Shown here piece by piece: positions 1 to 64,000 of a stretch of 64,000 nucleotides of DNA (the first letter of the stretch is position 1; the number at the start of each line of letters is the position of its first letter). A program made the translations under genes and the position numbers. The stretch is from assembly GCA_030059675.1 (NCBI GenBank), contig JANVYQ010000002.1:32001-96000 (forward strand), read 5' to 3'. This DNA comes from Candidatus Pelearchaeum maunauluense (GTDB lineage: Archaea > Thermoproteota > Nitrososphaeria_A > Caldarchaeales > Caldarchaeaceae). The notes below the pieces were generated by a model. The model did not search any database and had not been told where the DNA came from. It saw only the letters and a program-made list of their open reading frames with translations.

Positions 1-983
1 GGACTCCAGCGCACATCCACCTCATCAATACGCGCCCGCGGCCTAACACGGCTCTCCTCCAGGCTTATCGTCATGCCTGCCGTGTAGTAGAGTAGCCCGG
101 TCCAGGCTATCATGGCGCCGTTATCGCCTGCATACTCGTCTGGAACTATGTGTAGCTTCGCCTGATGGTCTTCGCACATCAGCCTTATCATCTCAACGAG
201 TCGCCTGCTCCTGGCTAAGCCGCCCACGAGGAGAATCTCACGCTTCTCCAAATATGCTAACGCTCGTTCAAGGACCTCCACGAGCATGCTATACACGGTC
301 TCGGTTATGCTGAGCGCGGCATCAGCCACCGCTGCGCCCTCCTCCAGAAGACGCTCTGCTGCTGTCAGCAGCCCTGAGAAGGATACATCCATCCCCTTAA
401 CCTTATAAGGGAGGCTGTGTATCTTCTTCCCTTCCCGCGCGATTATTTCTGGCTGGGGCATAGGGCCTATTCCAGCGGTTATGCCGAAGGAGTCTAGACA
501 GTTTCCAGCAGCTATGTCCAGCGTTTCCCCCAGTATCCTATACCGCCCCTCCACCAGGGCTGTTATGAGCGTATTCCCACCAGCTACATAGAGGACAACA
601 GGGTCGCGGCAGCCAGTGGCTAGCTTACCAACCTCAATATGCGCTATGCTGTGATTAACCCCCACCAGCGGTTTGCCTAGTGTTGCCGCTATAGCCCTCG
701 CCACAGTTGCGCCTGTCCTTAAGCATGGCCCCATCCCAGGGCCTATGGAGAACGCTACGACGTCAATATCGCTGGGTTTGAGTCTTGCTTTCTCTAATGC
801 TTCCCTAACCACCTCAAGTGCGTGTTTAGCATGGTGCTGCGACGCCTCGCGCGGGTGTATCCCTCCTTTCTCAGGCTTATACACCCGCATGGCGTTGGAG
901 AGTATGCTCCCATCTGACCGCGCTACCCCGACGCCGAATGTATGCGCCGTTGATTCTATGCCAAGGCAGACGACATGCCCCAA
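1..983 (-). CDS. kae1: tRNA t6A threonylcarbamoyltransferase Kae1 (runs off the left edge)
   Basis: Manual minus-strand translation: [42 protein letters not shown]; TTG start inferred at 983. Confidence 0.92.
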
Positions 984-1083
984 GGAGATGCCCCTTCCAA
1001 GAACGCTAGAACAGCTGAGGGAAGGTATTAGTGTTGCGAGTAGAGATGGGCCCGGTAGAGGAGAAGACGAGAGGCGCCTGGAT

Positions 1084-2859
1084 ATGCGGCTCAGACAGCC
1101 GATAGTCGTGGTTCTAGGCCACGTAGACCATGGAAAGACATCTTTACTTGACACTATGCGCGGGACCGTAGTAGCTGCACGTGAGGCTGGCGGGATTACG
1201 CAGCATATAGGCGCTAGCCTATTCCCCCTAGATGCGATAGTGGAGACGTGTAAGATTCTCTTGGGTGAGGTGAGGGCGCGTCTTGAGATTCCAGGCCTGC
1301 TCTTCATAGACACGCCAGGCCACGCGGCCTTCTCTAACCTCAGGAGGAGGGGAGGATCGGTAGCTGACATGGCTATACTGGTGGTGGATATAACGAAGGG
1401 GGTTCAAGAGCAGACGAAGGAGAGCATACACCTCCTAAGAAGCAGAAAGACACCATTCGTAGTTGCTGCCAACAAGATAGACATGATACCTGGATGGAAA
1501 CCAAACCCAGGAGCACCCTTCAAGCAGACGTTTGAGAAGCAAGCAGCGGGAGTACGCGAAGATCTGGAGAACAGGATATACACGCTCATGGGAGACCTAT
1601 CGTTCTTCGGCTTCCGCGCAGACCTCTATACACGCGTAACCTCCTTCGCCACAACTCTTGCCATAGTCCCTGTGAGCGCCAAGACTGGCGAGGGAGTGGC
1701 AGATTTGCTACTCATACTCCTAGGCCTGGCACAGCAGTTCATGAAGGAGCAGATAGCGTATCACGACGGCCCAGGCCAGGGAGTTATCCTAGAGCTGGTG
1801 GAGGAGGAAGGGCTTGGGGTTACTGCAAACGTCATACTGCATGACGGGGTTATCAAGGTTGGCGATAAGGTTGCATACGTTGGGCGTGAGGGGCCTGCGG
1901 TAACTAGGGTTAGGGCGTTGTTGATGCCCAAGCCCCTTGACGAGATGCGCGACCCGTGCGATAGGTTTAGGCATGCCGAAGAAGTTAGAGCTGCGGCTGG
2001 GGTTAAGCTTGTTGCCGACGAGCTGGATAAGGCTATTCCAGGCTCGCCTATACAGGCTGTCGCTGGTGATAATGTTGAGGAGGCTTTAGCTCGTGTTGGT
2101 GAGGAGCTTGGCGATTTCATGGTGAGGACGGATAAGACTGGGGTGGTGCTTAAGGCAGATACCTTAGGCTCGCTTGAGGCTGCGGTAGCTTATCTACGCG
2201 AGCGCGGTGTTCAGATAAGGTTTGCAGACATAGGTGATGTGGTGAAGAAGGATGTTGTGGAGGCCGGGGTGGTGAGGCAGAAAGACGAGCTGAGCGGCGT
2301 AATCTTAGCCTTCAACGTGAGAGTTGACCCAGACATAGAGCGCGACGCCAAAAGTAGGGGGATAAGAATATTCAAGGCTGATGTACTATTCAGGCTTGCA
2401 GAGGATTATCTCAACTGGGTAGACGAGCAGACGCGAATGCGGCAGTTAGCTGAGTTCAGCTCTCTCGTGAAGCCTGGTAAGATTAAGGTGTTGAAGGGGT
2501 TTGTGTTTAGGAGAAGCAATCCCGCTATCTTCGGTGTAGAGGTCTTGGGAGGTGTGATAAAGCCTGGCGATAAGCTGGTCAATAAGAGCGGCAAGACGGT
2601 AGGCTCTATTGCGCAGATACAGGATAAGGGTGTGGCGGTATCAGAGGCGCATAAGGGTGCTCAGGTGGCTGTGTCTGTGAGGGAGGCGGTTATGGGTAGG
2701 CACATCCACGAGGACGAGATACTATACGTGGCCGTCCCAGAGCGCGACGCTAGGCAGCTCATCCAAAACTACCCCCACATGCTTGATGAAGACGCCCGCA
2801 AGGCTCTTGACGAGCTTATCGAGATAATGCGCGCCTCAAACCCGCTCTGGGCTAGATAA
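1084..2859 (+). CDS. infB: Translation initiation factor aIF5B (IF-2)
   Basis: [28 protein letters not shown] motifs; ATG 1084 preferred because the longer ORF overlaps kae1. Confidence 0.97.
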
Positions 2860-2938
2860 ACGGAGGCGCAGCGATGGCCCTGGCTGGCGGGTCATGATTT
2901 ATAAATTCGCCTGAGTTTGGCGTTGGAAGGGTTGTTGG

Positions 2939-3358
2939 ATGTCTCAGAAGACTGCCGCCGCTCCGCGGATGGTCGTGTCAGACCCGTCTACGGGGAAGGC
3001 TCAGACGGTCCAGCTTAACCCACAGCAGATGAGCCTGTTGGTGGGTAAGAGGATAGGCGAGATCATAGACGGAGCTCCCTTCGGCTTTAAGGGGGTCGTG
3101 CTCAAGATAACTGGTGGAACAGACCGCGATGGCATCCCGATGAGGCCAGACGTATCAGGGCCGCGTAAGGTTCGTGTCCTACTCTCTGGAGGGGTGGGCC
3201 TCCACCCGCGGGAGAAGAGGCCATCAAAGAGGAAGAAGAAACGTGCCAGAAGGCTTGTTAAAGGTCTGCGTAAGCGTGTAACCATTAGGGGTAATACGAT
3301 AAGCGGGGCGATAGCGCAGATTAACGTGGTGATGTTGTCCAAGGAGGGAGGTGGTTAG
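2939..3358 (+). CDS. rps6e: 30S ribosomal protein S6e
   Basis: LKITGGTDRDGIPMRPDV and RKRVTIRGN motifs. Confidence 0.95.
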   Translation: MSQKTAAAPRMVVSDPSTGKAQTVQLNPQQMSLLVGKRIGEIIDGAPFGFKGVVLKITGGTDRDGIPMRPDVSGPRKVRVLLSGGVGLHPREKRPSKRKKKRARRLVKGLRKRVTIRGNTISGAIAQINVVMLSKEGGG

Positions 3359-3360
3359 GG

Positions 3361-3645
3361 TTGGTTAATTTTATTGAGGCGGGCCAGGTGTATAACAGGC
3401 TGATTAAGAGGCATGAGTTTAAGGCTGTCGTAGAGTATGAAGCAAGCCCGCCGACGCGGAAGGAGATGGCACAGGCAATAGCCCAGCGCTTCAACGTCCC
3501 AGAGAATAGGGTCGTGATAGTTAATATGCGGTGCATGTTCGGGGCTAGGAAGATGCGTGTCCATAGCCACGTATACGATAACGAGGAGGATGTGAAGAGG
3601 TTTGAGCGCGAGTATATACTGAAGAGGAATGGGCTGGTGCAGTAG
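3361..3645 (+). CDS. rps24e: 30S ribosomal protein S24e
   Basis: [23 protein letters not shown]; lies before rps27ae. Confidence 0.88.
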
Positions 3646-3647
3646 GT

Positions 3648-3809
3648 ATGGGTAAATCGGAGCTTTGGAAGAAATACGCGGTGAAGGATGGTAAGACTGA
3701 GAGGAAGCTGGTCAACTGCCCGCGCTGCGGTATAGGCTACTTCATGGCAGACCACGGAGACCGCTACGCCTGCGGTAGGTGCGGATATACGCAGTTCAAA
3801 CAGGGGTAG
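3648..3809 (+). CDS. rps27ae: 30S ribosomal protein S27ae (53 aa, not in the ORF track)
   Basis: Manual translation: [25 protein letters not shown] zinc ribbon. Confidence 0.93.
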
Positions 3810-4347
3810 CCCTAGCCAGCAACTCGCGTGCCTTCTCTCTAGTCTTCTCAGAAGCCCAAACTAGGACGCATCCCTTCTTAGGCTGGCCATAAGCCAGAAC
3901 TCCACCATCGCTTAAAGCTAGTATCGCGGGAAGTGCTAGTAGGTCTTCTTCCCCATCAACGAGGATAGCAACACTCCTACGCGCCTCAACAGCATCCATA
4001 ACCGCTTCAGCGGCTTCAGGAATTATAACACCAGCAGGATTCTTGACGTTTCTAACCTCGTATCCCCCAAGCTCATGCTTCCCGCCGAAGACACGACGCT
4101 CATATCTGCCATCTATTATTATAACGTCGGGCTTGACACCATGATTGACTAGGCTGCTGGAGGTTACATCACCTACAGCAACAACCATGGTTGGCTTGGA
4201 GCGTTTTATCTCCTCGGCAGCTCGTTTAGATGAGCTCTCCAAATCTCCCGCGATTAATGTTCCGAGGGGCTGGCGTAGTCTCTCCTTTAGCTCCTCAGAG
4301 AAGTATAAGGGCCTGCTGAAGATTTGCCTATCCGACTTTGACGGCAT
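3796..4347 (-). CDS. GTP-dependent dephospho-CoA kinase family (DUF359)
   Basis: [28 protein letters not shown] motifs; follows spt4. Confidence 0.88.
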
Positions 4348-4528
4348 AGTGGCCTGGCTTCTTAATCTCCAGCGTCTCAGCTATCTTTGACTCCTCAGGA
4401 AGTAAAGCTATGAAGAGCCCCTGGAAGTTTGTTGTCAGGCTTGTTGAACCACAGTTATCGCATACGTTGCCAGATACTATCTTTCTACAATTCCTACAAG
4501 CGCGCTCGCGCGAGGACACAAGCAACAC
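4328..4528 (-). CDS. spt4: Transcription elongation factor Spt4 (RpoE'')
   Basis: ACRNC..CDNCGS zinc ribbon, PGHYAVKV. Confidence 0.92.
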   Translation of the reverse strand: MLLVSSRERACRNCRKIVSGNVCDNCGSTSLTTNFQGLFIALLPEESKIAETLEIKKPGHYAVKVG

Positions 4529-4588
4529 CTCACACTATATCTTCCCACAAACTAAAACAATCCTCTACTCTATTAACCTAAAACAACA

Positions 4589-4915
4589 CTAATATATTGT
4601 CTGGTCTCTTGATCTCGTCAGCGCAGTAGAAGCCCTACCCACTATTGTGACCTTTATGTTATACATCGTTGCCAGCTTGCTCGCCTGCTCCGTTATGCCT
4701 GGAACCTTAAGCTCGGCCTCCCTAATCCCCACATCAAGCATCTTTAGATAAAGTCGGAGAATATCATTCTCATCTGCCTCATATTCAAGCTGGTCAATAA
4801 CCCTCATATCGTTCCCAACGCTAACTATCTCTGTGAATTCATGGACTATCCCCGACCGGCCTACTAGAGTAGGCAATAACCCCCACCTGTTTTCTTGCGT
4901 CAAAACTGTACGCAC
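4589..4915 (-). CDS. Hypothetical protein
   Basis: 108-aa ORF with natural composition, divergent from the ACT-V4R gene. Confidence 0.5.
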   Translation of the reverse strand: MRTVLTQENRWGLLPTLVGRSGIVHEFTEIVSVGNDMRVIDQLEYEADENDILRLYLKMLDVGIREAELKVPGITEQASKLATMYNIKVTIVGRASTALTRSRDQTIY

Positions 4916-4975
4916 CTAGTTGTTTTGCTGGCTTTTATATATTCTTTAATAAGTTAAGTCATAAATATATATAGA

Positions 4976-5770
4976 TTGATGGCTCATAAGGCCCTTAATA
5001 TGACGCCGACACTCAAGAACGCTGGTTTAATGGCGCCTGAGGATGGGGAGGTTTATGAGCTCTTTATAAAGGCGCGCTCTAGGCCAGGTGTTTTGGGCGA
5101 GATAGCAACGCTCCTAGGGCGCTATAACCTAGACATACTGGGCGGCCACCTGCAGGTCCATAACAGGGACTGGGGTGTAATCGCCCTCTACGTGGATGCA
5201 TCCCAGTCGCGAGATGGGCTGGATAAAGTCTTGAAAGAGCTCCGCGGTCTTGATTTCATGATAGAGGTTGACGCAAAAGCGATGAATGAAACATTCTTTG
5301 AGCATTTCTTCTTCCCCATAACGAGTGGAGGGCATTTCAGGATATTCATCATCTCAGCCGATGCGTGGATGGCGCTTGAGGAGATGCTTCACAAGACATT
5401 CGGAACAGCAGCCGCAACATTACTCTACCACAGCGGCGTTGCCCTTGGTAAGAGAATCATAGACGAAATGAGGGAAAGAAAAACTCCTGTCAAGCTAACT
5501 GAAGCGCTACTCCGCGCCAACATAATAGCTATGCTCAGAGCATACGGAATAGGGATGGCAAAGATAGAAGATACAGCCCAGGGCTTCCATGTGGAGATAA
5601 GCGAGCCGATAATGGCTGAATGGGACGGGAAGATAGTCGACTACTTCACGATAGGGATCATGGCGGGCTCTCTAGAGGCTATATACAACGTAAACCTAGT
5701 TGCGCGTGGTGTTAAATATGATTATGCCAAGAGGATTTTATCGTTTGAGTTGGAGAGAAAAACCGCCTAA
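4976..5770 (+). CDS. ACT domain plus V4R-like domain protein
   Basis: SRPGVLGEIATLL ACT signature; C-terminal LYHSG...YGIG...GIMAGSLE V4R-like pattern. Confidence 0.7.
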   Translation: MMAHKALNMTPTLKNAGLMAPEDGEVYELFIKARSRPGVLGEIATLLGRYNLDILGGHLQVHNRDWGVIALYVDASQSRDGLDKVLKELRGLDFMIEVDAKAMNETFFEHFFFPITSGGHFRIFIISADAWMALEEMLHKTFGTAAATLLYHSGVALGKRIIDEMRERKTPVKLTEALLRANIIAMLRAYGIGMAKIEDTAQGFHVEISEPIMAEWDGKIVDYFTIGIMAGSLEAIYNVNLVARGVKYDYAKRILSFELERKTA

Positions 5771-5783
5771 GCCTGTTGCTGCT

Positions 5784-6341
5784 TTACACAGGCTCAACAG
5801 CCTTCTGCTTCTCCTCCTCTATCCACTCCAGCTTCCCGAGCATAGGCTGCCGCGTAGTCAAGCCTATCTTGCCGCTAGTCCCAGATGATAAAGAGACAAC
5901 AACTATACGCGCCCTAACATCATCACCAACCGTAAGCTTCCTACCAGTCTTCTTACCCATGAGCATGTTATGCTTCTCATCATAGCTTATGTAGTCGTCG
6001 GTTATCTGTGATATGTGTAGAAGACCATCTAGAGGCCCAACGCGTACGAAGCATCCAAACTCTGTTATCTCCACGACCTCCCCCAAGACAACTTCCTGAG
6101 ACTTGGGCAAATACGTTATGAGCTTGAAGGTGCATCTATGGTATGTGGAGCCGTCGCGGGGCAGGAGATAGCCAACGGGGTCGACGTGAGCCTCGGCCAC
6201 CAAGATTACATAGCCCAGCTCCTCATCAATCGTGCCCTCATACTGGCTCTTCAAGTTGTTTATCACTACCTCTTGGAGTGGCTTCCCAAAGTCTTTGGGG
6301 CTCACGCCGACAACATCCTGAACCTCAACGACCATAAACAC
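5784..6341 (-). CDS. rpoE1: RNA polymerase subunit Rpo7 (RpoE')
   Basis: GEVVEITEFGCFVRVGPLDGLLHISQI S1 domain, KIGLTTRQPMLGKLEW. Confidence 0.96.
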   Translation of the reverse strand: MFMVVEVQDVVGVSPKDFGKPLQEVVINNLKSQYEGTIDEELGYVILVAEAHVDPVGYLLPRDGSTYHRCTFKLITYLPKSQEVVLGEVVEITEFGCFVRVGPLDGLLHISQITDDYISYDEKHNMLMGKKTGRKLTVGDDVRARIVVVSLSSGTSGKIGLTTRQPMLGKLEWIEEEKQKAVEPV

Positions 6342-6419
6342 AGTTACAACACCGTATAGCGGCAGGGCTTGACCTTCTTAAGTATGCTCTCCTGAGCATG
6401 TAGTTTCATAATATAAGCA

Positions 6420-6806
6420 TTAGCGCGGCTCCAAGATTACGCGTGGCCTGCCAGTCTTCGAGAGCGTTACCGCTGGAATACCCTCGCCCCTAAGAGCTTG
6501 GAGAAGCTTGCGGTCAACCGTTAGGACTGGCAAGTTAAGCCTGCGGGCAGACTCCATCAACGCATCATCGGCGCTCTTGCTTGGCTCATTCTCCACCACG
6601 CCAGCCTGCGACGCCAGCTTAAGCGCGACACGCGCAAGCCGCCCCAGCCTCCCCCTACGGCCAGAAAGGCTCCTAAGCTCGTCCAACACAGCTTGGGGAA
6701 CAAGCAGCTCGACACACTCACCTAGATAATCCTCCAAGACGGCCACAAAATCACGCCCAACATCAGCGCAGAGAATAAAAAAACTACTATCTACGAGGAG
6801 CTTCAA
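6420..6806 (-). CDS. PIN-domain protein (Fcf1/Utp24-like)
   Basis: LVDSSF, AVLDEL, ADDAL, LTVD acidic PIN residues; conserved position between eif2g and rpoE1. Confidence 0.82.
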   Translation of the reverse strand: MKLLVDSSFFILCADVGRDFVAVLEDYLGECVELLVPQAVLDELRSLSGRRGRLGRLARVALKLASQAGVVENEPSKSADDALMESARRLNLPVLTVDRKLLQALRGEGIPAVTLSKTGRPRVILEPR

Positions 6807-6813
6807 CCCCCTC

Positions 6814-8058
6814 TCACGACACTATAGTCCCATACCCTATCAAACGCCACCCAGCACCAATCTTACGCGAGATAGTAACCCTCCTCCCCTCCTCGGCGCA
6901 GACGGGGCGTGTAAGCTCAACCTGAACATAGTCCTGCGCCCTCTTACTCACAACACCGCTCGTAACGGCGGAGTAGACGTTTATTACTAGGGGCTCCTTC
7001 TCGGCTATGGGCTTCACTTCTATCTCCGCGTCAACCCCTAAGACGTGTTGGAAAAGCTCATATTCTATCCTAAGACTGTTCCAGACAGGCGGGAGGGTTC
7101 CTGGCCTACCCGCCATATTGCCCACTAGCCCATCACTCTTGGCCAGGGCTGGGTCGAGGGTAGTCTCCACGCCTGTCAGGCCGCCTGACCATGCTTCGCC
7201 CACGCTCTTGCCCCCAGCCATGATATTGACAGCCTCAGTGTATAGCGGCTCGTAAGAGGAGCGCGGCTGCCCAGGCCTCGTGGGGACGCCTGGAGATATC
7301 TCAATCTCATCACCACGGCGTAGAACACCCTGCATAATGGAGCCACCTATTACCCCGCCCTTAATGCTCCGCGCAGGGGTGCCAGGCTGATTAACGTCAA
7401 ACGACCTGATAATAGGCATCCTATACGGCTTCGAAACATCACGCTCAGGTGTCGGGATATACTTCTCCATAGCATACAGGAGGGGCTCGATACCAATCCC
7501 ATGCTGGCCAGAAACAGGGATTATGGGAACCCCGCCTCGCCCAAGCCGCTCAAGATGCTGCATAATCTCCTTATAATTCCTCAAAGCCCTCTCACGGTCT
7601 ATCAAGTCAATCTTATTCTGCGCAAACACCATATTACTTATCCCTAGAATAACCGCCGCCTGCAGATGTTCGTTATCCTGAGGCTGGGGAAACCTCTGCC
7701 GCGAATCAACGACAAAAACAGCGCCGTCAAACAACGAAGCACCGCTAAGCATGGTAACCATCAACGAATGATGACCAGGACAATCAATAAAACTAACAGC
7801 CCTAACAAACTCCGTCTCTACACCATGCAGAGGGCATCGCTCGCTAGTAGTATAGTTAAAAGGCTCCTCACAAACAGGACAGCGAAAAACACCCATATCG
7901 GCATAACCGATACGAATCGTAATCCCCCGCTTCAACTCCTCACTATGCCTCCCCGTCCAAACACCAGTCAAAGCCTGAACCAAAGTACTCTTACCATTAT
8001 CCACATGCCCAAGAGTTCCGATGTTGATTTCTGGCTGTCTCGGCAATGGCTTACTCAT
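6814..8058 (-). CDS. eif2g: Translation initiation factor aIF2 gamma
   Basis: QPEINIGTLGHVDNGKST, GITIRIGYA, DCPGH, NKID, WRLIGYG. Confidence 0.97.
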   Translation of the reverse strand: MSKPLPRQPEINIGTLGHVDNGKSTLVQALTGVWTGRHSEELKRGITIRIGYADMGVFRCPVCEEPFNYTTSERCPLHGVETEFVRAVSFIDCPGHHSLMVTMLSGASLFDGAVFVVDSRQRFPQPQDNEHLQAAVILGISNMVFAQNKIDLIDRERALRNYKEIMQHLERLGRGGVPIIPVSGQHGIGIEPLLYAMEKYIPTPERDVSKPYRMPIIRSFDVNQPGTPARSIKGGVIGGSIMQGVLRRGDEIEISPGVPTRPGQPRSSYEPLYTEAVNIMAGGKSVGEAWSGGLTGVETTLDPALAKSDGLVGNMAGRPGTLPPVWNSLRIEYELFQHVLGVDAEIEVKPIAEKEPLVINVYSAVTSGVVSKRAQDYVQVELTRPVCAEEGRRVTISRKIGAGWRLIGYGTIVS

Positions 8059-8480
8059 TCAGCACCTGCTAAACATATGTTACTTATATAGGTTGAACAA
8101 CCCTACCGCGCTTAAGCTACTCTCTTCATACCCAGCTGATTAGCTCTTTAGGCGCTCTAACTGCAATGTATTCTTTGGTATAACACATTCTCAAAAAGGA
8201 CATATCTATTACTTTAATTTCATCATTTTTGGCATCTTCTCAATGTGATTTTTGGGGCTCTTAATGTTTTCAAGTAAAAATAAACTGAAAATTTACCTGC
8301 CATGCTAATAGTTAAACAAAACGAGGGATTCAGTTGTTTAAAACCAAAGGAATTTGATAATGAGAATATGCTCATTTGTTGTGAGTTGGTGTTTCTGATA
8401 TTTATGGTATTGAGTGGAGTTTGCTTGTTTTTGCTGTAGATTTTTATTTTGTTTGTTTTGTCTGTTGTTGGGTGGTTGCT

Positions 8481-9263
8481 GTGGGTAGGCTTGATGGGCG
8501 TGTTGCTGTTGTTACTGGTGGTTCGCGGGGTATTGGTCGGGCTGTTTGTCTTGCTTTGGCGCGTGAGGGTGCTGATGTTTGTGTGAATTATAATGCGTCG
8601 CGGGATGGTGCTCTTGAGGTTGTGCGTGAGATATCTGCGATGGGTAGGCGTGCTGTTGCTGTTCAGGGTGATGTGGGGGTCGCCGACGATGCTAGGGCTG
8701 TTGTGGAGAAGGCTATTGAAGAGTTTGGGGAGTTGCATATCTTGGTGAATAATGCTGGGATTCTGCTGCGGGGTAGCTTTGAGTCCATCGGTGCTGAGGG
8801 GCTGGAGAGGATGGAGCGCATTAACGTTGGTGGGGTTATCCACTGCACTGAGGCGGCGGCTAAACACATGAGAGAGAAGCGCTATGGTAAGATAATCAAC
8901 ATAGCTAGCATCGCTGGTATAGGTACGGCGGTTGAGGGAACCACCCCATACGCTATGACGAAGGCCGCTGTCATAATATTGACGAAACGCTATGCGTATG
9001 AGCTGGGCAGGTATAACATTAACGTTAATTGTATAGCCCCTGGCTATGTCTTAACAGATATGACCTCCGCTGGCAGGAGTAGGGAGGAGGTTGAGGAGCT
9101 GATAAGGACAGCTAGTCAGAAGAGTGTTTTGGGCCGTATCGGAAGACCTGAAGACATAGCTGGTGTTGTTGTCTTCCTCGCTTCCGACGAGTCGAGCTAC
9201 ATGACTGGCCAGACGTTGGTAGTTGATGGTGGTAGAGTAGATTTTCTAACGCACTCTCTCTAG
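8481..9263 (+). CDS. SDR family oxidoreductase (FabG-like)
   Basis: TGGSRGIG, NNAG, YAMTK; GTG start at 8481 inferred. Confidence 0.92.
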   Translation: MGRLDGRVAVVTGGSRGIGRAVCLALAREGADVCVNYNASRDGALEVVREISAMGRRAVAVQGDVGVADDARAVVEKAIEEFGELHILVNNAGILLRGSFESIGAEGLERMERINVGGVIHCTEAAAKHMREKRYGKIINIASIAGIGTAVEGTTPYAMTKAAVIILTKRYAYELGRYNINVNCIAPGYVLTDMTSAGRSREEVEELIRTASQKSVLGRIGRPEDIAGVVVFLASDESSYMTGQTLVVDGGRVDFLTHSL

Positions 9264-9679
9264 CTCTCCAGCTCCTCGCGCGCGAAGAATATTGCGTGCT
9301 CATACTCGTATGATTCGGTGCTGTCGCTGGCGTGTATCAGATTGTCTGTTATGTCTAGGCCATAGTCTCCCCGTATAGTGCCTGGCTCCGCCTTAACGGG
9401 GTCTGTAGCCCCTATGAGTCTGCGCACAACTTCTACCGCGCTTCTCCCTTCCCAGACCATCAGCATAACCCTCCCTGAGGTTATCACGCGTATCAAATCG
9501 TTGAAAAAGGGCTTCCCTTCATGAACTTTGTAGAGACGCCGTGCCTCTTCTTGGCTTATGTTACGCATCTTCGCCTGGACTAAGCGGAGTCCCTTCCTCT
9601 CCAGCCGTGCTATAACCTCGCCGATGAGGCCGCGTGATACGCAGCTAGGCTTTAGGATGACGAATGTCCTCTCAACCAT
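9260..9679 (-). CDS. ndk: Nucleoside diphosphate kinase
   Basis: ERTFVILKP, PGTIRGDY, NLIHASDS. Confidence 0.96.
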   Translation of the reverse strand: MVERTFVILKPSCVSRGLIGEVIARLERKGLRLVQAKMRNISQEEARRLYKVHEGKPFFNDLIRVITSGRVMLMVWEGRSAVEVVRRLIGATDPVKAEPGTIRGDYGLDITDNLIHASDSTESYEYEHAIFFAREELES

Positions 9680-9719
9680 GAAACGCGGCTGGCGCTGCTA
9701 CTATATGAATTGATATAAT

Positions 9720-9914
9720 TCAGGCCCGCCGTTCTTTCTTCCCATAGAAGGCTGTCCACTTCAGCTTTCGCGCGTCCTTGCGCTGCTCTATCATGTAAAT
9801 CCTGCATTTCCTGGAGCAGAACCAGAGCTGTGTACCATCATTCCTAACGTAGAGCATCCCCGTTCCATGCAGGAAGTCGCGGCCGCAGAAGGAGCACTTG
9901 TGGGTTGTTGGCAT
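9720..9914 (-). CDS. rpl24e: 50S ribosomal protein L24e
   Basis: [28 protein letters not shown]. Confidence 0.95.
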
Positions 9915-9937
9915 CTCCAAGACCACCATGCCAGACT

Positions 9938-10162
9938 CTACCTTATCTTCTCAGCCTCCCTCTCAGTGTCGAGCAGCATTAGGATATCGCCAACCCTCAC
10001 TGGGCCCTTCACATTCCTGGAAATCACGCGGCCCTCATCCTTGCCGCGTAGTATGCGCACCCTGACTTGCGTAACCTCGCCTGTAACGCCTGTCCTCCCC
10101 ACGACCTGCTCGACAACCGCTGGGACTGGTTCTTCAACCTTCGGGGGTGCCTTCTGGCTCAT
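9938..10162 (-). CDS. rps28e: 30S ribosomal protein S28e
   Basis: [27 protein letters not shown]. Confidence 0.96.
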
Positions 10163-10175
10163 TACGGCTCACCCT

Positions 10176-10553
10176 TTATTTCTGCTGCCTTATCTCCGCT
10201 ATCTTCTTGACTATCTCCTCTAAATATCCCTTAGCCTCGCCTGGGTCTGTTATGGAGACAGCGCTGGCTGCCACAGCTATCCCAGCGACCTCGCCCAGCT
10301 GAGCCTTTGAGGGAACGAACATGTAGGGTATCTTCTTCTCGTCGCAGAGCGTCGGTAGGAAAGCCACTATCTCGGGCGGGTCTACGTCGGTGCTTATGAC
10401 GACGAACTTGGCTTGGCCGCGCTCTATGGATTTTATCACCTCATTAACGCCCTTCCTAATCTTGCCCGATGTCCTAGCTAGTCTTACAGCCTCTAGAGTG
10501 GCGCGTGTTAGCTCTTCAGGTGGCTGGAAAGTTACGTAGTATGGATTGGGCAT
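10176..10553 (-). CDS. rpl7ae: Ribosomal protein L7Ae (K-turn binding protein)
   Basis: KIRKGVNEVIKSIERG, DVDPPEIVAFLPTLCDEK. Confidence 0.96.
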   Translation of the reverse strand: MPNPYYVTFQPPEELTRATLEAVRLARTSGKIRKGVNEVIKSIERGQAKFVVISTDVDPPEIVAFLPTLCDEKKIPYMFVPSKAQLGEVAGIAVAASAVSITDPGEAKGYLEEIVKKIAEIRQQK

Positions 10554-10681
10554 ACGCCTTCATCTCCTCCTCTTGTGAGATGGAGCACGAGTAGGCGAAT
10601 ACTTAAACCTATGCCGCTGGGATTGGCTTGTTTCGGGCTTATGCCAAACATTTTAGAGTTGGGGGCTTGAGATGTGTGGTG

Positions 10682-12403
10682 ATGGCCGAGGACCTGCGTA
10701 GACTGGCTCTGAAGTGGGCTCTGAGGAACGCCGTTGAGCATGGTGGAAAAGCCGCTGTCGGGCCTGTTATAGCGAAGCTCGTGGCTGAGGCGCCTGAGCT
10801 TAAGCGTAGGATGGGGGAGGTCAAGGATACCGTATCGCGGGTTGTGGAGGAGGTTAACCAGCTCCCGCTTGAGGAGCAGAGGGAGAGGCTCGCCGAGATT
10901 GCGCCAGATCTACTAGAGCGAAGACACACACGCGAGGAGAAGAAGCTCCCACCCCTCCCAGGCGCTGAGAGGGGCAAGGTCGTCACACGACTACCTCCCG
11001 AGCCCAGCGGTCCCATGCACTTGGGCCACGCTATGAGCGGCTTGCTCAACGAGATGTATGCCCGCCAGTATGATGGTAAGCTTTGGCTACGTTTCGAGGA
11101 TACTAACCCGCGTAAGGCTAGGCTTGAGTATTACGAGGTCTTTAGACGCGGTTATCGCTGGCTTGGGATAGAGTGGCACTATGAGAAGAATAATAGCGAT
11201 GATATGAAGCTCTACTATGAGTATGCGGAAAAGCTACTACGCGGGGGGCAGCTATATGTATGCGCGTGCTCCGCCGACGAGCTGAGCACCCAGAGGAGGA
11301 CGATGGAGCCTTGCAGGCACCGCAGCCAAGGCGTTGGGGATAATCTAGAGCTTTGGAAGCGTATGTTGGATGGAGACTTTAAGGAAGGCGAGGCTGCTGT
11401 AAGGCTTCGCGGCGATTTGAAGAGCAGCAACACGGCCATGCGCGACCCAGTGATGTTCCGCGTAGTTGAGCATCCACATCCACTAACAGGCGACGAGTAT
11501 AGGGTATGGCCCACCTACGACTTCGCAGCAGCCGTGCAGGACGCTATCTGCGGTGTGACACATGTTTTGAGGAGTAGTGAGTTCGCTTTTAGGGACGAGC
11601 TCCAAAACCATATACGAAACTTGCTCGGAATGAGGAATCCCGTAATTATCGAGTATTCGCGTTTTGAGTTTAAGGGAACCCCAACATCCAAGAGGCTCAT
11701 CACGCCCTTGATAGAGGAGGGCGTGGTGAGTGGGTGGGATGACCCCCGTCTAGCGACTGTTGAGGGGGTTAGGAGGAGGGGGATACTTCCCGATGCTATA
11801 CGGGAATTCACGGTAGCTCAGACTGGCTTCAGCTATGCTAGGCGGGAGTATGACTGGTCTCTTCTCTACAGCATCAATAGGAAAATTCTCGACCCGCGTG
11901 CTAGGCGGCTCTTCTTCGTTCCAAGCCCTGTTAGGCTGGTGGTGGCTGGCGCTCCCATGCTCTCGGTTGAGATACCTTACCACCCATCGCGCGACATGGG
12001 TAAGAGAATCCTAAGCGCGGGTGGTGTAATCTACGTTGCGCGGACTGATATAGAGAAGTTTAAGCCTGGAGACGAGTTTAGACTCAAGCAACTCATGAAC
12101 GTCAGGCTAACTGGGGTTAAGGATGGCGAAGCCTATGGAGAGTTCCTGGGAGTTGAGCCTAAGCCTGATATTCCCATAATCCAGTGGGTCGGCGAGGATA
12201 ATGTAGCGATTCGCGTTCTCAAGCCGCTCCCGCTCTATGACGAGGCTGGTGAGCTAAATAGGAATAGCATGGAGACAATAACAGGCCTAGCCGAGCCCTC
12301 GGTAAGGGATGTGGCGGTTGATGAGATAGTGCAGTTTGAGCGCTTCGGCTTCTGTAGAAGAGACTATGGCGATGAGCTGGTCTTCATCTACGCGCATGAG
12401 TAA
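10682..12403 (+). CDS. gltX: Glutamate-tRNA ligase
   Basis: TRLPPEPSGPMHLGH, RFEDTNP, WDDPRLAT, VQFERFGF. Confidence 0.95.
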   Translation: MAEDLRRLALKWALRNAVEHGGKAAVGPVIAKLVAEAPELKRRMGEVKDTVSRVVEEVNQLPLEEQRERLAEIAPDLLERRHTREEKKLPPLPGAERGKVVTRLPPEPSGPMHLGHAMSGLLNEMYARQYDGKLWLRFEDTNPRKARLEYYEVFRRGYRWLGIEWHYEKNNSDDMKLYYEYAEKLLRGGQLYVCACSADELSTQRRTMEPCRHRSQGVGDNLELWKRMLDGDFKEGEAAVRLRGDLKSSNTAMRDPVMFRVVEHPHPLTGDEYRVWPTYDFAAAVQDAICGVTHVLRSSEFAFRDELQNHIRNLLGMRNPVIIEYSRFEFKGTPTSKRLITPLIEEGVVSGWDDPRLATVEGVRRRGILPDAIREFTVAQTGFSYARREYDWSLLYSINRKILDPRARRLFFVPSPVRLVVAGAPMLSVEIPYHPSRDMGKRILSAGGVIYVARTDIEKFKPGDEFRLKQLMNVRLTGVKDGEAYGEFLGVEPKPDIPIIQWVGEDNVAIRVLKPLPLYDEAGELNRNSMETITGLAEPSVRDVAVDEIVQFERFGFCRRDYGDELVFIYAHE

Positions 12404-13499
12404 GCTTGTTCCTAAGCTTTGGATGCTCGCGGCAACGCTGCTCAGCCCACTGTAATAACGGGCCTAGTAGTATGAAATCCGCGGCCTTCAGCTTCTCTAT
12501 GTCGCCGCTTCCTGTTAGGAGGAGAGCCGCCTTGAGTTCTGCCGCTATCTGCTTGAGCTTCGCGATAACGGCTTCTGCGCTTCGTGCTGCTGGCTCTAGT
12601 AATGGGTGCGCGAAGCCAACCATATCCGCGCCTAGAGCTATAGCCTTCGCTGCATCAAGGCCTGTTCTCATTCCGCCTGAGGCGACCACGTAGAGCGAAG
12701 TCGCTGCCCGCACCTCAAGTGTGGCGGCTGCTGTCGGTATTCCCCACTCAAGAAACGTCTCAGCAACCCTAGCCTTCTCTACGGAGTTCAGCTCCTCAGC
12801 CCTGATAAGCTCTATCAACGTCCAGTTAGTCCCACCTGAGCCCGCAACATCTATGGCGCTTGCCCCAGCTTCCTCCAAACGTCTTGCTGCGTCTCCGGAG
12901 ATTCCGCATCCAACCTCCTTCACGATTATCGGCACATTAAGCTCTCTCCTCAGCTCTCTGAGCGCTCTAAGCAGCCCCCTGAAGTTCGCTAATCCATCTG
13001 GCTGGACAAGCTCCTGCAATGGGTTGAGGTGTATTGCTATAGCGTCTGCGTCTATCATCTCAATAGCCTTTATAGCCAGCTCTGGGCCATGCTCCACTAG
13101 TTGCACTCCGCCTATATTGGCTATTAGAAAGCCGTCTGGCGCCCTGTCGCGGGCAATCCTGAACGTTCGCGCCAGCTCAGGCCTTACTATCGCCGCCCTC
13201 TGGCTGCCTACGCCTGTAGGTATCTTGAGCGTGGCAGCGGCCTCGGCTAGGTTTCCGTTTATCTTCTCAGCCTCGGCAGTCCCGCCTGTCATCCCCTCAA
13301 TAAGAAGCGGCATACCGAATGTTTTATCCAAGAAACGCGCCTCAAGCCTAAGCTCATCCTCACTAAGCTCTGGCGCAGCATTATGTACAAGCTCCACAAA
13401 CTCAAACCAGCTGGTCTTCTCCTTGTACGAAACATCTTGATTGAGGCTTATCTTGATGTGGTCCCGCTTCCTAGCCTCTATCGACAAGCTCCCCCTCAA
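12384..13499 (-). CDS. fni: Type 2 isopentenyl-diphosphate isomerase
   Basis: RKRDHI, MTGG, GVGSQR, HLNPLQE, KEVGCG. Confidence 0.95.
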   Translation of the reverse strand: MRGSLSIEARKRDHIKISLNQDVSYKEKTSWFEFVELVHNAAPELSEDELRLEARFLDKTFGMPLLIEGMTGGTAEAEKINGNLAEAAATLKIPTGVGSQRAAIVRPELARTFRIARDRAPDGFLIANIGGVQLVEHGPELAIKAIEMIDADAIAIHLNPLQELVQPDGLANFRGLLRALRELRRELNVPIIVKEVGCGISGDAARRLEEAGASAIDVAGSGGTNWTLIELIRAEELNSVEKARVAETFLEWGIPTAAATLEVRAATSLYVVASGGMRTGLDAAKAIALGADMVGFAHPLLEPAARSAEAVIAKLKQIAAELKAALLLTGSGDIEKLKAADFILLGPLLQWAEQRCREHPKLRNKLTHARR

Positions 13500-14275
13500 C
13501 TCTTGGTGAGTCTGGTTCCTTTTACCTTCTCTCCTTTTACAGCCGCCTCAACCCTTCCCTCCACCAGGCCGTTCACGAATATTACATCAACCCCAGCTGC
13601 GACAGCTCCAAACGCCTCGTCAACCTTGCTGAACATCCCTCCGGTAACGTCGTTTACAGGGTGGTAGATTATTGAGGCGTGTCTTTTCTGGCCCAGCTCT
13701 TCAACTAGTTTCTTCTCCCCTGTGTTGCGGTCTGTCTCATAGATTCCATCCACGTCGGTAGCGAAGACGAGTCTCCTAGCCTTGAGCCTCTTTGCTAGAT
13801 ATACTGCTATCGTGTCGCCTGAGAGTATGGTGAATTTTCTCTCACGGTCAAATACTGCGTCGCCGCATGTTACTGGGATTACCCCGATATCCAGCGCCGA
13901 GAAGAGCGTATCCAAGAGGGCTGTCTCTATGGAGCCGTCGCGGGTAACGAAGAGGAGTGAGGCCGGCATCCCCACGGCGCCTATTCCCGTCTCTATTAGG
14001 GTTTGGACGATTCTGCTATTAAGCTCGCGCATGGCTTGGATTGTCTTTACGAAGCCTTCAAGCTGTCGTAGCTCGCGGTATCCCTGGGCTATTCCATATT
14101 CCCGCGCTATAGTGTGGCCGAATGAGCCTCCGCCGTGTATTATGAGGAGCGGCGTGGGCCAGCATCGGAAGACCTCCCTACCTATGCGCGCAACCACCTC
14201 AGACCTGTATGAGAATGGTGTCTTCTTATCGGTTATGACGGAGCCTCCCAGCTTCAGTATTACTAGGTCGCTCAC
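13496..14275 (-). CDS. Isopentenyl phosphate kinase
   Basis: LKLGGSVITDK, HGGGSFGH, DVTGGM; lies between mvk and fni. Confidence 0.92.
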   Translation of the reverse strand: MSDLVILKLGGSVITDKKTPFSYRSEVVARIGREVFRCWPTPLLIIHGGGSFGHTIAREYGIAQGYRELRQLEGFVKTIQAMRELNSRIVQTLIETGIGAVGMPASLLFVTRDGSIETALLDTLFSALDIGVIPVTCGDAVFDRERKFTILSGDTIAVYLAKRLKARRLVFATDVDGIYETDRNTGEKKLVEELGQKRHASIIYHPVNDVTGGMFSKVDEAFGAVAAGVDVIFVNGLVEGRVEAAVKGEKVKGTRLTKS

Positions 14276-15246
14276 CCTTCTTCCACCCTAACACCTGGCT
14301 CTGAGCATCTGGCAACCCATACGCGGGGGAAAGCCCTGCTGGTTCTTTCGCATATCTTCTCCAGCTCATCGTCCTTGGCTACAGCTATCACGCAGCCACC
14401 GCCGCCTGCTCCTGTGAGCTTAGCCCCATAAGCGCCGCTTCTCTGCAAAACCTCCACCGCCCGCTCAATATCCTTTGTGGAAACGCCTACTGCGCGTAAT
14501 AGTAGTTGGTTAAGCCGCATAAGCTCACCCATACGCTTGAGGTCAAGCGCCTTAAGTGCCTCCAGGGCTTCCTTCACCAGCTCGTCATAAAGCGCCTTAA
14601 GCTCCTCAAATATCTCTCTATTCTCAGAGGCGAAGCGCGATACTTTTTCCACGAGCTTACCCGTGCTCCTCCTCTCCCCAGTATCTACGACCAGCAACCT
14701 AAGGCTGGATGGCAGCTCTATACTCTCCCACGTATCTGGTCTCCTATATGCGAGCGTCCCACCTACCGTTGTTATATGCGGGTCTATTCCCGAAGGCCTG
14801 CCGTGTATCTCCTGCTCTGCCTTCATAGCCCAGCGCTTCACGTCGCTTGGCTGCAGCTCATGCCCTAGAAGGGTTGAGAGCGCTTTTGCTGTGGCAGCGG
14901 ATACTGCTGCTGAAGAGCCTAGCCCAGCTCCGCGCGGCATGTCGGAGCTGATAACAACCTCAACGCCAGCAGCTCCTCCCAGCTCAGAGAGTATAGACTC
15001 CACAAGCCCAATAAGGGGGTGAAGCGTCCTCCAGGCAGAGCTGCTGCTACACCTAACCACGCCGTCCCGCTTGGAGCAGACTGCGCGGCCAGACCTAATA
15101 GACAGCCCCTCGCCAACGAGGCTACATACAACATCAACACGGCAGTCAATAGCAGTAACTATCGCGGTGCTACCATGTACGACGAAGTGTTCTCCCCAGA
15201 GGATAACCTTCCCAGGCGCGGATGCCCTGACTCTCTCCCGCCTCAT
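14272..15246 (-). CDS. mvk: Mevalonate kinase
   Basis: APGKVILWGEHFVVHG, PRGAGLGSSAA, KLTGAGGGG. Confidence 0.94.
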   Translation of the reverse strand: MRRERVRASAPGKVILWGEHFVVHGSTAIVTAIDCRVDVVCSLVGEGLSIRSGRAVCSKRDGVVRCSSSSAWRTLHPLIGLVESILSELGGAAGVEVVISSDMPRGAGLGSSAAVSAATAKALSTLLGHELQPSDVKRWAMKAEQEIHGRPSGIDPHITTVGGTLAYRRPDTWESIELPSSLRLLVVDTGERRSTGKLVEKVSRFASENREIFEELKALYDELVKEALEALKALDLKRMGELMRLNQLLLRAVGVSTKDIERAVEVLQRSGAYGAKLTGAGGGGCVIAVAKDDELEKICERTSRAFPRVWVARCSEPGVRVEEG

Positions 15247-16100
15247 TCCTGCGGCAACTCTATCACGCATGAAGCATAGCCGACCACGCTGCTATAGTCC
15301 CCGCTGGTATCCCCGCTTGTTGCGTGCTTGATTATCTCAGCCCTGGAAGCTCCCAGTCGCTTGGCAGCGGTAATCACAGCAGCCATAGCGCCAAAACCAC
15401 ACATGGATATATCATGCTTGTACATCTCAGTGTAAAGACCACCGACATCAAGCTCTGCTATCCTCTCAAGCGCTATAGCATCCTTCTTCTTCACGCTTTC
15501 ATGCGGCTCGTAATGCGTAAAGTCGCTGGAGGCAACGAGAAGTATATCCCGCCCATCAACAACACGGGCGAGAGCTTCACCAACCTCAACGCATGTTTCC
15601 TCAGACTGGTCAAGGACGCATATTGGGAGGAACGTGAAGTCGCCCAGCAAGTATTGGAGGAACGGGACCTGTACTTCTATTGAGTGCTCGCTGCGGTGGG
15701 AAACCTCATCCAGCGAGAATATATCCGACTCGCGCGCCAGCTCAGTGGCTAGAGCGTTATCTATCTTTACAGCCCCCAGCGGTGTAAGCCACTCCCCGTC
15801 GGGAAAGATTGAAACAGCGGTGCCTATACCATAGTGGTTAGGCCCCACGACGACTACCGTAGCTGGCCTGCGCCTGCCCGCGAGCCTGATATAGCTATGC
15901 GCCGCCACTGGCCCTGAGTACATATAGCCTGCGTGGGGGCAGATTAGCGCTGGGAGACGCCTCTCCCCATGCTTTATCGGCGTCTCGGGAAGCGTTCCAG
16001 GCCCTATGCTGGATGTGAAGCACTCCTCTATCTGTTTAACCAGCTCTTCGCGCGTCCCAGCGTAGAACGCACCAGCTACTGCTGGCCTTCTCCTCCCCAT
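15243..16100 (-). CDS. MEMO1 family protein
   Basis: RRPAVAGAFY, PHAGYMYSG, EHSIEVQVPFLQ, SSDFTHY, VVGYA. Confidence 0.93.
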   Translation of the reverse strand: MGRRRPAVAGAFYAGTREELVKQIEECFTSSIGPGTLPETPIKHGERRLPALICPHAGYMYSGPVAAHSYIRLAGRRRPATVVVVGPNHYGIGTAVSIFPDGEWLTPLGAVKIDNALATELARESDIFSLDEVSHRSEHSIEVQVPFLQYLLGDFTFLPICVLDQSEETCVEVGEALARVVDGRDILLVASSDFTHYEPHESVKKKDAIALERIAELDVGGLYTEMYKHDISMCGFGAMAAVITAAKRLGASRAEIIKHATSGDTSGDYSSVVGYASCVIELPQE

Positions 16101-16111
16101 CCCCAGCTCAA

Positions 16112-16735
16112 CTACTGGTGGAGAGCGGGCTCGGTCATAAAGTCCTCAGGCCTTATCCCTGCCTCAGCCTCCGGGGTGAGCTGTCCCCGCTCGCTTAAGA
16201 CCATCTTGGCCAGATACCAGAAAGCATACGGAAGAGAGGTCTTGCCGCGGTTGTTCATAGGAATAACTAGATCTACGTTGGCGCAGGTATTGTCGGTGCT
16301 GCACGTAGCTATGACGGGAATCCGCGCTATGGCAGCCTCGTCAACGGCCTGCGAATCATACCGCGGGTCTGATACAACAACTAGGGATGGCTCTATGTAG
16401 TTCTTCAACGTCCTATTCGTGAAGAGCCCAGCCTTCATCTTGCCCACAATAGGTATACAGCCCGTAACCTCGCAGAACTTCTCCACAGCCTTTATACCAT
16501 ACACATGCGTGGAGACGACGACCACCTTCTCAGGCGGGAAGAAGGATATCATCCGCGCAGCTATGTTAAGCCTCTCCACGGTCTTCTTGATGTCTATGAG
16601 ATATACTCCATCAGGCCTCAGGCGGAATACGAAGGGCTCCATATGCTTGACCTTGATTCTCGACCCTACATGCACCGCGTTCCTGACGAAGAGCTCCAGC
16701 AGCTCCGCCTCCTTCTGTTCAGGTGTTGTAGCCAT
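16112..16735 (-). CDS. rps2: 30S ribosomal protein S2
   Basis: VHVG, RPDGVYLID, DPRYDSQAVDEA, IPMNNRG. Confidence 0.93.
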   Translation of the reverse strand: MATTPEQKEAELLELFVRNAVHVGSRIKVKHMEPFVFRLRPDGVYLIDIKKTVERLNIAARMISFFPPEKVVVVSTHVYGIKAVEKFCEVTGCIPIVGKMKAGLFTNRTLKNYIEPSLVVVSDPRYDSQAVDEAAIARIPVIATCSTDNTCANVDLVIPMNNRGKTSLPYAFWYLAKMVLSERGQLTPEAEAGIRPEDFMTEPALHQ

Positions 16736-16741
16736 ACCCCA

Positions 16742-18004
16742 TCACGCTAAACGGCTTAACCCAAGCCTCCCCCGCGATGACTCCCATATACGGAGGAGCT
16801 CGTTAGCCTTTGCTATTCGTTCCCCGCCCATTATGCCTGCCTTAATAAGGTTAGCGCCGAGGCCTACCGCTATATGGGCTAGAACGCCGTCGCAGGCCTC
16901 GCCCGACCTGTGTGAGACAATCTTGGCTATGCCGTATCTGGCAGCCTCCCGCACCGCGTCCATCGTCGCCGTGAGTGTACCAACCTGGTTTGGCTTAATA
17001 ATCATGGCGTTAACCGCGCTGGCCTTCCCAGCCTCCCTAACAAGCTCCGCCCTAGTTACGAGTAGGTCGTCTCCGCAGATTAGCGTCGTCTCGCCATAGC
17101 TCTTGCGCAGCTCCGCGAAGCCCTGAATATCATCCTCTTGGAGAGGGTCTTCAACATATCGCAATCCATACTCATCTATGAGCTTCCCCACATACTCTAT
17201 CTGGCCGCGCCTATCTAGGGTTTTGCCGCTGCGCTTGTGGTTGTATTGTTTTGCGGACTCGCTGTATAGGGATGACGCGGCCATGTCTATCCCCATTCTG
17301 AGCTGGACGGCCAGCTCGTCAGACACGTTCTCCACGGTCTCTTTCACTGCTGCCAAGGCTTCCTCATTAGTCATGTTGGGCGAATACGCCCCCTCGTCGC
17401 CGCGTCCCTTCGTGAACCCCGGCACGCGCTTTGTGAGCAGGGAGCCCAGCGCCTTATGAACCGTTACCACGGCCTTCACAGCCTTTAGAGGCTCGTCAAC
17501 AGATGCGGGGAAAACCAGAATCTCCTGGATGTCTGGAGCTCCCTCGCCAGCATGGCTGCCGCCTCCTAGTACGTTTCCCAGCGGCATGGGTATCTGTGGC
17601 GTTTGACCGCTTAGGGACGCGATATGCTCGTATGGCTGCTTCTCCATCAGCCGCGCGGCGAGAACAGCCGATGCGACTGACGTGGCATAGGCGGCGTTGC
17701 CCCCTATCCTCTCAAAACGCCCCGTCCCATCTATCTCCGTGAGGAGCTCATCAACCCCGCGTTGGTCTGCTGGATCTCGGCCTACCAGACGGCTGCTTAC
17801 AACGCTGTTAAACACGCGCACAGCCTCGGCGGCGTTGTTATTCGGATAATACTCAACCTCACGCTTCCCACGGCTCTTGCCCGCAGGAGCGGCAACCCTA
17901 GCAGCGACTTTCCCAGATTGCAGCTCAACCTCTATAGTAGCGTCTCCCCTGCTGTCAAAGACCAGCCTAGCATGAGCGCTGTCTATCTTGAATGACTCCG
18001 CCAT
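16742..18004 (-). CDS. eno: Enolase
   Basis: DSRG, GDEG, VEDP, GDDL, IKPNQVGT, VSHRSGE. Confidence 0.93.
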   Translation of the reverse strand: MAESFKIDSAHARLVFDSRGDATIEVELQSGKVAARVAAPAGKSRGKREVEYYPNNNAAEAVRVFNSVVSSRLVGRDPADQRGVDELLTEIDGTGRFERIGGNAAYATSVASAVLAARLMEKQPYEHIASLSGQTPQIPMPLGNVLGGGSHAGEGAPDIQEILVFPASVDEPLKAVKAVVTVHKALGSLLTKRVPGFTKGRGDEGAYSPNMTNEEALAAVKETVENVSDELAVQLRMGIDMAASSLYSESAKQYNHKRSGKTLDRRGQIEYVGKLIDEYGLRYVEDPLQEDDIQGFAELRKSYGETTLICGDDLLVTRAELVREAGKASAVNAMIIKPNQVGTLTATMDAVREAARYGIAKIVSHRSGEACDGVLAHIAVGLGANLIKAGIMGGERIAKANELLRIWESSRGRLGLSRLA

Positions 18005-18009
18005 AGTTG

Positions 18010-18228
18010 CTAACCCGTCCCATACTGGCTATACCTTGTGTAGAATTCCACTATTTCGTTGAATACATCAACGCCTGAGATGAACATCCTTCTGCAACAG
18101 TAGCGTTTTACCTTAAGCTCGTCCAGCACCTTGCCCGCATTCTCTCCAGCTTCAACCCTAGCCTTATACTCCTCCCACTTATCTGCTATGAGAGCGCCAC
18201 AGCTAAAACATCTAATAGGGAACATCAA
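18010..18228 (-). CDS. rpoN: RNA polymerase subunit Rpo10 (RpoN)
   Basis: PIRCFSCG...RYCCRRM. Confidence 0.96.
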
Positions 18229-18312
18229 TGCTCCATCACACCTGGCCTAGGTTGTTTGGCGTGATTTTTGAGGCTTTCTCCTGGAAAATACATGAAAAGA
18301 GGGAAGTGGGGT

Positions 18313-18714
18313 CTAGCGGTAGCTCTTCTGCTTAAATCGCCTGGCGCTCCTCCTGTTGGGTTTCTTGGGCTCTGTCTGGCGAGGGTCGCCAGCTACCAAT
18401 ACTCGGTCGTATTGTATTATCTCCTGCTTGATTGATTGGCGTAGGCTTGAGAGGGCGCGTGCTATGGCGCTGGCTACCGCCTCGGCCAACGCTACACGGC
18501 CGCCGCCACGAACCTTGACCACAAAGTCATGCGACTTCCAGAAATCTGGAGCGAAGTGTAGGGGCGTTACAATCTTAGCCCGCGTTATCTCGTCGCCAAA
18601 CTGCTCTAGGGGCGTGTTGTTGATTATCACATTCCCCTTACCTGGCCTCACTACTAGCCTAGCCACTGCTGTTTTCCTGCGTCCAGTGAATACTCCCAGA
18701 ACCTTCTGCCTCAC
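18313..18714 (-). CDS. rps9: 30S ribosomal protein S9
   Basis: GRRKTAVAR, GDPRQTEPKK, C-terminal QKSYR. Confidence 0.96.
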   Translation of the reverse strand: MRQKVLGVFTGRRKTAVARLVVRPGKGNVIINNTPLEQFGDEITRAKIVTPLHFAPDFWKSHDFVVKVRGGGRVALAEAVASAIARALSSLRQSIKQEIIQYDRVLVAGDPRQTEPKKPNRRSARRFKQKSYR

Positions 18715-19190
18715 CCGCGGCCACCTCTAAGCTCTTTTGATACCTCGCCCAGCGTCATGTACCTGATAACCCTCCCAGACCTGCTAATAGGCTTGACGAG
18801 CTTCGCGTCCTCTATCTCCAGGCGGCGCGCCTCTGGTATGTTCTTAGCCCCCCTAAAGACCTTAAGACGCCTAGCAGCCTCACGGCCCTTGGGCTTCTTC
18901 CTCGGTAGCATCCTAAGAATCGCGTAGCGTAAAATTCCCTCTGGGAGAGTTGGATACCAAACCTTGATAACCTTATGCGATGTCAGCTGTCTCCTGGAGC
19001 GGAGGAATAGGAAACGCTCCATTATCGGCTTCTTCTTGCCCGTTATCACGGCCTTCTCGGCGTTTATTATGAATACCCTATGCCCCTGCATGAGCATCTT
19101 CGCCACGTAAGATGCTAGACGACCAACCTTGTAGTTGGTCGCGTCTATCAGATACGTCTCTGGCTTTTGTAGAACCTCCACCTTAGCCAA
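18711..19190 (-). CDS. rpl13: 50S ribosomal protein L13
   Basis: GRLASYVAK, NAEKAVITG, MLPRKKPKG. Confidence 0.94.
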   Translation of the reverse strand: MAKVEVLQKPETYLIDATNYKVGRLASYVAKMLMQGHRVFIINAEKAVITGKKKPIMERFLFLRSRRQLTSHKVIKVWYPTLPEGILRYAILRMLPRKKPKGREAARRLKVFRGAKNIPEARRLEIEDAKLVKPISRSGRVIRYMTLGEVSKELRGGRG

Positions 19191-19536
19191 TTATCCTCAC
19201 CCCAGAACCGTCTGGGTACTTCTCCAAAAACTCCTCAAGAAGTAGAGCCTGACCACCTGCGCGCTCTATCTTGCTTAAAGCCTGTTTTGAGAAGCTGAAG
19301 GCGCCCACAGTTAGCTGGTGCTTAAGCAAGCCCGAGCCAAGGACCTTCCCAGGGACGAAGACCACCTCACCAGGCTTCGTGCTCCTATCCAGATGGTATA
19401 CGTTAACTTCCCTACGCCTCCTATTACCCTTGGCCAGCTCCTCAAGCACTCTACGCCAAAACCTCCGCCTCCTGGCGTATGGCTCAAGGAGCCGCGCGGC
19501 CCTTGCCCTCCATAAACTAACTTGCTTCCTTGGCAT
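19183..19536 (-). CDS. rpl18e: 50S ribosomal protein L18e
   Basis: VPGKVLGSG, AFSFS, KIERAGG. Confidence 0.94.
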   Translation of the reverse strand: MPRKQVSLWRARAARLLEPYARRRRFWRRVLEELAKGNRRRREVNVYHLDRSTKPGEVVFVPGKVLGSGLLKHQLTVGAFSFSKQALSKIERAGGQALLLEEFLEKYPDGSGVRIIG

Positions 19537-20173
19537 CTGCAAACAGCACCTCGCACTCTGAAATCATATCATCAACCTTACGCCTCAATATATTGACAGC
19601 TTCCTTCAGCATTCTCTTGGCTGGGAGGAAGCCGAAGGACTCTATGTAGAGGAGGTTCTTCCCATCCTCCTCATATAGCGTAGCTATGCCGGCCTGCCAC
19701 TTGGTATGCTTCTTACCCTGCCCCAGCCTTACGTAGAGCTCCAGCTCAATCCTCTGGCCAGGTGCAAGCATGGTTATTGGTATATTGCCGCTCACGGGCT
19801 TCACGGTGGTCTCTGGGTTCTCAGGCGTCATGTCGCGCGAATAAACAGTTATCGGCGCGTCTCCAGCCTCGGCTCTTAGGACGTATCTCACGACACACTT
19901 CTCACAGCCCAGCTTACTCTGGCAGCTACAGTGCTCAGGGAGATTATAGTTATCCATGTCGGAGACGAATGGTATGAGTGAGATTCTATGCGCTAGGATT
20001 TCGTTGGGCATCGCTGAGCTGTTCTCAATTATCAAGACCTCCTCAACGGCCATCGTGGGAACTTCGCGCAGTATCATCCTTCTTATGCCGTTGGCTATCG
20101 CTACAGGTACGTCGCGTAGCTCAACCCTAATCCACTCGTCGCCCCCGCTCTCTACGATTACAAGCCTTTCCAA
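19517..20173 (-). CDS. rpoD: RNA polymerase subunit Rpo3 (RpoD)
   Basis: ANGIRRMILREVPTMAV, NEILAHRISLIP, GKKHTKW. Confidence 0.94.
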   Translation of the reverse strand: MERLVIVESGGDEWIRVELRDVPVAIANGIRRMILREVPTMAVEEVLIIENSSAMPNEILAHRISLIPFVSDMDNYNLPEHCSCQSKLGCEKCVVRYVLRAEAGDAPITVYSRDMTPENPETTVKPVSGNIPITMLAPGQRIELELYVRLGQGKKHTKWQAGIATLYEEDGKNLLYIESFGFLPAKRMLKEAVNILRRKVDDMISECEVLFADAKEAS

Positions 20174-20341
20174 TCCCAGCTTCCCCAGCCATCCGTCAAG
20201 CGGCTGAGCCGCACTCCTCGGGGCTGCCTATTTAAGGTATAGCGTCCTCAACGGCCAGCTAAGACTCATTCCCAGGAGATTTTTGGCAGGAGGTCTCCTA
20301 ATGCGTAGTTGCGAAAATTTAATTAGCCGAGGCAGCGTGGG

Positions 20342-20698
20342 ATGGGCATGACCATGTCTAAGGAGATTCAGCTTACAGTCACGGATAGGGCTGTGGAGAA
20401 GATTAGAGAGCTGATTAAGGCTGAGGGGAACGAGAACCTGGCTCTCAGGATTTACATAACTGGCGGCGGGTGCTCAGGCTATCGCTACGGAATGGCGCTG
20501 GATGACAACATATACGAGGACGACATAACGGTAACGAAGGACGGCGTGAAGGTTGTGGTTGACTCATTTAGCGCCACGTTCTTGGATGGCTCAACAATAG
20601 ACTATGTGGAGAATGTTATGGGCTCTGGGTTCGTGATAGACAACCCTAACGTGGCATCCACATGCGGCTGTGGCCATTCGTTCAGCGTGAAGCAGTAG
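20342..20698 (+). CDS. A-type Fe-S cluster carrier (HesB/IscA/ErpA family)
   Basis: GGGCSG and CGCGHSF motifs. Confidence 0.93.
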   Translation: MGMTMSKEIQLTVTDRAVEKIRELIKAEGNENLALRIYITGGGCSGYRYGMALDDNIYEDDITVTKDGVKVVVDSFSATFLDGSTIDYVENVMGSGFVIDNPNVASTCGCGHSFSVKQ

Positions 20699-20708
20699 GG
20701 AGAGGGAG

Positions 20709-21164
20709 ATGCCGAAGGTCGGTGAGCGCGCACCCAGCTTCAGGCTTCCAGACCAAGACGGGGTTGAGCGCGGCCTAGAGGAGCTACTGGCAGACAAGCG
20801 TTTTCTAGTCCTCTACTTCTACCCGCGCGACAACACTCCAGGATGTACCACCGAGGCTTGCAGTTTTAGAGACGCGCTACCAGACCTCCGCGGAGGTGGG
20901 GTTGAGGTCGTTGGGATTAGCACAGACCCGCCAGAGGCTCATAGGCGTTTCAGGGAGAAGTATGGGCTTACGTTCATCCTTCTCTCAGACGTTGAGGGGC
21001 GGGTTGCGCGTATGTATGGCGCCTTTAGAGAGGAGCGCGGAACATGCGCTAGGAAGACCTACGTGATAGACTCAAGCGGCGTAGTTAGGGCTGTCTTTGA
21101 GAAGGTCAAGCCAGACGACCATGCCCTTGAAGTTTTAGAAACAATAAGGAAGCTCTCATCCTAG
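20709..21164 (+). CDS. bcp: Peroxiredoxin (BCP/PrxQ)
   Basis: YFYPRDNTPGCTTEACSFRD. Confidence 0.94.
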   Translation: MPKVGERAPSFRLPDQDGVERGLEELLADKRFLVLYFYPRDNTPGCTTEACSFRDALPDLRGGGVEVVGISTDPPEAHRRFREKYGLTFILLSDVEGRVARMYGAFREERGTCARKTYVIDSSGVVRAVFEKVKPDDHALEVLETIRKLSS

Positions 21165-21806
21165 CCCTGATCTGTTCCTTCTATACCATGCGCAGAACTC
21201 GTTGACTGGGCAGCGGGAGCACTTGGGGCGGGGTCTCCTGCATATCTCCTTCCCGAAGAGGACGAAGAGCGTGTTTATGAGCGGCCTATCCCATAGCGGC
21301 GTAAGCTCCTCTAGGCTCTTCTTCACAGCCTCATAGTCCCCATCCTCAGGGGCTACCCCAAGACGTTTTGCTACAGTCTCGACGTGGGTGTCTACGGCTA
21401 TCTCAGGCTCTCCATAGGCGAATGAGAGGACGATGTCCGCTGTTTTTGGGCCGACACCGGGGAGACGCATGAGCTCTTCGCGCTTCCTGGGAACTTTACC
21501 GCCCAGCTCAAACGCTATTATCTGCGCCACCTTCTTGATTCGCCGTGCTTTCTGCCTGTAGAACCCCACTTCCCTTATCAGCCGTTCAATAGACCTAACA
21601 TCAGCCCGCGCCAGCTCCTCTGGTGTTTTATATTGTTTGAAGAGCTTGGAGAACGCTGCGTCGGTCTTCTCATCCCGCGTCCTGTGCGAGAGTATAGTCC
21701 CGATGAGTGTTGCGAAGGGGTCTGAGGGCTGTATATGGAGCGGCTTCGTGAGCTTGTAGCGCTTCTTGAGACGTGTAAGAACCTCCATGAAGCTCTCGGA
21801 ATCCAT
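21156..21806 (-). CDS. nth: Endonuclease III
   Basis: LPGVGPKTA HhH motif, AVDTHV, C-x6-C-x2-C-x5-C Fe-S motif. Confidence 0.93.
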   Translation of the reverse strand: MDSESFMEVLTRLKKRYKLTKPLHIQPSDPFATLIGTILSHRTRDEKTDAAFSKLFKQYKTPEELARADVRSIERLIREVGFYRQKARRIKKVAQIIAFELGGKVPRKREELMRLPGVGPKTADIVLSFAYGEPEIAVDTHVETVAKRLGVAPEDGDYEAVKKSLEELTPLWDRPLINTLFVLFGKEICRRPRPKCSRCPVNEFCAWYRRNRSGLG

Positions 21807-21891
21807 CACTCGGAATAACGTCGTTTCTACGTGAGCTAAAAAGTTGGATGGACGACAACCTATAATTAAAGCCGCTATAGCTGTTGGATAC

Positions 21892-22134
21892 ATGAATGTG
21901 CGCATCGTTTACTGCGTCCCCTGTGGGCACCTCCCGACGGCTCTGGAGCTTTCGCAGCAGCTCCTCTCAAGGTATGGGCAGAGGCTTAACAAGAAGTTCT
22001 CGGTAACGCTAGACACTTCGGATGGTGGGACGTTTGAGGTGTATATTGACGGTGAGCGTGTCTTCTCCCGCCACGAGGCTAAGCGCTTCCCAACCGCTGA
22101 TGAAATCGCAGCGCGTATTGAGGAGCGCCTCTAG
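21892..22134 (+). CDS. SelT/SelW/Rdx family redox protein
   Basis: IVYCVPCG, GGTFEV, RFP. Confidence 0.85.
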   Translation: MNVRIVYCVPCGHLPTALELSQQLLSRYGQRLNKKFSVTLDTSDGGTFEVYIDGERVFSRHEAKRFPTADEIAARIEERL

Positions 22135-22186
22135 GATATGGCCAAAGGTATATAGCTGGCCAAGCGGCACGTATTACTGAAGGGGG

Positions 22187-22294
22187 TTGGCCGAGGCCAA
22201 GTTAGACGAGTGCCCAAGATGCCACGCCGAGGTGCCGACTGACGCGATACGCTGCCCCAGATGCGGGCTATGCATAGCCTGCTCTAGCCAGTAA
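22187..22294 (+). CDS. Small Cys-rich zinc-ribbon protein (35 aa, not in the ORF track)
   Basis: MAEAKLDECPRCHAEVPTDAIRCPRCGLCIACSSQ; TATA-like GTATATAG upstream, G-rich stretch before the TTG. Confidence 0.6.
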   Translation: MAEAKLDECPRCHAEVPTDAIRCPRCGLCIACSSQ

Positions 22295-22359
22295 TATCAA
22301 ATATCCACCTCTTCTAGTTAAGGGTATTATTCTCGCCCAGCCTGGGGGGCGGGTAGCTA

Positions 22360-25008
22360 ATGACACAAGTCGCAGCCTACTCTTTCGTTGATAAGCCGTT
22401 TAGCGACGAGGAGAGTCTAGCGGCGCTAGAGAGCTACGTACGCGAGTGGTTTATGAGAACCTTCAAGGAGCTTACGCCACCGCAGCGCTACTCGTTCAAG
22501 CTGATAGCTGACGGTCATAACGTTATAATCACAGCGCCGACTGGAAGTGGGAAAACCCTGGCTGGCTTCATGAGTATATTGAGCAAGCTCTTTAAGATGG
22601 GTGAGCAGCGCCAGCTCACCGAGAGCGTTTATTGCATCTACGTAAGCCCTCTCAAAGCACTGGATAATGATGTAAAGAAGAACTTGATGCAGCCGCTTAT
22701 AGAGATACGCGAGATAGCTGCGGAGATGGGGATAGAGCTGCCTGAGATAAAGATAGCAGTCAGGACGAGTGATGTAGCTGGCTCGGAGAAGCAGCGCCAG
22801 CTAAAGGAGCCACCCCACATCCTGATAACCACGCCAGAGAGTCTAGCAATCCTCCTCAACGCCCCCAAGTTCGCGGAGAAGCTGCGTACTGTGCAGTGGG
22901 TAATCGTTGACGAGATACACGAGCTAGCTGGCAGTAAAAGGGGCGCTCACCTCTCGCTAAGCCTTGAGCGACTGCGGGAAGCAGTAGGAAAGGACTTCAT
23001 ACGCATAGGGCTGGGCGCCACACTACACCCGCTTGAAGAGGCCGCGCGCTTCCTAGTAGGCTACGACGACACAGGAAGACCAAGACCATGCAAGATAGTC
23101 GATGTAACATGGTATAAGCCGCTCCAACTGATGGTAAAAACACCTGTCAAGGATATTGTCCACGCATCGGCGGATGAGATTAACGAAGCCCTCTACAGAC
23201 TCCTGGATAAGCTGATAACAAAACACAGGACGACGCTCATCTTCACCAACACCCGCTCAGGAACTGAGAGGGTCGTCTATAACTTGAAGGAGAGGTGGCC
23301 TGATAAGTATAATGACTCAACGATAGGCGCTCATCATGGCTCGCTCTCGCGCGAGATTAGGCTAGATATTGAGGATAGGCTGAAGCGGGGCGAGCTTAAG
23401 GCTGTTGTCTGCTCCACATCCCTTGAGCTGGGTATTGATGTGGGCTACATAGACCTGGTTGTTCAGGTAGGCTCGCCCAAGAGCATAACTAGGGCTGTTC
23501 AACGCATAGGGAGAAGCGGCCACCGCTTCGGCGACACCGCACGCGGCGTGATAATAGCGATGGATAGAGACGACATAGTAGAGTGCGCAGTCATGCTAAA
23601 ATGCGCACTAGAGAGGAGGCTGGACGAGATAAAAATACCAACAAACTGCCTAGATGTCCTGGCACAACATATAGTCGGCATGGCGCTCACACGCAAATGG
23701 AGCGTTGACGAAGCGTTCAGGCTGGTACGCCGCTCATACAACTACCGCTACCTAGACAAAGAAACCTTCATCAGCCTCCTCAAATACCTAGCAGGACATT
23801 ATGCCGAGCTTGAGGATAGAAGCGTCTATGGAAAGATATGGTTTGACGAGAAAAACATGATGTTCGGTAAACGAGGAAAATACACCAGAATAATATACTA
23901 CCTAAACATAGGGACAATCCCCGACGAGGTTAAGGTTGATGTCTATCTCCTGCCAGATAAGCGCTACATAGGCTCCATAGAGGAAGAATTCTTAGAGCGT
24001 CTAAGGCCTGGAGACATCTTCGTCCTAGGCGGCAGGATGTATAGGTTCAGATATGCACGGAGCATGAGCTGCTATGTTGAGAAGCCACCCAAGGATAGCC
24101 TCCCGACAATACCCGCGTGGTTCTCCGAGCTACTCCCACTAAGCTTCGAGCTGGCGCTGGAGATACAGGACTTTAGGGAGGAGTTCAAAGCGACGCTACA
24201 GGCTGGGAAGACGAAGAAGGAGATAGTGGCGTGGCTTCTCAGAAGATTCCCAATAGAGAGACACACAGCCGAGGCAATATACAACTATTACAGGGAGCAC
24301 TACAGATACACGGGTGGCAAGCTACCTGGACGCGATGAGATTCTAATAGAGACTACCTCAGACCTTCAGGAAAGGCGTTTCATAGTCTTCCACGCCCTCT
24401 ATGGGCGGAGAGTTAACGACGCCCTCTCTCGCGCGGCAGCCATACTCACGTCAGACCAGATAGGCAGGAACGTGGGGGTTATAGTAAGCGATAACGGCTT
24501 TGCCCTACACATACCGCAGGACGCTAGGGTTGACGTGGAGAGACTCCTTAGAGAACTAGCTTCATGCGACTTGGAAGAGCTGCTTAAGCGAAACATACGG
24601 AGAACGGAGATGATGAAGAGAAGATTTAGACACTGTGCAGCGCGTAGCTTCCTCATACTCCGAAACTACAAAGGATACAAGATAAGCGTAAGCAAGCAGC
24701 AGACAAACGCCCAGACCTTGCTCAATGTATGCGAAGAGGTCAATCCGAACTTTCCCGTTATTGTGGAAACCTATCGCGAGATACTGCGGGACGTGATGGA
24801 CTTGGAGAGGGCGAAGCTTGTCCAGGAATGGCTCAGGACAGGCAGGGTGAAGAGCATGCTAATCAAGACCGAGGTCCCCACACCCTTAGCGCATAACCTT
24901 ATAGTCCTGGGAGACGCCGACATAGTGTTGATGGAGGATCGTAAGAAGAGGCTCCTCCAGCTGCATGAGGCTGTGATGAGGAAGATTAGGCTTGCGGCAC
25001 GCTCTTAA
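22360..25008 (+). CDS. lhr: Lhr-family ATP-dependent helicase
   Basis: APTGSGKT, DEIH, HHGSLS, QRIGRSGH, GTIPDE. Confidence 0.93.
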   Translation: MTQVAAYSFVDKPFSDEESLAALESYVREWFMRTFKELTPPQRYSFKLIADGHNVIITAPTGSGKTLAGFMSILSKLFKMGEQRQLTESVYCIYVSPLKALDNDVKKNLMQPLIEIREIAAEMGIELPEIKIAVRTSDVAGSEKQRQLKEPPHILITTPESLAILLNAPKFAEKLRTVQWVIVDEIHELAGSKRGAHLSLSLERLREAVGKDFIRIGLGATLHPLEEAARFLVGYDDTGRPRPCKIVDVTWYKPLQLMVKTPVKDIVHASADEINEALYRLLDKLITKHRTTLIFTNTRSGTERVVYNLKERWPDKYNDSTIGAHHGSLSREIRLDIEDRLKRGELKAVVCSTSLELGIDVGYIDLVVQVGSPKSITRAVQRIGRSGHRFGDTARGVIIAMDRDDIVECAVMLKCALERRLDEIKIPTNCLDVLAQHIVGMALTRKWSVDEAFRLVRRSYNYRYLDKETFISLLKYLAGHYAELEDRSVYGKIWFDEKNMMFGKRGKYTRIIYYLNIGTIPDEVKVDVYLLPDKRYIGSIEEEFLERLRPGDIFVLGGRMYRFRYARSMSCYVEKPPKDSLPTIPAWFSELLPLSFELALEIQDFREEFKATLQAGKTKKEIVAWLLRRFPIERHTAEAIYNYYREHYRYTGGKLPGRDEILIETTSDLQERRFIVFHALYGRRVNDALSRAAAILTSDQIGRNVGVIVSDNGFALHIPQDARVDVERLLRELASCDLEELLKRNIRRTEMMKRRFRHCAARSFLILRNYKGYKISVSKQQTNAQTLLNVCEEVNPNFPVIVETYREILRDVMDLERAKLVQEWLRTGRVKSMLIKTEVPTPLAHNLIVLGDADIVLMEDRKKRLLQLHEAVMRKIRLAARS

Positions 25009-25021
25009 TAGTCTCACGATA

Positions 25022-25765
25022 ATGGGCGTGGTGGAGCTGGTCGCGCCCTATCCAGCGATATACATACCAGAGATAGACACTCTAGCAATATCAGACCTAC
25101 ACCTCGGCTACGAGGGGGTTATGGCCGAGGAGGCTGGGCTAATGATACCGAAGACACAGTTCAAGAAGGAGATGCAGGCTCTCAGGGAGATTGAGAAGCG
25201 CGTCAAGGCAAGGAGGATAGTATTGAACGGCGACATAAAGCATGAGTTCTCCTCAACAAGCTACCACGAGTCAAGGGAGGTGTCGGACATGCTTGAGCAT
25301 CTCCAGCAGGAGTATGAGGAGGTTATAATTGTTAAGGGGAACCATGATAACTTCATAGCAAGAATAACCTCGCGATACAGGGTTAAGCTGGTTGAGGAGT
25401 TTCTTGATGGCAGGTATTATTTTGTTCATGGCCATGAAATACCTGAAGGGTTCGCCTTAAAGGGCGAGGTTGTGGTAATAGGGCATGAGCATCCAGCAAT
25501 AGCGTTATATGATGATGTGGGAGCTAAGGAGAAGATACCCTGCATACTCTATGGGGATATGCTTGACGGTAGGAAGATAATAGTCCTGCCAGCCTTCTCC
25601 ATACTTGCGCAGGGGAGTGAGGTGAATATGATACCCCGCGAGGAGCTTCTCTCACCAATACTCAGACAATACGTGGATGTGGATTCGCTAAACGTGATGA
25701 GCGTAGGCCCAGATGTTGGGTGCATCTCCTTTCCGAAACTCGGCCTGCTACGCGGCGTACACTGA
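25022..25765 (+). CDS. Lhr-associated metallophosphoesterase
   Basis: DLHLG, GDIKH, GNHD, HGH, GHEHP. Confidence 0.9.
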   Translation: MGVVELVAPYPAIYIPEIDTLAISDLHLGYEGVMAEEAGLMIPKTQFKKEMQALREIEKRVKARRIVLNGDIKHEFSSTSYHESREVSDMLEHLQQEYEEVIIVKGNHDNFIARITSRYRVKLVEEFLDGRYYFVHGHEIPEGFALKGEVVVIGHEHPAIALYDDVGAKEKIPCILYGDMLDGRKIIVLPAFSILAQGSEVNMIPREELLSPILRQYVDVDSLNVMSVGPDVGCISFPKLGLLRGVH

Positions 25766-25840
25766 AGAATCTGAATAGTGGAATTCTTCCAATATGCGTT
25801 GTTTAAGCCTTTTTGCAGGCATTCCAACCTTTTATGTGGA

Positions 25841-26149
25841 ATGGAGTCTGAAACAGCCCCCCGATGCCGCGACTGCCACTAATGGCATCCCTACGACCTC
25901 CTGCCCTTCATGGGTGAGTGTTCCAACCCTTCCAGCATACGTTTCAAGAGCGTGGTATTCCAAGACAATATTGCTGGAAACTGCTTCACGGAGAGAAGCC
26001 TAGAATCGCTGGATTTCGTATGGTGCATGACATGCAGGAGAACCATACCACTAAACGAGCTCCCACTACATTCAAGCCATGAACTCTTCGTCGATGCCGC
26101 GCGGCTGCCTGTTGAGGATTTGTACGAGATGACATTTGCAGGCGACTAA
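25841..26149 (+). pseudogene. Cys/His-rich hypothetical protein with an in-frame TAA at 25880
   Basis: MESETAPRCRDCH*WHPYDLLPFMGEC... continues in frame into the 25910 ORF. Confidence 0.55.
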
Positions 26150-26162
26150 GTGGGGGGTGTAT

Positions 26163-26708
26163 ATGTTTGAGCTGGTCTTCTACGGCAGGGGAGGACAGGG
26201 GTTGTTACTGCCTCTAGGCTCTTGGCTGAAGCTGCCCTGATTGAGGGGAAGTATATCCAGGCCTTCCCAGAGTTTGGGCCTGAACGCTCAGGCTCGCCAG
26301 TCAAGTCTTATGTAAGGATATCCGACCCCATGATAGAGACCCATTCGCTCATCTACAGCCCAGATATACTAACCGTGATAGACCGTAGGATAGCTTCCTC
26401 CCCTAATGTATTCTCGCTCTGCAAGGAGGGTGGTCTTGTGGTGCTTAACTCTGTGGAGGTGAGGAGTAAGCCGCGTCATGTTAGGTTGGCTCGTGTTGAT
26501 GCCCGCGGAATAGCGGGCTCGCTGGGAAGTCTTAAGCTGGAGAACACGGCAACCTTGGGAGCCCTGGCAAGAGCTTCTCGTATAGTAGAGTTGGCAGCCT
26601 GGCTAAGGCGTTGGAAAGTAGGTTCGGTGGTGAGGTGCTTGAGAAGAACCTCAAAGCGCTACATGAAGGCTTTAGGGAGGTGATTATGGATGAGCAGAGC
26701 TGAATTAG
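26163..26708 (+). pseudogene. porG: 2-oxoacid:ferredoxin oxidoreductase gamma subunit, frameshifted
   Basis: MFELVFYGRGGQG then a frameshift into VTASRLLAEAA..FPEFGPERSG; second shift near 26598. Confidence 0.8.
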
Positions 26709-26986
26709 GTGAAATCCTGCCAGGAGGGGCTATAGCGGAGCCAGGCTCAACCGCCGAGTTCAAGACAGCAGACTGGAGAAGCAGCAAGCCAGTCTTGATG
26801 GATTTGGAGAAATGCACAGGCTGCCCGCTGTGTTGGATATTCTGCCCAGAGCCCGCTATAGTTAGGAGAGCAGATGGGAAGATTGAGTTTGACTACTATC
26901 ACTGTAAGGGCTGCGGCATCTGCGCCGCGGAGTGTCCCCTGAAATTGATTGTTATGGTGGAGGAGGCTGGTGACGGGGATGGCTAA
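26690..26986 (+). CDS. porD: 2-oxoacid:ferredoxin oxidoreductase delta subunit
   Basis: KTADWRSSKP, two 4Fe-4S motifs (CTGCPLCWIFCP, CKGCGICAAECP). Confidence 0.9.
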   Translation: MSRAELGEILPGGAIAEPGSTAEFKTADWRSSKPVLMDLEKCTGCPLCWIFCPEPAIVRRADGKIEFDYYHCKGCGICAAECPLKLIVMVEEAGDGDG

Positions 26987-28148
26987 GGCTCTCTCAGGCT
27001 CCGAGGCTGTTGCGCTGGCTGTGAAGCAGGCTAACGTGGATGTGGTGGCAGCATACCCGATAACGCCGCAGACAATAATAGTAGAACGCCTCGCAGAATA
27101 CATAAATAACGGCGAGCTGGACGCAGAGTACGTACCCGTAGAGTCGGAGCACTCAGCACTCTCAGAATGCGCGGCAGCCAGCATGACTGGAGCAAGGGTA
27201 TTCACGGCAACGGCAAGCCAGGGACTAGCCCTAATGCATGACATGATGTACATAGCCGCTGGTCTTAGATGTCCTGTTGTAATGGCTGTAGCGAATAGGG
27301 CGTTGTCCGCGCCAATCAACATACACCGCGACCACTCTGATATTATGGGCTCACGCGACTCTGGTTGGGTTCAGATATTCGTGGAGAATAATCAGCAGGC
27401 CTATGACATGACGCTGGAAGCGTTTAAGCTCGCTGAGGACCATGATATTCTCCTTCCCGTGACCGTCAATATGGATGGGTTCTTCGTATCCCACGCCGTT
27501 GAGGGTGTGGAGACGCTGGACGACTCTAGGGCGGCTGGCTTCCTACCTCCTAGAAAGCCGCTCCACTACCTAGACGCATCTAAACCCATGTCATTCGGAG
27601 CGCTGGCATCTCCAGAATGGTACTACAGGATTAGGCATCAAGTGGTGGAGGCGATGGCGAGAGTTGAGCAGAAGCTGGAAGAGGTTGAGCGGGAGTATCT
27701 GCGTGTGTCTAGAAGGAGCTACGGCGCCCTGGGCTTAAGCCAGGTTGAGAATGCGGAGATTGTGATACTGTGTGCGGGTGCTGTTGCTGGTACTGCGCGC
27801 ACAGCTGCTAGACGGCTGAGGGAGAGAGGCGTGAAGGTTGGCGTAGTGAGCGTGAGGCTCTACAGGCCATTCCCAGCAGAAAAGATAATCCACGCTATAT
27901 CCAACGCTGAAGCCCTCTTAGTCATAGACCTAGCCATGAGCCCAGGCGCCCCATCGGCACCGCTTGGACAGGATATTAAAGCGGCGCTCTTTGACGCTGG
28001 CGTTAGGCTGCCCGTATGGAATGTGGTCTGCGGGCTAGGGGGGAGAGATGTCTCCGAGGCTGAGATAGAGAAGCTCGCGACAACCCTCGCAGAAAGCACC
28101 ACAAGCACACCGCGCGAGAGGATAACATACTGGGGTGTAGCTGTATGA
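26979..28148 (+). CDS. porA: 2-oxoacid:ferredoxin oxidoreductase alpha subunit
   Basis: AYPITPQT, ESEHSA, TATASQGL, GLGGRD. Confidence 0.92.
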   Translation: MAKALSGSEAVALAVKQANVDVVAAYPITPQTIIVERLAEYINNGELDAEYVPVESEHSALSECAAASMTGARVFTATASQGLALMHDMMYIAAGLRCPVVMAVANRALSAPINIHRDHSDIMGSRDSGWVQIFVENNQQAYDMTLEAFKLAEDHDILLPVTVNMDGFFVSHAVEGVETLDDSRAAGFLPPRKPLHYLDASKPMSFGALASPEWYYRIRHQVVEAMARVEQKLEEVEREYLRVSRRSYGALGLSQVENAEIVILCAGAVAGTARTAARRLRERGVKVGVVSVRLYRPFPAEKIIHAISNAEALLVIDLAMSPGAPSAPLGQDIKAALFDAGVRLPVWNVVCGLGGRDVSEAEIEKLATTLAESTTSTPRERITYWGVAV

Positions 28149-29115
28149 CTGTAGTTAAAGAGATAGTCTCCGCGAGAGACCTGTATGGAGAGGAGCTTGT
28201 GGCACCATGCACATCCTTCGACTACGAGGACTACGAGGTCATAGTAGTGGACGACTCAAACGACGAGACGACCAGGAAGCTAGAAGCTTGGAGAGACCAT
28301 CCCAAGGTTAAGATCATACATAGGAGTTGTAGAGAGAGCTGGAAGGGCACGACTTGAATGCAGACGAGAACTGGATAACTAAGGCAACTAACATACTCTT
28401 CGCAACAACATACAAAGTCGAGCTAGAGGCGCGGAGTAGACTGAGGCTATTCATACCTTTGCTGGGAAGCGTATTCATGGTAAGGACAAATATACTGAAG
28501 GACTTGAAGTTTGAACATGACATAACAGAGAACTACAACCTCTCGGTGAGGATGTATCTAAACGGCTATAAAATAGTCTATGACTCGGCCATAGACGCGT
28601 CTGGAGAATGTCCATCAAGGCTACATAGGGTTGCTAGACAGGTTGCGAGATGGGCTGAGGGGACAACGAGGAACTTCAGGAAATATTTCTGGAAGGTGAT
28701 GAGAAGTAACAAGCTTACCATGAGGGAGAAAGCCGAGTTCATGTTATCGGGGCTCTCATACCTCTCCGCTACCCTACTAGTCTTCGCAGTAATAGGTGGA
28801 GTAGTTGTGACGGCCATGATAGATTATGTTCTATCACAGCCACTAACTTACATAAGCGTCATGCTAGCAACGCTGGGCTTGCCAGCAACCATGATAATGC
28901 AAAGCATAGCAATAGCCAAGGAGGGAGAAATCAGAAGACTTACTTGGATACCATACGCTCTAATACTAGGATACCTAATAGCACCAGTATCGGCATACTA
29001 CGCTCTAAAGGGACTAATAAGCAACAACGGAGAATTCCACAGAACATACAAGACAGGACACCTAGTAAACCGTAAATCAGCTGAGATAAGGACCTATTTA
29101 GAATACCCAAAATGA
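28145..29115 (+). pseudogene. Probable porB 5' stub fused to a deleted family-2 glycosyltransferase
   Basis: MTVVKEIVSARDLYGEELVAP switches to EVIVVDDSND; the downstream ORF has a QVARWAEG (QxxRW) motif and TM helices but lacks internal segments. Confidence 0.6.
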
Positions 29116-29190
29116 TAAATAAAGCCATCAGCCATTATAAGTTGCTTCCGTCATGAAGTCAAAATCCGGCATTTATCAGGTGTAGCCTCC

Positions 29191-30027
29191 ATGGGCGAAG
29201 AGGTTACGAAGGCTTACGCAGTAAAGGTCGTCGGCAGGGTGCAGAGGGTTGGCTATAGACGCCTCATTCTTGAGGCCGCTCAAGAGCTCGGCTTGGCTGG
29301 CTACGTTAAGAACGAGAGAGATGGATCGGTCACGGTCTTCGTTCAAGGCAGTGAGGAGAACATAGCGAGATTCCTCAAGTTGATAAAGTCTCCTCCACCG
29401 CCTGCCGTAGTCAAGACATTTACGGAGAAGCTAACCAAGCCTAAGCCCCAGCTCAAAGCCTTCACGATAAAGTTCGGCACAATACAGGAGGAGTTACAGG
29501 AGGGCTTTGGCGCCATGCAGAGTATCTTCATGGACTACTGGGGGGAGTTCAGGGATTACAGACAAGAGTTCAGAGACTTCAGGCAGGAGTTCAGGGGATT
29601 CCTGTCTGACTTCAGCGACTACAGACAGGAATTTAGGGACTTCAGGCAGGAGTTCAGGGATTACAGACAAGAGTTCAGAGACTTCAGGCAGGAGTTCAGG
29701 GGATTCCTGTCTGACTTCAGCGACTACAGACAGGAATTTAGGGACTTCAGGCAGGAGTTCAAAGACTTTAGAGAGGAGCTCAGGGATTATAGGCAGGAAT
29801 TCAAAAGCTTTGCATCGGAGTTTAGAGATTACAGGGAGGAGTTCAGGGAGTTCGCAAAAAGGACGAACGAGAACTTTAAGCTAATCCTCGAGAAATACGG
29901 CGAGATCTCCGATAAGCTAACAGTTATCCTAGACACGCTAGTGAAGGAGTCGAAGGAGACTAGGGATAGGCTCGCCGAAGCAATACAGCTACTAAGACAA
30001 GCAATAGATAAGATCACTAAGGAATAG
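29191..30027 (+). CDS. Acylphosphatase domain fused to a heptad-repeat coiled coil
   Basis: GRVQRVGYR...GYVKNERDGSV, then (E/D)F(R/S)D(Y/F)RQ heptads. Confidence 0.85.
   Translation: MGEEVTKAYAVKVVGRVQRVGYRRLILEAAQELGLAGYVKNERDGSVTVFVQGSEENIARFLKLIKSPPPPAVVKTFTEKLTKPKPQLKAFTIKFGTIQEELQEGFGAMQSIFMDYWGEFRDYRQEFRDFRQEFRGFLSDFSDYRQEFRDFRQEFRDYRQEFRDFRQEFRGFLSDFSDYRQEFRDFRQEFKDFREELRDYRQEFKSFASEFRDYREEFREFAKRTNENFKLILEKYGEISDKLTVILDTLVKESKETRDRLAEAIQLLRQAIDKITKE
29545..29850 (+). repeat. 21-bp coding tandem repeat containing an exact 105-bp duplication (29545-29649 = 29650-29754)
   Basis: GAGTTCAGGGATTACAGACAA-type units read directly from the sequence. Confidence 0.9.
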
Positions 30028-30571
30028 ACTTATAATGGTACCAATGCAAAAGACCATTAACCAATTCTTCAAAAACCACGATAATACATTCTATTATTCC
30101 TCAATATTCGGCACGGCCTTGACGTTGCGCTTAATCCCAGAGCTTAAAATTTATCCATTCCCCATAGGCTATGAAACTATAACGTACTATGCTCCTTTCT
30201 TGCAGCACGGCCCGACGAATTTTCAATCCATATTTTGGGATACATTACATACTGAAGGCCGAGGTGGTCTTAGGGTTCAGCGATTTCTCAGCACTCAAAG
30301 TGAGCGCGCCCCTCCTCAGACTTCCTCCTAAGCGATTCTTCCCAGTCTTTATTGGTTTTAACTGGCTCTCCAGTAATGAGGAGATACGAAGATACATTCT
30401 ACAGGTGCTGGTCAATCCTGATCAAGTCCATTATGATGTTGAGAGAGGTGATGTAAGATATTTCCTGCGTAAGGTTAATGATAGGTTTCTCTGCGTAATA
30501 ACTGTGGCCACGGAAGCTGTGACCGCATACCTTATGCGCGAGCGCAAGTACTGTAGATATAAGGAGAGACG

Positions 30572-30751
30572 ATGGCGCTGACGATATTCAGCGAGGCCGA
30601 GAAGGTCAAGGAGCTGGTAGAGAGGCTGGAGGAGCAGAAGAAGGAGCTCGAGGAGAAGGAGAGAAGGCTTGAAGAGGAGAAGTTCCTGGAGATGGCCAGG
30701 GCCTTGGAGAGGATGCAGAAGGAGATAGACAGGCTGGCCAGGGGCGGTTGA
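30572..30751 (+). CDS. Small charged coiled-coil protein (59 aa)
   Basis: MALTIFSEAEKVKELVERLEEQKKELEEKERR...; AGGAG upstream; follows a toxin-like fragment (LCVITVATEAVTAY). Confidence 0.55.
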   Translation: MALTIFSEAEKVKELVERLEEQKKELEEKERRLEEEKFLEMARALERMQKEIDRLARGG

Positions 30752-31509
30752 CGCGGCTAGGGCGTCGCACACATCTTTCCATTACCGCAGCGGTAATCGT
30801 TTTTCCTTGCCATTTTTTCACATATTGGGATCGTACCTTCCAAAATCTTGTTCCCACTTTATGGGTTTTGTTCGGCTAGCCGAAAAGAAATTACGATCGG
30901 TCGTAAAATCAAGCTAGCCTTTCCCCTCCTTCTTTGGAGGGGCTATCATCCCCACCTTGGCCAAGCCTTGAAGTATCTTCGTGTTGTAGTACCTCTGGAG
31001 CTGCCCTGGGTGAGCAGGGACATGAGCACGCGGTTGTCCGCTATCATTTCGTCCAGCGCGCTCTTCAGCTGATATGCTCCCTAGAGTTAAAACGCCAACG
31101 ATTACGTTTTCACATAATCACTTTTCTTTAGAGCTTCCTCCACCACATCGGGAATCTCCACAACCGCTACAGCCTCATACTTCAAAGCCTCACCTCCTAC
31201 CCCCATCTCTAGGACCGATACTGGATTCACAATTAAGGTTTCCGAAGCATATGGGTGTCAGGCTAATCGTTCTTCCAGTATGCTTTAACACCTGTTCGCT
31301 TGGCAAAGAGCCCCACAACAAGCTCGTCCTAGCACCACCATCGGCGAGGGCATTGTTGGTAGAATAGTTGTTCCTCGTGCAGGTCAACCTAACTACCACC
31401 TTTACAAAACCATAATCTTACCACCATACTTTAGTAGATTTCTACATACGCTGTCTAGGCATCAACGTTTTATATCCTGGCTTGACCACTATATAGCTGG
31501 GGTAGAGCA

Positions 31510-31995
31510 TTGGAAGCGATCATGGTTACGTTGCCTGAGAGGGTTTTGAGGGAGCTGAGTAAGAAAGCTGAGTCCGAGGGTGGAACTTTGGAGGAGATCC
31601 TTAATGAAGCTGTTCTCAACTACTGCGACGTTAGGGATCCTGAGGTTAGGGCTGAGAGCCACTTAAAGCTTTCCGAGAAGTATCTCAGGGAGTGTGAGGA
31701 ATTCTTAGCGAGGGGGGATTATGCTCAGGCCTCCGAGAAGGCTTGGGGAGCGGCGTCTCAGATGGTGAAGGCGATTGCCGCGAGAAGGGGGATGGAGATA
31801 AGGAGCCACGGGGAGCTACATAGGTTTGTCAAAAGGCTTAGGGAGGAGTTCAGAGATGAACAGGTCTCAACATTTTGGCTATCAGCGGTGTCGCTGCACC
31901 AGAACTTCTACGAAAACTGGCTGCCTGAGGATATGGTTAGAGACGGGGTAGAAAACGTTAAGAAGCTTGTTGAAAGATTAAAGAGGGTTATCTAA
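31510..31995 (+). CDS. PaREP1 family protein
   Basis: GDYAQASEKAWGAA, LHQNFYE. Confidence 0.9.
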   Translation: MEAIMVTLPERVLRELSKKAESEGGTLEEILNEAVLNYCDVRDPEVRAESHLKLSEKYLRECEEFLARGDYAQASEKAWGAASQMVKAIAARRGMEIRSHGELHRFVKRLREEFRDEQVSTFWLSAVSLHQNFYENWLPEDMVRDGVENVKKLVERLKRVI

Positions 31996-32928
31996 CAAAT
32001 CATCTTAAGAGAATCCATAATAATTTAAGAACCCATAGAGTTACTTGAGAAGAGAAGGCAATTGCAGTTGCATCTCATTATAATAGAAGAGTTAGGCTCT
32101 TCAGGCTTAAAAGGCAGATAATCCTTTTTAACACGTAAGTCAGGCCTAAGTAATGTGTAGCTCAGGAAGACATTTTGAAAGTATAGATGATTCACGTGCT
32201 ACTACTGTCAAGCGCTTTCGGAAGGAATAGTCCTATGAGAAAGCCTAAGACAATATAATGAATCGAAAGCGTGATGATACGCCAGAGATCTCATAAGCTA
32301 AGAAATTCCTTAACTTTATAAGACTCCACATCGATACCACGTTAGGGTACGGATTGCCTAAGATTTGGCGAATATTAGGAATCGAGATGGAGGCCAAGTA
32401 TTGGGGTAATAATCTTCATCGGCCTAGGGGTAACAATCGTGTCAACCATCCTCCTTATGGTGATGCTCACACCGATGGAAATTGACCTAATCATGCTGCT
32501 ACTAGGGATTACAGGAACTTTCACATCAGCTTTAGCACTCACGATAGATGCAACGAAGGAGATTCGTCCAAGAACATGTAATAAATAACGTTCAAAACAT
32601 CAGCAGAACACTCCAGCAACAAACGAAACCCTACAAAGAATCCTTAACACGCTACAGCAGATACGCGACAAACTATAAAGACTAAAAATAATCAACTCTG
32701 CGAGTCATGCTACTAATGTTAGCAAGCGCGACGCCTTCAATATCTATAATGCATTTATAAATCGACTATGATGTTAGCCAGTTTCTCGGATAGAGTTTAT
32801 GTAAATCTTTAGGTTAGTTGGATCTACTCATTAGAGGGATAAAGAATAAATGAGGGTTTATACCTTTTTTAGTGTGGAGAGGGTTGGGTAGGCTTTTAGA
32901 GAGAAACGTTAGGATTCTTGGCTTGTCT

Positions 32929-33216
32929 ATGAAGCTGAAGCATTGGATAGCGGTGTTTACGTTCCTAATTATAGGGATCTTGGGCTTCCTAACAGCTATA
33001 CTGTTATCACCGCTCTTACTGGATTTGATAGGCGTAGCCATGGGGATAACGGGTATACTGCTCAGCTCCCTATCAGCTATATATGGGGCTACGAGCGCGC
33101 AGGTTGATACGTTTAGGCATGAATTTAGGGAGTTCAGGAGAGACGTGGTGGATGAGCTAAGAACGATTAGAATTACTCTAGACGAGGTGCTTAAAGTATT
33201 GAGAGGTGGCGGGTGA
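32929..33216 (+). CDS. Small two-TM membrane protein with a coiled-coil tail
   Basis: MKLKHWIAVFTFLIIGILG hydrophobic segments; degenerate similar copy at about 32387-32680. Confidence 0.6.
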   Translation: MKLKHWIAVFTFLIIGILGFLTAILLSPLLLDLIGVAMGITGILLSSLSAIYGATSAQVDTFRHEFREFRRDVVDELRTIRITLDEVLKVLRGGG

Positions 33217-33283
33217 ATAGTCAGGAAAGGTTAAAGCTTTAAGAATGCCTTAATAACTCTTAAGAAACTGAGTTAATGGAAGC

Positions 33284-33772
33284 ATGTCTATTGTTCTGGA
33301 ACTTCCTGATAGGCTATTGGTAAAGCTTAAGGAGTTATCGGATTCTAGGAATATTTCCTTAGAAGAGGCGATACTTGAGGCTATTTATGAATACGTTGAG
33401 GAGATGGATCCTGAGATGAGGTCGGAAATGTATCTTAAGCTATGCGAGAAATACCTTAGGGATGCTAAGGAGCTATTGTCTAAGGGAGACTATGTGCAGG
33501 CTGGTGAGAAGTTATGGGGCGCGGCCGCCCAGATAGTTAAGGCAGTAGCTGCTAGGCGGGGGATCGTGCTTGATAGCCACGCGAAGCTATGGGACTTCGT
33601 AGCCTCACTACGCGTTGAGCTGAACGACCCCGATATAGGCAGGCAATGGTCAGTAGCAAACTCGCTGCATAAGAACTTTTACGAAGCTCAGGTCAGCCCT
33701 GAGTTAGTCAAGGACTACGCGGAAGACGTTAGAAAATTCGTAGATAAGCTGAAGCTATTAATAACGAAGTGA
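33284..33772 (+). CDS. PaREP1 family protein
   Basis: GDYVQAGEKLWGAA, LHKNFYE. Confidence 0.9.
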   Translation: MSIVLELPDRLLVKLKELSDSRNISLEEAILEAIYEYVEEMDPEMRSEMYLKLCEKYLRDAKELLSKGDYVQAGEKLWGAAAQIVKAVAARRGIVLDSHAKLWDFVASLRVELNDPDIGRQWSVANSLHKNFYEAQVSPELVKDYAEDVRKFVDKLKLLITK

Positions 33773-33889
33773 CTAAGCATAAATGGAAGATAATACTACT
33801 AAATGAGACTAGATGCATATTCAAGCTAACCTGGGAGGGCAAGCAGAGAAATACATTATATAAGGGCACGGAGTTCGTTGAAGTAGGTC

Positions 33890-34398
33890 ATGCCGTCATT
33901 CTCCGTAAGTATTCCGGAGAATCTAGCTGAGGGACTTCGTAGCAGGGGCGTCGATATAGACTCATATGTAGTTGAGTTAATAATCAGGGAACTGCGATTA
34001 GATCCGCGGTCTGAGGCCGAAGCACACCTAGAACTATCTAGACGCTTCTTAAGGGAGGCTAGCGATCTTCTCAATAGAGATTCCGTCCAAGCTAGCGAGA
34101 AGCTGCATAAAGCGGCTGAAGAAGCCGTGAAGGCCCTAGCAGTAGCAATGAGCTTACAGGACTGATAAACAAGGCTAGGCAAAGGGGTAGATGGACTGTA
34201 ACGGAGCTTGAGAAGGCCGTCAGAGAGATTTCTAAGACCTTAGGTGAGGATTTTAGGAGGTGGTGGGATACAGCTTGGGCCCTCCACGTATGGGGTTTCC
34301 ACGAAGCTAAGCTAGACTTAGAAGCCGTGAACAGCAGGCTAAAGGACATAGAGAATATAGTTAAGAGCGTGGAGGATTTCATAAGTAAACAAAAGTAG
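33890..34398 (+). pseudogene. PaREP1 family protein, frameshifted near 34160
   Basis: DSVQASEKLHKAAEEAVKAL, then GRWTVTELEKAV..WALHVWGFHE in another frame. Confidence 0.8.
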
Positions 34399-34542
34399 TT
34401 TCCAAAATTCAAAGACTTGAGAAGTTCTAATTCAAATGAAGTAATAAAGATTGTTTCAAAGATTTTCTCTTAACAAAAGAAGATCATCTATTCTGGGAAA
34501 GAACAAGTATAGGTTTAAGGTTAAAAGAACACATAGACCGTA

Positions 34543-34914
34543 ATGTGCTCTCGGAGAATCGTAGTTATTGGTCTAGACTCTGTTCCCTTGTCATTGTTAT
34601 TTAATGAGCTTAGAGATGAGATGCCGACTATTAAGAGGCTGATCGAGCCCGGTCTTTACTCGGTTTTGGAGAGCTGCCATCCACCCATTACTGTCCCTGC
34701 TTGGATGGTCATGATGACTAGCAAGAATCCTGGGAGACTTGGCATATACGGGTTTAGGCATAGGAGGGGCAGCTCTTATAGTGAGATAAACATAGCTAAT
34801 TCAACATACGTTAGGAGGGAGATGACTGTATGGGATATCGTCTCGAAGCATGGGAGGAGGTATGCGCGGCGACTTCTGCATCAACGAGTGGCTTATCAGG
34901 CACGCCAGAACTAG
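34543..34914 (+). pseudogene. Truncated nucleotide pyrophosphatase/alkaline phosphatase family protein
   Basis: VIGLDS, PPITVPAWMVMMTSKNPG N-terminus only. Confidence 0.72.
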
Positions 34915-35048
34915 CAATCTGGACCTTCAAAAACTCAGGCCTAAAATACCTAGCAATAGGAAACTGCCTCCTAAAAAGGAAGTAACAGGTCAAAGCACAT
35001 TGAAAAAGCCTAAACACATCTTCGACAACGTTCAAAAAGAGCAAATAC

Positions 35049-35549
35049 ATGAGCATCACCGTTCCTAAAGTAATAGTAGAGGAGCTGCGGAGAAGGGCGA
35101 AGAGAGCAGGAGCGTCAGTCGATGAATACCTGCTAGACCTTTTAACGAGGGACTCAGACCCAGAGGAGGCTTGGAGAAAATACCTAGCAGGGGGCGGAGC
35201 AGCTCCTAGATCAGTCCGAGAAGAGCTGGGGAGGGGCGATCTCCGACAAGCGAGCGAGAAGCTATGGGGAGCGTGCGCGCTAGCGGTAAAAGCACATGCC
35301 CTAGCGAAGAAGGCAAAGAAAATAGAATCTCACGCAGAACTCTGGGAATACAAAGACCAGGTAGCCCAGGAGATAGGTGAGTGGATAAGGCCAGCGTTCA
35401 GGCAGGCAAGCCTAATGCACACAAACTTCTACGAAAACCAAGCAACGAAAAAGGACATAGAGGACGTGCTAAGAGAGGTCAAAAATCTAGTAGAGGCAAT
35501 ATCACAAAAACTGAAGCAGCGACAAACAAGCAATAACAAGCACGGCTAA
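35049..35549 (+). CDS. PaREP1 family protein
   Basis: GDLRQASEKLWGA, MHTNFYE. Confidence 0.85.
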   Translation: MSITVPKVIVEELRRRAKRAGASVDEYLLDLLTRDSDPEEAWRKYLAGGGAAPRSVREELGRGDLRQASEKLWGACALAVKAHALAKKAKKIESHAELWEYKDQVAQEIGEWIRPAFRQASLMHTNFYENQATKKDIEDVLREVKNLVEAISQKLKQRQTSNNKHG

Positions 35550-35604
35550 AAACCAGACTATTTCAGTAAAGCTATAAGCCAGGAGATAAGTGATTGCTTA
35601 AGGA

Positions 35605-36090
35605 ATGGAAACGATACAGGTCCCTAGAAACGTTAAGCAGGCCCTTAGGAGGATAGCTGAGGAGAGGGGATTAACTCTAGGGGAGGCGCTGGTCGAATTG
35701 GTAATCGACGCGTCAGACCCAGGTGAGAGGTCGAGAGCCTACATAGAGGCGGCCCATGAGCTTATAGCACAGGCAGGCAGAGAGCTGGAGGAGGGGAGCT
35801 ACAGGCAGGCATCCGAGAAGATATGGGGAGCGGCGGCCCTAGCTATAAAGGCACACGCATACAGCAGCGAGAAGAAAAGGCTAGCATCACATTCAGAGTT
35901 ATGGCAGTATAAGAGCAAGATAGCAGAAGAGCTTGGAGAATGGATACACGACGCCTGGGCACAGGCTAACGCCATGCATACAAACTTCTACGAGAGATGG
36001 GCAGACAAACAATCAATACAAAAAGCGTTAGACAGCGTAGAAAAACTAATAGAAGCAATATATCAGAAAGTAACAAACAAAAACCCTTGA
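35605..36090 (+). CDS. PaREP1 family protein
   Basis: QASEKIWGAAALAIKA, MHTNFYE. Confidence 0.9.
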   Translation: METIQVPRNVKQALRRIAEERGLTLGEALVELVIDASDPGERSRAYIEAAHELIAQAGRELEEGSYRQASEKIWGAAALAIKAHAYSSEKKRLASHSELWQYKSKIAEELGEWIHDAWAQANAMHTNFYERWADKQSIQKALDSVEKLIEAIYQKVTNKNP

Positions 36091-36513
36091 CAAACTGTAG
36101 CACATCCACTCTCTGGGTTGAATGGGATAAATTCGGAAAGGACTGGAAGACGATAGATATGAGGAATATATCCGAGGTATGGAATTATTCAACGCAACGT
36201 ATTCTTCAGAAACTCATCTAAACGCTTTCTAATAGCTTCTAGATGAAAACCCAGTTTCAGTAATGCTTATAGAAGCAGACGCAGGAATACTTGTCACAAC
36301 ACCATTACTAATAATTAGTAACCTTTTTACTTTTGGAAGTGATAGTAAGAAGAAATGGTGAGAAATAATAACTAAGAGAATCGCATAGACTAAAAGACAG
36401 CCTGAGAAGTACGCTTGGTCCGGCTGAAGTATTCATAGCCTTACGTATAGCAAATATTTTTATAGCCCTTCAAGATACCCACGGTTGCGGCGTACAACCA
36501 GAGCGCTCTCCTA

Positions 36514-37175
36514 TTGGTGGAGCGGCTTACTAAGCAAGAGGCAATACTGCCAGCTAGGCTTATTAACTCTCTAGAGCAGCTATTTCTATTCATAGAGGAG
36601 GATTTAGTCAAACCCCTCATGAATTGTAAGCCAGAAGAATTCGAAGCAAAGCTAAAAGAAGTACTAGCTATTTATGGCAACTTGAGGGGGCTATAGGCCT
36701 CATAACCTGGAGCGTATATCAAAAAGACATAGAGAGGTTGAGAGAACTTTATCTTAAGAGCTACGACACCATTCGCACGTATCTGCAGAAGGTGGGCGAT
36801 AAGATAGGCGAGGAATACTCGATAGCACTCCTAAGCACGCTCGACGCCTTCTACGAGCTAGTACTAAGCATGCTCAGCAAGGTTATACAAGGTAAGCAGG
36901 AAGAGCTGGGTAAGCTGATACAGGTTGAACCCGGTGAAGCAGCTATCGGCTTTCAGCTCAGCGAGAGCTTCATCAAGCTATCCCTCCATTCAACAATCCT
37001 AGATTTAGGTTTATGGGCTGCATATAGTATTGCTAATGCTGAGGAGTTAAACGATATAGAGATTGAGAACTGCAGGAAATTATCCAAGATAATGGAAGAG
37101 CACGCCGCCGAGCTTGAGGAGTGCTCCGACCCAGCTCTCCTCGACGAACCCGTTAACAGCTCCTGTCTCGACTAG
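36514..37175 (+). pseudogene. Disrupted helical hypothetical protein
   Basis: Two consecutive ORFs (36514-36696, 36738-37175) of similar composition split by a stop and a frameshift. Confidence 0.4.
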
Positions 37176-37441
37176 GACGTTGGGCCTGAACCTCTCGACG
37201 CTGAAGTCGCTCGCAGGCCTGAGCTTCCTCAGGGACTTTAAGCTAGAAGTCGTGAGCAGGTGAACGGCTCTCCCCTTTCACGCCCTCTTCTCCATCAACC
37301 AGCCGACCTCTGGGAGCCTGATGAGCCTTAATACTCCCACAAGGCTTTTACGGAGTGCAGTAGCTTCAATTCTTTAGGATAAAAATCGCAAATCACAAAT
37401 TTTATAAGTACATCAATCTTAAAAGTTAACGCCGAGGAGAG

Positions 37442-38189
37442 GGCAGTGTCAAGTTAAGTTTTCCCATAGGGCTGGTGTAGTTCCCAGCGTTCTATGGATT
37501 CTTATGTTGTTGTAGTAGTATGTGAAGAGCGTTGGCCAGTTTTGTACATGCGTTCTGGCTCCTTGCTTGCATCTGCATGGGAAATATTTGCTGAATCTAG
37601 TTATTCGCTGTTTTAATGTTAGAAACCAGCGTTCAATGTAGTTTCTGAATCCTCCGCTTATCACTTGGTGTTTGAGCCTTAACCACTTTAGGGCTTGATG
37701 GTACCATGGCCCCCATCCGTACATACTAGTTTAGGCCTACCATAACGCTTAATAAATTCCATCATAAAGGCGTATACGCTTAGGGTGGAGCGGCTTGGAT
37801 ATAGCCTTAAAAGCAGAATACGCCTCGATTCAGGGTTTATTGTAGCATGTAAATAGACTATTTCACCACCAATGTTTATGGATGTCTCATCTAAGACTAT
37901 TATCTTAGGTTTTTTAGCCTTATCAGCCTCAAAAAGCTTTGGAGCAAACCTTTGAATCCACTTCCATATGGCGTTATGGCTACGCTTTAAGCCTTCAACC
38001 TCTGAGGCTGAAGCCTCCCGGAGCGAAAGCCCAGCAGCATGCCTCACAAGCCACTGAACAATAGCACTAGGAGAAGTTCTCCCGACGCTGAACGGCCCCC
38101 AACCTCAGCCTCCATCTGATCCAAAGCCAAATCAAGCCAAACCATAAACTGTAATATAAATAGAATAACTCTCTTGAGTTGACACTGCC
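37442..38189 (-). mobile_element. IS6-family insertion sequence (748 bp) with frameshifted DDE transposase
   Basis: Terminal inverted repeats GGCAGTGTCAA (37442) and TTGACACTGCC (ends 38189); 8-bp target duplication GAGGAGAG at 37434-37441 and 38190-38197; motifs IWKWIQRF, LDET, TDGG, RNYIERWF. Confidence 0.92.
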
Positions 38190-38201
38190 GAGGAGAGATT
38201 C

Positions 38202-39662
38202 ATGTCTGAAAAGAACTCCTCGGAGAAAGTTAAATTAGGATTCATGGATCCCCTAAAGCTTACTGACTTTCCCCCTGTGCCTGGCATATTCGCACTGCTT
38301 GGAGCTGGTGTTATTCTGGCATCATTTAACCTTGGTAGCGGCGAATTAATTTGGTGGCCATACATGACTGCCAAGTATGGGCTTGCCTTTGTTTGGTTAA
38401 TGATACCATTCGCTCTTATGCAGTGGTGGATTAATACGGAGTTAGCCAGATATTCGCTGGTAACAGGAGAACCTACATGGGCTGCCTTTACAAGAGCAAG
38501 CAGAAAGTTTAGCATAATATATTTTGCCATGGCAGTCGTAACGTTGTTGTGGTGGGGAGGATACGCTGCAGCAGGAGGAACGGCACTTGCAGCCGTTACA
38601 AATTTCCCTCCTGGCTGGGATGCCCGTGGACAAACACTTTTCTGGTCATATGTCACAATGATTCTCTTCTTCGCTGCATTAGTCCTATCGCCAATAATCT
38701 ACAAATTCCTTGAAAGATTTCTCCTTGTCTGCATGATAATAGGGGTCGGTGGCGTCATCATAGTTGCTTTTCACCCAGCTCTATGGGGATACTGGCCAAC
38801 CTTTGCATCAGCACTGGTGACTCCTCAACCGTGGCCATCGAATTTTGATCCAAAGGATTATGATATTTTGCTAACCTCGCTTGCCTACCTGGGTCTAGGT
38901 GGCTTTTGGCAACTTACGTATCCAAATTGGGTTCGAGAAGTTGGAACTGGAATGAGTAAGTATTTGGGTAGGATAACGAGTCCAGTAACTGGTAAACCGG
39001 AACCAGTCGGAGTCGCAGGATTTGCCCCTAGATGTGATGAAGAAAACAAAAAGCGTTACTACGGTTGGCTTAAAACTGTTTACGCTAATAATACGTGGGG
39101 AGTGGGGGTAAATTTATTCACAACCATCCTGTTAGCGTTTCTAGCGTACGCCATTTTGCATCCTAAGGGAATTTGGCCTTCAGGCTATAGACTTGTCGTT
39201 GAACAAGGACGTTTTCTTGGTGAGTTGTGGCCACCCGGTTTTACCTTGTTCCTAATTGTAGCAGGTTTCCTCATCGTAGATACCTACGCGGTCATACTAG
39301 ACTTTGTACCCAGACTTTACACGGACTTTCTCCACACAACCTTTCCGCAAACAAGAAAAAGACCTTACCGATGGTGGTATTATCTATTTGTATGCATCTT
39401 CTTTGTGTGGACTGCCATAAGCATACTGCTAGCACCGCCCGGAGCATTGATAGTATGGGGTGGAGTACTTAACTTCTTGGCATGGCCTGTAATGCACTTT
39501 GCTATGCTTTATGTCAACTACTACAAACTACCAAAGTCTATATGTCCGTGGTTAAGGCCTAAGTGGCATTGGCTAGTACTGGGTTTAATAATTTCATTAA
39601 TATATACAGCTATTTCCATATGGTACTTGTCACTAGTAATACCAGCAGCACTAGGGTTTTAA
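38202..39662 (+). CDS. NRAMP-like (APC fold) membrane transporter
   Basis: LGAGVILASFNLGSGELIWWP, ELARYSLVTGE, many TM segments. Confidence 0.78.
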   Translation: MSEKNSSEKVKLGFMDPLKLTDFPPVPGIFALLGAGVILASFNLGSGELIWWPYMTAKYGLAFVWLMIPFALMQWWINTELARYSLVTGEPTWAAFTRASRKFSIIYFAMAVVTLLWWGGYAAAGGTALAAVTNFPPGWDARGQTLFWSYVTMILFFAALVLSPIIYKFLERFLLVCMIIGVGGVIIVAFHPALWGYWPTFASALVTPQPWPSNFDPKDYDILLTSLAYLGLGGFWQLTYPNWVREVGTGMSKYLGRITSPVTGKPEPVGVAGFAPRCDEENKKRYYGWLKTVYANNTWGVGVNLFTTILLAFLAYAILHPKGIWPSGYRLVVEQGRFLGELWPPGFTLFLIVAGFLIVDTYAVILDFVPRLYTDFLHTTFPQTRKRPYRWWYYLFVCIFFVWTAISILLAPPGALIVWGGVLNFLAWPVMHFAMLYVNYYKLPKSICPWLRPKWHWLVLGLIISLIYTAISIWYLSLVIPAALGF

Positions 39663-39882
39663 TTAAGGTCTTCGAATACTGGCAAAAACTATGAATATTA
39701 CGAAAGCTACTGCGAGAAAGAGATATAGCATTTCCATTCGTTTCTTTTTTCATAAACTCTTCATATTTTTTCTTGCAATACAAGCTACAGAACTGGTTTT
39801 CTGGTTTGATCGAAATTCCACAAACAGGACAGTGCCGATGCTTCGGTATACTGGTGGTCTCTTTTCTACGTTTACGGGACAT
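39610..39882 (-). CDS. DUF2116-like Zn-ribbon protein (C-terminus may be frameshifted)
   Basis: HRHCPVCGISI...FCS..C. Confidence 0.6.
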   Translation of the reverse strand: MSRKRRKETTSIPKHRHCPVCGISIKPENQFCSLYCKKKYEEFMKKETNGNAISLSRSSFRNIHSFCQYSKTLIKTLVLLVLLVTSTIWK

Positions 39883-39975
39883 TTCTCAACCTCGTGGTAA
39901 GCTCTATCTTAAATAATTGAGCTTTAAGCATAATTTTTTTATTTATTTCTTCTACTTCAACAGTTCGGGAACCGT

Positions 39976-40140
39976 ATGAAGTGGCACGCTATGGAAAGTG
40001 AAGAAGTTTTACGAGGCTTACAGCCAGGTCTTGAGGGGTTAACTACGGAGGAAGCAAGAAAGTCTAACACAGTACGGATATAATGAACGAGGGAGAAAAG
40101 GCGTCGAACCGCATTTCAAATGTTTTTGGGCCAAAATACG
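39976..40140 (+). pseudogene. N-terminal remnant of a P-type cation-transporting ATPase
   Basis: MKWHAMESEEVLRGL..EGLTTEEARK, then YGYNE in a shifted frame. Confidence 0.55.
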
Positions 40141-40452
40141 AGAGATACAAGATATGAGTGTTCTATTATCTCCCATGGAACGACCCCTGGGTTAGGGAGA
40201 ATGCCCATAAAGGAGCAGGGGGCTGCCCGTTCAATTGCTCATTCTGCGCATCCTCAAGGCTTTTCGGCGGATGCTGGAGAGCCAGAAAACGTCCTAGAAG
40301 AAATCAAAATCACCCTTAAAGTAGCAATAAATTATATCAGAGAAAATTTCTCCTTGATAACATGACGGATCCATCAGAATTCCTCCTTGTTAATATGGAA
40401 TCCATGAAACAACGGAACACACCACTATACATGATATGTGCGCGTGGTTTAC

Positions 40453-40545
40453 CTTGGCGTTTCATGGTGAGTTCGTACTTCCTACTTGGCATTCTATAGT
40501 GAGTCCGTACTTTTTCCTTGGTGGTTCATGGTGAGTTCATAGTCA
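40453..40545. repeat. Three degenerate tandem repeats with 32-bp period
   Basis: CTTGG..TGGTGAGTTCGTAC-like units start at 40453, 40485 and 40517. Confidence 0.7.
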
Positions 40546-41351
40546 TGGACCAGGCCAGGAAGATAATACTCCAGAAAGAGCTCAAGAAATAACATTAGGA
40601 AGCTTCAGAGAAACCCGTAAGCTTCAACTGGAAGGACGTAGGCTGGGCCTTGGGAAGCCTAAAAGTGAATATAGGTCTCCTGAAGGACGACGTAGAACAG
40701 AGGAACGCCATCCAAGCCTACACAACCACCAAGGACATGCTGGAAACCCTCGGGAAACTAAAGAACCTCCTATCCCTACACACAGACATCAGGGGATTCT
40801 AAGCGGAAACGTTTCCGCTAGATGGGTGGTAACAGCGGGAACGCTTAAAGTGAGGCTTGACGTAGGGATAGTTGAAGTGGTTCCGATGTCGGGGAAACGT
40901 GGGGAAAGGGTTGGGGAACGTGTTCAGCGATTTAAGGAGCTTATAAAGCAGGGCTACCGCGTAAGGGAGGCTCTGAAGGAGAGCGGGTTGAGCGGACAGC
41001 AATATAAAAAGCACGACCACGAAATATGGTCTGATCCCGAGATGGAGTCATATAAGCCCGAGCCCGTGATGCAGAGAACTGAGGAGCTGAATGACTCCGA
41101 CTCTGTAGAGAAGGAGGTGCTCTGGCCGGTTAGGATGGAGTTCTTAAGATCGAACTAGCTTGGCTCCTTCAACGTAAACCTAGATCTAGTCGAAACCAAC
41201 ATTTCGGGGCTGATGGGGTGATGAAGAGGAGAAAGTTAAAGCCGCGCGTTTTGTTTCAGACGCTGTGATTGTTAGATATGGAAAGAAGATGTTGGGTCTA
41301 GAAGGTAGGTAGGTTATCGTTATCTTTGGTTTTCTGGTCTTTAAGAAGGGA

Positions 41352-41825
41352 TTGCATTTACTCGTAGACGCCGTGAGAAAAGTACAAAACGTTGTAAACA
41401 ATGTTGTGTTACTCATCATTAGGGCTTCAAGAAAAGAAATGACCCTACATAGAAAATTTGGTATCAGTGTTGTGTTGACAGGCTATGTTCCAGAAAATGA
41501 GCAACCTCTATACTTTAGTGCTGCAGACGTCTTTGTATTTCCAAGCGACGATGATGTTGTAGGAGCGTTAGGTGCTGTAGCTAGGGTGCTATGCTATTCA
41601 AAGCCTATTATAGTAACTGATGTCCCAAGATTTTACGAGCTGAAGAGAGATGGCGTAGTAATGGTTGTGCCTAGTGGGAATGCAGAGTCACTAGCGAAAG
41701 TAGTAATGAATACACTCAACAATTTGAATGGTGTAAAAGCAGGGAAAATGCTTCAATATTGTAGGGAGAGATCTTGGAAGGTTATAGCTAGTAGGTGGCT
41801 TGAGATCATCAAGCAACTTGCTTGA
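41352..41825 (+). pseudogene. Family-4 glycosyltransferase C-terminal fragment
   Basis: ADVFVFPS, KPIIVTDV, SWKVIA; N-terminal half missing. Confidence 0.7.
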
Positions 41826-41841
41826 GGGTTGTAGGGTGGTT

Positions 41842-42353
41842 ATGGATTCTAGTGGTTTTGTTCTTAGTGTTGTTGTGCCTACGTATAATGAGAGGGAGAA
41901 TGTAGGGATCTTATAGAGAGGATTGATAGGGCTTTGAGGGTTTGTGGTGTCCCCTATGAAGTTGTTATTGTTGATGATAGCTCGCCTGATGGTACTGCTG
42001 ATTATGCTGAGGGGTTGTCTAGGATCTACCCTGTTAGGGTTGTTAGGAGGCCTGGTAAGCTGGGTCTCTCGTCAGCTGTTTTAGATGGTGTTAGGGCCTC
42101 TAGGGGTAGCGTAGTAGCTGTTATGGATGCTGACCTCCAGCACCCGCCTGAGGTTCTGCCCGCTATGCTTAAGAAGTTAATGGACTATGGATGCGATGTG
42201 GTTATAGCGTCGCACTATGTGGAGGGTGGCTCGGTGGGTAGCTGGTCCTTCCATAGGAGGTTAGTGTCTTGGGGGGCTATACTGGTGGCGAAGGTACTAC
42301 TCCCTAAGGTGAGGGGGTTAAGGACCCTATCTCAGTCCACTGCCTGGTATTGA
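41842..42353 (+). pseudogene. Polyprenol-phosphate mannosyltransferase-like GT2, frameshifted and truncated
   Basis: SVVVPTYNEREN, VDDSSPDGT, VMDADLQHPP. Confidence 0.8.
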
Positions 42354-43024
42354 CATAAATCCCTAAAGTATGCTTAACAAGCTTCGCAAAACTACTCTCC
42401 GTATATTCACCGTCTTCATCTACCCCACCAAGCACGAAGATAGAGATGTTAGACCACTTTTCCTAAGCTCTTGACAGCGTAACGTTCTCAAGGATATCAA
42501 CTTTAAGTTTCTCATGTAATTTTAACAGTAACTCAGTTGTTTTATGTAAAGGTATGATATTCTCCTTAACATAATTCTTCCATCCATCAACACTCCAATA
42601 TACAAAGTCTGATTCTTCCATCATACGACTCTTATTGAAAGCAATCATGCTAATTTATTTTAGGCTTAAAAGCGTTTTAATTAACGCTTACAAGGAATTA
42701 TTAATGTTCTACAGCCTTAAGAGACTCCCTTTCTGTCTAACCTACTGCTTAGCAGAACATCTTAAAACACCTTTTAAGGGTATCCGGAATCCTAGCTAAC
42801 ACAGGAACAAGACTCTCAGTACGCTTCCGTTTACTAGCTGACAAGCTAACGATTAATCAAGCTGGAAGAACTAAGGATTATGAAACACTAGTCAATTTAA
42901 TAAAAACTGAAAAGCATCCAGATATCTTACCATTATATACCTGCCTATTTTCATAATCCCCTTATACTAACCATTCCGAGATATTAAAGAAGATTTATAT
43001 AGACATCTTACGGATTCGGCAAAC

Positions 43025-43659
43025 ATGAGGAAATACGAGCTCCCACAGCTACCGTATTCCTACGAGGCGCTGGAGCCTTATATATCCCGCGAAATAATGA
43101 CGTTGCACCATAGCAAGCATCATCGGGCCTACGTAGACGGCGCTAATGCTGCCTTAGAGCGCCTAGAAAAGCAGCGCAGAGGAGAAAGTCAGGAGAACGT
43201 AAGAGCGATTTTGAGGGACCTTAGCTTTAATCTATCAGGCCATAAGCTGCATAGTGTATTTTGGTGTAACATGGCGCCGCAGGGCAAAGGAGGAAAACCA
43301 GGAGGAGCAATAGCAGACCAAATAAACAAAGACTTCGGCAGCTTCGAAGCATTCAAGAAACAATTCAGCGACGCAGCAAAAAACGTAGAAGCAGTAGGAT
43401 GGGCAATACTAACATACGACCAAGAATCAGACACCCTACTAATCTACCAAGTAGAAAAACAAAACTTCATGCACCCACCACACCTACCACTACTACTAAC
43501 ACTAGACGTATGGGAGCATACGAGGCTGGGCGTATTGCCCCCTCGGCTCAGGCCTACTACCTCCAGTACAAGAACGACAGAGCAAGCTACGTGGAGCAGT
43601 GGTGGAACGTGGTTAACTGGGACGATGTCGACAAACGATTCTCTAAGGCCAAAGTTTAA
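43025..43659 (+). CDS. sod: Fe/Mn superoxide dismutase, spliced model join(43025..43519,43552..43659), 200 aa
   Basis: [32 protein letters not shown] then [20 protein letters not shown] in a different frame after a 32-nt insert. Confidence 0.93.
43520..43551 (+). other. Candidate bulge-helix-bulge mRNA intron (32 nt) in sod
   Basis: GAGC/GCUC 4-bp helix flanked by 3-nt bulges AUA and AGG; cutting after the second bulge nucleotide gives CAU|GCC (His-Ala). Confidence 0.88.
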
Positions 43660-43715
43660 CTAAGTTTTCCACATAATATTTTATATCCCAAAATTATTTT
43701 GTTTTTTATAAAATA

Positions 43716-45250
43716 TAGGGAGGGGAGTGGTCGGGTATAGTAGTCTATCTGCTCAATTTATCGCTGTCTATGTGGACAATATCCATAGAATCCTTTCGCT
43801 AGGTTGCAGTTAAAGCATAGAACTTGGAATTCCTCAGGAAAGTTGTTTTTAACTATCCATTTATAAAAGTGTATTCCCCAGCCTACTTGCTTGAAATGTC
43901 GTAAACCTCCTCCGTTTACGTGGTCTATTGATAGGAATTCAAGTCTAGTCTCGCCACAACAACTACAACGTGGGACTCCCCTGCTATAATACCTGAGTAT
44001 TTCCTTTCTTTCCTCAGCTAGTCTGATAGCCACTATAGACTTATGAGGGCATTATTCCATAAAGTGCTATTGCTTTATTGCAGTTGTAGCAGAGAACTCT
44101 AAAGCCTTCAGGGAAATTGTTCTTGATGATCCAGCAATAAAACTCTGTCCCTCCCCTAATCCTATAGCGACGCTTCTGTAAACTGCCATCCTGACGTATA
44201 TGGTCAATCGAAAGGAACTCTATTCTATCCTCGCCACAACATGTAGATTTGCCACCGTAGCGTTGTATCACTAAGGATTTAATCCGTCTTCTTCGCCGTC
44301 TCTCTCTTTCTCTGCGAATTTCGCGAAGTCTATCCCGACGTCGCCAATATGATTCACACCATATCTTGCGTACTCGCTCTTTGTTTCTTTCGAAATAGCG
44401 AATCCAACGACGATGTTGTTTTATTTTCGCATCATCTAACTTAGAGGAACTACTGCTCAATGCCTCCACCTCCCTACGCCCCTAGCACCAGCTCTACGGG
44501 AGCGCCTGCTCCTAAAAATCGTAGAGCTAAGCGCCTTTGTTCTACCGCCATCCAGGGCTTGATGGCGGTCCCGCATAGGCAGGGCCTTCATACTCCCCCT
44601 TGGTAACATATTGGGGGGCGGCCCGCTTGGCCGCGAGCCCCTGCCGTGCAGAACCGCCATCAGGTCGGCGACGCTAACTGTATTCAGAAGCACTCGCCGG
44701 AACTAGCTGGCAGATGACACTCGGCAGAAGGATAGCAGTATTTCCATCACCTGTCCAGGTTCTCCTCCCGTGTCTTCTCCAGGATACCCTCTACGCTGCC
44801 CCGTTCACCGCGTGCTCCAGGCATAGTTAAGCCCTTCACCGCACGCTCCAGGAAACAGTGTAGAAGTATCCGTTCACCGAAGACATGGGAGGATATCGGC
44901 CGTCATCTAGGTTCTGCATGCGGAGTATTGGCTCCGGGCCGGAACAGCCCTAGAAGCACCCTTCACTACTTGGCTCCTGGAGTCTAGCTAAACCTCCTTT
45001 CACCACCAAGCTCCAGGCAACCCCTAGAGCTGACCAACCCTTCACCACCAATACACCCACATGCAGCTCACCCATCAGGCCGACCTCCGTGAGGCTCAGG
45101 CTAAAACTCCCTTGAACATCAGGCGGAAGCCTAAGCCCCCGAGGCTCGGCACCATAACCCGACCACCCTCCGCCCGGACTCAAATAACTATCCGGGCGTC
45201 ACCCTATTTCAGGTGAGGACAGGAAAGAGAGAGGCTGGGCCGGTCGGGCT
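43716..45250 (-). ncRNA. Candidate large structured RNA with multiple K-turn/K-loop motifs, enclosing the HNH ORF in its 3' terminal stem
   Basis: Many long GC stems whose mismatches become G-U pairs on the minus strand; repeated CCUGGAG-N-GGUGAAGG motifs; 44464-44476 pairs with 43716-43727. Confidence 0.65.
43758..44460 (-). CDS. Tandem (double) HNH endonuclease-like ORF split by a 1-nt frameshift near 44052
   Basis: Two copies of CCGE..EFLSIDH..GG..FY.WI.KNNFP..F.VLC.NCN.A...YG.CPH; removing one base joins them as CPHKSIVAIRLAEE. Confidence 0.8.
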
Positions 45251-45256
45251 ACTTAA

Positions 45257-45613
45257 CTAAACATAATATTCTATTGCTCTAACTGGTTCTAGCTTTCTTG
45301 TTATCGGATTTACTCTCAGCCCTAGAGTCTCTAACGTTGTTACGCCTATCAATGGTTTTTCGTTTTCGTCCGAGAAAGTTACTAGAACTGGTCTCCTGGT
45401 GTTGTTTATCTCTATATCCGCTAGGCCTGCGCCTCTGCTTATAACTCTTCCATCAGCAAGCTCAACCTCAACCTCGTACCTCTTCTCTATCCCAACGAGC
45501 TCGGTGACTTCCTTAGGAACCTTAGTAAAGGTCGCACCAGTATCGGCTACACCATCAAGCTCGTAAGAACACTTAGGCCCGTGTATTCTGAAGCGGACAA
45601 GCACCTCTCCCAT
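45257..45613 (-). CDS. Clan AA aspartyl protease-like protein
   Basis: ADTGAT, LADGR, PLIGVTTLETLGLRVNP. Confidence 0.88.
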   Translation of the reverse strand: MGEVLVRFRIHGPKCSYELDGVADTGATFTKVPKEVTELVGIEKRYEVEVELADGRVISRGAGLADIEINNTRRPVLVTFSDENEKPLIGVTTLETLGLRVNPITRKLEPVRAIEYYV

Positions 45614-45636
45614 GCTACCTCTCACCTATATTTTCT

Positions 45637-45987
45637 TTACATAAGAATCTCTTTAGCTTGTCTATGAAGGCCTGAACTATTTCTGTCCCTCTCCTAACGA
45701 AGTCATCGCTAAGCCAGCCTTCATAGGAGTTCGTAGAGGCTGTTAGCTACGTGAAATGCGTCTACAAGCCCTTGCTCTGGATTCTCCCTATCAAGCTGTG
45801 AGACAAATTGGAATAGGCTTGCGTGAGTCCCCAGCGATATGCCCTTAGACGCGGCGACAGCCTTAACTGCTTCAACAACGGCTAACCAAAGCTTCCCCGA
45901 CGCCTGCGCATAATCTCCATTCCTCAACATCTCCTCAGCCTCCCTGAGGAGCTTGCCGCTAAGCTTAAGACGTTCATTAACGCTCAA
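45637..45987 (-). pseudogene. PaREP1 family protein, frameshifted near 45735
   Basis: GDYAQASGKLWLA; C-terminus (YEGWLSDDFV) lies in another frame. Confidence 0.75.
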
Positions 45988-46029
45988 AGACCTTCCGAAA
46001 TCAATTTACTTAGCAACCCCTATATACAC

Positions 46030-46440
46030 ATGACGCCAGCCAAAGGCGATACGCCCACTCTTTGCATCATGCGGAGAAGAGGCAGGCCATTGATTACTGC
46101 TGTGTTAACAATAAAGCCGGGCGGAAGGCGCAGTATGCTGTAGGTCATCTAGACCCCCTCCTCAACTCCCATCACCCAGACATAGGGTCTTTTGTTTTGT
46201 CTGGGTGGGCCGGCCACTCTACCCCTCCCAGCCACCCACCCCCAGCATGGATGGCTTCTAGGGGCTATGGGCAGGCCGGACCAGCCCGCCAGGCCCATTA
46301 AGGCACGCCAATTAGGCGCCTGGGGCGGCTCTTATGAATCATCCCCGAAGAAGCCCCACCCCCTCCGTCGCCGGAGAAGGCCACGCTCAGGACCCAAGCG
46401 TGTTTAAAGGGGCTCTTAATCGGGGACTCATGGTCCCAAA
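46030..46440 (-). ncRNA. Candidate structured RNA segment
   Basis: Nested stems UCCCCGA/UCGGGGA, GAGCCCC/GGGGCUU, CCUUCUCCG-GCGA-CGGAGGGGG (GNRA loop), CACCCAGACA/UGUCUGGGUG; no credible ORF. Confidence 0.55.
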
Positions 46441-46454
46441 TGGCTCACAGACAA

Positions 46455-46610
46455 ACCTGCTTATCCAAGTAACTTGAGAAGAAACCTGACCAGAAACTTG
46501 AGAACTAACTTGAGCAGAAACCTGAAACCAGCTGAGAAGGCTGTTTAAGCAGTAAAGGTACTGGTCAAGTTTTTACTCAAGTTTCTACTCAAGTTACTTT
46601 TATAAACCAG
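46455..46610. repeat. Two oppositely oriented arrays of 12-bp units (AACTTGAG core), each ending at a TATA-like box
   Basis: Five units 46469-46528; three reverse units 46562-46597 followed by TTTTATAAACC. Confidence 0.8.
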
Positions 46611-46935
46611 TTCTCCATACGAGCCGGACACGAGTTGGTTCTTAGGCTAAATCATATAGTTTTCATGAGTGATGTTATCTTGCTTAGTAAAGAAAATATA
46701 TAGACCGCACAAAGCTTATCAGCTGATAATTTTCCTCCTTATATTAATCCTGCCCTTAAGCTATTACGCGCTTAATCTAAATGTTGTGGTCTGAGATTAG
46801 GCTAGGGTTATTATGGAAGGGCTGTCTTCTATGACGTGTAGAGCTCAATTTCGCCCCCTAAACCGAGGCAGACAATACGGTGAGCGAAGCTTATAAGACC
46901 TATAGAAATCGGATTAAGGGCGAAGAGCGATATTA

Positions 46936-47148
46936 TTATATTGTTCCGGCAGTTATTTCCGCTAACTGTTTTAGTATTCCCCTCTTCTTTGCATTCCACA
47001 CTTCTATTCCCATAACCATACCTCTATCGTCCCTCTCAACTATTATCCCATCCTCTAACTCTTCAACCGACTCAGAAGGCCCGTCCCTCAAGTGAATGTA
47101 TAGAATATCATTCTCATGATCGTAGCTAAATCTCAAGCCCTCACCCAA
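46936..47148 (-). CDS. DUF2283 family protein (putative antitoxin)
   Basis: YDHENDILYI...GIIVERD..G.VMGIEVWNA. Confidence 0.85.
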   Translation of the reverse strand: MGEGLRFSYDHENDILYIHLRDGPSESVEELEDGIIVERDDRGMVMGIEVWNAKKRGILKQLAEITAGTI

Positions 47149-47411
47149 ACACCCCTATCCACCTTTCTTCTTATAAGCTTATCTACGCTCGACGAGTAAT
47201 AAACTGTCACAATTCTCACCATATCATCCCTTCTAGTAAAGACTATTACCAACATTCTCTGCCCTATAATCCCTATAGCTACCAATGTATCAGATTCAAC
47301 GTCGCGGAATAGCATGTTAGGCCTACTAATAATTTGCAAGACGTCATTCATATCAACTCTTCTTACCCGTATCTTCTCCTCAGCATGCCTAGTTAGCTCA
47401 ATCCTAACCAA
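47133..47411 (-). CDS. DUF4258/RelE-like protein (putative toxin)
   Basis: LTRHAEEKIRVR...LVIVF..IVTVY; overlaps the DUF2283 gene. Confidence 0.8.
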   Translation of the reverse strand: MVRIELTRHAEEKIRVRRVDMNDVLQIISRPNMLFRDVESDTLVAIGIIGQRMLVIVFTRRDDMVRIVTVYYSSSVDKLIRRKVDRGVWVRA

Positions 47412-47567
47412 GCTATTAAAACAAACTTTGCCGATTAATTAAACATGCGAAGGATACTAAATTAATACCCTAGTCCTTGATTTTTAGAGTAAATAAGAGA
47501 CCTGGGTTATAAGCAAATACACCACATACGGATTAAGAGCTAACTATTAATAATTGCGTTATTCTCC

Positions 47568-47629
47568 GGCTCAAGTATCTATTCAAGTTTCTTCTCAAGT
47601 TTTTGGTCAAGTTATTTTTATAAGCAGGT
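47568..47629. repeat. Third 12-bp-period array (four TCAAGT units) followed by TTTTATAAGCAGGT
   Basis: Units at 47568, 47580, 47592 and 47604; inverted relative to 46455-46528. Confidence 0.8.
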
Positions 47630-47878
47630 ATTTTGTGTCTGTTTCTTTATATTTTTCAATGCATAGGTCTTTTAGGGGGGTACATATTAGGTAGACCATA
47701 GGCTACTTGTAGTTGTTAGCAACGTGAGAATCGTGTGAGCGAGCTTTTTATCCTTATTTAATTAATTTCCTTTAAGGGGTAAGGGGATGGGGTTTGATTG
47801 TTCTTTTTGGGTATCGAAGGCGAGAGAGTCGGGATATCCTGTGTGAGGAGGATCTTGTGTTGATTATTTGAAGGAGAG

Positions 47879-48202
47879 TTGTGTGTAAAGAAACCTTCAG
47901 AGGCAAAGGAGGAAATCGTCTATACGCCTGCACCACAGCCTACCGAAAAAGCTGTGAAGGAAAAGAAAGAAGAAAAAACTGCTTTTGAAGAATACACAAG
48001 AATATATCTTAAATTAAATGTTCCCATAGGGCAAATATCTACTATTGCCAAAATTGTAAACTACTTGAATGGCTTGTTCAAAGAATGTAAAGTGAGAATT
48101 GAGATAACTGCGCAAAACGGAAAAATTAGGGCTACTGATTACGAAAACAAAATAGAAGAAGCTCTAAGACAGGCGGGGGTTGATGTTGAAAGTAAAGAAT
48201 GA
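47879..48202 (+). pseudogene. C-terminal remnant resembling DUF499-type ATPase proteins
   Basis: VPIGQISTI...YENKIEEALRQAG terminus; no N-terminal part. Confidence 0.45.
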
Positions 48203-49431
48203 AATTGCCGCTTGCCTAACAGCAGTTGTCCGAAATTGCAGGCGACAAGCTTGTAAATGTCAAAAAGGATTTAATACGAGAAGGATATTGTCCTAAACGT
48301 GATGGGAGGCTATAAAAATGAAGGTAGTTTCATTTACTTTTTGTAGGTTCGCTTGTATATTTGCTGTATAACAAGACAATTTTAGGAAAGAATTTTACTC
48401 TATTTCCATTTAGGAAAATAATTCGTAAAAAATACTTAGAACAAATTAATAGACGATGAATGGAGAGAATAATACGAGCACGTCGCACAACAAGCGGGTA
48501 TCTGCCTTTGCTCACTTCGTTCGTTCCAAATTTGCAAGCTTTAATCAATTCTCGTGTTAGGTATATGCGTTCAGAAGACTTAAAAGCCTAATAGTCAGAT
48601 TAATACTAAAGTTAAAGCTGAGATGGTAAAATGATCAAAGTTATCAGAAAAGGTAGAGTTTTAGAGAAAGTGCTTGCAAGAACGCCAAAAGAAGCAGCCT
48701 CCAAAATCTTAGGGATTAACCCAGCTAAGCTGAAGCTCATCAAGAAAACTGAGAGGGATGACTATGTTTTGGATTCGAAGGGGAAAAATTGAAGTTTGGG
48801 AAGTTTTGCCTGCTGTGTGGGATTATGATATTGGACCAATAGCTCGATCCGTTTGACTAGAGATACCAGACCCAGAGACTAGGTCGAACCCCAAAAACCC
48901 GATCGCGTTCGTAGTTGGTGTCGTGGGTGCTCTGCTAAGAAGTATTCGGTTCCCTCCGTTTAGATTTCCTTAACAAGCTAACTACTTTACGAACTTGCTG
49001 AGGAGGATAAATGCAGACTCCAGCTTTCGATTTTGTCTGAGCATCGACCGCAGTAGGGGTGCGGGTGGAGCTGTATGCACATGGTTTGATCTTATAAGGC
49101 AATTCTTGATCACGCAATTCCGAAGAAATCGAGAAAAAATCGTGAACATAATTGCAAGTAGAATCGATGATACGGCAAAAGGAGAGCTTAGCAAGAAGCA
49201 CGAATATTCAAGGGCAAAGAACGATAAGAGAAGTGGAGGTTGTATTGAAAGATGAGATAATAGATAAGAAAGAGTATCAGGAAGACATGAGACTGAGAAG
49301 CTTAGCCCTTAATTTAAACATGGAGAAAGAGTAAAAGCCAGCGATCTTGCAGATGTTGTTCTTAAAATCATCAAGGACCCATTGAGCGATTGAACGGTGT
49401 TGTTACTGATATTGCGAGAAAGCTTGGTTAT

Positions 49432-49611
49432 ACACCTTCCACTACTACTAACACTAGACGTATGGGAGCATACGAGGCTGGGCGTATTGCCCCCTCGGCT
49501 CAGGCCTACTACCTCCAGTACAAGAACGACAGAGCAAGCTACGTTGACACTTGGTGGGTACTGGTCAACTGGGACGATGTCGACAAGCGCTTCTCCAAGG
49601 CTAAAGCCTAA
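49432..49611 (+). pseudogene. sod: Duplicated sod 3' fragment with an identical BHB intron (49472-49503)
   Basis: [13 protein letters not shown]-[32 nt][35 protein letters not shown]; no 5' part. Confidence 0.9.
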
Positions 49612-49684
49612 TTAAGTTCCCCGCACATATATTATATCCCAAATTTTATTTTTTTAAAATATAGGAAGAAGTCTTCTCACAAAT

Positions 49685-50578
49685 CTAGACAATTCCTAAT
49701 CTTTTTTCGAAGTCTTTCGCTTTCTGTTTTACTTCATAAAACTCTGTAACATCTTGCCATGATAATATGCGAAATACATGCTTTAACTCGTGAAAAGATC
49801 CTTCAATCCAACGTTTCGCTTCCTCGATTTGGTCGTTGGTAGTTACTAAAACTGGGATACTATTCCATAAATCAAATGCATGTTTTAACTTGCTCAAAGC
49901 TTCAAATATGTTTCCGCCTATTTGAACTTCAAATGCTACGCTCGGCATACTTTTCGGTGTTCTCCTCCAGATAACGTCTATTCTCTTGTTCTCTATAGTA
50001 TACTCCGTCGCAGGAAAGCGATTCTGTATTTCCCCTATTTGGTATACGATTTTCTTTATTAAATCATGATCAGGTTTTTGAACTACTATCCTTTCATTTT
50101 TAGCACGCAATATGTCAATAGTTTTCTTAACAGCATTATACTGTCCTTGGATGTTTTCATCAACAAGTATTATAGACCATCTGTCAAACTTTTGACGGAA
50201 GATCTTGATTCCTAATGAGGCTAGTTCATCTTTGCGGATGGGTTCTATGTAGTCAAGCTTTTCTCGCTGGAATTTATCTATCGGAAAAACTGGAGCTAAT
50301 TTTATTTGCCACGGATAGCCTGTTGGATTTAATTTCCAGTATCTCACCGGTTCCCTGGATTCTCTCTTCTCTAATAGGGTGCATAATATCCATATTCCTT
50401 TAACGCCTCTGTATTCCCCATAAAGCAAGATATCATCGCCAGCCTCTAACTTCATCCATTTACGTTTATTATTACCAGACCTATCATCAGGAAATCCCCA
50501 TAAACCTTCGGAGAATAAAGACTCAGCATGCGCATGGCTAAAACTCAAAATGTTAACAATGGCTGTTTGCTTATTCAA
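49685..50578 (-). CDS. EVE/PUA-like domain plus PD-(D/E)XK-like nuclease
   Basis: LWGF..KWMKLEAGDDILLY..YPWQI N-terminus; RIDVIW..AFEVQ..ALSKL C-terminus. Confidence 0.65.
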   Translation of the reverse strand: MNKQTAIVNILSFSHAHAESLFSEGLWGFPDDRSGNNKRKWMKLEAGDDILLYGEYRGVKGIWILCTLLEKRESREPVRYWKLNPTGYPWQIKLAPVFPIDKFQREKLDYIEPIRKDELASLGIKIFRQKFDRWSIILVDENIQGQYNAVKKTIDILRAKNERIVVQKPDHDLIKKIVYQIGEIQNRFPATEYTIENKRIDVIWRRTPKSMPSVAFEVQIGGNIFEALSKLKHAFDLWNSIPVLVTTNDQIEEAKRWIEGSFHELKHVFRILSWQDVTEFYEVKQKAKDFEKRLGIV

Positions 50579-51169
50579 CTAACTTCCCCCACGACGGCAT
50601 TGACTTAAATGGTTTATTTATTTTGTTGCATAAGGATCTTAAAAGAACTTTGGATATCTTAAAAAGGCTAATGCAATGGATTACATGGTATTCTTACTTC
50701 TCAGTATGAATTTATCCGATTTGGGCTACGAAAATTGACCCTACTCTGATTGGAATAGAATCATTATTTCTTTAATGTCTTTTAGCACGATTATCGTTAT
50801 TCCTATTAGTTCCATTTATCTGATTCTTAGGATTTACTCCTTCCTGGGACTCTGCGGTATCCTCCGCCTCTCTTGGTTCGCCGAACGAGATATAGAGGAC
50901 ATAGTTTTAACAAGGTAACCTATGTTAGGTTTATCTAGACTAATAACCATGCCCTTCAAAACTATTCTATAGTGTCTTCTACTCTTCGCGGATCTATTCT
51001 TTCTATACCTAAATCATCATAGGTTTTGTTTGTACTTATTATCTTTAGGTTTCGGCTTTTAGCTACTGATGCATGGAATGAGACGAAAACACCATAGCCC
51101 TTAGCTATTAAGGAGAGAGCCTCGTAAGCCTCTTCTGAAGTTGGCTGTAGTATATATATAGATTCTTTA

Positions 51170-51508
51170 ATGTTTTCATTATTTCTTCTACTTTTTCGGG
51201 GCCTATGTCTCTTTTTATGACTATTGCAAGTTCTAAGACGACAATTATGGAGGTCTTGACAGTTATTTTCCCAGTTTTTATCAGCCCTACTACCCTATCT
51301 GCCGCTTCATGCAGCCAGTCCGAGGGATTAAGATAAGCATATCAGCGTCTATGAAGTAATCCAACCCTTAGCCTCCATATATGCAATCATCTCGGCCTTC
51401 CTGTGGAAATCTCTAGTAAGCTCGCTGAGCCCAAGCTCATAAATTAAACTAGCCTTATCCTCTGGAATAGACTCAGGGACCTTCACCGTTATAGTAGTCT
51501 TCTTCATA
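51170..51508 (-). pseudogene. Degraded antitoxin/PIN toxin pair
   Basis: MKKTTITVKVPES small ORF followed by a frameshifted YFIDAD..DWLHE PIN-like start. Confidence 0.45.
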
Positions 51509-51642
51509 ACTAGCCTAACTAAAATTAGGCTAAGACATTTAAATATGTTGCTGCCTATCAGCCTTATCTATAGAACATCGTAAACTGGACGACGTTGACA
51601 ACGATTCGCTAAAGCTTATATCTAATAACTTACATCACCTTT

Positions 51643-51894
51643 TTGATGGCCGAAGGTTCTGCGGAAGAGCTGCTTGAGAGAATAACCGTTGATCCTGATA
51701 TATTGGCTGGGAAGCCAGTTATTAAGGGCACTAGGATATCAGTTGAGCTGATCCTAGAGTTACTTGCTAACGGCTGGTCTTTTGAACAAATCCTAGAGAA
51801 TTATCCACAGCTAAGCATGCAGGACATTCGGGCCGCAATAAGGTATGCTGCTGAAGTATTAAAGGGCGAGAGGGTGTACCAAATCCCTGAGTAG
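51643..51894 (+). CDS. DUF433 family antitoxin
   Basis: RITVDPDILAGKPVIKGTRISV, YPQLS..DIRAAIRYA. Confidence 0.92.
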   Translation: MMAEGSAEELLERITVDPDILAGKPVIKGTRISVELILELLANGWSFEQILENYPQLSMQDIRAAIRYAAEVLKGERVYQIPE

Positions 51895-52240
51895 GCTAAT
51901 AGCAGACGAAAATATACCAGTAAAGGCCATAGAGATTCTAAAAAGAAAGGGCGTGGATATTATCTCTTTTTCTGAGTTTTCTAAGGGTCTTAAGGACGAA
52001 GGAGTAGTTAAGGTAGCAAATAGGTAAAGAAGGATAATAGTAACGTTTGACAAGGATTTTGGTGAAATAGTAGTTAAGAGGAAATTTAAGATAGAGGGAA
52101 TAATTATATTAAGATTCAAGCCAGAATCTCCCGAAAAAGTAGCTGATAGAATATTGTATTTACTAAGCTCAAGCATAGAGTTGCAGAATTACATGATCAT
52201 AATGCAGCAAAGGCGGATAAGGATAATATCATTAAAGTGA
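51887..52240 (+). pseudogene. DUF5615 PIN-like toxin with an in-frame TAA at 52025
   Basis: LIADENIP, IIVTFDKDFGE, GIIILR. Confidence 0.8.
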
Positions 52241-52703
52241 AAGCATCTAAACTAAAATAGTAAAAGCCAAGTTGCAATATATCGGAAGAGCTAAGAAAGT
52301 TATATTAGATAGTACACAAATATAAGAAATAAGGCACTTTAGCAAATAACACCTGGCGGATGTTGATTACGACAACTAGTCATACTCTGATTAAATACAC
52401 TCACTCAATATATTTCTTTAGTGTCTTTGCCCTATTATCGTTATTCTTATTAAGTTCTCTCTATTGTCTGATTCTTATTATTGCTCTTCCCTGATGCTTT
52501 ATGCTACTATCTATCTGCTTAAATGGCCTTACTAAATTGTAACAATTTACCTGCCCTAAAGATATCACAAGAGATTAGTGTATATAGAAACTAAGTCTTT
52601 AATGGGTTGTTGTAAGAGGGATTGAGGTTATTCATGGGTTCGTTTTTGCTAAGGGGTAAACGCTTATATTGTGGGTATTTTCTTGTTTTGTGGGTATAGC
52701 TTT

Positions 52704-52952
52704 ATGAGTGTGGTTAGCATTGATGAGCGTGGGCGGATTACTCTCCCTAGGGATATTAGGGAGATGGGTGATAGGGCTGTTGTTATTTCTGCTGGGAGTT
52801 TTGCGGTTGTTATTCCCATTCCTAAGAAGCCTGAAAAGATTGCGGGTGGCTGGCTTAAGTCTAGGAGAGGTAGGAAGGAACTCGGGTTGTTGGCTGAGGA
52901 GAAGGCTAGGGGCGACGCCGTCGCGAGAACTAGAATGAGAAAGCAACTATGA
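52704..52952 (+). CDS. AbrB/MazE-like antitoxin
   Basis: SIDERGRITLPRDIRE. Confidence 0.85.
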   Translation: MSVVSIDERGRITLPRDIREMGDRAVVISAGSFAVVIPIPKKPEKIAGGWLKSRRGRKELGLLAEEKARGDAVARTRMRKQL

Positions 52953-53365
52953 TTATTGAGAGCGATGTTATATATGAGTATGTTAAGGCTAGCGACTGGC
53001 TAAAACCAGTGGCTAATAAGCTAATATCCAGAATAGCACGAGGCGAGTTTGGTACTGTGTATTCAAGTAGAGAGATTCTCCACGAGCTATATTATGTCTC
53101 GATGGAGGAGGGCGTATCCCTTAAGGAATTTATAAGAAGGGCGGCGACAATAACAGCAATACCAAACCTCTCACTACTACCTACAACATATGAAATAGAC
53201 CTCCTGGTCCTAACCCTCATGCAGCAATACAAACTCAGCTCAATATTTGACGCATACTATGCTGCTACATGACTAAACATGATAGAAGACAAGACAATGA
53301 TATCAACAGACGAGGAATATGACAAGATAGCAGGCATAAGGAGAATAGATCCACGAGATATTTAA
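52949..53365 (+). pseudogene. VapC PIN toxin with an in-frame TGA at 53270
   Basis: IESDVIY, HEL, FDAYYAAT*LN..ISTDEEYDKI.GIRRIDP. Confidence 0.82.
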
Positions 53366-54269
53366 CGCTCACATCAAAAATAGCTATCTAATGAAGCTCC
53401 AGTATCAAGAAATGCCCTTATGTCCTTCCCATGTTTTGTTTTAATCTTTATTCTACAGTAGACTGTTCAAGCTTGTTTTTTCTCAGTTTAGTGTTTGTTT
53501 TGTGAGGAGATTGTGTAAGATTTGGAGGTCGTTTTTAGATATTTTTCTATGCATTTTACTAGTTGTTTGCTGATGTGTTTTCTTCGTAGTTTTTCTAGTA
53601 GAGGTATTGGGTGTACGTTGAGAAAACGATGTTGTATCCTTCTTATTTTATTGATTTGATCTTCATTTTTGGCTAAAGCTACTGTTTCTTCGTCGTTTAG
53701 GAGCTGTATCATAAAAGCCAGCATGGTTATTATGTGATCTGGTTTTCTGATTCGTGTTCGTATCCTGCGTTTCTGTAGAACTCGTTTATTGTCATGGGGT
53801 AGAGCCTCCTTGCTGCTGGGTCTAAGTCTTTTCTCACATATCTACCTAGTATGTTTGGAATTTCTTCATATGCGTTATCTTTTATTTTCTCTGGTTCGAT
53901 GTCGCATCCAAGTTCTTTAATCCTTTCCAAAACTACGATAATATTAGGGTCTTTCTTTTCAAGAAGTTTGAATAATGAATGTAAAGTTCTGTAAAATGTT
54001 TGTCGTGTTCTGGTCGTTTCATATTATTCATGCTGTCTTCATTGATGTGAAGGATAAAATATAAAGGAATGAGAAAGTTTACCATATTACCTGCGGAACT
54101 TCTAGTTTCTTTTTCCCCCGTCGGTCTCATCTTCGCTGGTGCTATGAAATACGCCTGTGCTGCTCCATAAGTAATGGAAGCGGTCGCGCTTAATTGTTGG
54201 TATGTTTGCCATGCTTTGTGAGAGGGTTAATTAATTATTTAAATAAATTGGGAGAGGGTGTTAAGATTT

Positions 54270-55250
54270 TTAGCATCGGCGTAGTAGTATTCCTACCGTT
54301 ATAGCCGCTATCATTATAGCTATGATTGATACTGTGGCTATCGTTATTATATCCGTGGGCGGATAGGGTTCTGTGCGTAATGTTTCGGTGGCTTTCTTCT
54401 CAAATACAGTTGTCGTAGTTGGTTTTGTTTCTTCAGCCCCTTCCTCTACCGTGGTTGTTATAATGATTGTTGATGTGATTATCTTCTCTTGCTCTGTGAA
54501 TATGCTGGTTATAGTTGTAGGCTCAACGAACATCGTAGTATATGTCGTGCCCTGTTCTGTTGTGGTGTATTTGTTGGTTGTTCCCTTGATTGTCGTGGTT
54601 TTTGTCGTTGGTGGGAATAGTGTGGTTGTCTCAATAGGTGGTAAAGTTATTGTGAATTCTGTTCCTTGGATGAAAATGGTAGTTCCTGGGAACCCCGCAG
54701 CGAAAATCACCGTAGCTGGGACATTCTCTATAATGAAGGTGTTTTCAACAGTAACTACCACGTCGCTGCATTCTTTAATCATCTCGGCATAAACGGGGAG
54801 AGGAACAGAGTACGTGGTTGTCAATCCAGGCATGGAAACTACCGTCTCAAATGCATAATCCTCAAAATCTATACCAGTCGTTGTTGTGGTGTAGCCTTTT
54901 TCAGTTGCTATTACCTTAGTAACCAGGGTTTGTTCATCCAAGACTGTTGAGAACATGAATGTGGTGCCTGGGAAGGTTATGGTGGTTTCTGGCACTTTTA
55001 TAACTTGCGTCTGCCCCGCTGGCGGCTCCAAGGGGGTTACTCTCACTATGCATACTTGGTCTCCTCTTTTCTCTACAATTATCTTCACTAGCCTGGGTAC
55101 TGTACTGTGATTTCGCCAACTCCGCCGCCTACTTCTATGACGGCTGTATAGACCTTTCTAGGTATTGTGACGAGCGTCGTCTTCGTTGTTGTTATTGTTC
55201 TCGCGCCCAACGCAACAGCTGTTAAGCCCAAAACAATAATCAATAATAAG
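54270..55250 (-). pseudogene. Thr-rich surface protein with C-terminal TM anchor; signal-peptide part in a different frame
   Basis: Thr-rich 272-aa ORF ending in a hydrophobic helix plus RR; hydrophobic N-terminal fragment near 55200-55260. Confidence 0.55.
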
Positions 55251-55376
55251 ACCAGGGCTCCGCACGTATGTTTGGTGTTTTGCGCTGATGAAGAAGTTTA
55301 AGCTTCTTTGCGTGTGTTGGTGGGGTTTGTAGTTAAGCTTTTTAGTAAATGAAATTAAAAGTTGGAGAGAAGTGCG

Positions 55377-57857
55377 ATGAAGTTAAGCATCCAAGCTGTG
55401 GGTGAGTATTCTGAGCTTTTCGGTGATAGGGTTGTTAATGGTAAGCGGGTTAATGTTGAGCAGCTTATAGCCGAGCTTAGTGAGGAGCTTCGGCCTGAGA
55501 TTGACAGGGCTCTGGACGCCAGGCGGCGTTGGCTTGAGTCTAGGTCATCCATCCGCGAGAAAGGCGCTTTCCCAGACTGGGATGAGAAATTCACAGACGC
55601 GGATGGGAATACGCGCACGTTTCGCGAGATTGTTCAGGGGATGATTGATAATTTCCTTGGTAGGGATACGCCTCTCCGATGGCGGCTCAACGATAACGTG
55701 CCTGTGCCCAGCGACGCCCATCCGACCAAGAACCCTGGCCTGGAGATTACTGGTCCTTGGCATCCGTTGAGCAGGGCTATACACCAGATAAACGCGGACG
55801 TTGCGGTGGCTTTTGAGGATGAGGAGGACGCTTCTCCCGCGTGGTATGTTCCTTTCGGTTTTCCAGATAAGTTGCCCGCTGTTTGGCAGGCTAGGAGGAA
55901 CGTTAAGCTTGTTCTGGCTGGTGAGGTGCCTACCCCCCACTATGAGAAGGGGAAGGTCTATCGTATTGAGAAGCCGCGCGGGAGGTGGCCTACCGTCTTC
56001 CATAGAATACCTGGAATCCATCTCCTTGATTTCCAGGTGTTGATGGATGGTAAGCCCGTGCCTGCCATAGTGGTCTCAGTAGTAATCTACGTCCTCAACA
56101 ACTACGAGTCTCTCAGACGCGCTGGCTCAGGCGTTTACTTCTACGTCCCCAAGGTGCAGACACCTGAGGAGGCCTTGATTGTGGAGAAGCTCCTACGCCG
56201 CGTTGAGGAGAAGCTGGGGCTGAGGTATGGGGCGATTAAGATAGCCATGCTCTATGAAGAAGGGAATGCGGGTAGGTTCCTGCCTGTAATACTCTGGATA
56301 TGGCGCGAACGTCTCATAAAGTCTAGCAATGGTCGTTGGGATTATCTGGGTAGCCTTATTGAGATGTGGAAGGATGAGGCTGTCTTTCCAGACCCGCAGA
56401 CTGTTACGATGACCTCGCCCAACATGATGGCTTACCAGCGGTATAATGCTCTCATGATGCTGATGGCTGGGGTTGGCGACGGCGACCTTAACGCAGCGCC
56501 AGTAGGAGGCATGGCCGCGGTCATGCTCTACCCACAGACCGACCCGTACGGCCGCTTCAAATACAACCTAAAAGCGCTACGCGACATAAAGCTGGACAAG
56601 CTGAGGGAAAGGCTCATAGGGCTTATCTTCGTCCCAGACGAACCCATACCGCGGGATAGGGAGATAACGCTTGAAGATATTCTGGCTGGCAGGGTTAAGG
56701 GCAGGCTGTTTGATGTCTTTAGACAGAGCTGGGTTGCTACGAAGGAAGAGGCTTACGTAGCAGCTGGTAATGAGCCGCTGAGAGCAGAGTTGAAGGACTT
56801 GCAGGCTATCATAGATGCTGAGATAGAAACTGTGGAGGTTGGTGGTAAGAAGCTCCCCACCGTAAGGAGTGGATTGACGCCAGACGAGAGGAAGAGGCTA
56901 CAGAACTTGGGGCTCCTCAACAAAGATGGTAAGATAACTCCATGGGTTATCCAGCGCGATAAGATAGACACGCCTGAAAAGCTCTTTTCCGAGGAGGTTT
57001 GGGGAGGGAAAGACCTCTGGCACAGCCTATACGACATCCCGCCTGGAGACATTACGGCTGAGCATGTGCAGCACGCCTTCTACATGGCTGCCAACTACGG
57101 CTTCCAGCTGCTCAACGGAAACCTGGCGGCGGCCATAGATGATTACGAGCTTAACCAGCGTTTCATGAACGACCTAGCCACGTATCGCATCTTCGTCTCA
57201 TGGCTCTGGACGGTCATACGCCACCAAGCCACAATAACAAAGGACGGGTATCTCAAGAAGCCAGCCCTAACGGAGAACGGCGTAATACCAGCGGTTAACG
57301 ACATCCACATCAAGGCTGGTACGCGATTCACGGCAGAGCTCTTTGAGAAGCTTTGGGAGCTCCACTATGAGTGGACACGCGAGTTCTACGCTGAGCAGGA
57401 TAGGAGGGTTGCCTCGCGTATTGTGGGGCGGCTCGCAAAGGGTGGTGATGGTGGTGAGCTTGTCAAGAAAGTAGTAGAGGTTCTCTCTCGCGCGTATGGC
57501 TCTGGCCCGTTCAGGGAGCTCTCAGCCGAGGATGCTGCGCACCAAATAGCCCAGCTACTGGGGGCAAAGCCTGAGGATGTGTTGGAAGAGGTTAAGCAGG
57601 GAGCGCCCCGCTTTGACCGTGCATTCGCTCCAGTGATAATGGACATACTAAAACGCCAGCTCACAGCACCACGCTACATACAGCACAGCGCGAGAATACT
57701 ATTCGTGGCAGCAGAAGCCGATAACCAGAAGAGAGAAAAGATACTAGAAGCGGTCTTCAGCCCCTCGCGCGAGGAAGTGGTAAAGAAGGTTCAGGAAGGC
57801 AAGCTGGACGAATCAATCCTAAAGATACACGACTACATATACGACTACCGCAGCTAA
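55377..57857 (+). CDS. Malate synthase, long archaeal type
   Basis: LEITGP, GVYFYVPK, NGRWDY, GGMAA, MNDLATYRI. Confidence 0.85.
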   Translation: MKLSIQAVGEYSELFGDRVVNGKRVNVEQLIAELSEELRPEIDRALDARRRWLESRSSIREKGAFPDWDEKFTDADGNTRTFREIVQGMIDNFLGRDTPLRWRLNDNVPVPSDAHPTKNPGLEITGPWHPLSRAIHQINADVAVAFEDEEDASPAWYVPFGFPDKLPAVWQARRNVKLVLAGEVPTPHYEKGKVYRIEKPRGRWPTVFHRIPGIHLLDFQVLMDGKPVPAIVVSVVIYVLNNYESLRRAGSGVYFYVPKVQTPEEALIVEKLLRRVEEKLGLRYGAIKIAMLYEEGNAGRFLPVILWIWRERLIKSSNGRWDYLGSLIEMWKDEAVFPDPQTVTMTSPNMMAYQRYNALMMLMAGVGDGDLNAAPVGGMAAVMLYPQTDPYGRFKYNLKALRDIKLDKLRERLIGLIFVPDEPIPRDREITLEDILAGRVKGRLFDVFRQSWVATKEEAYVAAGNEPLRAELKDLQAIIDAEIETVEVGGKKLPTVRSGLTPDERKRLQNLGLLNKDGKITPWVIQRDKIDTPEKLFSEEVWGGKDLWHSLYDIPPGDITAEHVQHAFYMAANYGFQLLNGNLAAAIDDYELNQRFMNDLATYRIFVSWLWTVIRHQATITKDGYLKKPALTENGVIPAVNDIHIKAGTRFTAELFEKLWELHYEWTREFYAEQDRRVASRIVGRLAKGGDGGELVKKVVEVLSRAYGSGPFRELSAEDAAHQIAQLLGAKPEDVLEEVKQGAPRFDRAFAPVIMDILKRQLTAPRYIQHSARILFVAAEADNQKREKILEAVFSPSREEVVKKVQEGKLDESILKIHDYIYDYRS

Positions 57858-57903
57858 CAACTTATATGTTGAAATAATGCTTAACGTTGTTTTATGAATA
57901 ATT

Positions 57904-58469
57904 ATGTGTGGCGTAGCGTGGATTAATGTTATTGATGAGGACGCTGCTGATGAGCGTTTGCGTGTTGTTTTTGAGCATGTACGCCGCGAGCGTGGTAGGC
58001 TCTCCAACGTCTTTAGGGCGCATAGCCTAAACCCAGAAGCCCTAGATGCGCATCTAACGCTTTACATGACGTTGATGTTCGGCGAGTCTGGTCTCAGCAG
58101 GGCAGAGAGGGAGCTCATAGCATCTGTCGTCTCGGCAACCAACCGCTGCCTCTACTGCACGACGCACCACCGCGAGATGCTCGTCAAATACGTGAGGAGC
58201 GAGGAGACTGTTCGGGAGATTCTGGAGAGGTTTGAAGAAGCCAGAGTAAGTGAGAGGGAGAGGGCGCTCATAAGGTTTGTCAGGAAGCTCACGCAGAGCC
58301 CGAGCAGCATGAGCAGCGAGGATGTGGAGATGCTCAGAAAACTGGGTACGACGATAGGGCGATACTGGACACTGTGCTGGTGGCTACGTACTTCAACTTC
58401 GTGAATAGAATAGTCCTGGGTCTTGGGGTGAGGCTTGAAGAGAGGGAGGAAAGGTCATACAAGAGCTGA
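57904..58469 (+). pseudogene. AhpD/CMD peroxidase-related protein with a 1-nt frameshift near 58346
   Basis: RELIASVVSATNRCLYCTTHH; C-terminal YFNFVNR lies in another frame. Confidence 0.8.
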
Positions 58470-58554
58470 CAAATGACGCCTCTACAGTCAAGCCGCTTGA
58501 CTGTAGAGCTGACAAAAGCAGCCATATATCCAAGCCTGGGCTACAACCTACGGG

Positions 58555-59505
58555 ATGGGCTGCCGTGTTCTCATAACAGGCTGCTCAGGCTACCTCGCCA
58601 GCGTTTTGATAGAGCAATGCGTCGGAGACCCTGACTTTGAGTGGGTGGGAGGAATAGATATGCGCGAACCCCGCTCAAAGCATGGCTGGTCTTTCCACAT
58701 GCTAGATGTCCGCGATAAGGCTTTAGCAGACATCATACGCGAGAACAAGGTAGATACCCTAGTACACCTGGCCTGGATATTCAACCCAACACACGACCCG
58801 GAGCTGGAGTACTCCGTTGATGTGGAAGGTAGTAAAAACGTCTTGGAAGCCTGCCGCTCCGCTGGTGTATCATACATACTATACCTGAGCAGCACAACAG
58901 CATACGGGGCTCACCCAGATAATCCGCAGGAGATGGATGAGGAGCATCCCAGGAGAGGTCATCCGAAGTTCCTCTACTCAAAACACAAAGCGATAGTTGA
59001 TGAGCTATTCCTGGACTTCATACGCGAGAATCCTGGAATAAAGGTCTGCATGTATAGAGCGCCCATCGTGCTGGGCCCTAATACTAGGAACTTCGTAACT
59101 GACATAGCTGGTATGCGCTTCATGTTTGGTGTAAGCGGATATGACCCGCCTATGCAGTTTATGCACGAAGACGACATGGCTGGGCTTCTCTACTGGTCGT
59201 TGAAGAATAGGCCTGTTGGTGTGTATAACGTGTCTAGCACTGGTGTTATGCGCTATTCAGAGGTGGCGCGTCTATTGGGGAAGCGCTTAATGAGGCTCCC
59301 AGCATGGCTAATCTACCCGCTCACAAGCCTGGGCTGGAGTCTTAGGCTATTATCATTTCCGCCAGCGGTTCTGGACTTCATCCGCTACCCATGGGTTGCC
59401 AAGACCGAGAAATTCACATCACAATATCCTTCTGTCATAAAGCACAGCTCCGAGGAAGCAGTCCGCGACTTTGCAAAAGCTAGATGGCCTGAAAAATTTT
59501 CATAG
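58555..59505 (+). CDS. NAD-dependent epimerase/dehydratase
   Basis: TGCSGYLA, SSTTAYG, YSKHK. Confidence 0.88.
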   Translation: MGCRVLITGCSGYLASVLIEQCVGDPDFEWVGGIDMREPRSKHGWSFHMLDVRDKALADIIRENKVDTLVHLAWIFNPTHDPELEYSVDVEGSKNVLEACRSAGVSYILYLSSTTAYGAHPDNPQEMDEEHPRRGHPKFLYSKHKAIVDELFLDFIRENPGIKVCMYRAPIVLGPNTRNFVTDIAGMRFMFGVSGYDPPMQFMHEDDMAGLLYWSLKNRPVGVYNVSSTGVMRYSEVARLLGKRLMRLPAWLIYPLTSLGWSLRLLSFPPAVLDFIRYPWVAKTEKFTSQYPSVIKHSSEEAVRDFAKARWPEKFS

Positions 59506-59526
59506 TTTTATGCATCAAGGATTATC

Positions 59527-61188
59527 ATGCGTTTATTGGCTGTCATCGTACTTGCTGCTCTCCTCTCACCCTACCTAGCGCTTGGATACTTTATCATCAG
59601 CGTTGAGGAGCCCTGGTGGAGCCGTGAGGTAACTTCTATAGAGTCTCCTCCCAAGCCTGCTGGGTGGAGGGTTCTAACAGTCTCGCGCGACGGCGAGTTC
59701 TCCAGCATAAGCGATGCCGTTGATGCTGCCAGGCCTGGGGATAGGATAGTGATACAGCCAGGAATCTACCGCGAGTCAGTCATAGTTGAGAACAAGCCCT
59801 GGATAGTGATAGAGGGCGTGTCGCGTGATGACGTTATCCTAGAGGGCGGGAACAGGCTGGGTAATGGGATATACGTGGTCTTCTCACCACACATAACCAT
59901 AGCCAACCTAACGGTTCAAAACTACCTTGGCAACGGAATCTTCTACGTCAATTCCGACTATTTCATGGTCTTCAACGTGAAGGCGCTGAATAACCGTGTG
60001 TATGGTGTTAATTTCTTGGCCAGTGAGAAGGGTATCGTATCCAACGTTATTGCAGCTGGTAGTGGGGATTCGGGAATATACGTTGGTGAGGTTACCGAGG
60101 ACTGTGAGTGCGTCGTAGAATATTCGGAGGTGTATAACAATACTCTGGGATACAGCGGCACCCGCGCTAATGGCGTTACGATACGATACTCCAAGTTCTA
60201 TGGCAACGCTGTAGGCATAGCGCCCAACACGCTGATGCCCGACCTCCGTCTCCTCCTCACCGGGAGGTGGCCGCTCCTAGTCTGGGCGTCAAACAACGTG
60301 ATTGAGCACAACATAATAGAGAACAATAACAATAGGTGGATTGAGGCGGCTGGCTTCGCCGAGAGTTATGGCGTCCCAGTTGGGGTTGGGATAGCCCTCA
60401 TAGGCTCGCACTCCAACGTGATTCGCAACAACACCATACGCGGCCATGAGCGCTGGGGGATTGCCGAGTGGTATTTCCTAGTACCGCCAATAGGTAATAG
60501 ATTCTCGTCCAACATCTTCTCAGGCAACGGCGCAGACTACTGGCGCGATGGCTGGGGCTTCTGGGGGTGTAGCGAGCTTGAGAGCGCCTCTGGAGATGTC
60601 CCGCCAGCGTGTAGCCTGCCGCCAGCTCTTCGCGTAAGCCTGCCAAACCCCTTGAAGCATGTTGAGTTGCTAACAAACCTAGAGATTCCCAGCGCTTCCG
60701 TCGTTGCTGCCCTAGCCCTTGGCGTCGGCGGGGCTTATGCAGCAAAACGCTCTACTGGAGCTGGGGCACCTAGGGGGAGAAGAATATCCGCCGCCATAGT
60801 TGATGCGCTGGTAGCTGGAGACATCTACCTAGCCCTCGCGGCAGCGCTCATGGTGGGTGGCTTCGGCATAACCGACCCCAGAAGCCTGGTCGACGCTGTC
60901 CTCTCCCTAACGCTACTACTGCTCCCGCTGGCTTATTTCCTCTGGGCCACAAGCTGGGTAATCTACGGAGTGTTGCTTGAGACACTCACAGGAGCGACGC
61001 TGGGAAAACGGCTCTTCAAACTACAGACTGAAGCCCAGCACCGCCCACGGAGAGCGCTAATACTGGTCAAGAACATAGCCAGGTACGTGGATATACTACT
61101 CTTCGGGCTAGTGGGGGTTATACTACTGCTCACACTAAGACGGTCATTCGGCGAGCTGGTTTCTGGAACTAGGGTTGTTGAGAGATGA
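59527..61188 (+). CDS. Secreted NosD-like beta-helix protein with C-terminal RDD-like membrane domain
   Basis: SISDAVDAARPGD..PGIYRE, repeated GI/N-ladder motifs; RRISAAIVD..TLGKRLF RDD pattern. Confidence 0.72.
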   Translation: MRLLAVIVLAALLSPYLALGYFIISVEEPWWSREVTSIESPPKPAGWRVLTVSRDGEFSSISDAVDAARPGDRIVIQPGIYRESVIVENKPWIVIEGVSRDDVILEGGNRLGNGIYVVFSPHITIANLTVQNYLGNGIFYVNSDYFMVFNVKALNNRVYGVNFLASEKGIVSNVIAAGSGDSGIYVGEVTEDCECVVEYSEVYNNTLGYSGTRANGVTIRYSKFYGNAVGIAPNTLMPDLRLLLTGRWPLLVWASNNVIEHNIIENNNNRWIEAAGFAESYGVPVGVGIALIGSHSNVIRNNTIRGHERWGIAEWYFLVPPIGNRFSSNIFSGNGADYWRDGWGFWGCSELESASGDVPPACSLPPALRVSLPNPLKHVELLTNLEIPSASVVAALALGVGGAYAAKRSTGAGAPRGRRISAAIVDALVAGDIYLALAAALMVGGFGITDPRSLVDAVLSLTLLLLPLAYFLWATSWVIYGVLLETLTGATLGKRLFKLQTEAQHRPRRALILVKNIARYVDILLFGLVGVILLLTLRRSFGELVSGTRVVER

Positions 61189-61556
61189 GGCTGGGTATAG
61201 CGCTCCCAGCCATAATTGCGGCAGTACTAGTAGCGGCTGCGTTACTCGCTATGGCAGAGACGCAGAAAAGCGGGATGGTGGTGGTAACTATACCTAGAGG
61301 AGTAGCGCATCTCCCATACATAGCAAACTACTGGCCACCCACGATAAAGGTCGTGATAGGAATAAACAACTCCGTCAAATGGATTAACATGGACGACCAC
61401 ATGCACACAGTAACAAGCGATAACTGGAGCTTTCATTCAGGAGAGCTCAACCTATATGATTCATTCATCTACACATTCACAAAGCCTGGAGTATATGGCT
61501 ACTCGTGCATGCCCCACCCATGGATGCGCGGCTATGTTGAGGTAAGGGAGGCGTGA
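61185..61556 (+). CDS. Cupredoxin (type 1 copper protein)
   Basis: N-terminal TM; HTVT...YSCMPHPWMRG. Confidence 0.9.
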   Translation: MRLGIALPAIIAAVLVAAALLAMAETQKSGMVVVTIPRGVAHLPYIANYWPPTIKVVIGINNSVKWINMDDHMHTVTSDNWSFHSGELNLYDSFIYTFTKPGVYGYSCMPHPWMRGYVEVREA

Positions 61557-61966
61557 GAAACAGCTTGAAACGCTTAGCCATTCTCGTCATAGCTTTAGCA
61601 GTAATTATATTGTCCGTCTATACCTTCGTGCTGAACGCTGGGCAGGGTGGAAAGGAGCATGTCGTAATAATTCCATCGGGGGCTTTCATACCGCCTGAAG
61701 GCTGGAAGAAGGGGGAGAGAGTCTATGACGATAGGTACTTCTCGCCCAATACCCTAGAGATAAATGTGGGCGACTACGTTAGGTGGATAAACCGCGACTC
61801 TGTAACCCACACGGTAACTAGTGAAAAAACGCCAGTAGGGGGAAGTGGTTTTGACTCTGTTCTAAGCCCTGGAAAATCCTTCCGAACAAGATTTACAAAA
61901 GCTGGAGAGTACGACTATTACTGTACAATACATCCATGGCAGGGTGGAAGGGTAATAGTTTCATAG
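61553..61966 (+). CDS. Cupredoxin with Gln axial ligand
   Basis: HTVT...YYCTIHPWQGG. Confidence 0.88.
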   Translation: MRNSLKRLAILVIALAVIILSVYTFVLNAGQGGKEHVVIIPSGAFIPPEGWKKGERVYDDRYFSPNTLEINVGDYVRWINRDSVTHTVTSEKTPVGGSGFDSVLSPGKSFRTRFTKAGEYDYYCTIHPWQGGRVIVS

Positions 61967-62063
61967 CTGGTGGGGAAGGAGCCTAGGATGTTGTTTTCTT
62001 TTTATGCATTTTGAAGACGCAGTTATCGTCTCCAGTGTTTATGCATTTTACCTCTATAGCATC

Positions 62064-62783
62064 TCACTCGCCGCCGAAGGGTTCTGAGAAGACGCCGCAG
62101 GCAACGCCCCTAACCCATTGCGAGGTGTAGCCAGACTTGAAGCCGCGGAGGATTTCACACTCCGTCAGCTCGTCAAACCTTATCTCATACTCGTCTGGCG
62201 CCGTCATGGTTATCTTCGCCCACCTGCAGTAGCCTAATGCGTGGGCTTGCCGCTCATGTATCTTCAGGCATGTCTGCTTATCGCTGAAGAGTGAGGCATA
62301 GTACCGCGCGGCCTCACGGCCTGGCTGTGTTCCTATCAGAAATAGGAATGCTGGCGTCGCCTTATCGCCAAAAGTATTGTACAATCCTTTCAGCATGCCG
62401 CCTAGTGTCTTTTCTGTGAAGATGAGGATGCGCATGTTGAATGCATGGTACTCGTCATGGAAAGGCTCGACGGCAACACCTGGTATGTCGGAGCTGACAG
62501 CCCTTACGCTGATGACGTGCTTAACCTGCTTAAGCTGTTGCACGGCCTCGTTAAGCTTGGTGTCGTCCTGGCCTGTTGAATCTATGAGGACGCTCATCGT
62601 ATATACGGGGTCTTTCTCCAGCGCGGCGTTGGTCATCAACGACATTACGTCAAGGTCAAGCTCGGAGAGTTTCCTCAGTATAGTCTTCCGCGCCTCTGGA
62701 ATGTTCTTCATCTCAATCCCAATTACGGTGATTCTGCGGTGAGGTAGGAGGAGTGAGAGCGGTAAATTCATGACTCTAATCAT
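62064..62783 (-). CDS. ACT plus V4R-like domain protein
   Basis: Same architecture as 4976-5770; EC...WVRGVACG V4R pattern; C-terminus probably frameshifted. Confidence 0.6.
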   Translation of the reverse strand: MIRVMNLPLSLLLPHRRITVIGIEMKNIPEARKTILRKLSELDLDVMSLMTNAALEKDPVYTMSVLIDSTGQDDTKLNEAVQQLKQVKHVISVRAVSSDIPGVAVEPFHDEYHAFNMRILIFTEKTLGGMLKGLYNTFGDKATPAFLFLIGTQPGREAARYYASLFSDKQTCLKIHERQAHALGYCRWAKITMTAPDEYEIRFDELTECEILRGFKSGYTSQWVRGVACGVFSEPFGGE

Positions 62784-62923
62784 ACTTCAACGCCTCTTCC
62801 CTTTTGATATTGCATAAACAATGTAAAACTCGGCTATTAGATGTATTGTCCGGGGAAGCTTCTCGTGTATAAGCTTGTTTCCTGACGATTAGCAAACTAT
62901 TAACCTTCGGTTAGCCTATAATT

Positions 62924-64000
62924 TCAACGCCTCTCCACTTTTATCCGATTTATCTCAACTTGCGTAAGCTGGCGTATTCTGCTAAACTCCCGCTTCTCTT
63001 CAGGGGTTATTATCGTGTAGCTCCTACCAGCCTTCCCAGCTCTGGCCGTCCTGCCTACACGGTGGAAATATAGCAACGGGTTCTTGGGAGGCTCGTAGTT
63101 TATGACGCAATCCACGCTGGGTATGTCAAGACCCCTACCAGCCACGTCTGTTGCCACGAGTATCCTAGCCCTCCCATCCCTAAACCTGCTCATCGCGCGA
63201 AGCCTCTCGCGCTGAGACAAATCGCCATGTATCGCTACGGCATCCATCTTGAGGCGCCTAAGCTTCTCCGAGAGTCTGCGGACACCAACCTTAGTATTGC
63301 AGAACACCATGCAGCGGGCACCGCGCTCAAGCTCCAAAACGCCTAGAAGGGTCTTCAGCCTATCACCCCCAGAATGGACAAGATAATACTGCCTCAGCTT
63401 CTCTACTGAGGGCTCGCTCCAATCTAGGAGAATTTTCTCAGGGCTACGCATATACTTCCGAGACAGAGTGATTATGTTCTGCGGTATTGTGGCGGAGAAT
63501 ATTGCAACCTGCTTCCGCTCAGGTGTATGTTTTAGTATGTATTCCACGTCATCTATGAAGCCCATCTCCAGCATGGTGTCGGCCTCGTCTATTACGACCA
63601 TGCTCACACGGCTGAGCGTTAGGGTCCTCCTCTTTATGTGGTCTATAACCCTGCCAGGAGTTCCGACAACCACATGCACACCGCGTTTAAGGCGGTCTAT
63701 CTGCTGCTTTATCGGCTGGCCACCATAGAGCGTAGCAGCACGCACACGCATATACTTGCCCAGCCGTCTTATCTCCTCGGTTATCTGTATAGCCAGCTCG
63801 CGCGTCGGCGCCAACACGAGAGCCTGAACACTACCATCCTCAACGTCTAGCCTCTGGAGCATGGGGAGAGCATATGCGGCTGTCTTCCCAGTCCCAGTCT
63901 TCGCCTGCCCTATCACATCCCTACCATCCAGAAGCGGGGCTATCGCTCTACGCTGTATCGGGAAAGGCTCGGCGAAGCCAGCGTCGGCACACGCCCTCAC
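62924..64000 (-). CDS. DEAD-box RNA helicase (start lies beyond the right edge)
   Basis: AKTGTGKT, PTRELA, DEAD, SAT, HRVGRTAR. Confidence 0.95.
   Translation of the reverse strand: MRACADAGFAEPFPIQRRAIAPLLDGRDVIGQAKTGTGKTAAYALPMLQRLDVEDGSVQALVLAPTRELAIQITEEIRRLGKYMRVRAATLYGGQPIKQQIDRLKRGVHVVVGTPGRVIDHIKRRTLTLSRVSMVVIDEADTMLEMGFIDDVEYILKHTPERKQVAIFSATIPQNIITLSRKYMRSPEKILLDWSEPSVEKLRQYYLVHSGGDRLKTLLGVLELERGARCMVFCNTKVGVRRLSEKLRRLKMDAVAIHGDLSQRERLRAMSRFRDGRARILVATDVAGRGLDIPSVDCVINYEPPKNPLLYFHRVGRTARAGKAGRSYTIITPEEKREFSRIRQLTQVEINRIKVERR

Follow-up and report, generated by a model that had tools for sequence, protein, structure and literature searches.

A bulge-helix-bulge (BHB) intron in the pre-mRNA of cbf5 was reportedly described for Crenarchaeota by Watanabe in 2002. 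Crenarchaeal cbf5 pre-mRNA introns of this type were also treated by Yokobori (2009; PMC2738675). In Haloferax volcanii, HVO_1309 carries a 46-nt BHB intron in its 5' UTR, which is released as a circle (Schwarz 2020, PMC7714728; PMC10485636) and whose cleavage was verified both in vitro and by circRNA-seq (PMC7714728; PMC10485636). In the reviews consulted, cbf5 and the HVO_1309 leader are the only two archaeal mRNAs listed as processed by the tRNA-splicing endonuclease (PMC10485636), and one of these reviews considers that more such mRNAs are probably still undiscovered.

The hot-vent archaeon Candidatus Pelearchaeum maunauluense has a single superoxide dismutase (sod) gene of the Fe/Mn type, with a 32-nt insert directly after the codon of the metal-binding His. 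The gene lies in the window analysed here, a stretch of 64,000 nucleotides (contig JANVYQ010000002.1, positions 32,001 to 96,000). A preliminary description had proposed a BHB intron in this gene and had given cbf5 as the established mRNA case, with none known in sod; a full-text literature search indeed found no report of a BHB intron in superoxide dismutase, but the 5' UTR intron of HVO_1309 has to be added to that background.

The sod intron resembles that of cbf5 in being a short BHB in a coding region, located next to or within the codon of a catalytic residue and breaking the frame; in both cases the hosts have a hetero-oligomeric EndA, the splicing endonuclease, and the distribution is patchy, with intron-less relatives. 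It differs in residing in an oxidative-stress enzyme rather than an RNA-modification enzyme, and in the Caldarchaeales/Aigarchaeota lineage rather than in crenarchaea; moreover, cbf5 splicing has been demonstrated experimentally, whereas sod splicing is predicted from sequence. The HVO_1309 intron, like the one predicted in sod, is a small EndA substrate that belongs to an mRNA rather than to a tRNA or rRNA, but it lies in an untranslated leader, where no frame needs to be restored, and belongs to a euryarchaeon with an alpha2 enzyme. Archaeal pre-tRNA introns, several of which are present in this genome, share the motif and the cut rule with sod; the host RNA of the sod intron, however, is an mRNA without a tRNA body. 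The eukaryotic XBP1 intron is 26 nt long and switches the frame. As in HAC1/XBP1, splicing of sod would concern a very short mRNA intron, use a protein endonuclease and an RtcB-type ligase (tRNA ligase/RtcB) and change the frame of the 3' part. Endonuclease and recognition structure are different, however, and the eukaryotic event (for IRE1 splicing, see PMC13149111) is a regulated stress switch, whereas there is no evidence of regulation for sod.

The sod gene and its bulge-helix-bulge motif

Features of the sod locus, in window coordinates
Feature	Coordinates	Strand	Remarks
TATA-box-like element TTTATATA	42994-43001	+	some 27 nt before the ATG; read by eye
sod exon 1	43025-43519	+	165 codons, the last of ...DVWEH, CAT for the metal-ligand His; from ORF and Pfam
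Complete hBHBh' motif	43508-43557	+	cuts predicted at 43519/43520 and 43551/43552
sod intron, BHB, 32 nt	43520-43551	+	missing from 28/28 intron-less relatives
sod exon 2	43552-43659	+	35 aa; coding 43552-43656, stop 43657-43659
HNH-endonuclease-like ORF, 91 aa	43758-44033	-	PHROG 2255, 3.9e-5; convergent with sod, about 100 nt from the sod stop; possibly associated
Second tandem HNH-endonuclease-like ORF, 142 aa	44041-44469	-	PHROG 2255, 1.2e-4; possibly associated
Truncated second sod copy	49432-49625	+	194 nt: 40 nt of the exon 1 end, identical intron (49472-49503), diverged exon 2

Both domains of the SOD family (PF00081 and PF02777), the N-terminal hairpin domain and the C-terminal domain, are found at the locus. 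Exon 1 matches Sod_Fe_N at 1e-31 and Sod_Fe_C at 4e-18, the latter match stopping at profile position 73 of 102. The D-x-W-E-H-A-Y-Y motif, in which we take the Asp and the His of DVWEH to be SOD metal ligands, is interrupted in the DNA and becomes contiguous once the 32 nt are removed: exon 1 closes with GACGTATGGGAGCAT (ending at 43519), the insert reads ACGAGGCTGGGCGTATTGCCCCCTCGGCTCAG, and with GCCTACTACCTCCAGTAC onward AYYLQYKN... restarts at 43552 in a different frame. Sequence and ORF frames bear out the preliminary description on this split of DVWEH-AYY, as they do on the frame shift that unspliced RNA would undergo directly after the metal-ligand His; the resulting read-through ORF (43025-43663) has 212 aa, and the exon 2 peptide is not in its frame. 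The predicted spliced SOD has 200 aa, 165 from exon 1 and 35 from exon 2. The exon 2 peptide is 69-97% identical to the C-termini of relatives, and a search of the protein database with the tail of the unspliced ORF (residues 163-212) gave nothing at E<=1 and hence no further carriers. The element TTTATATA is likely the promoter of an mRNA that is leaderless or has a short leader; the congeneric genome G001 has TTTATAA at the aligned position, its remaining upstream DNA being unalignable.

In the transcript, the exons would pair with each other in a weak outer helix h (GUAUGG 43508-13 with CCUAC 43553-57), composed of 2 bp (GG/CC), one bulged U and 3 bp (GUA/UAC). The central helix (GAGC 43514-17 with GCUC 43546-49) has 4 bp, all of them Watson-Crick, and is accompanied by two bulges of 3 nt each on opposite strands, AUA at 43518-20 and AGG at 43550-52. 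Within the intron follow the inner helix h' of 5 bp (CGAGG 43521-25 with CCUCG 43541-45) and a hairpin (GGGC 43528-31, loop GUAUU, GCCC 43537-40). Read from 5' to 3', the intron consists of 1 nt of the 5' bulge, the inner helix, a CU bulge, the GGGC-GUAUU-GCCC hairpin, the returning inner helix, the 3' strand of the central helix and 2 nt of the 3' bulge. Every structural element named in the preliminary description, from the exon stem and the bulges to the 4-bp helix and the hairpins, could be placed. The energy of the BHB structure is -21.2 kcal/mol versus -21.5 kcal/mol for the minimum free energy (MFE) fold (43500-43562, 37 °C), and at 75 °C the MFE fold includes the central and inner helices together with the 5' bulge. 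Folded without constraint, a stretch of 81 nt does not stand out by its MFE (z = -1.16).

Under the rule that EndA cuts behind the second nucleotide of a bulge (AU^A and AG^G), exactly the 32 nt that the relatives lack would be excised; the predicted cuts coincide with the homology borders to the base and restore the 200-aa frame, as had been claimed. All 28 intron-less sod loci examined in relatives have an unbroken ...TGGGA(G/A)CA(C/T)|GC(N)TA(C/T)TA(C/T), and one metagenome contig joins 43519 directly to 43552. If the border is moved by one base to either side, the His or the Ala codon is lost. BHBs of this quality (a central helix of 4 pairs, no fewer than 2 outer and 5 inner pairs, G-U allowed) occur in the genome at 10,169 of 4.25e8 site-by-length combinations, a frequency of 2.4e-5 per fixed site and length; for the sod insert, homology fixes both independently. 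An Rfam search over the window gave no match at the gathering threshold, either to self-splicing group I/II introns or to other curated RNAs, and at E<=1 two miRNA-like noise matches elsewhere in 42800-50000 were the only result. A tRNA-Thr at 44568-44667 that was called by ARAGORN in its intron mode is a long hairpin, unconfirmed by default ARAGORN and by Rfam, and was discarded.

Splicing machinery and other introns of the genome

The genome encodes the enzymes that would be needed. Two EndA genes (PF01974, tRNA_int_endo; 98.5 and 65.3 bits) are located on contigs C16 (region 3642-3899) and C10 (region 9779-10036), and an RtcB gene (PF01139, 576 bits) on C20. For Aigarchaeota, the EndA type is reported as (alpha-beta)2 (PMC5829648). 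The same cut rule can be followed in the organism's own cbf5, where 23 nt at C9:2441-2463 interrupt the gene: application of the rule yields GTL-D-PAVSGVLP, restoring the GTLDP motif with the catalytic Asp codon split as G|AT. This site is that of the published crenarchaeal cbf5 intron (PMC2738675), and cbf5 introns extend into Caldarchaeales, with split matches in 36/41 genomes, a range far wider than that of the sod intron, which was found in 1 of 10 genera sampled. The BHB of sod, with its perfect 4-bp central helix and 5-bp inner helix, is stricter than that of this cbf5, whose inner helix is irregular and whose motif includes two G-U pairs. For four tRNA introns (Tyr, 58 nt; Pro, 18 nt; Tyr, 16 nt; Asn, 66 nt), the intron lengths from the BHB scan equal those given by ARAGORN.

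Scanning the whole genome for BHBs in combination with ORFs yielded 35,818 motifs, among which gene boundaries dominate; sod and cbf5 were both recovered. No new mRNA intron was found in this non-exhaustive screen, in which the 10 best short candidates were assessed, 5 by Pfam and 5 by eye. The candidate at C6:3111-3160 lies in a frameshifted permease in which profile positions 45-61 are missing, and that at C2:225328-225347 is a T-run frameshift, at which relatives encode 10 residues. The candidates on C3, C14 and C20 proved by Pfam to be adjacent or unrelated genes; the remaining 5 were judged, by eye only, to be adjacent genes.

We read the 32-nt insert as a real EndA/RtcB-spliced intron in the coding region of an mRNA, and assign this reading a probability of about 0.8. 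Established for it are the structure, the fit between cuts and homology borders, the enzymes, the fact that two further lineages retain the insert, and the purifying selection seen on each exon (see below); cleavage, ligation and their efficiency are what we infer from these. Counted against it are the weak outer helix, the unexceptional unconstrained fold, the lack of a compensatory double substitution among the paired bases, and the fact that only 3 loop changes separate the close copies. The mosaic identity of the gene, its degraded surroundings and the intron-less allele of a metagenome, all described below, weigh on the same side. In the proposed sequence of events, exon GAGC (from the Glu-His codons) would pair with intron GCUC to form the central helix, an (alpha-beta)2-type EndA would cut each bulge behind its second nucleotide, and RtcB would ligate ...GAG CAU to GCC UAC..., giving DVWEH-AYYLQYK and a complete SOD. 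The intron would be set free, probably in circular form, and the peptide DVWEHAYYLQYK would be the mark of the spliced product.

Conservation of the insert and alternative explanations

An insert at the same codon is present in G001, with 2/32 changes, 43526 C>T in the CU bulge and 43532 G>A in the loop. It recurs with a third change, 43536 T>C in the loop, in an independent metagenome contig, X1 (121 nt, depth 21). All three substitutions (3/3) in the three variants fall on the 7 internal unpaired bases, and paired bases are unchanged, so that no covariation is seen. The check proposed earlier, alignment of relatives for inserts at this codon with covarying pairs, has accordingly come out in part: the inserts exist in G001 and X1, but no pair has changed. 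The exon bases that take part in pairing (GTA, GAG, GCC and TAC) are pairing-competent in all intron-bearing alleles, and the same combination occurs in only 4/28 intron-less ones. A further metagenome contig, X4, has an allele without the intron whose sequence just upstream is 98% identical, so that the intron is either of recent date or, as far as the DNA is concerned, not needed; this metagenome comparison comprised partial contigs only, from four DNA runs and mainly from other lineages. Among sequencing runs recorded as RNA, none was found to contain the locus. The single match of the pattern scan to metagenome contigs was a chance hit in AT-rich non-sod DNA.

A GTDB-wide pattern scan for inserts of 12-42 nt between the WEH and AYYLQ codons, blind to other insert lengths, other codons and other codon spellings, gave 96 loci. 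By tblastn, sod is present in two of these (L112 and L103) and the insert in L112 alone, which is the G001 locus itself (identical sequence and coordinates) and was counted once; the rest were chance matches. As for a source of the intron, blastn-short in this genome and a pattern search with 3 mismatches in 41 genomes, this one and 40 relatives, returned sod copies only, so that no donor tRNA intron was identified.

The 32-mer occurs in two exact copies in the assembly (at 43520 and 49472), and none of 100 shuffles matched. The second copy, 6 kb away, is 89% identical to sod overall and fully identical over its first ~112 nt; it is best read as a 3' gene fragment, since it is without the body of exon 1. 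The preliminary description had taken the identical double occurrence to make a read error unlikely; the two exact copies stand, but the second lies in a truncated fragment and not in a second sod gene.

Along the gene, the identity between this genome and G001 is mosaic, 74% in 43025-43287, 95% in 43288-43578 and 86% in 43579-43656, from which we conclude that recombination has happened. This touches on the explanation that the intron and the flanking exon DNA are an integration or recombination core at the sod 3' end, or an interrupted HNH target. Either variant is compatible with splicing, and from either a duplicated 3' fragment and a mosaic gene would follow, as would the identical core shared by the two copies before they diverge and the identity block around the intron. 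Directly downstream of sod lie the two HNH-like ORFs, 52% identical to each other, and their family is present in 2/21 genomes (n=2 only), each time ~100-120 nt downstream of sod. In the second of these genomes, G002, there is an additional sod 3' fragment; its HNH copy is degraded, however, and stands next to an intron-less sod. In G001 no HNH was found, though the contig stops at sod. The assignments to HNH are weak, with E about 1e-4 to 1e-5 and PHROGs as their only source, Pfam and NCBIfam giving no match; the one relative of the ORFs found elsewhere, in an Anaerolineales MAG, adjoins an integrase-like ORF and no sod. Neither an integrase nor a recombinase was found between the two sod 3' ends, for which reason we rejected a reading of these as att sites of an integrative element. 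The BHB geometry, finally, is left unexplained by mobile DNA alone, and we regard this explanation as unlikely.

In a related and equally tentative proposal, the sod intron would be a horizontally mobile BHB intron, moving with a few hundred bp of conserved exon among Caldarchaeales by homologous recombination, possibly driven by the HNH, whose target the intron would shield; mosaic genes and displaced sod 3' ends would follow from it. A mobile sod intron with a free-standing HNH would be the archaeal counterpart of the 'collaborative homing' of phages. As in that system, the endonuclease gene is sporadic and always adjoins sod, its presumed target, in two genomes only and with a weak HNH assignment. 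If true, this would mean DNA-level mobility for protein-spliced BHB introns, and would explain why the cbf5 and sod introns are located exactly at catalytic-residue codons.

That sod is instead a dead gene, with the 32 nt a recent inactivating insertion (for instance a hairpin or a tRNA-type intron gone astray) that is left unspliced or spliced too rarely, making it a young pseudogene in both congeners, we consider improbable. The surroundings would suit it: sod lies in a decayed island of low GC, among truncated glycosyltransferase genes, IS remnants and the truncated sod duplicate, and pseudogenes are frequent in such places. Other genes of the assembly have plain frameshifts, close relatives have the intron-less allele, and with 5 differences in 221 nt around the intron (43358-43578) the time for decay may have been short. 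A random insertion, however, would yield such a BHB at the exact homology borders at a frequency of only ~2e-5, and all 3 intron changes spare the paired bases. Between this genome and G001, the exon-1 block adjoining the intron (43288-43519) shows 12 nucleotide differences, all synonymous, and 0 amino-acid changes, and exon 2 in its spliced frame (35 codons) shows 9 synonymous differences and a single amino-acid change. For exon 2, pS is 0.486 and pN 0.023 (pN/pS ~0.05) in the spliced frame, as compared to 0.075 and 0.115 in the read-through frame. No further stops or frameshifts were found in sod of either genome. The marks of a pseudogene, relaxed constraint and further disabling mutations, are therefore not seen, although recombination weakens this test, and the selection recorded in the exon-2 tail may partly date from before the intron reached one of the lineages. 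Each of the two genomes has this sod as its only copy, in an order in which 39/41 genomes have a sod match, and cbf5 in the same genome depends on the same mechanism.

Translational recoding, in which the ribosome would bypass or frameshift over the 32 nt of an unspliced RNA, would account for exon 2 being clearly read in a frame that requires 3n+2 nt to be skipped. We give it very little credence, because the take-off and landing codons are unmatched and the take-off is without a stop codon (CAT|ACG ... CAG|GCC), a single frameshift would place 10-11 foreign residues within the metal-binding motif, as is seen in no relative, and recoding does not require the BHB to fit the exact borders. An assembly or sequencing artefact, conceivable in a draft genome of 21 contigs with at least one homopolymer-type frameshift elsewhere, can be practically discounted, as the insert is present twice in the assembly, in G001 with 2 differences and in the independent-run contig at depth 21.

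Implications for archaeal mRNA splicing

The mechanism proposed for sod, BHB splicing, is a known one, and sod is an additional case of it. If spliced, it would be the second case of a BHB in a coding region after cbf5. It would also be the first example from an enzyme of metabolism or stress defence, and the searches brought up no earlier report for sod. Its confinement to one genus, with intron-less alleles nearby, would, if real, indicate that such introns are still being gained, and the gain, spread and loss of introns in archaeal protein genes would then be directly testable. Most likely, the cell has to splice its sod mRNA in order to make SOD. Annotation pipelines will call the gene a frameshifted pseudogene, with the consequence that these organisms would wrongly be inferred to lack SOD.

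The split sod gene and the fold of its insert

One gene for an Fe/Mn superoxide dismutase is encoded in the window, and it is the only copy in the source genome (G000; 1.79 Mb on 21 contigs, 94% complete). A Pfam profile search identifies Sod_Fe_N (1e-31) and Sod_Fe_C (4e-18) in exon 1, the latter match breaking off at profile position 73 of 102. Read without splicing, the ORF has 212 aa, with 47 unrelated codons past exon 1. The ORFs in two frames agree with the split of DVWEH-AYY and the frame shift after the histidine that the preliminary description had reported.

Every element of the tRNA-type bulge-helix-bulge (BHB) fold that this description proposed was found again: the outer, central and inner helices, both bulges and the terminal hairpin. 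Scored as given, the structure reaches −21.2 kcal/mol versus −21.5 for the unconstrained optimum (43500-43562, 37 °C); when the temperature is set to 75 °C, the central helix, 5′ bulge and inner helices all belong to the optimum of the same segment. The unconstrained fold of the wider 81 nt is ordinary (z = −1.16), so that thermodynamics alone could not single out the sod site. The main argument for a putative BHB intron is instead its position, with site and length preset by homology. If each bulge is cut behind its second base, the rule invoked for the splicing endonuclease EndA, 43520-43551 would be excised, precisely the segment marked as additional by homology, and a shift of the borders by one base either way breaks the His or the Ala codon. 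When G-U is allowed and 4 central, ≥2 outer and ≥5 inner pairs are required, G000 contains 10,169 such BHBs among roughly 4.25e8 combinations of site and length, a frequency of 2.4e-5. Judged from sequence, the insert is probably a BHB intron of the sod mRNA, as had been proposed; we put the probability at about 0.8.

Features of the sod locus, its surroundings and the cbf5 gene (window positions unless a contig or locus is named)
Feature	Position	Strand	Remarks
sod exon 1	43025-43519	+	frame ends ...GAC GTA TGG GAG CAT (DVWEH)
32-nt insert	43520-43551	+	ACGAGGCTGGGCGTATTGCCCCCTCGGCTCAG; directly after CAT codon
sod exon 2	from 43552, stop 43657-43659	+	35 residues, frame other than exon 1
Outer helix	43508-13 with 43553-57	+	GUAUGG with CCUAC; 2 bp, one bulged U, 3 bp
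Central helix	43514-17 with 43546-49	+	GAGC with GCUC; 4 bp
Bulges	43518-20, 43550-52	+	AUA, AGG; opposite strands
Inner helix	within insert		CGAGG with CCUCG
Terminal hairpin	within insert		GGGC-GUAUU-GCCC
sod fragment	49432-49625		194 nt; last 40 nt of exon 1, intron, complete diverged exon 2 (ends KAKA)
HNH-endonuclease-like ORF	43758-44033	-	PHROG 2255, E 4e-5; HNH-like family
Second, tandem HNH-endonuclease-like ORF	44041-44469	-	PHROG 2255, E 1e-4; HNH-like family
HNH-like family locus in G002	L010:2224-2361
IS-type transposase fragments	37449-38047		low-GC island
Truncated glycosyltransferase genes	41352-42353		low-GC island
Clan-AA aspartic-protease-like ORF	45257-45625		low-GC island
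BrnT/DUF4258 toxin-like ORF	47133-47411		low-GC island
Split cbf5	G000:C9:1683-2656 (L133/L134)	-	outside window; 23-nt BHB insert C9:2441-2463

Distribution of the insert and selection on the encoded protein

A sod match is present in 39 of the 41 genomes of the order, G000 included. Among the 29 relatives with fetched loci (nine further genomes with a sod match lie outside this count), the junction is contiguous in 28 (...GAG/GAA CAC/CAT followed by GCN TAY TAY...); the sole carrier is the congeneric genome G001, where 32 nt are inserted at the same codon. The insert is restricted to one of ten genera sampled. When 185,579 species genomes were scanned for a pattern with any insert of 12-42 nt between the two junction codons, 96 loci emerged, two of them containing sod and only one with the insert (L112), which was counted once because its sequence and coordinates are the same as those of the G001 locus; the scan of metagenome contigs for the insert gave a chance match only. 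The genus Pelearchaeum belongs to Caldarchaeales, formerly Aigarchaeota, and the available portion of PMC10547907 mentions no intron.

Two substitutions mark the G001 insert: C>T at 43526, within the CU bulge, and G>A at 43532, the first base of the loop. Contigs from four metagenome DNA runs include X1 (121 nt, depth 21), whose insert has T>C at 43536, the final base of the loop. All three known substitutions fall within the 7 internal unpaired bases. The alignment of relatives proposed earlier recovers the insert at the same codon in G001 and yields no covarying pairs, since no base pair is altered. In X4 (463 nt, same four runs), 43519 is joined directly to 43552; the 105 nt upstream differ at 2 positions and the 119 nt downstream at 17. 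X4 is a closely related intron-less DNA allele, and several other metagenome contigs represent intron-less sod of more distant lineages. Since the insert occurs in G000, G001 and X1, three lineages at least carry it as genuine DNA.

Between G000 and G001, pS and pN are 0.563 and 0.053 for exon 1, 0.486 and 0.023 for exon 2 in the spliced frame (one V/I difference in 35 residues), and 0.075 and 0.115 for exon 2 in the read-through frame; neither gene contains a further stop or frameshift. Nucleotide identity is 74% over 43025-43287, 95% over 43288-43578 and 86% over 43579-43656 (block versus flanks, Fisher test p = 2e-11), with only 5 differences in 43358-43578. This mosaic points to movement of the intron-bearing block between lineages by recombination, and the exon-2 tail may partly have evolved in an intron-less setting. 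Divergence is similar for the intron (2/32) and the exon block contiguous with it (12/232), and all 12 exon differences are silent, an AGC/TCA serine switch among them, which argues that the protein has been under selection with the intron in place. Codons of the block 43288-43578 end almost only in A or C, and metagenome contigs from four runs start aligning exactly at 43288; the block looks like a recombination tract or a case of nucleotide-level constraint.

These data also bear on the rival readings (ALTERNATIVES). That sod is a young pseudogene is unlikely: this reading suits the degraded island and the recent spread, but it does not account for a BHB placed exactly at the borders, for the purely silent substitutions, or for two genomes in which this gene is the only sod. 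Bypass or frameshifting during translation is highly improbable, as the take-off codon, landing codon and stop codon to be expected are missing, and after a frameshift the metal-binding motif would contain foreign residues. An artefact of assembly or sequencing retains next to no probability, its exclusion following from the insert DNA in three independent sources, which upholds the earlier argument against a read error; a self-splicing intron finds no Rfam match.

The second copy and the surroundings of sod

The exact 32-mer occurs twice in the window (43520 and 49472; no matches in 100 shuffles), as first described, with the qualification that the second copy sits in a sod fragment lacking the exon-1 body. 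This fragment, identical to the gene over its first ~112 nt and diverged over the remainder, is a relic. No integrase was found between the two copies.

About 100 nt past the sod stop lie two tandem HNH-like ORFs, convergent with sod and without a Pfam or NCBIfam match. Their family occurs in 2 of 21 genomes searched, G000 and G002, both times right behind sod; the G002 copy, degraded by four stops, follows an intron-less sod. Outside sod, the G001 contig has no nucleotide match in G000, indicating variable surroundings. The sod 3′ end may, these patterns suggest, be a recombination hot spot, perhaps targeted by a free-standing homing endonuclease. Another genus provides a second displaced sod 3′ end: G002 has, away from its sod gene, a stray fragment of 16 codons (L173, G002:C18, 972-1021). 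In the species-genome collection, a single distant relative of the HNH ORF was found (L174:1-700, Anaerolineales MAG, 48% identity); it directly follows the 3′ end of an ORF resembling a tyrosine recombinase, a position that suggests a mobile-element context. The gene sod itself lies in a low-GC island (~32000-55000; 37-47% versus ~53% for the genome). A 78-aa ORF contains, or runs antisense to, a long GC-rich hairpin at 44558-44664; a tRNA-Thr call there was rejected as an ARAGORN intron-mode miscall, Rfam giving only miRNA-like noise (E 0.6).

Probable BHB splicing in the same genome

G000 encodes two tRNA_int_endo proteins and the ligase RtcB; for Aigarchaeota, the available text of PMC5829648 reports an (alpha-beta)2 endonuclease type. 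BHB scan and ARAGORN agree on intron length for four tRNA genes (Tyr 58, Pro 18, Tyr 16, Asn 66 nt) among 19 ARAGORN intron calls, many of which look unreliable. A genome-wide screen combining BHB and ORFs recovered sod and cbf5, and the ten best other short candidates were discarded as gene boundaries or plain frameshifts. Two plain frameshifts, which may be sequencing errors or real decay, affect a LivM-type branched-chain amino-acid permease (L146/L147, G000:C6:2823-3886), whose pieces lack Pfam profile positions 45-61 between them, and a T2SSE/PilB-type ATPase (L152/L153/L158, G000:C2:225108-225904), whose T-run differs in length from intact orthologues.

We found no report of a sod BHB intron in open-access papers and bioRxiv full text, where superoxide dismutase together with bulge-helix-bulge retrieved unrelated papers only and the literature on other archaeal mRNA introns gave none either. 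The earlier naming of cbf5 as the established case holds with one addition: in the passages available, cbf5 is the only coding-region BHB case and the HVO_1309 5′ UTR the only other mRNA substrate (PMC7714728, PMC10485636, PMC12397907). One of these speaks of two or more genes in archaea, with others yet to be found (PMC10485636), and introns in other protein genes were, according to the portion available of an older paper, predicted and at that time unconfirmed (PMC2738675).

The cbf5 gene of G000 is likewise in two pieces in different frames. The BHB around its insert has an outer helix of 7-9 bp, CUCU/GGGG as central helix and AGA and AAA as bulges; cuts by the second-bulge-base rule give ...GHGGTL-D-PAVSGVLP... 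and divide the codon of the catalytic Asp as G|AT. The site is the same as in Desulfurococcales and Sulfolobales and matches the crenarchaeal position given in the available part of PMC2738675. CBF5-model matches are split near position 70 in 36 of the 41 genomes of the order and contiguous in G033, G037 and G039, as well as, with one TAG, in G004; G012 has a single match, at a contig start. On this comparative evidence, the known range of the cbf5 intron would extend to Caldarchaeales.

Follow-up and report, generated by a model that had tools for sequence, protein, structure and literature searches.

What kind of element carries a noncoding RNA of about 790 nt that is followed by two small nuclease-like genes, and what such an RNA might do there, are the questions raised by a locus of Candidatus Pelearchaeum maunauluense. 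The locus lies in a 64-kb stretch of contig JANVYQ010000002.1 that was analyzed as a whole (the window); all coordinates given here are positions in this window, and the RNA is read on the minus strand, from 45250 to 44462. A large structured RNA had been proposed at this place from the letters of the DNA, and it proved to be real, with a strong fold (minimum free energy of -401 kcal/mol, z of -10.4, an equally good fold being found in 0 of 20 shuffles) that is kept in two homologous copies of 72 to 73% identity carrying compensatory changes. The GC content is 0.55 to 0.62 across the RNA versus about 0.37 to 0.47 in its flanks. The consensus fold from the three copies comprises 209 pairs, with compensatory changes in 23. 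In arm B, 93.9% of the cells were paired, compared with 41 to 57% when the partners were slid, and the five double-sided changes (2.1 ± 1.0 in shuffles) were matched by only 4 of 500 shuffles. Domain E has five compensatory pairs between the window and homologue L002, and the 5' C-rich strand shows, by eye, an A-U to G-C exchange relative to the related element L097. The span first proposed, 44462..45250, was correct for the RNA, but the feature continues past 44462 and, beyond two downstream ORFs, includes a C-rich motif (43736-43717). The whole cassette, whose continuation through the HNH genes to about 43710 had been missed, measures ~1.55 kb (45250 to about 43710, minus strand) and consists of the RNA, two small HNH-like genes and the C-rich end motif (Table 1).

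Table 1. Features of the cassette, in the order in which they are read
Feature	Position in window	Strand	Basis
5' C-rich strand, can close the 5' three-way junction via the G-rich strand	45242..45250	-	Sequence reading
5' junction: hairpin 1 (conserved loop), hairpin 2 and G-rich strand; superfamily signature	45154..45216	-	Model R2 and alignments
Arm A: long stem, internal K-turn-like motif, twin K-loop cap	44896..45082	-	Sequence, consensus fold, hairpin pattern
Arm A twin K-loops	45017-44996, 44980-44959	-	Hairpin pattern
Arm B: long stem, internal K-turn, twin K-loops, mini K-loop	44732..44896	-	Sequence, hairpin pattern, covariation
Arm B twin K-loops	44852-44832, 44821-44801	-	Hairpin pattern
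Domain C, small, variable	44668..44732	-	Consensus fold
Domain D: 3' three-way junction, conserved C-rich hairpin loop and joining strand	44552..44665	-	Consensus fold, alignments
Domain E: stem with U-rich bulge and inner hairpin	44481..44542	-	Consensus fold
G-rich, Shine-Dalgarno-like stretch at ORF1 start; could also pair with the 3' C-rich motif	44461..44480	-	Sequence reading
Cargo ORF1, 142 aa: long helical basic N terminus and HNH-like domain	44041..44469	-	ORF, family alignment, model
Cargo ORF2, 91 aa: N-terminally short ORF1 paralogue (54% identity), complete Cys/His HNH-like motif	43758..44033	-	ORF, alignment
3' end motif: C-rich strand complementary to the 5'-junction G-rich strand, then T-rich run	43708..43736	-	Sequence, duplex energy

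The arms are built on K-turn and K-loop motifs, for which we looked for a bulge of 3 nt with tandem sheared G-A pairs after it, between a canonical stem (or loop) and a noncanonical stem. At least six had been claimed, and seven sites in the sequence have these features: four K-loop hairpins, two internal K-turns and one mini K-loop. The pattern of the twin hairpins matches the window four times, at the places claimed and always on the minus strand (starts at 45017, 44980, 44852, and 44821), and the whole 1.79-Mb genome 18 times on both strands, seven of these matches being inside two copies of the RNA. The internal K-turn of arm B (44893-44856 with 44798-44763) and its mini K-loop (44759-44744), which contains a box-C-like sequence, read as had been described and are kept in both homologues. 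A further internal K-turn-like motif was found by reading in arm A (45054-45038 with 44938-44925); it is kept in homologue L003, the arm A of which has a single hairpin instead of the twin, and deleted in L002. The stems that flank the motifs show G-U to G-C exchanges in the homologues, the motifs themselves being conserved, and the genome has a gene of the L7Ae family.

As the sequence-only reading had anticipated, the RNA fell into no Rfam family, with no match at gathering score in the whole window. In E-value mode (E ≤ 10), the region from 44000 to 45700 gave only chance-level microRNA and sRNA matches, and 26 related loci gave tRNAs plus one chance-level sRNA match (SorX, 24.3 bits, E of 0.055). 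RNase P and SRP RNAs had already been set aside, and both are encoded on other contigs of the genome; C/D and H/ACA guides and group I/II cores had been set aside as well, and for them there was no Rfam match at gathering score and only chance-level ones at E ≤ 10. No description of the RNA was found in full-text searches of the literature, where the supplements on TIGR-Tas and on IS110/Nop5 may list overlapping archaeal loci.

Carriage on mobile DNA, also suggested from the start, is indicated by the patchy distribution of the RNA (2 of 76 genomes of the order), a truncated second copy and the swapped endonuclease genes. A model of arm B (R1) recovered no copy in the 76 genomes beyond the three already known. 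In a genome contig collection, an exact 18-letter motif pointed to 10 stretches, the sole real one (L006) having the same alignment figures as L003, while none of 10 stretches examined in a metagenome contig collection was real. Three patterns gave 0, 0, and 6 matches in a viral contig collection, the six being at chance level, and when the RNA was searched by BLAST in 401 genomes of the phylum, the matches were all of 25 to 36 nt (E of 3.5e-4 to 8e-3) and were treated as chance. A 90 to 99% relative was seen in run X1. Modularity is apparent at another locus (X2), where the HNH gene pair is found behind a different upstream sequence together with an L003-like piece of domain D.

The 5' junction is far more widespread than the arms. 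Model R2, built on it, scored the junction of the window at 66 bits (E of 2.6e-15) and had 35 matches in 18 of the 76 genomes, with all four families of the order represented. Full-length alignment showed that both the 5' and the 3' junctions are common to RNAs preceding either LAGLIDADG genes or a protein of ~280 aa; domain D is also common to other RNA subfamilies, in which the arm hairpins carry, by eye, no K-turn signatures. The window RNA is a K-turn-rich branch of a larger, undescribed RNA superfamily, a relation that the sequence-only reading had missed. At 34 distinct sites, the same-strand downstream gene codes for the ~280-aa protein in 15 cases, for a LAGLIDADG protein in 9 and for an HNH protein in 1 (the window), with neither in 2; the 7 sites without a cargo call are at contig ends or outside those examined, all counts being taken from compared coordinates. 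LAGLIDADG genes occupy the cargo position in the two sister copies of the window RNA.

The ~280-aa protein was found in 32 of the 76 genomes, a single genome having as many as 31 matches; many of the matches lie at contig ends or contain stop codons. Most of its copies have no R2-detectable RNA nearby, and the genome with 31 protein matches (G038) has no R2 match. Its predicted structure (pLDDT of 90.9) has as best Foldseek matches the IS621 recombinase with its bridge RNA, ISCro4, and TasR with tigRNA (E of about 1e-6, probability of 1.0, TM of about 0.6, roughly 310 columns). At the level of sequence, none of 11 members matched the Pfam IS110 families (PF01548 / PF02371) at E ≤ 10, the protein had no significant Pfam or NCBIfam family, and a sequence-profile search of PDB with it and with the cargo HNH-like protein gave chance matches only. 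Its link to IS110 would thus run through the modeled fold alone, plus motifs that we take, by eye, to match those of IS110 recombinases. Since the RNA family most often accompanies this IS110/TasR-fold protein, a guide or scaffold role is indicated rather than catalysis. A DEDD RuvC-like plus Tnp/Nop-like recombinase, present by fold beside the RNA in relatives (15 of 34 sites), is absent from the window, and neither tblastn nor profile search returned a cognate recombinase in the window's own genome (94% complete). The window copy would therefore work only in trans or be a relic; the structure of its RNA is nevertheless kept by selection.

In the window, the cargo position is occupied by the two HNH-like genes. 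HNH domains are recognized by their His/Asn residues and zinc-binding Cys residues in a beta-beta-alpha metal finger; the motif of the cargo family is invariant across 22 sequences. ORF2 has a Pfam HNH match below threshold (E of 0.042). ORF1, in which the last Cys/His of the motif is missing, has no significant Pfam or NCBIfam family; its predicted structure (pLDDT of 89.9) gave weak fold matches (E of 0.5 to 3), HNH nucleases being most of those listed, the best ones included. The HNH proteins of the window have no Nop domain. The G-rich stretch at the start of the ORF recurs at LAGLIDADG loci.

The two ends of the cassette are related as well. The far-end C-rich motif and the G-rich strand in the 5' junction are complementary over 16 to 20 bp and co-vary. 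In the window, this duplex reaches -33.4 kcal/mol and tops its row and column in a 9 by 9 matrix, in which the own-element duplex was the best of its column for five of the nine elements. Each of three sequence classes fits its own ends, with about -33 kcal/mol compared with about -22 kcal/mol across classes. Within the related L097 group, cross-element duplexes equal the own-element ones, and in L078 the complementarity fails altogether. The same arrangement was found in 8 of 8 IS110-like elements, with the motif 94 to 136 nt past the stop codon. The complementary stretch could equally be a DNA-level inverted repeat, a closing helix of the RNA or an anti-Shine-Dalgarno/terminator feature.

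Our preferred explanation, to which we assign a probability of roughly 0.45, is that the RNA belongs to an archaeal IS110-like element in a derived form that has no recombinase, and in which a bridge-RNA-like scaffold acquired K-turn modules that are presumably bound by L7Ae. RNAs of the superfamily would normally form the 5' part of multi-copy elements encoding the ~280-aa IS110/TasR-fold protein, and two small HNH-like genes in the window, and LAGLIDADG genes in the two sister copies, would have taken the place of the recombinase gene. The RNA and the cargo gene would be cotranscribed. With both long arms kinked and capped by L7Ae at about seven predicted sites, the RNA would act as a scaffold of the bridge-RNA type whose G-rich strand recognizes the end of the element. 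This recognition might take the form of an RNA-RNA closing helix or of RNA-DNA pairing with donor or target.

It is also conceivable, though unlikely, that the RNA is a giant cis-acting leader of an endonuclease mRNA, providing stabilization against heat and control of the translation of a potentially toxic nuclease through L7Ae, the K-turns and pairing of the 3' motif with the ribosome-binding site. Regulation by L7Ae through K-turns in 5' leaders has been published (accessible portions of PMC5539422 and PMC6298567), and the RNA stands upstream of a same-strand ORF at the loci compared, with a Shine-Dalgarno-like stretch that can pair with the 3' motif. At six LAGLIDADG loci, the best partner of the C-rich motif is instead the ribosome-binding region, which speaks against the preferred explanation, with a weak shuffle control (|z| under 2 at most loci) that is uninformative because any C-rich shuffle pairs with a G-rich RNA. 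However, genes of three unrelated protein families follow this RNA, it occurs at two loci (L108 and L109) without any such ORF behind it, and LAGLIDADG genes of the same protein family exist without a large RNA. Moreover, we know of no leader that approaches a length of about 800 nt with seven K-turn motifs.

Quite unlikely, in our view, is an autonomous ornate RNA or RNP traveling on mobile elements, an archaeal counterpart of GOLLD, ROOL, and OLE scaffolded by L7Ae, beside which nuclease and transposase genes were merely inserted. The size, the ornate symmetrical arms, the arrays of identical small hairpins found in each RNA subfamily and the location in variable islands and mobile contexts would all fit such an RNA, but the order of RNA, ORF, and end motif is fixed and the end motif co-varies with the 5' junction, which ties the RNA to the cassette and argues against a chance neighbor.

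A self-splicing intron, a bulge-helix-bulge intron or another ribozyme with a homing endonuclease gene in its loop is very improbable despite an ORF lying between two strands able to pair, endonuclease genes swapped as in group I and II introns, and the occurrence in this archaeal group of rRNA introns that carry homing endonucleases (PMC3082918, accessible text), as no intron family was matched at gathering score or up to E of 1 to 10, no host gene is interrupted (the upstream gene stops at the 5' edge of the RNA and a convergent gene lies beyond the 3' end), the L002 copy is antisense to a truncated ATPase gene, the closing helix has, by eye, no two 3-nt bulges 4 bp apart, and comparison of a filled with an empty site places the start of the G006 RNA about 800 nt within the inserted segment and not at its edge. 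On these grounds group I, group II, and bulge-helix-bulge introns were rejected, and the ribozyme that the sequence-only reading had offered as one option found no support.

The derivation from an IS110-like element bears on a published scenario, since box C/D RNPs (Nop5, L7Ae, and K-turn RNAs) have been derived from IS110- or TIGR-like systems through protein fold and RNA architecture (PMC12045711 and PMC11213020, as far as their accessible text goes). According to the part of PMC11213020 available, IS110 recombinases are linked to Nop5; the corresponding part of PMC12045711 describes a common architecture of TIGR, IS110, and box C/D guide RNAs, to which snoRNAs add K-turns that recruit L7. 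It seems doubtful that in the present RNA the transition from bridge or TIGR guide RNAs to box C/D RNPs survives as a living intermediate, with a two-armed scaffold of the IS110/TasR type that recruited K-turns and hence L7Ae; if true, it would be the step that these scenarios place between IS110/TIGR systems and snoRNPs. The lineage unites an abundant transposon protein of IS110/TasR fold that Pfam does not recognize, a large conserved RNA upstream of it and a K-turn branch of this RNA, and should this RNA prove to bind L7Ae as well as the recombinase-fold protein, the link proposed from IS110/TIGR to box C/D would become testable at the bench. Even a conservative reading adds a thermophile family of large structured RNAs and an IS family, both new, as well as an example of nuclease gene swapping inside such elements.

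Among known systems, GOLLD and ROOL are carried on mobile elements such as prophages, and HEARO has been described as an RNA associated with the HNH-endonuclease gene of a transposon. The archaeal RNA resembles GOLLD, ROOL, OLE, and HEARO in size and in its ornate conserved fold, but differs in its archaeal host and in arms built on K-turns, without sequence or model similarity to them. GOLLD, ROOL, and OLE are large structured RNAs, and RNA-only multimeric assemblies have been reported for GOLLD and ROOL (10.1101/2024.12.08.627333, in its available part).

With box C/D sRNAs and other L7Ae-bound RNAs (RNase P, H/ACA), the window RNA shares K-turn and K-loop modules with a 3-nt bulge and tandem G-A pairs and, with the former, the box-C-like sequence of the mini K-loop. 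Box C/D sRNAs have the boxes C (RUGAUGA) and D (CUGA) and antisense guides of 10 to 12 nt. In contrast, the window RNA is about 790 nt long, its motifs deviate from the C and D boxes, and it has no single-stranded guides of 10 to 12 nt because the strands between its motifs pair with each other. The resemblance to TIGR-Tas lies in TasR being among the best fold matches, in the repeated small hairpins of each subfamily and in the HNH gene that follows the RNA of the window, whereas no regular tandem array with dual spacers was seen and the window has no Nop-domain gene. In TIGR-Tas, processing yields RNAs of 36 nt.

Bridge RNAs of IS110 elements (IS621 and ISCro4) contain two internal loops, through the strands of which they pair with the target and the donor DNA. 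In the archaeal RNA we identified neither a second guide nor two guide loops of this kind, its complementary stretch measures 16 to 20 bp, the associated protein has no Pfam IS110 match and the window copy has no recombinase. Bridge RNAs are also several-fold shorter than the RNAs of the archaeal family, in which 57 to 1114 nt separate the 5' junction from the ORF. The accessible text of PMC12045711 mentions no K-turns for them. The likeness is that of a structured RNA with a two-armed body and one segment complementary to the end of the element, placed upstream and on the same strand of a multi-copy transposon protein with a matching fold.

The window RNA differs sharply from its surroundings, with a GC content of 0.55 to 0.62 versus roughly 0.37 to 0.47 and a minimum free energy of -401 kcal/mol (z of -10.4), a value that none of 20 shuffles equaled. 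This bears out the sequence-only reading of a GC-rich, long-stemmed non-coding RNA on the minus strand. A pattern for the twin hairpins described there matched four times in the 64-kb window, at the coordinates given for them and always on the minus strand and within the RNA, and 18 times in the whole 1.79-Mb genome, seven of them in the window RNA or its second copy. The internal K-turn of arm B, one of the two long stems between the 5' and 3' junctions, and a small K-loop also read as had been described. We found an additional K-turn-like motif inside arm A that matches the one in arm B, and the two arms are therefore built alike (stem, K-turn, stem, twin K-loops). The Rfam search that had been proposed matched no known class over the window, with zero families at the gathering score and nothing credible up to an E value of 10. 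The RNase P and SRP RNAs of the host were located on other contigs. An L7Ae-family gene (102.5 bits) lies elsewhere in the window, some 34 kb away from the RNA.

Features of the cassette and its neighborhood in the window
Feature	Coordinates	Strand	Remark
Structured RNA	45250-44462	-	
Internal K-turn-like motif, arm A	45054-45038 with 44938-44925	-	
Small K-loop	44759-44744	-	
Cargo ORF1	44469-44041	-	small ORF downstream of the RNA, same strand
Cargo ORF2	44033-43758	-	small ORF, paralogue of ORF1
C-rich end motif and T-rich run	43736-43708	-	
Superoxide dismutase gene	43025-43663	+	
Insert in superoxide dismutase gene	43520-43551	+	32 nt
Aspartyl-protease-like gene	45257-45625	-	
PaREP1/HEPN gene	45721-45987	-	neighbor
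BrnT-like toxin gene	47133-47411	-	neighbor
Flank	45255-46500		
Second GC-rich segment	46150-46420	-	
L7Ae-family gene	~10230-10499	-	

Two homologous copies were recovered. The first (L002, contig 19 of the same genome, 72% identity) is a relic; its RNA 5' end and the abutting P-type ATPase gene are cut at one shared junction. The other (L003, 73% identity) belongs to a genome of another family within the order, and a named record of NCBI lineage Caldarchaeales (L006) gave alignment figures identical to those of L003. By BLAST and the arm B covariance model, this K-turn subfamily was present in only 2 of the 76 genomes searched from the order. No convincing relative of the window RNA appeared among 401 sampled genomes of the phylum, and metagenome and viral scans with the conserved motifs gave no further copy of the K-turn RNA. 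In one vent metagenome run, contigs spanned most of the cassette at 90 to 99% identity (11 contigs at 95 to 99%, 11 at 90 to 95%, and 3 below 90%). The consensus fold common to the three copies has 209 pairs, and the compensatory changes anticipated in homologues were present in 23 of them. In arm B, 93.9% of cells were paired versus 41 to 57% with slid partners, and 5 double-sided changes were counted versus 2.1 ± 1.0 in shuffles (reached by 4 of 500). As they derive from only three related sequences, we take these figures as support for the fold and not as decisive. Our confidence that the structured RNA represents a genuine family not described before is high.

The family extends beyond the K-turn subfamily. 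A full-length alignment showed that the 5' and 3' three-way junctions are common to the window RNA and to RNAs upstream of LAGLIDADG genes. Two hairpins, the first with a conserved loop, and a G-rich strand make up the 5' junction; the arms between the junctions differ among subfamilies, each with its own small hairpin in several copies, and K-loops are used by the window's subfamily only, the others being without K-turns. Relatives of the LAGLIDADG protein were found in 46 of the 76 genomes (up to 33 matches per genome), and regions upstream of several loci were strongly folded (z of -6 to -14 with eight mononucleotide shuffles) and matched zero Rfam families. R2, a model of the 5' junction built from 8 sequences, scored the window RNA at 66 bits and gave 35 matches in 18 of the 76 genomes (10/17, 4/19, 1/4 and 2/35 by family of the order). 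LAGLIDADG genes of this protein family very often adjoined a convergent tRNA gene at its 3' end. Among 20 loci scanned, 13 had tRNA matches (14 in total), at least 10 of which were convergent and no more than about 200 nt from the ORF end, with coordinates read by eye. In genome G018, all five LAGLIDADG genes (L082 to L086) have their 3' end toward the 3' end of a tRNA gene, a different one each, with the tRNA gene starting 32 to 97 nt (median of 52) past the reading frame's end and, in L083, overlapping the frame. This suggests homing sites beside tRNA genes.

The cargo of the window cassette is different. A Cys/His/Asn motif is invariant across ORF1, ORF2 and 20 metagenomic relatives, one of them annotated as McrA by one source. 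The structure model of ORF1 (pLDDT of 89.9) gave weak fold matches (E of 0.5 to 3), HNH nucleases making up most of those listed, the best ones included, and the only Pfam match was HNH for ORF2 at an E value of 0.042; by these predictions we call both HNH-like. In L002 and L003 the corresponding ORF is a two-motif LAGLIDADG endonuclease, and in one hot-spring run the HNH gene pair lies behind other upstream sequence, which makes the cargo an exchangeable module. A C-rich motif and then a T-rich run follow the ORF in every copy. The flank had no match in five related genomes, so the RNA sits in a variable island. In the second GC-rich segment, where GC reaches 0.675 and the fold z is -4.1, one stretch is similar to the G-rich strand of the 5' junction (weak R2 match of 11.9 bits, E of 0.36); the segment is possibly what remains of another member of the family.

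Comparing the 34 distinct R2 sites by coordinates (two of the 35 matches are antisense to each other and count as one site), the first downstream same-strand gene encoded a protein of about 280 amino acids and no recognised family at 15, LAGLIDADG at 9, and HNH genes at 1, the window. Two sites (L108 and L109) had neither cargo and an ATPase-like gene next, and seven, at contig ends or outside the examined set, were left without an assigned gene. By pairwise BLAST the ~280-aa proteins are a single family with members in 32 of the 76 genomes; a single genome has as many as 31 matches, and many matches fall at contig ends or contain stop codons, the signature of an active insertion sequence. Searches of Pfam, NCBIfam and PDB sequences found nothing for this protein. 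The top structural matches of its AlphaFold model (pLDDT of 90.9, pTM of 0.85) were the IS621 recombinase with bridge RNA, ISCro4, and TasR with tigRNA (E of about 1e-6, probability of 1.0, TM of about 0.6, roughly 310 columns, full length). The alignment, inspected by eye, contains what we take to be motifs resembling those of IS110 recombinases. The RNA probably belongs with IS110/TasR-fold elements. At L095, L096 and L145 to L150, a conserved, apparently structured region of ~110 nt follows the IS110-like stop codon, ahead of the C-rich end motif.

The C-rich motif at an element's far end has its complement in the G-rich strand of that element's 5' junction. In a 9 × 9 duplex-energy matrix, the own pair was best in its column for five elements, ranked second to fourth for three, and failed for one, L078, a weak R2 match. 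Three sequence classes (window and L003; the L097 group; L141 and L142) pair with their own ends at about -33 kcal/mol versus about -22 kcal/mol across classes. In all eight examined elements that carry the IS110-like gene, the C-rich motif lies 94 to 136 nt past the stop codon, and duplex energies range from -24.9 to -40.8 kcal/mol. The G-rich strand has a further potential partner in a shorter C-rich strand just 5' of the first hairpin, and L108 and L109 carry a complete end-like motif and T-run immediately upstream of the 5' junction. The complementarity could equally reflect an RNA closing helix placing the ORF in a loop, bridge-RNA-style RNA-DNA recognition of the element ends, an inverted repeat acting at the DNA level, or a feature of terminator or anti-Shine-Dalgarno type. 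At six LAGLIDADG loci the C-rich motif pairs best with the ribosome-binding region, with a weak shuffle control.

An intron or ribozyme reading found no support. No Rfam intron model matched the window or related loci, the cassette sits between two genes (the stop codon of the aspartyl-protease-like gene on one side, the convergent superoxide dismutase gene on the other) and not inside one, and L002 is antisense to a gene fragment. In G006, a 2.6-kb segment carries an RNA-LAGLIDADG unit, the same site in G008 and G003 is without it, and the RNA starts about 800 nt within the insertion. A second ~2-kb insertion in G006 relative to G008 (L099, 370-2348) holds an IS110-like gene copy, with TTAA at both junctions and no R2 match in the 600 nt upstream of the gene. 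Other intron candidates were noticed. The superoxide dismutase insert, between the ...VWEH and AYYLQ... codons, shifts the reading frame; G001, a genome of the same genus, has the identical 32 nt, with 0 nt at that position in four others of the family. The insert is a candidate mini-intron of the bulge-helix-bulge type within a protein-coding gene, its helix judged by eye. In G000, a 16S rRNA piece (contig 18:5-1390) covers 638 model positions in 1,386 nt, and the 23S rRNA (contig 14:10397-14670) covers 2,987 in 4,274 nt; therefore, both genes probably hold introns. BLAST gave no similarity between these regions and the window RNA.

Of the sequence-only interpretation, the novel K-turn-rich RNA on mobile DNA stands. 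The ribozyme is not supported; the context points instead to a scaffold that resembles a bridge RNA and belongs to a family of IS110-like elements, with predicted transcription, a full mechanism to which we assign a probability of about 0.45. It is weakened because the IS110-like protein was not detected in the window's genome (94% complete), no pair of guide loops was found in the RNA, no RNA-seq run was found to carry the sequence, other subfamilies are without K-turns, and many protein copies have no R2-detectable RNA nearby (G038 has 31 protein matches and 0 R2 matches). The fold-only link to IS110 weakens it as well. In IS110 elements the bridge RNA is located upstream of the recombinase gene. 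The ~280-aa protein is linked to these elements by predicted fold. PMC12045711 describes their bridge RNA as the one that the transposase binds and that recombination needs.
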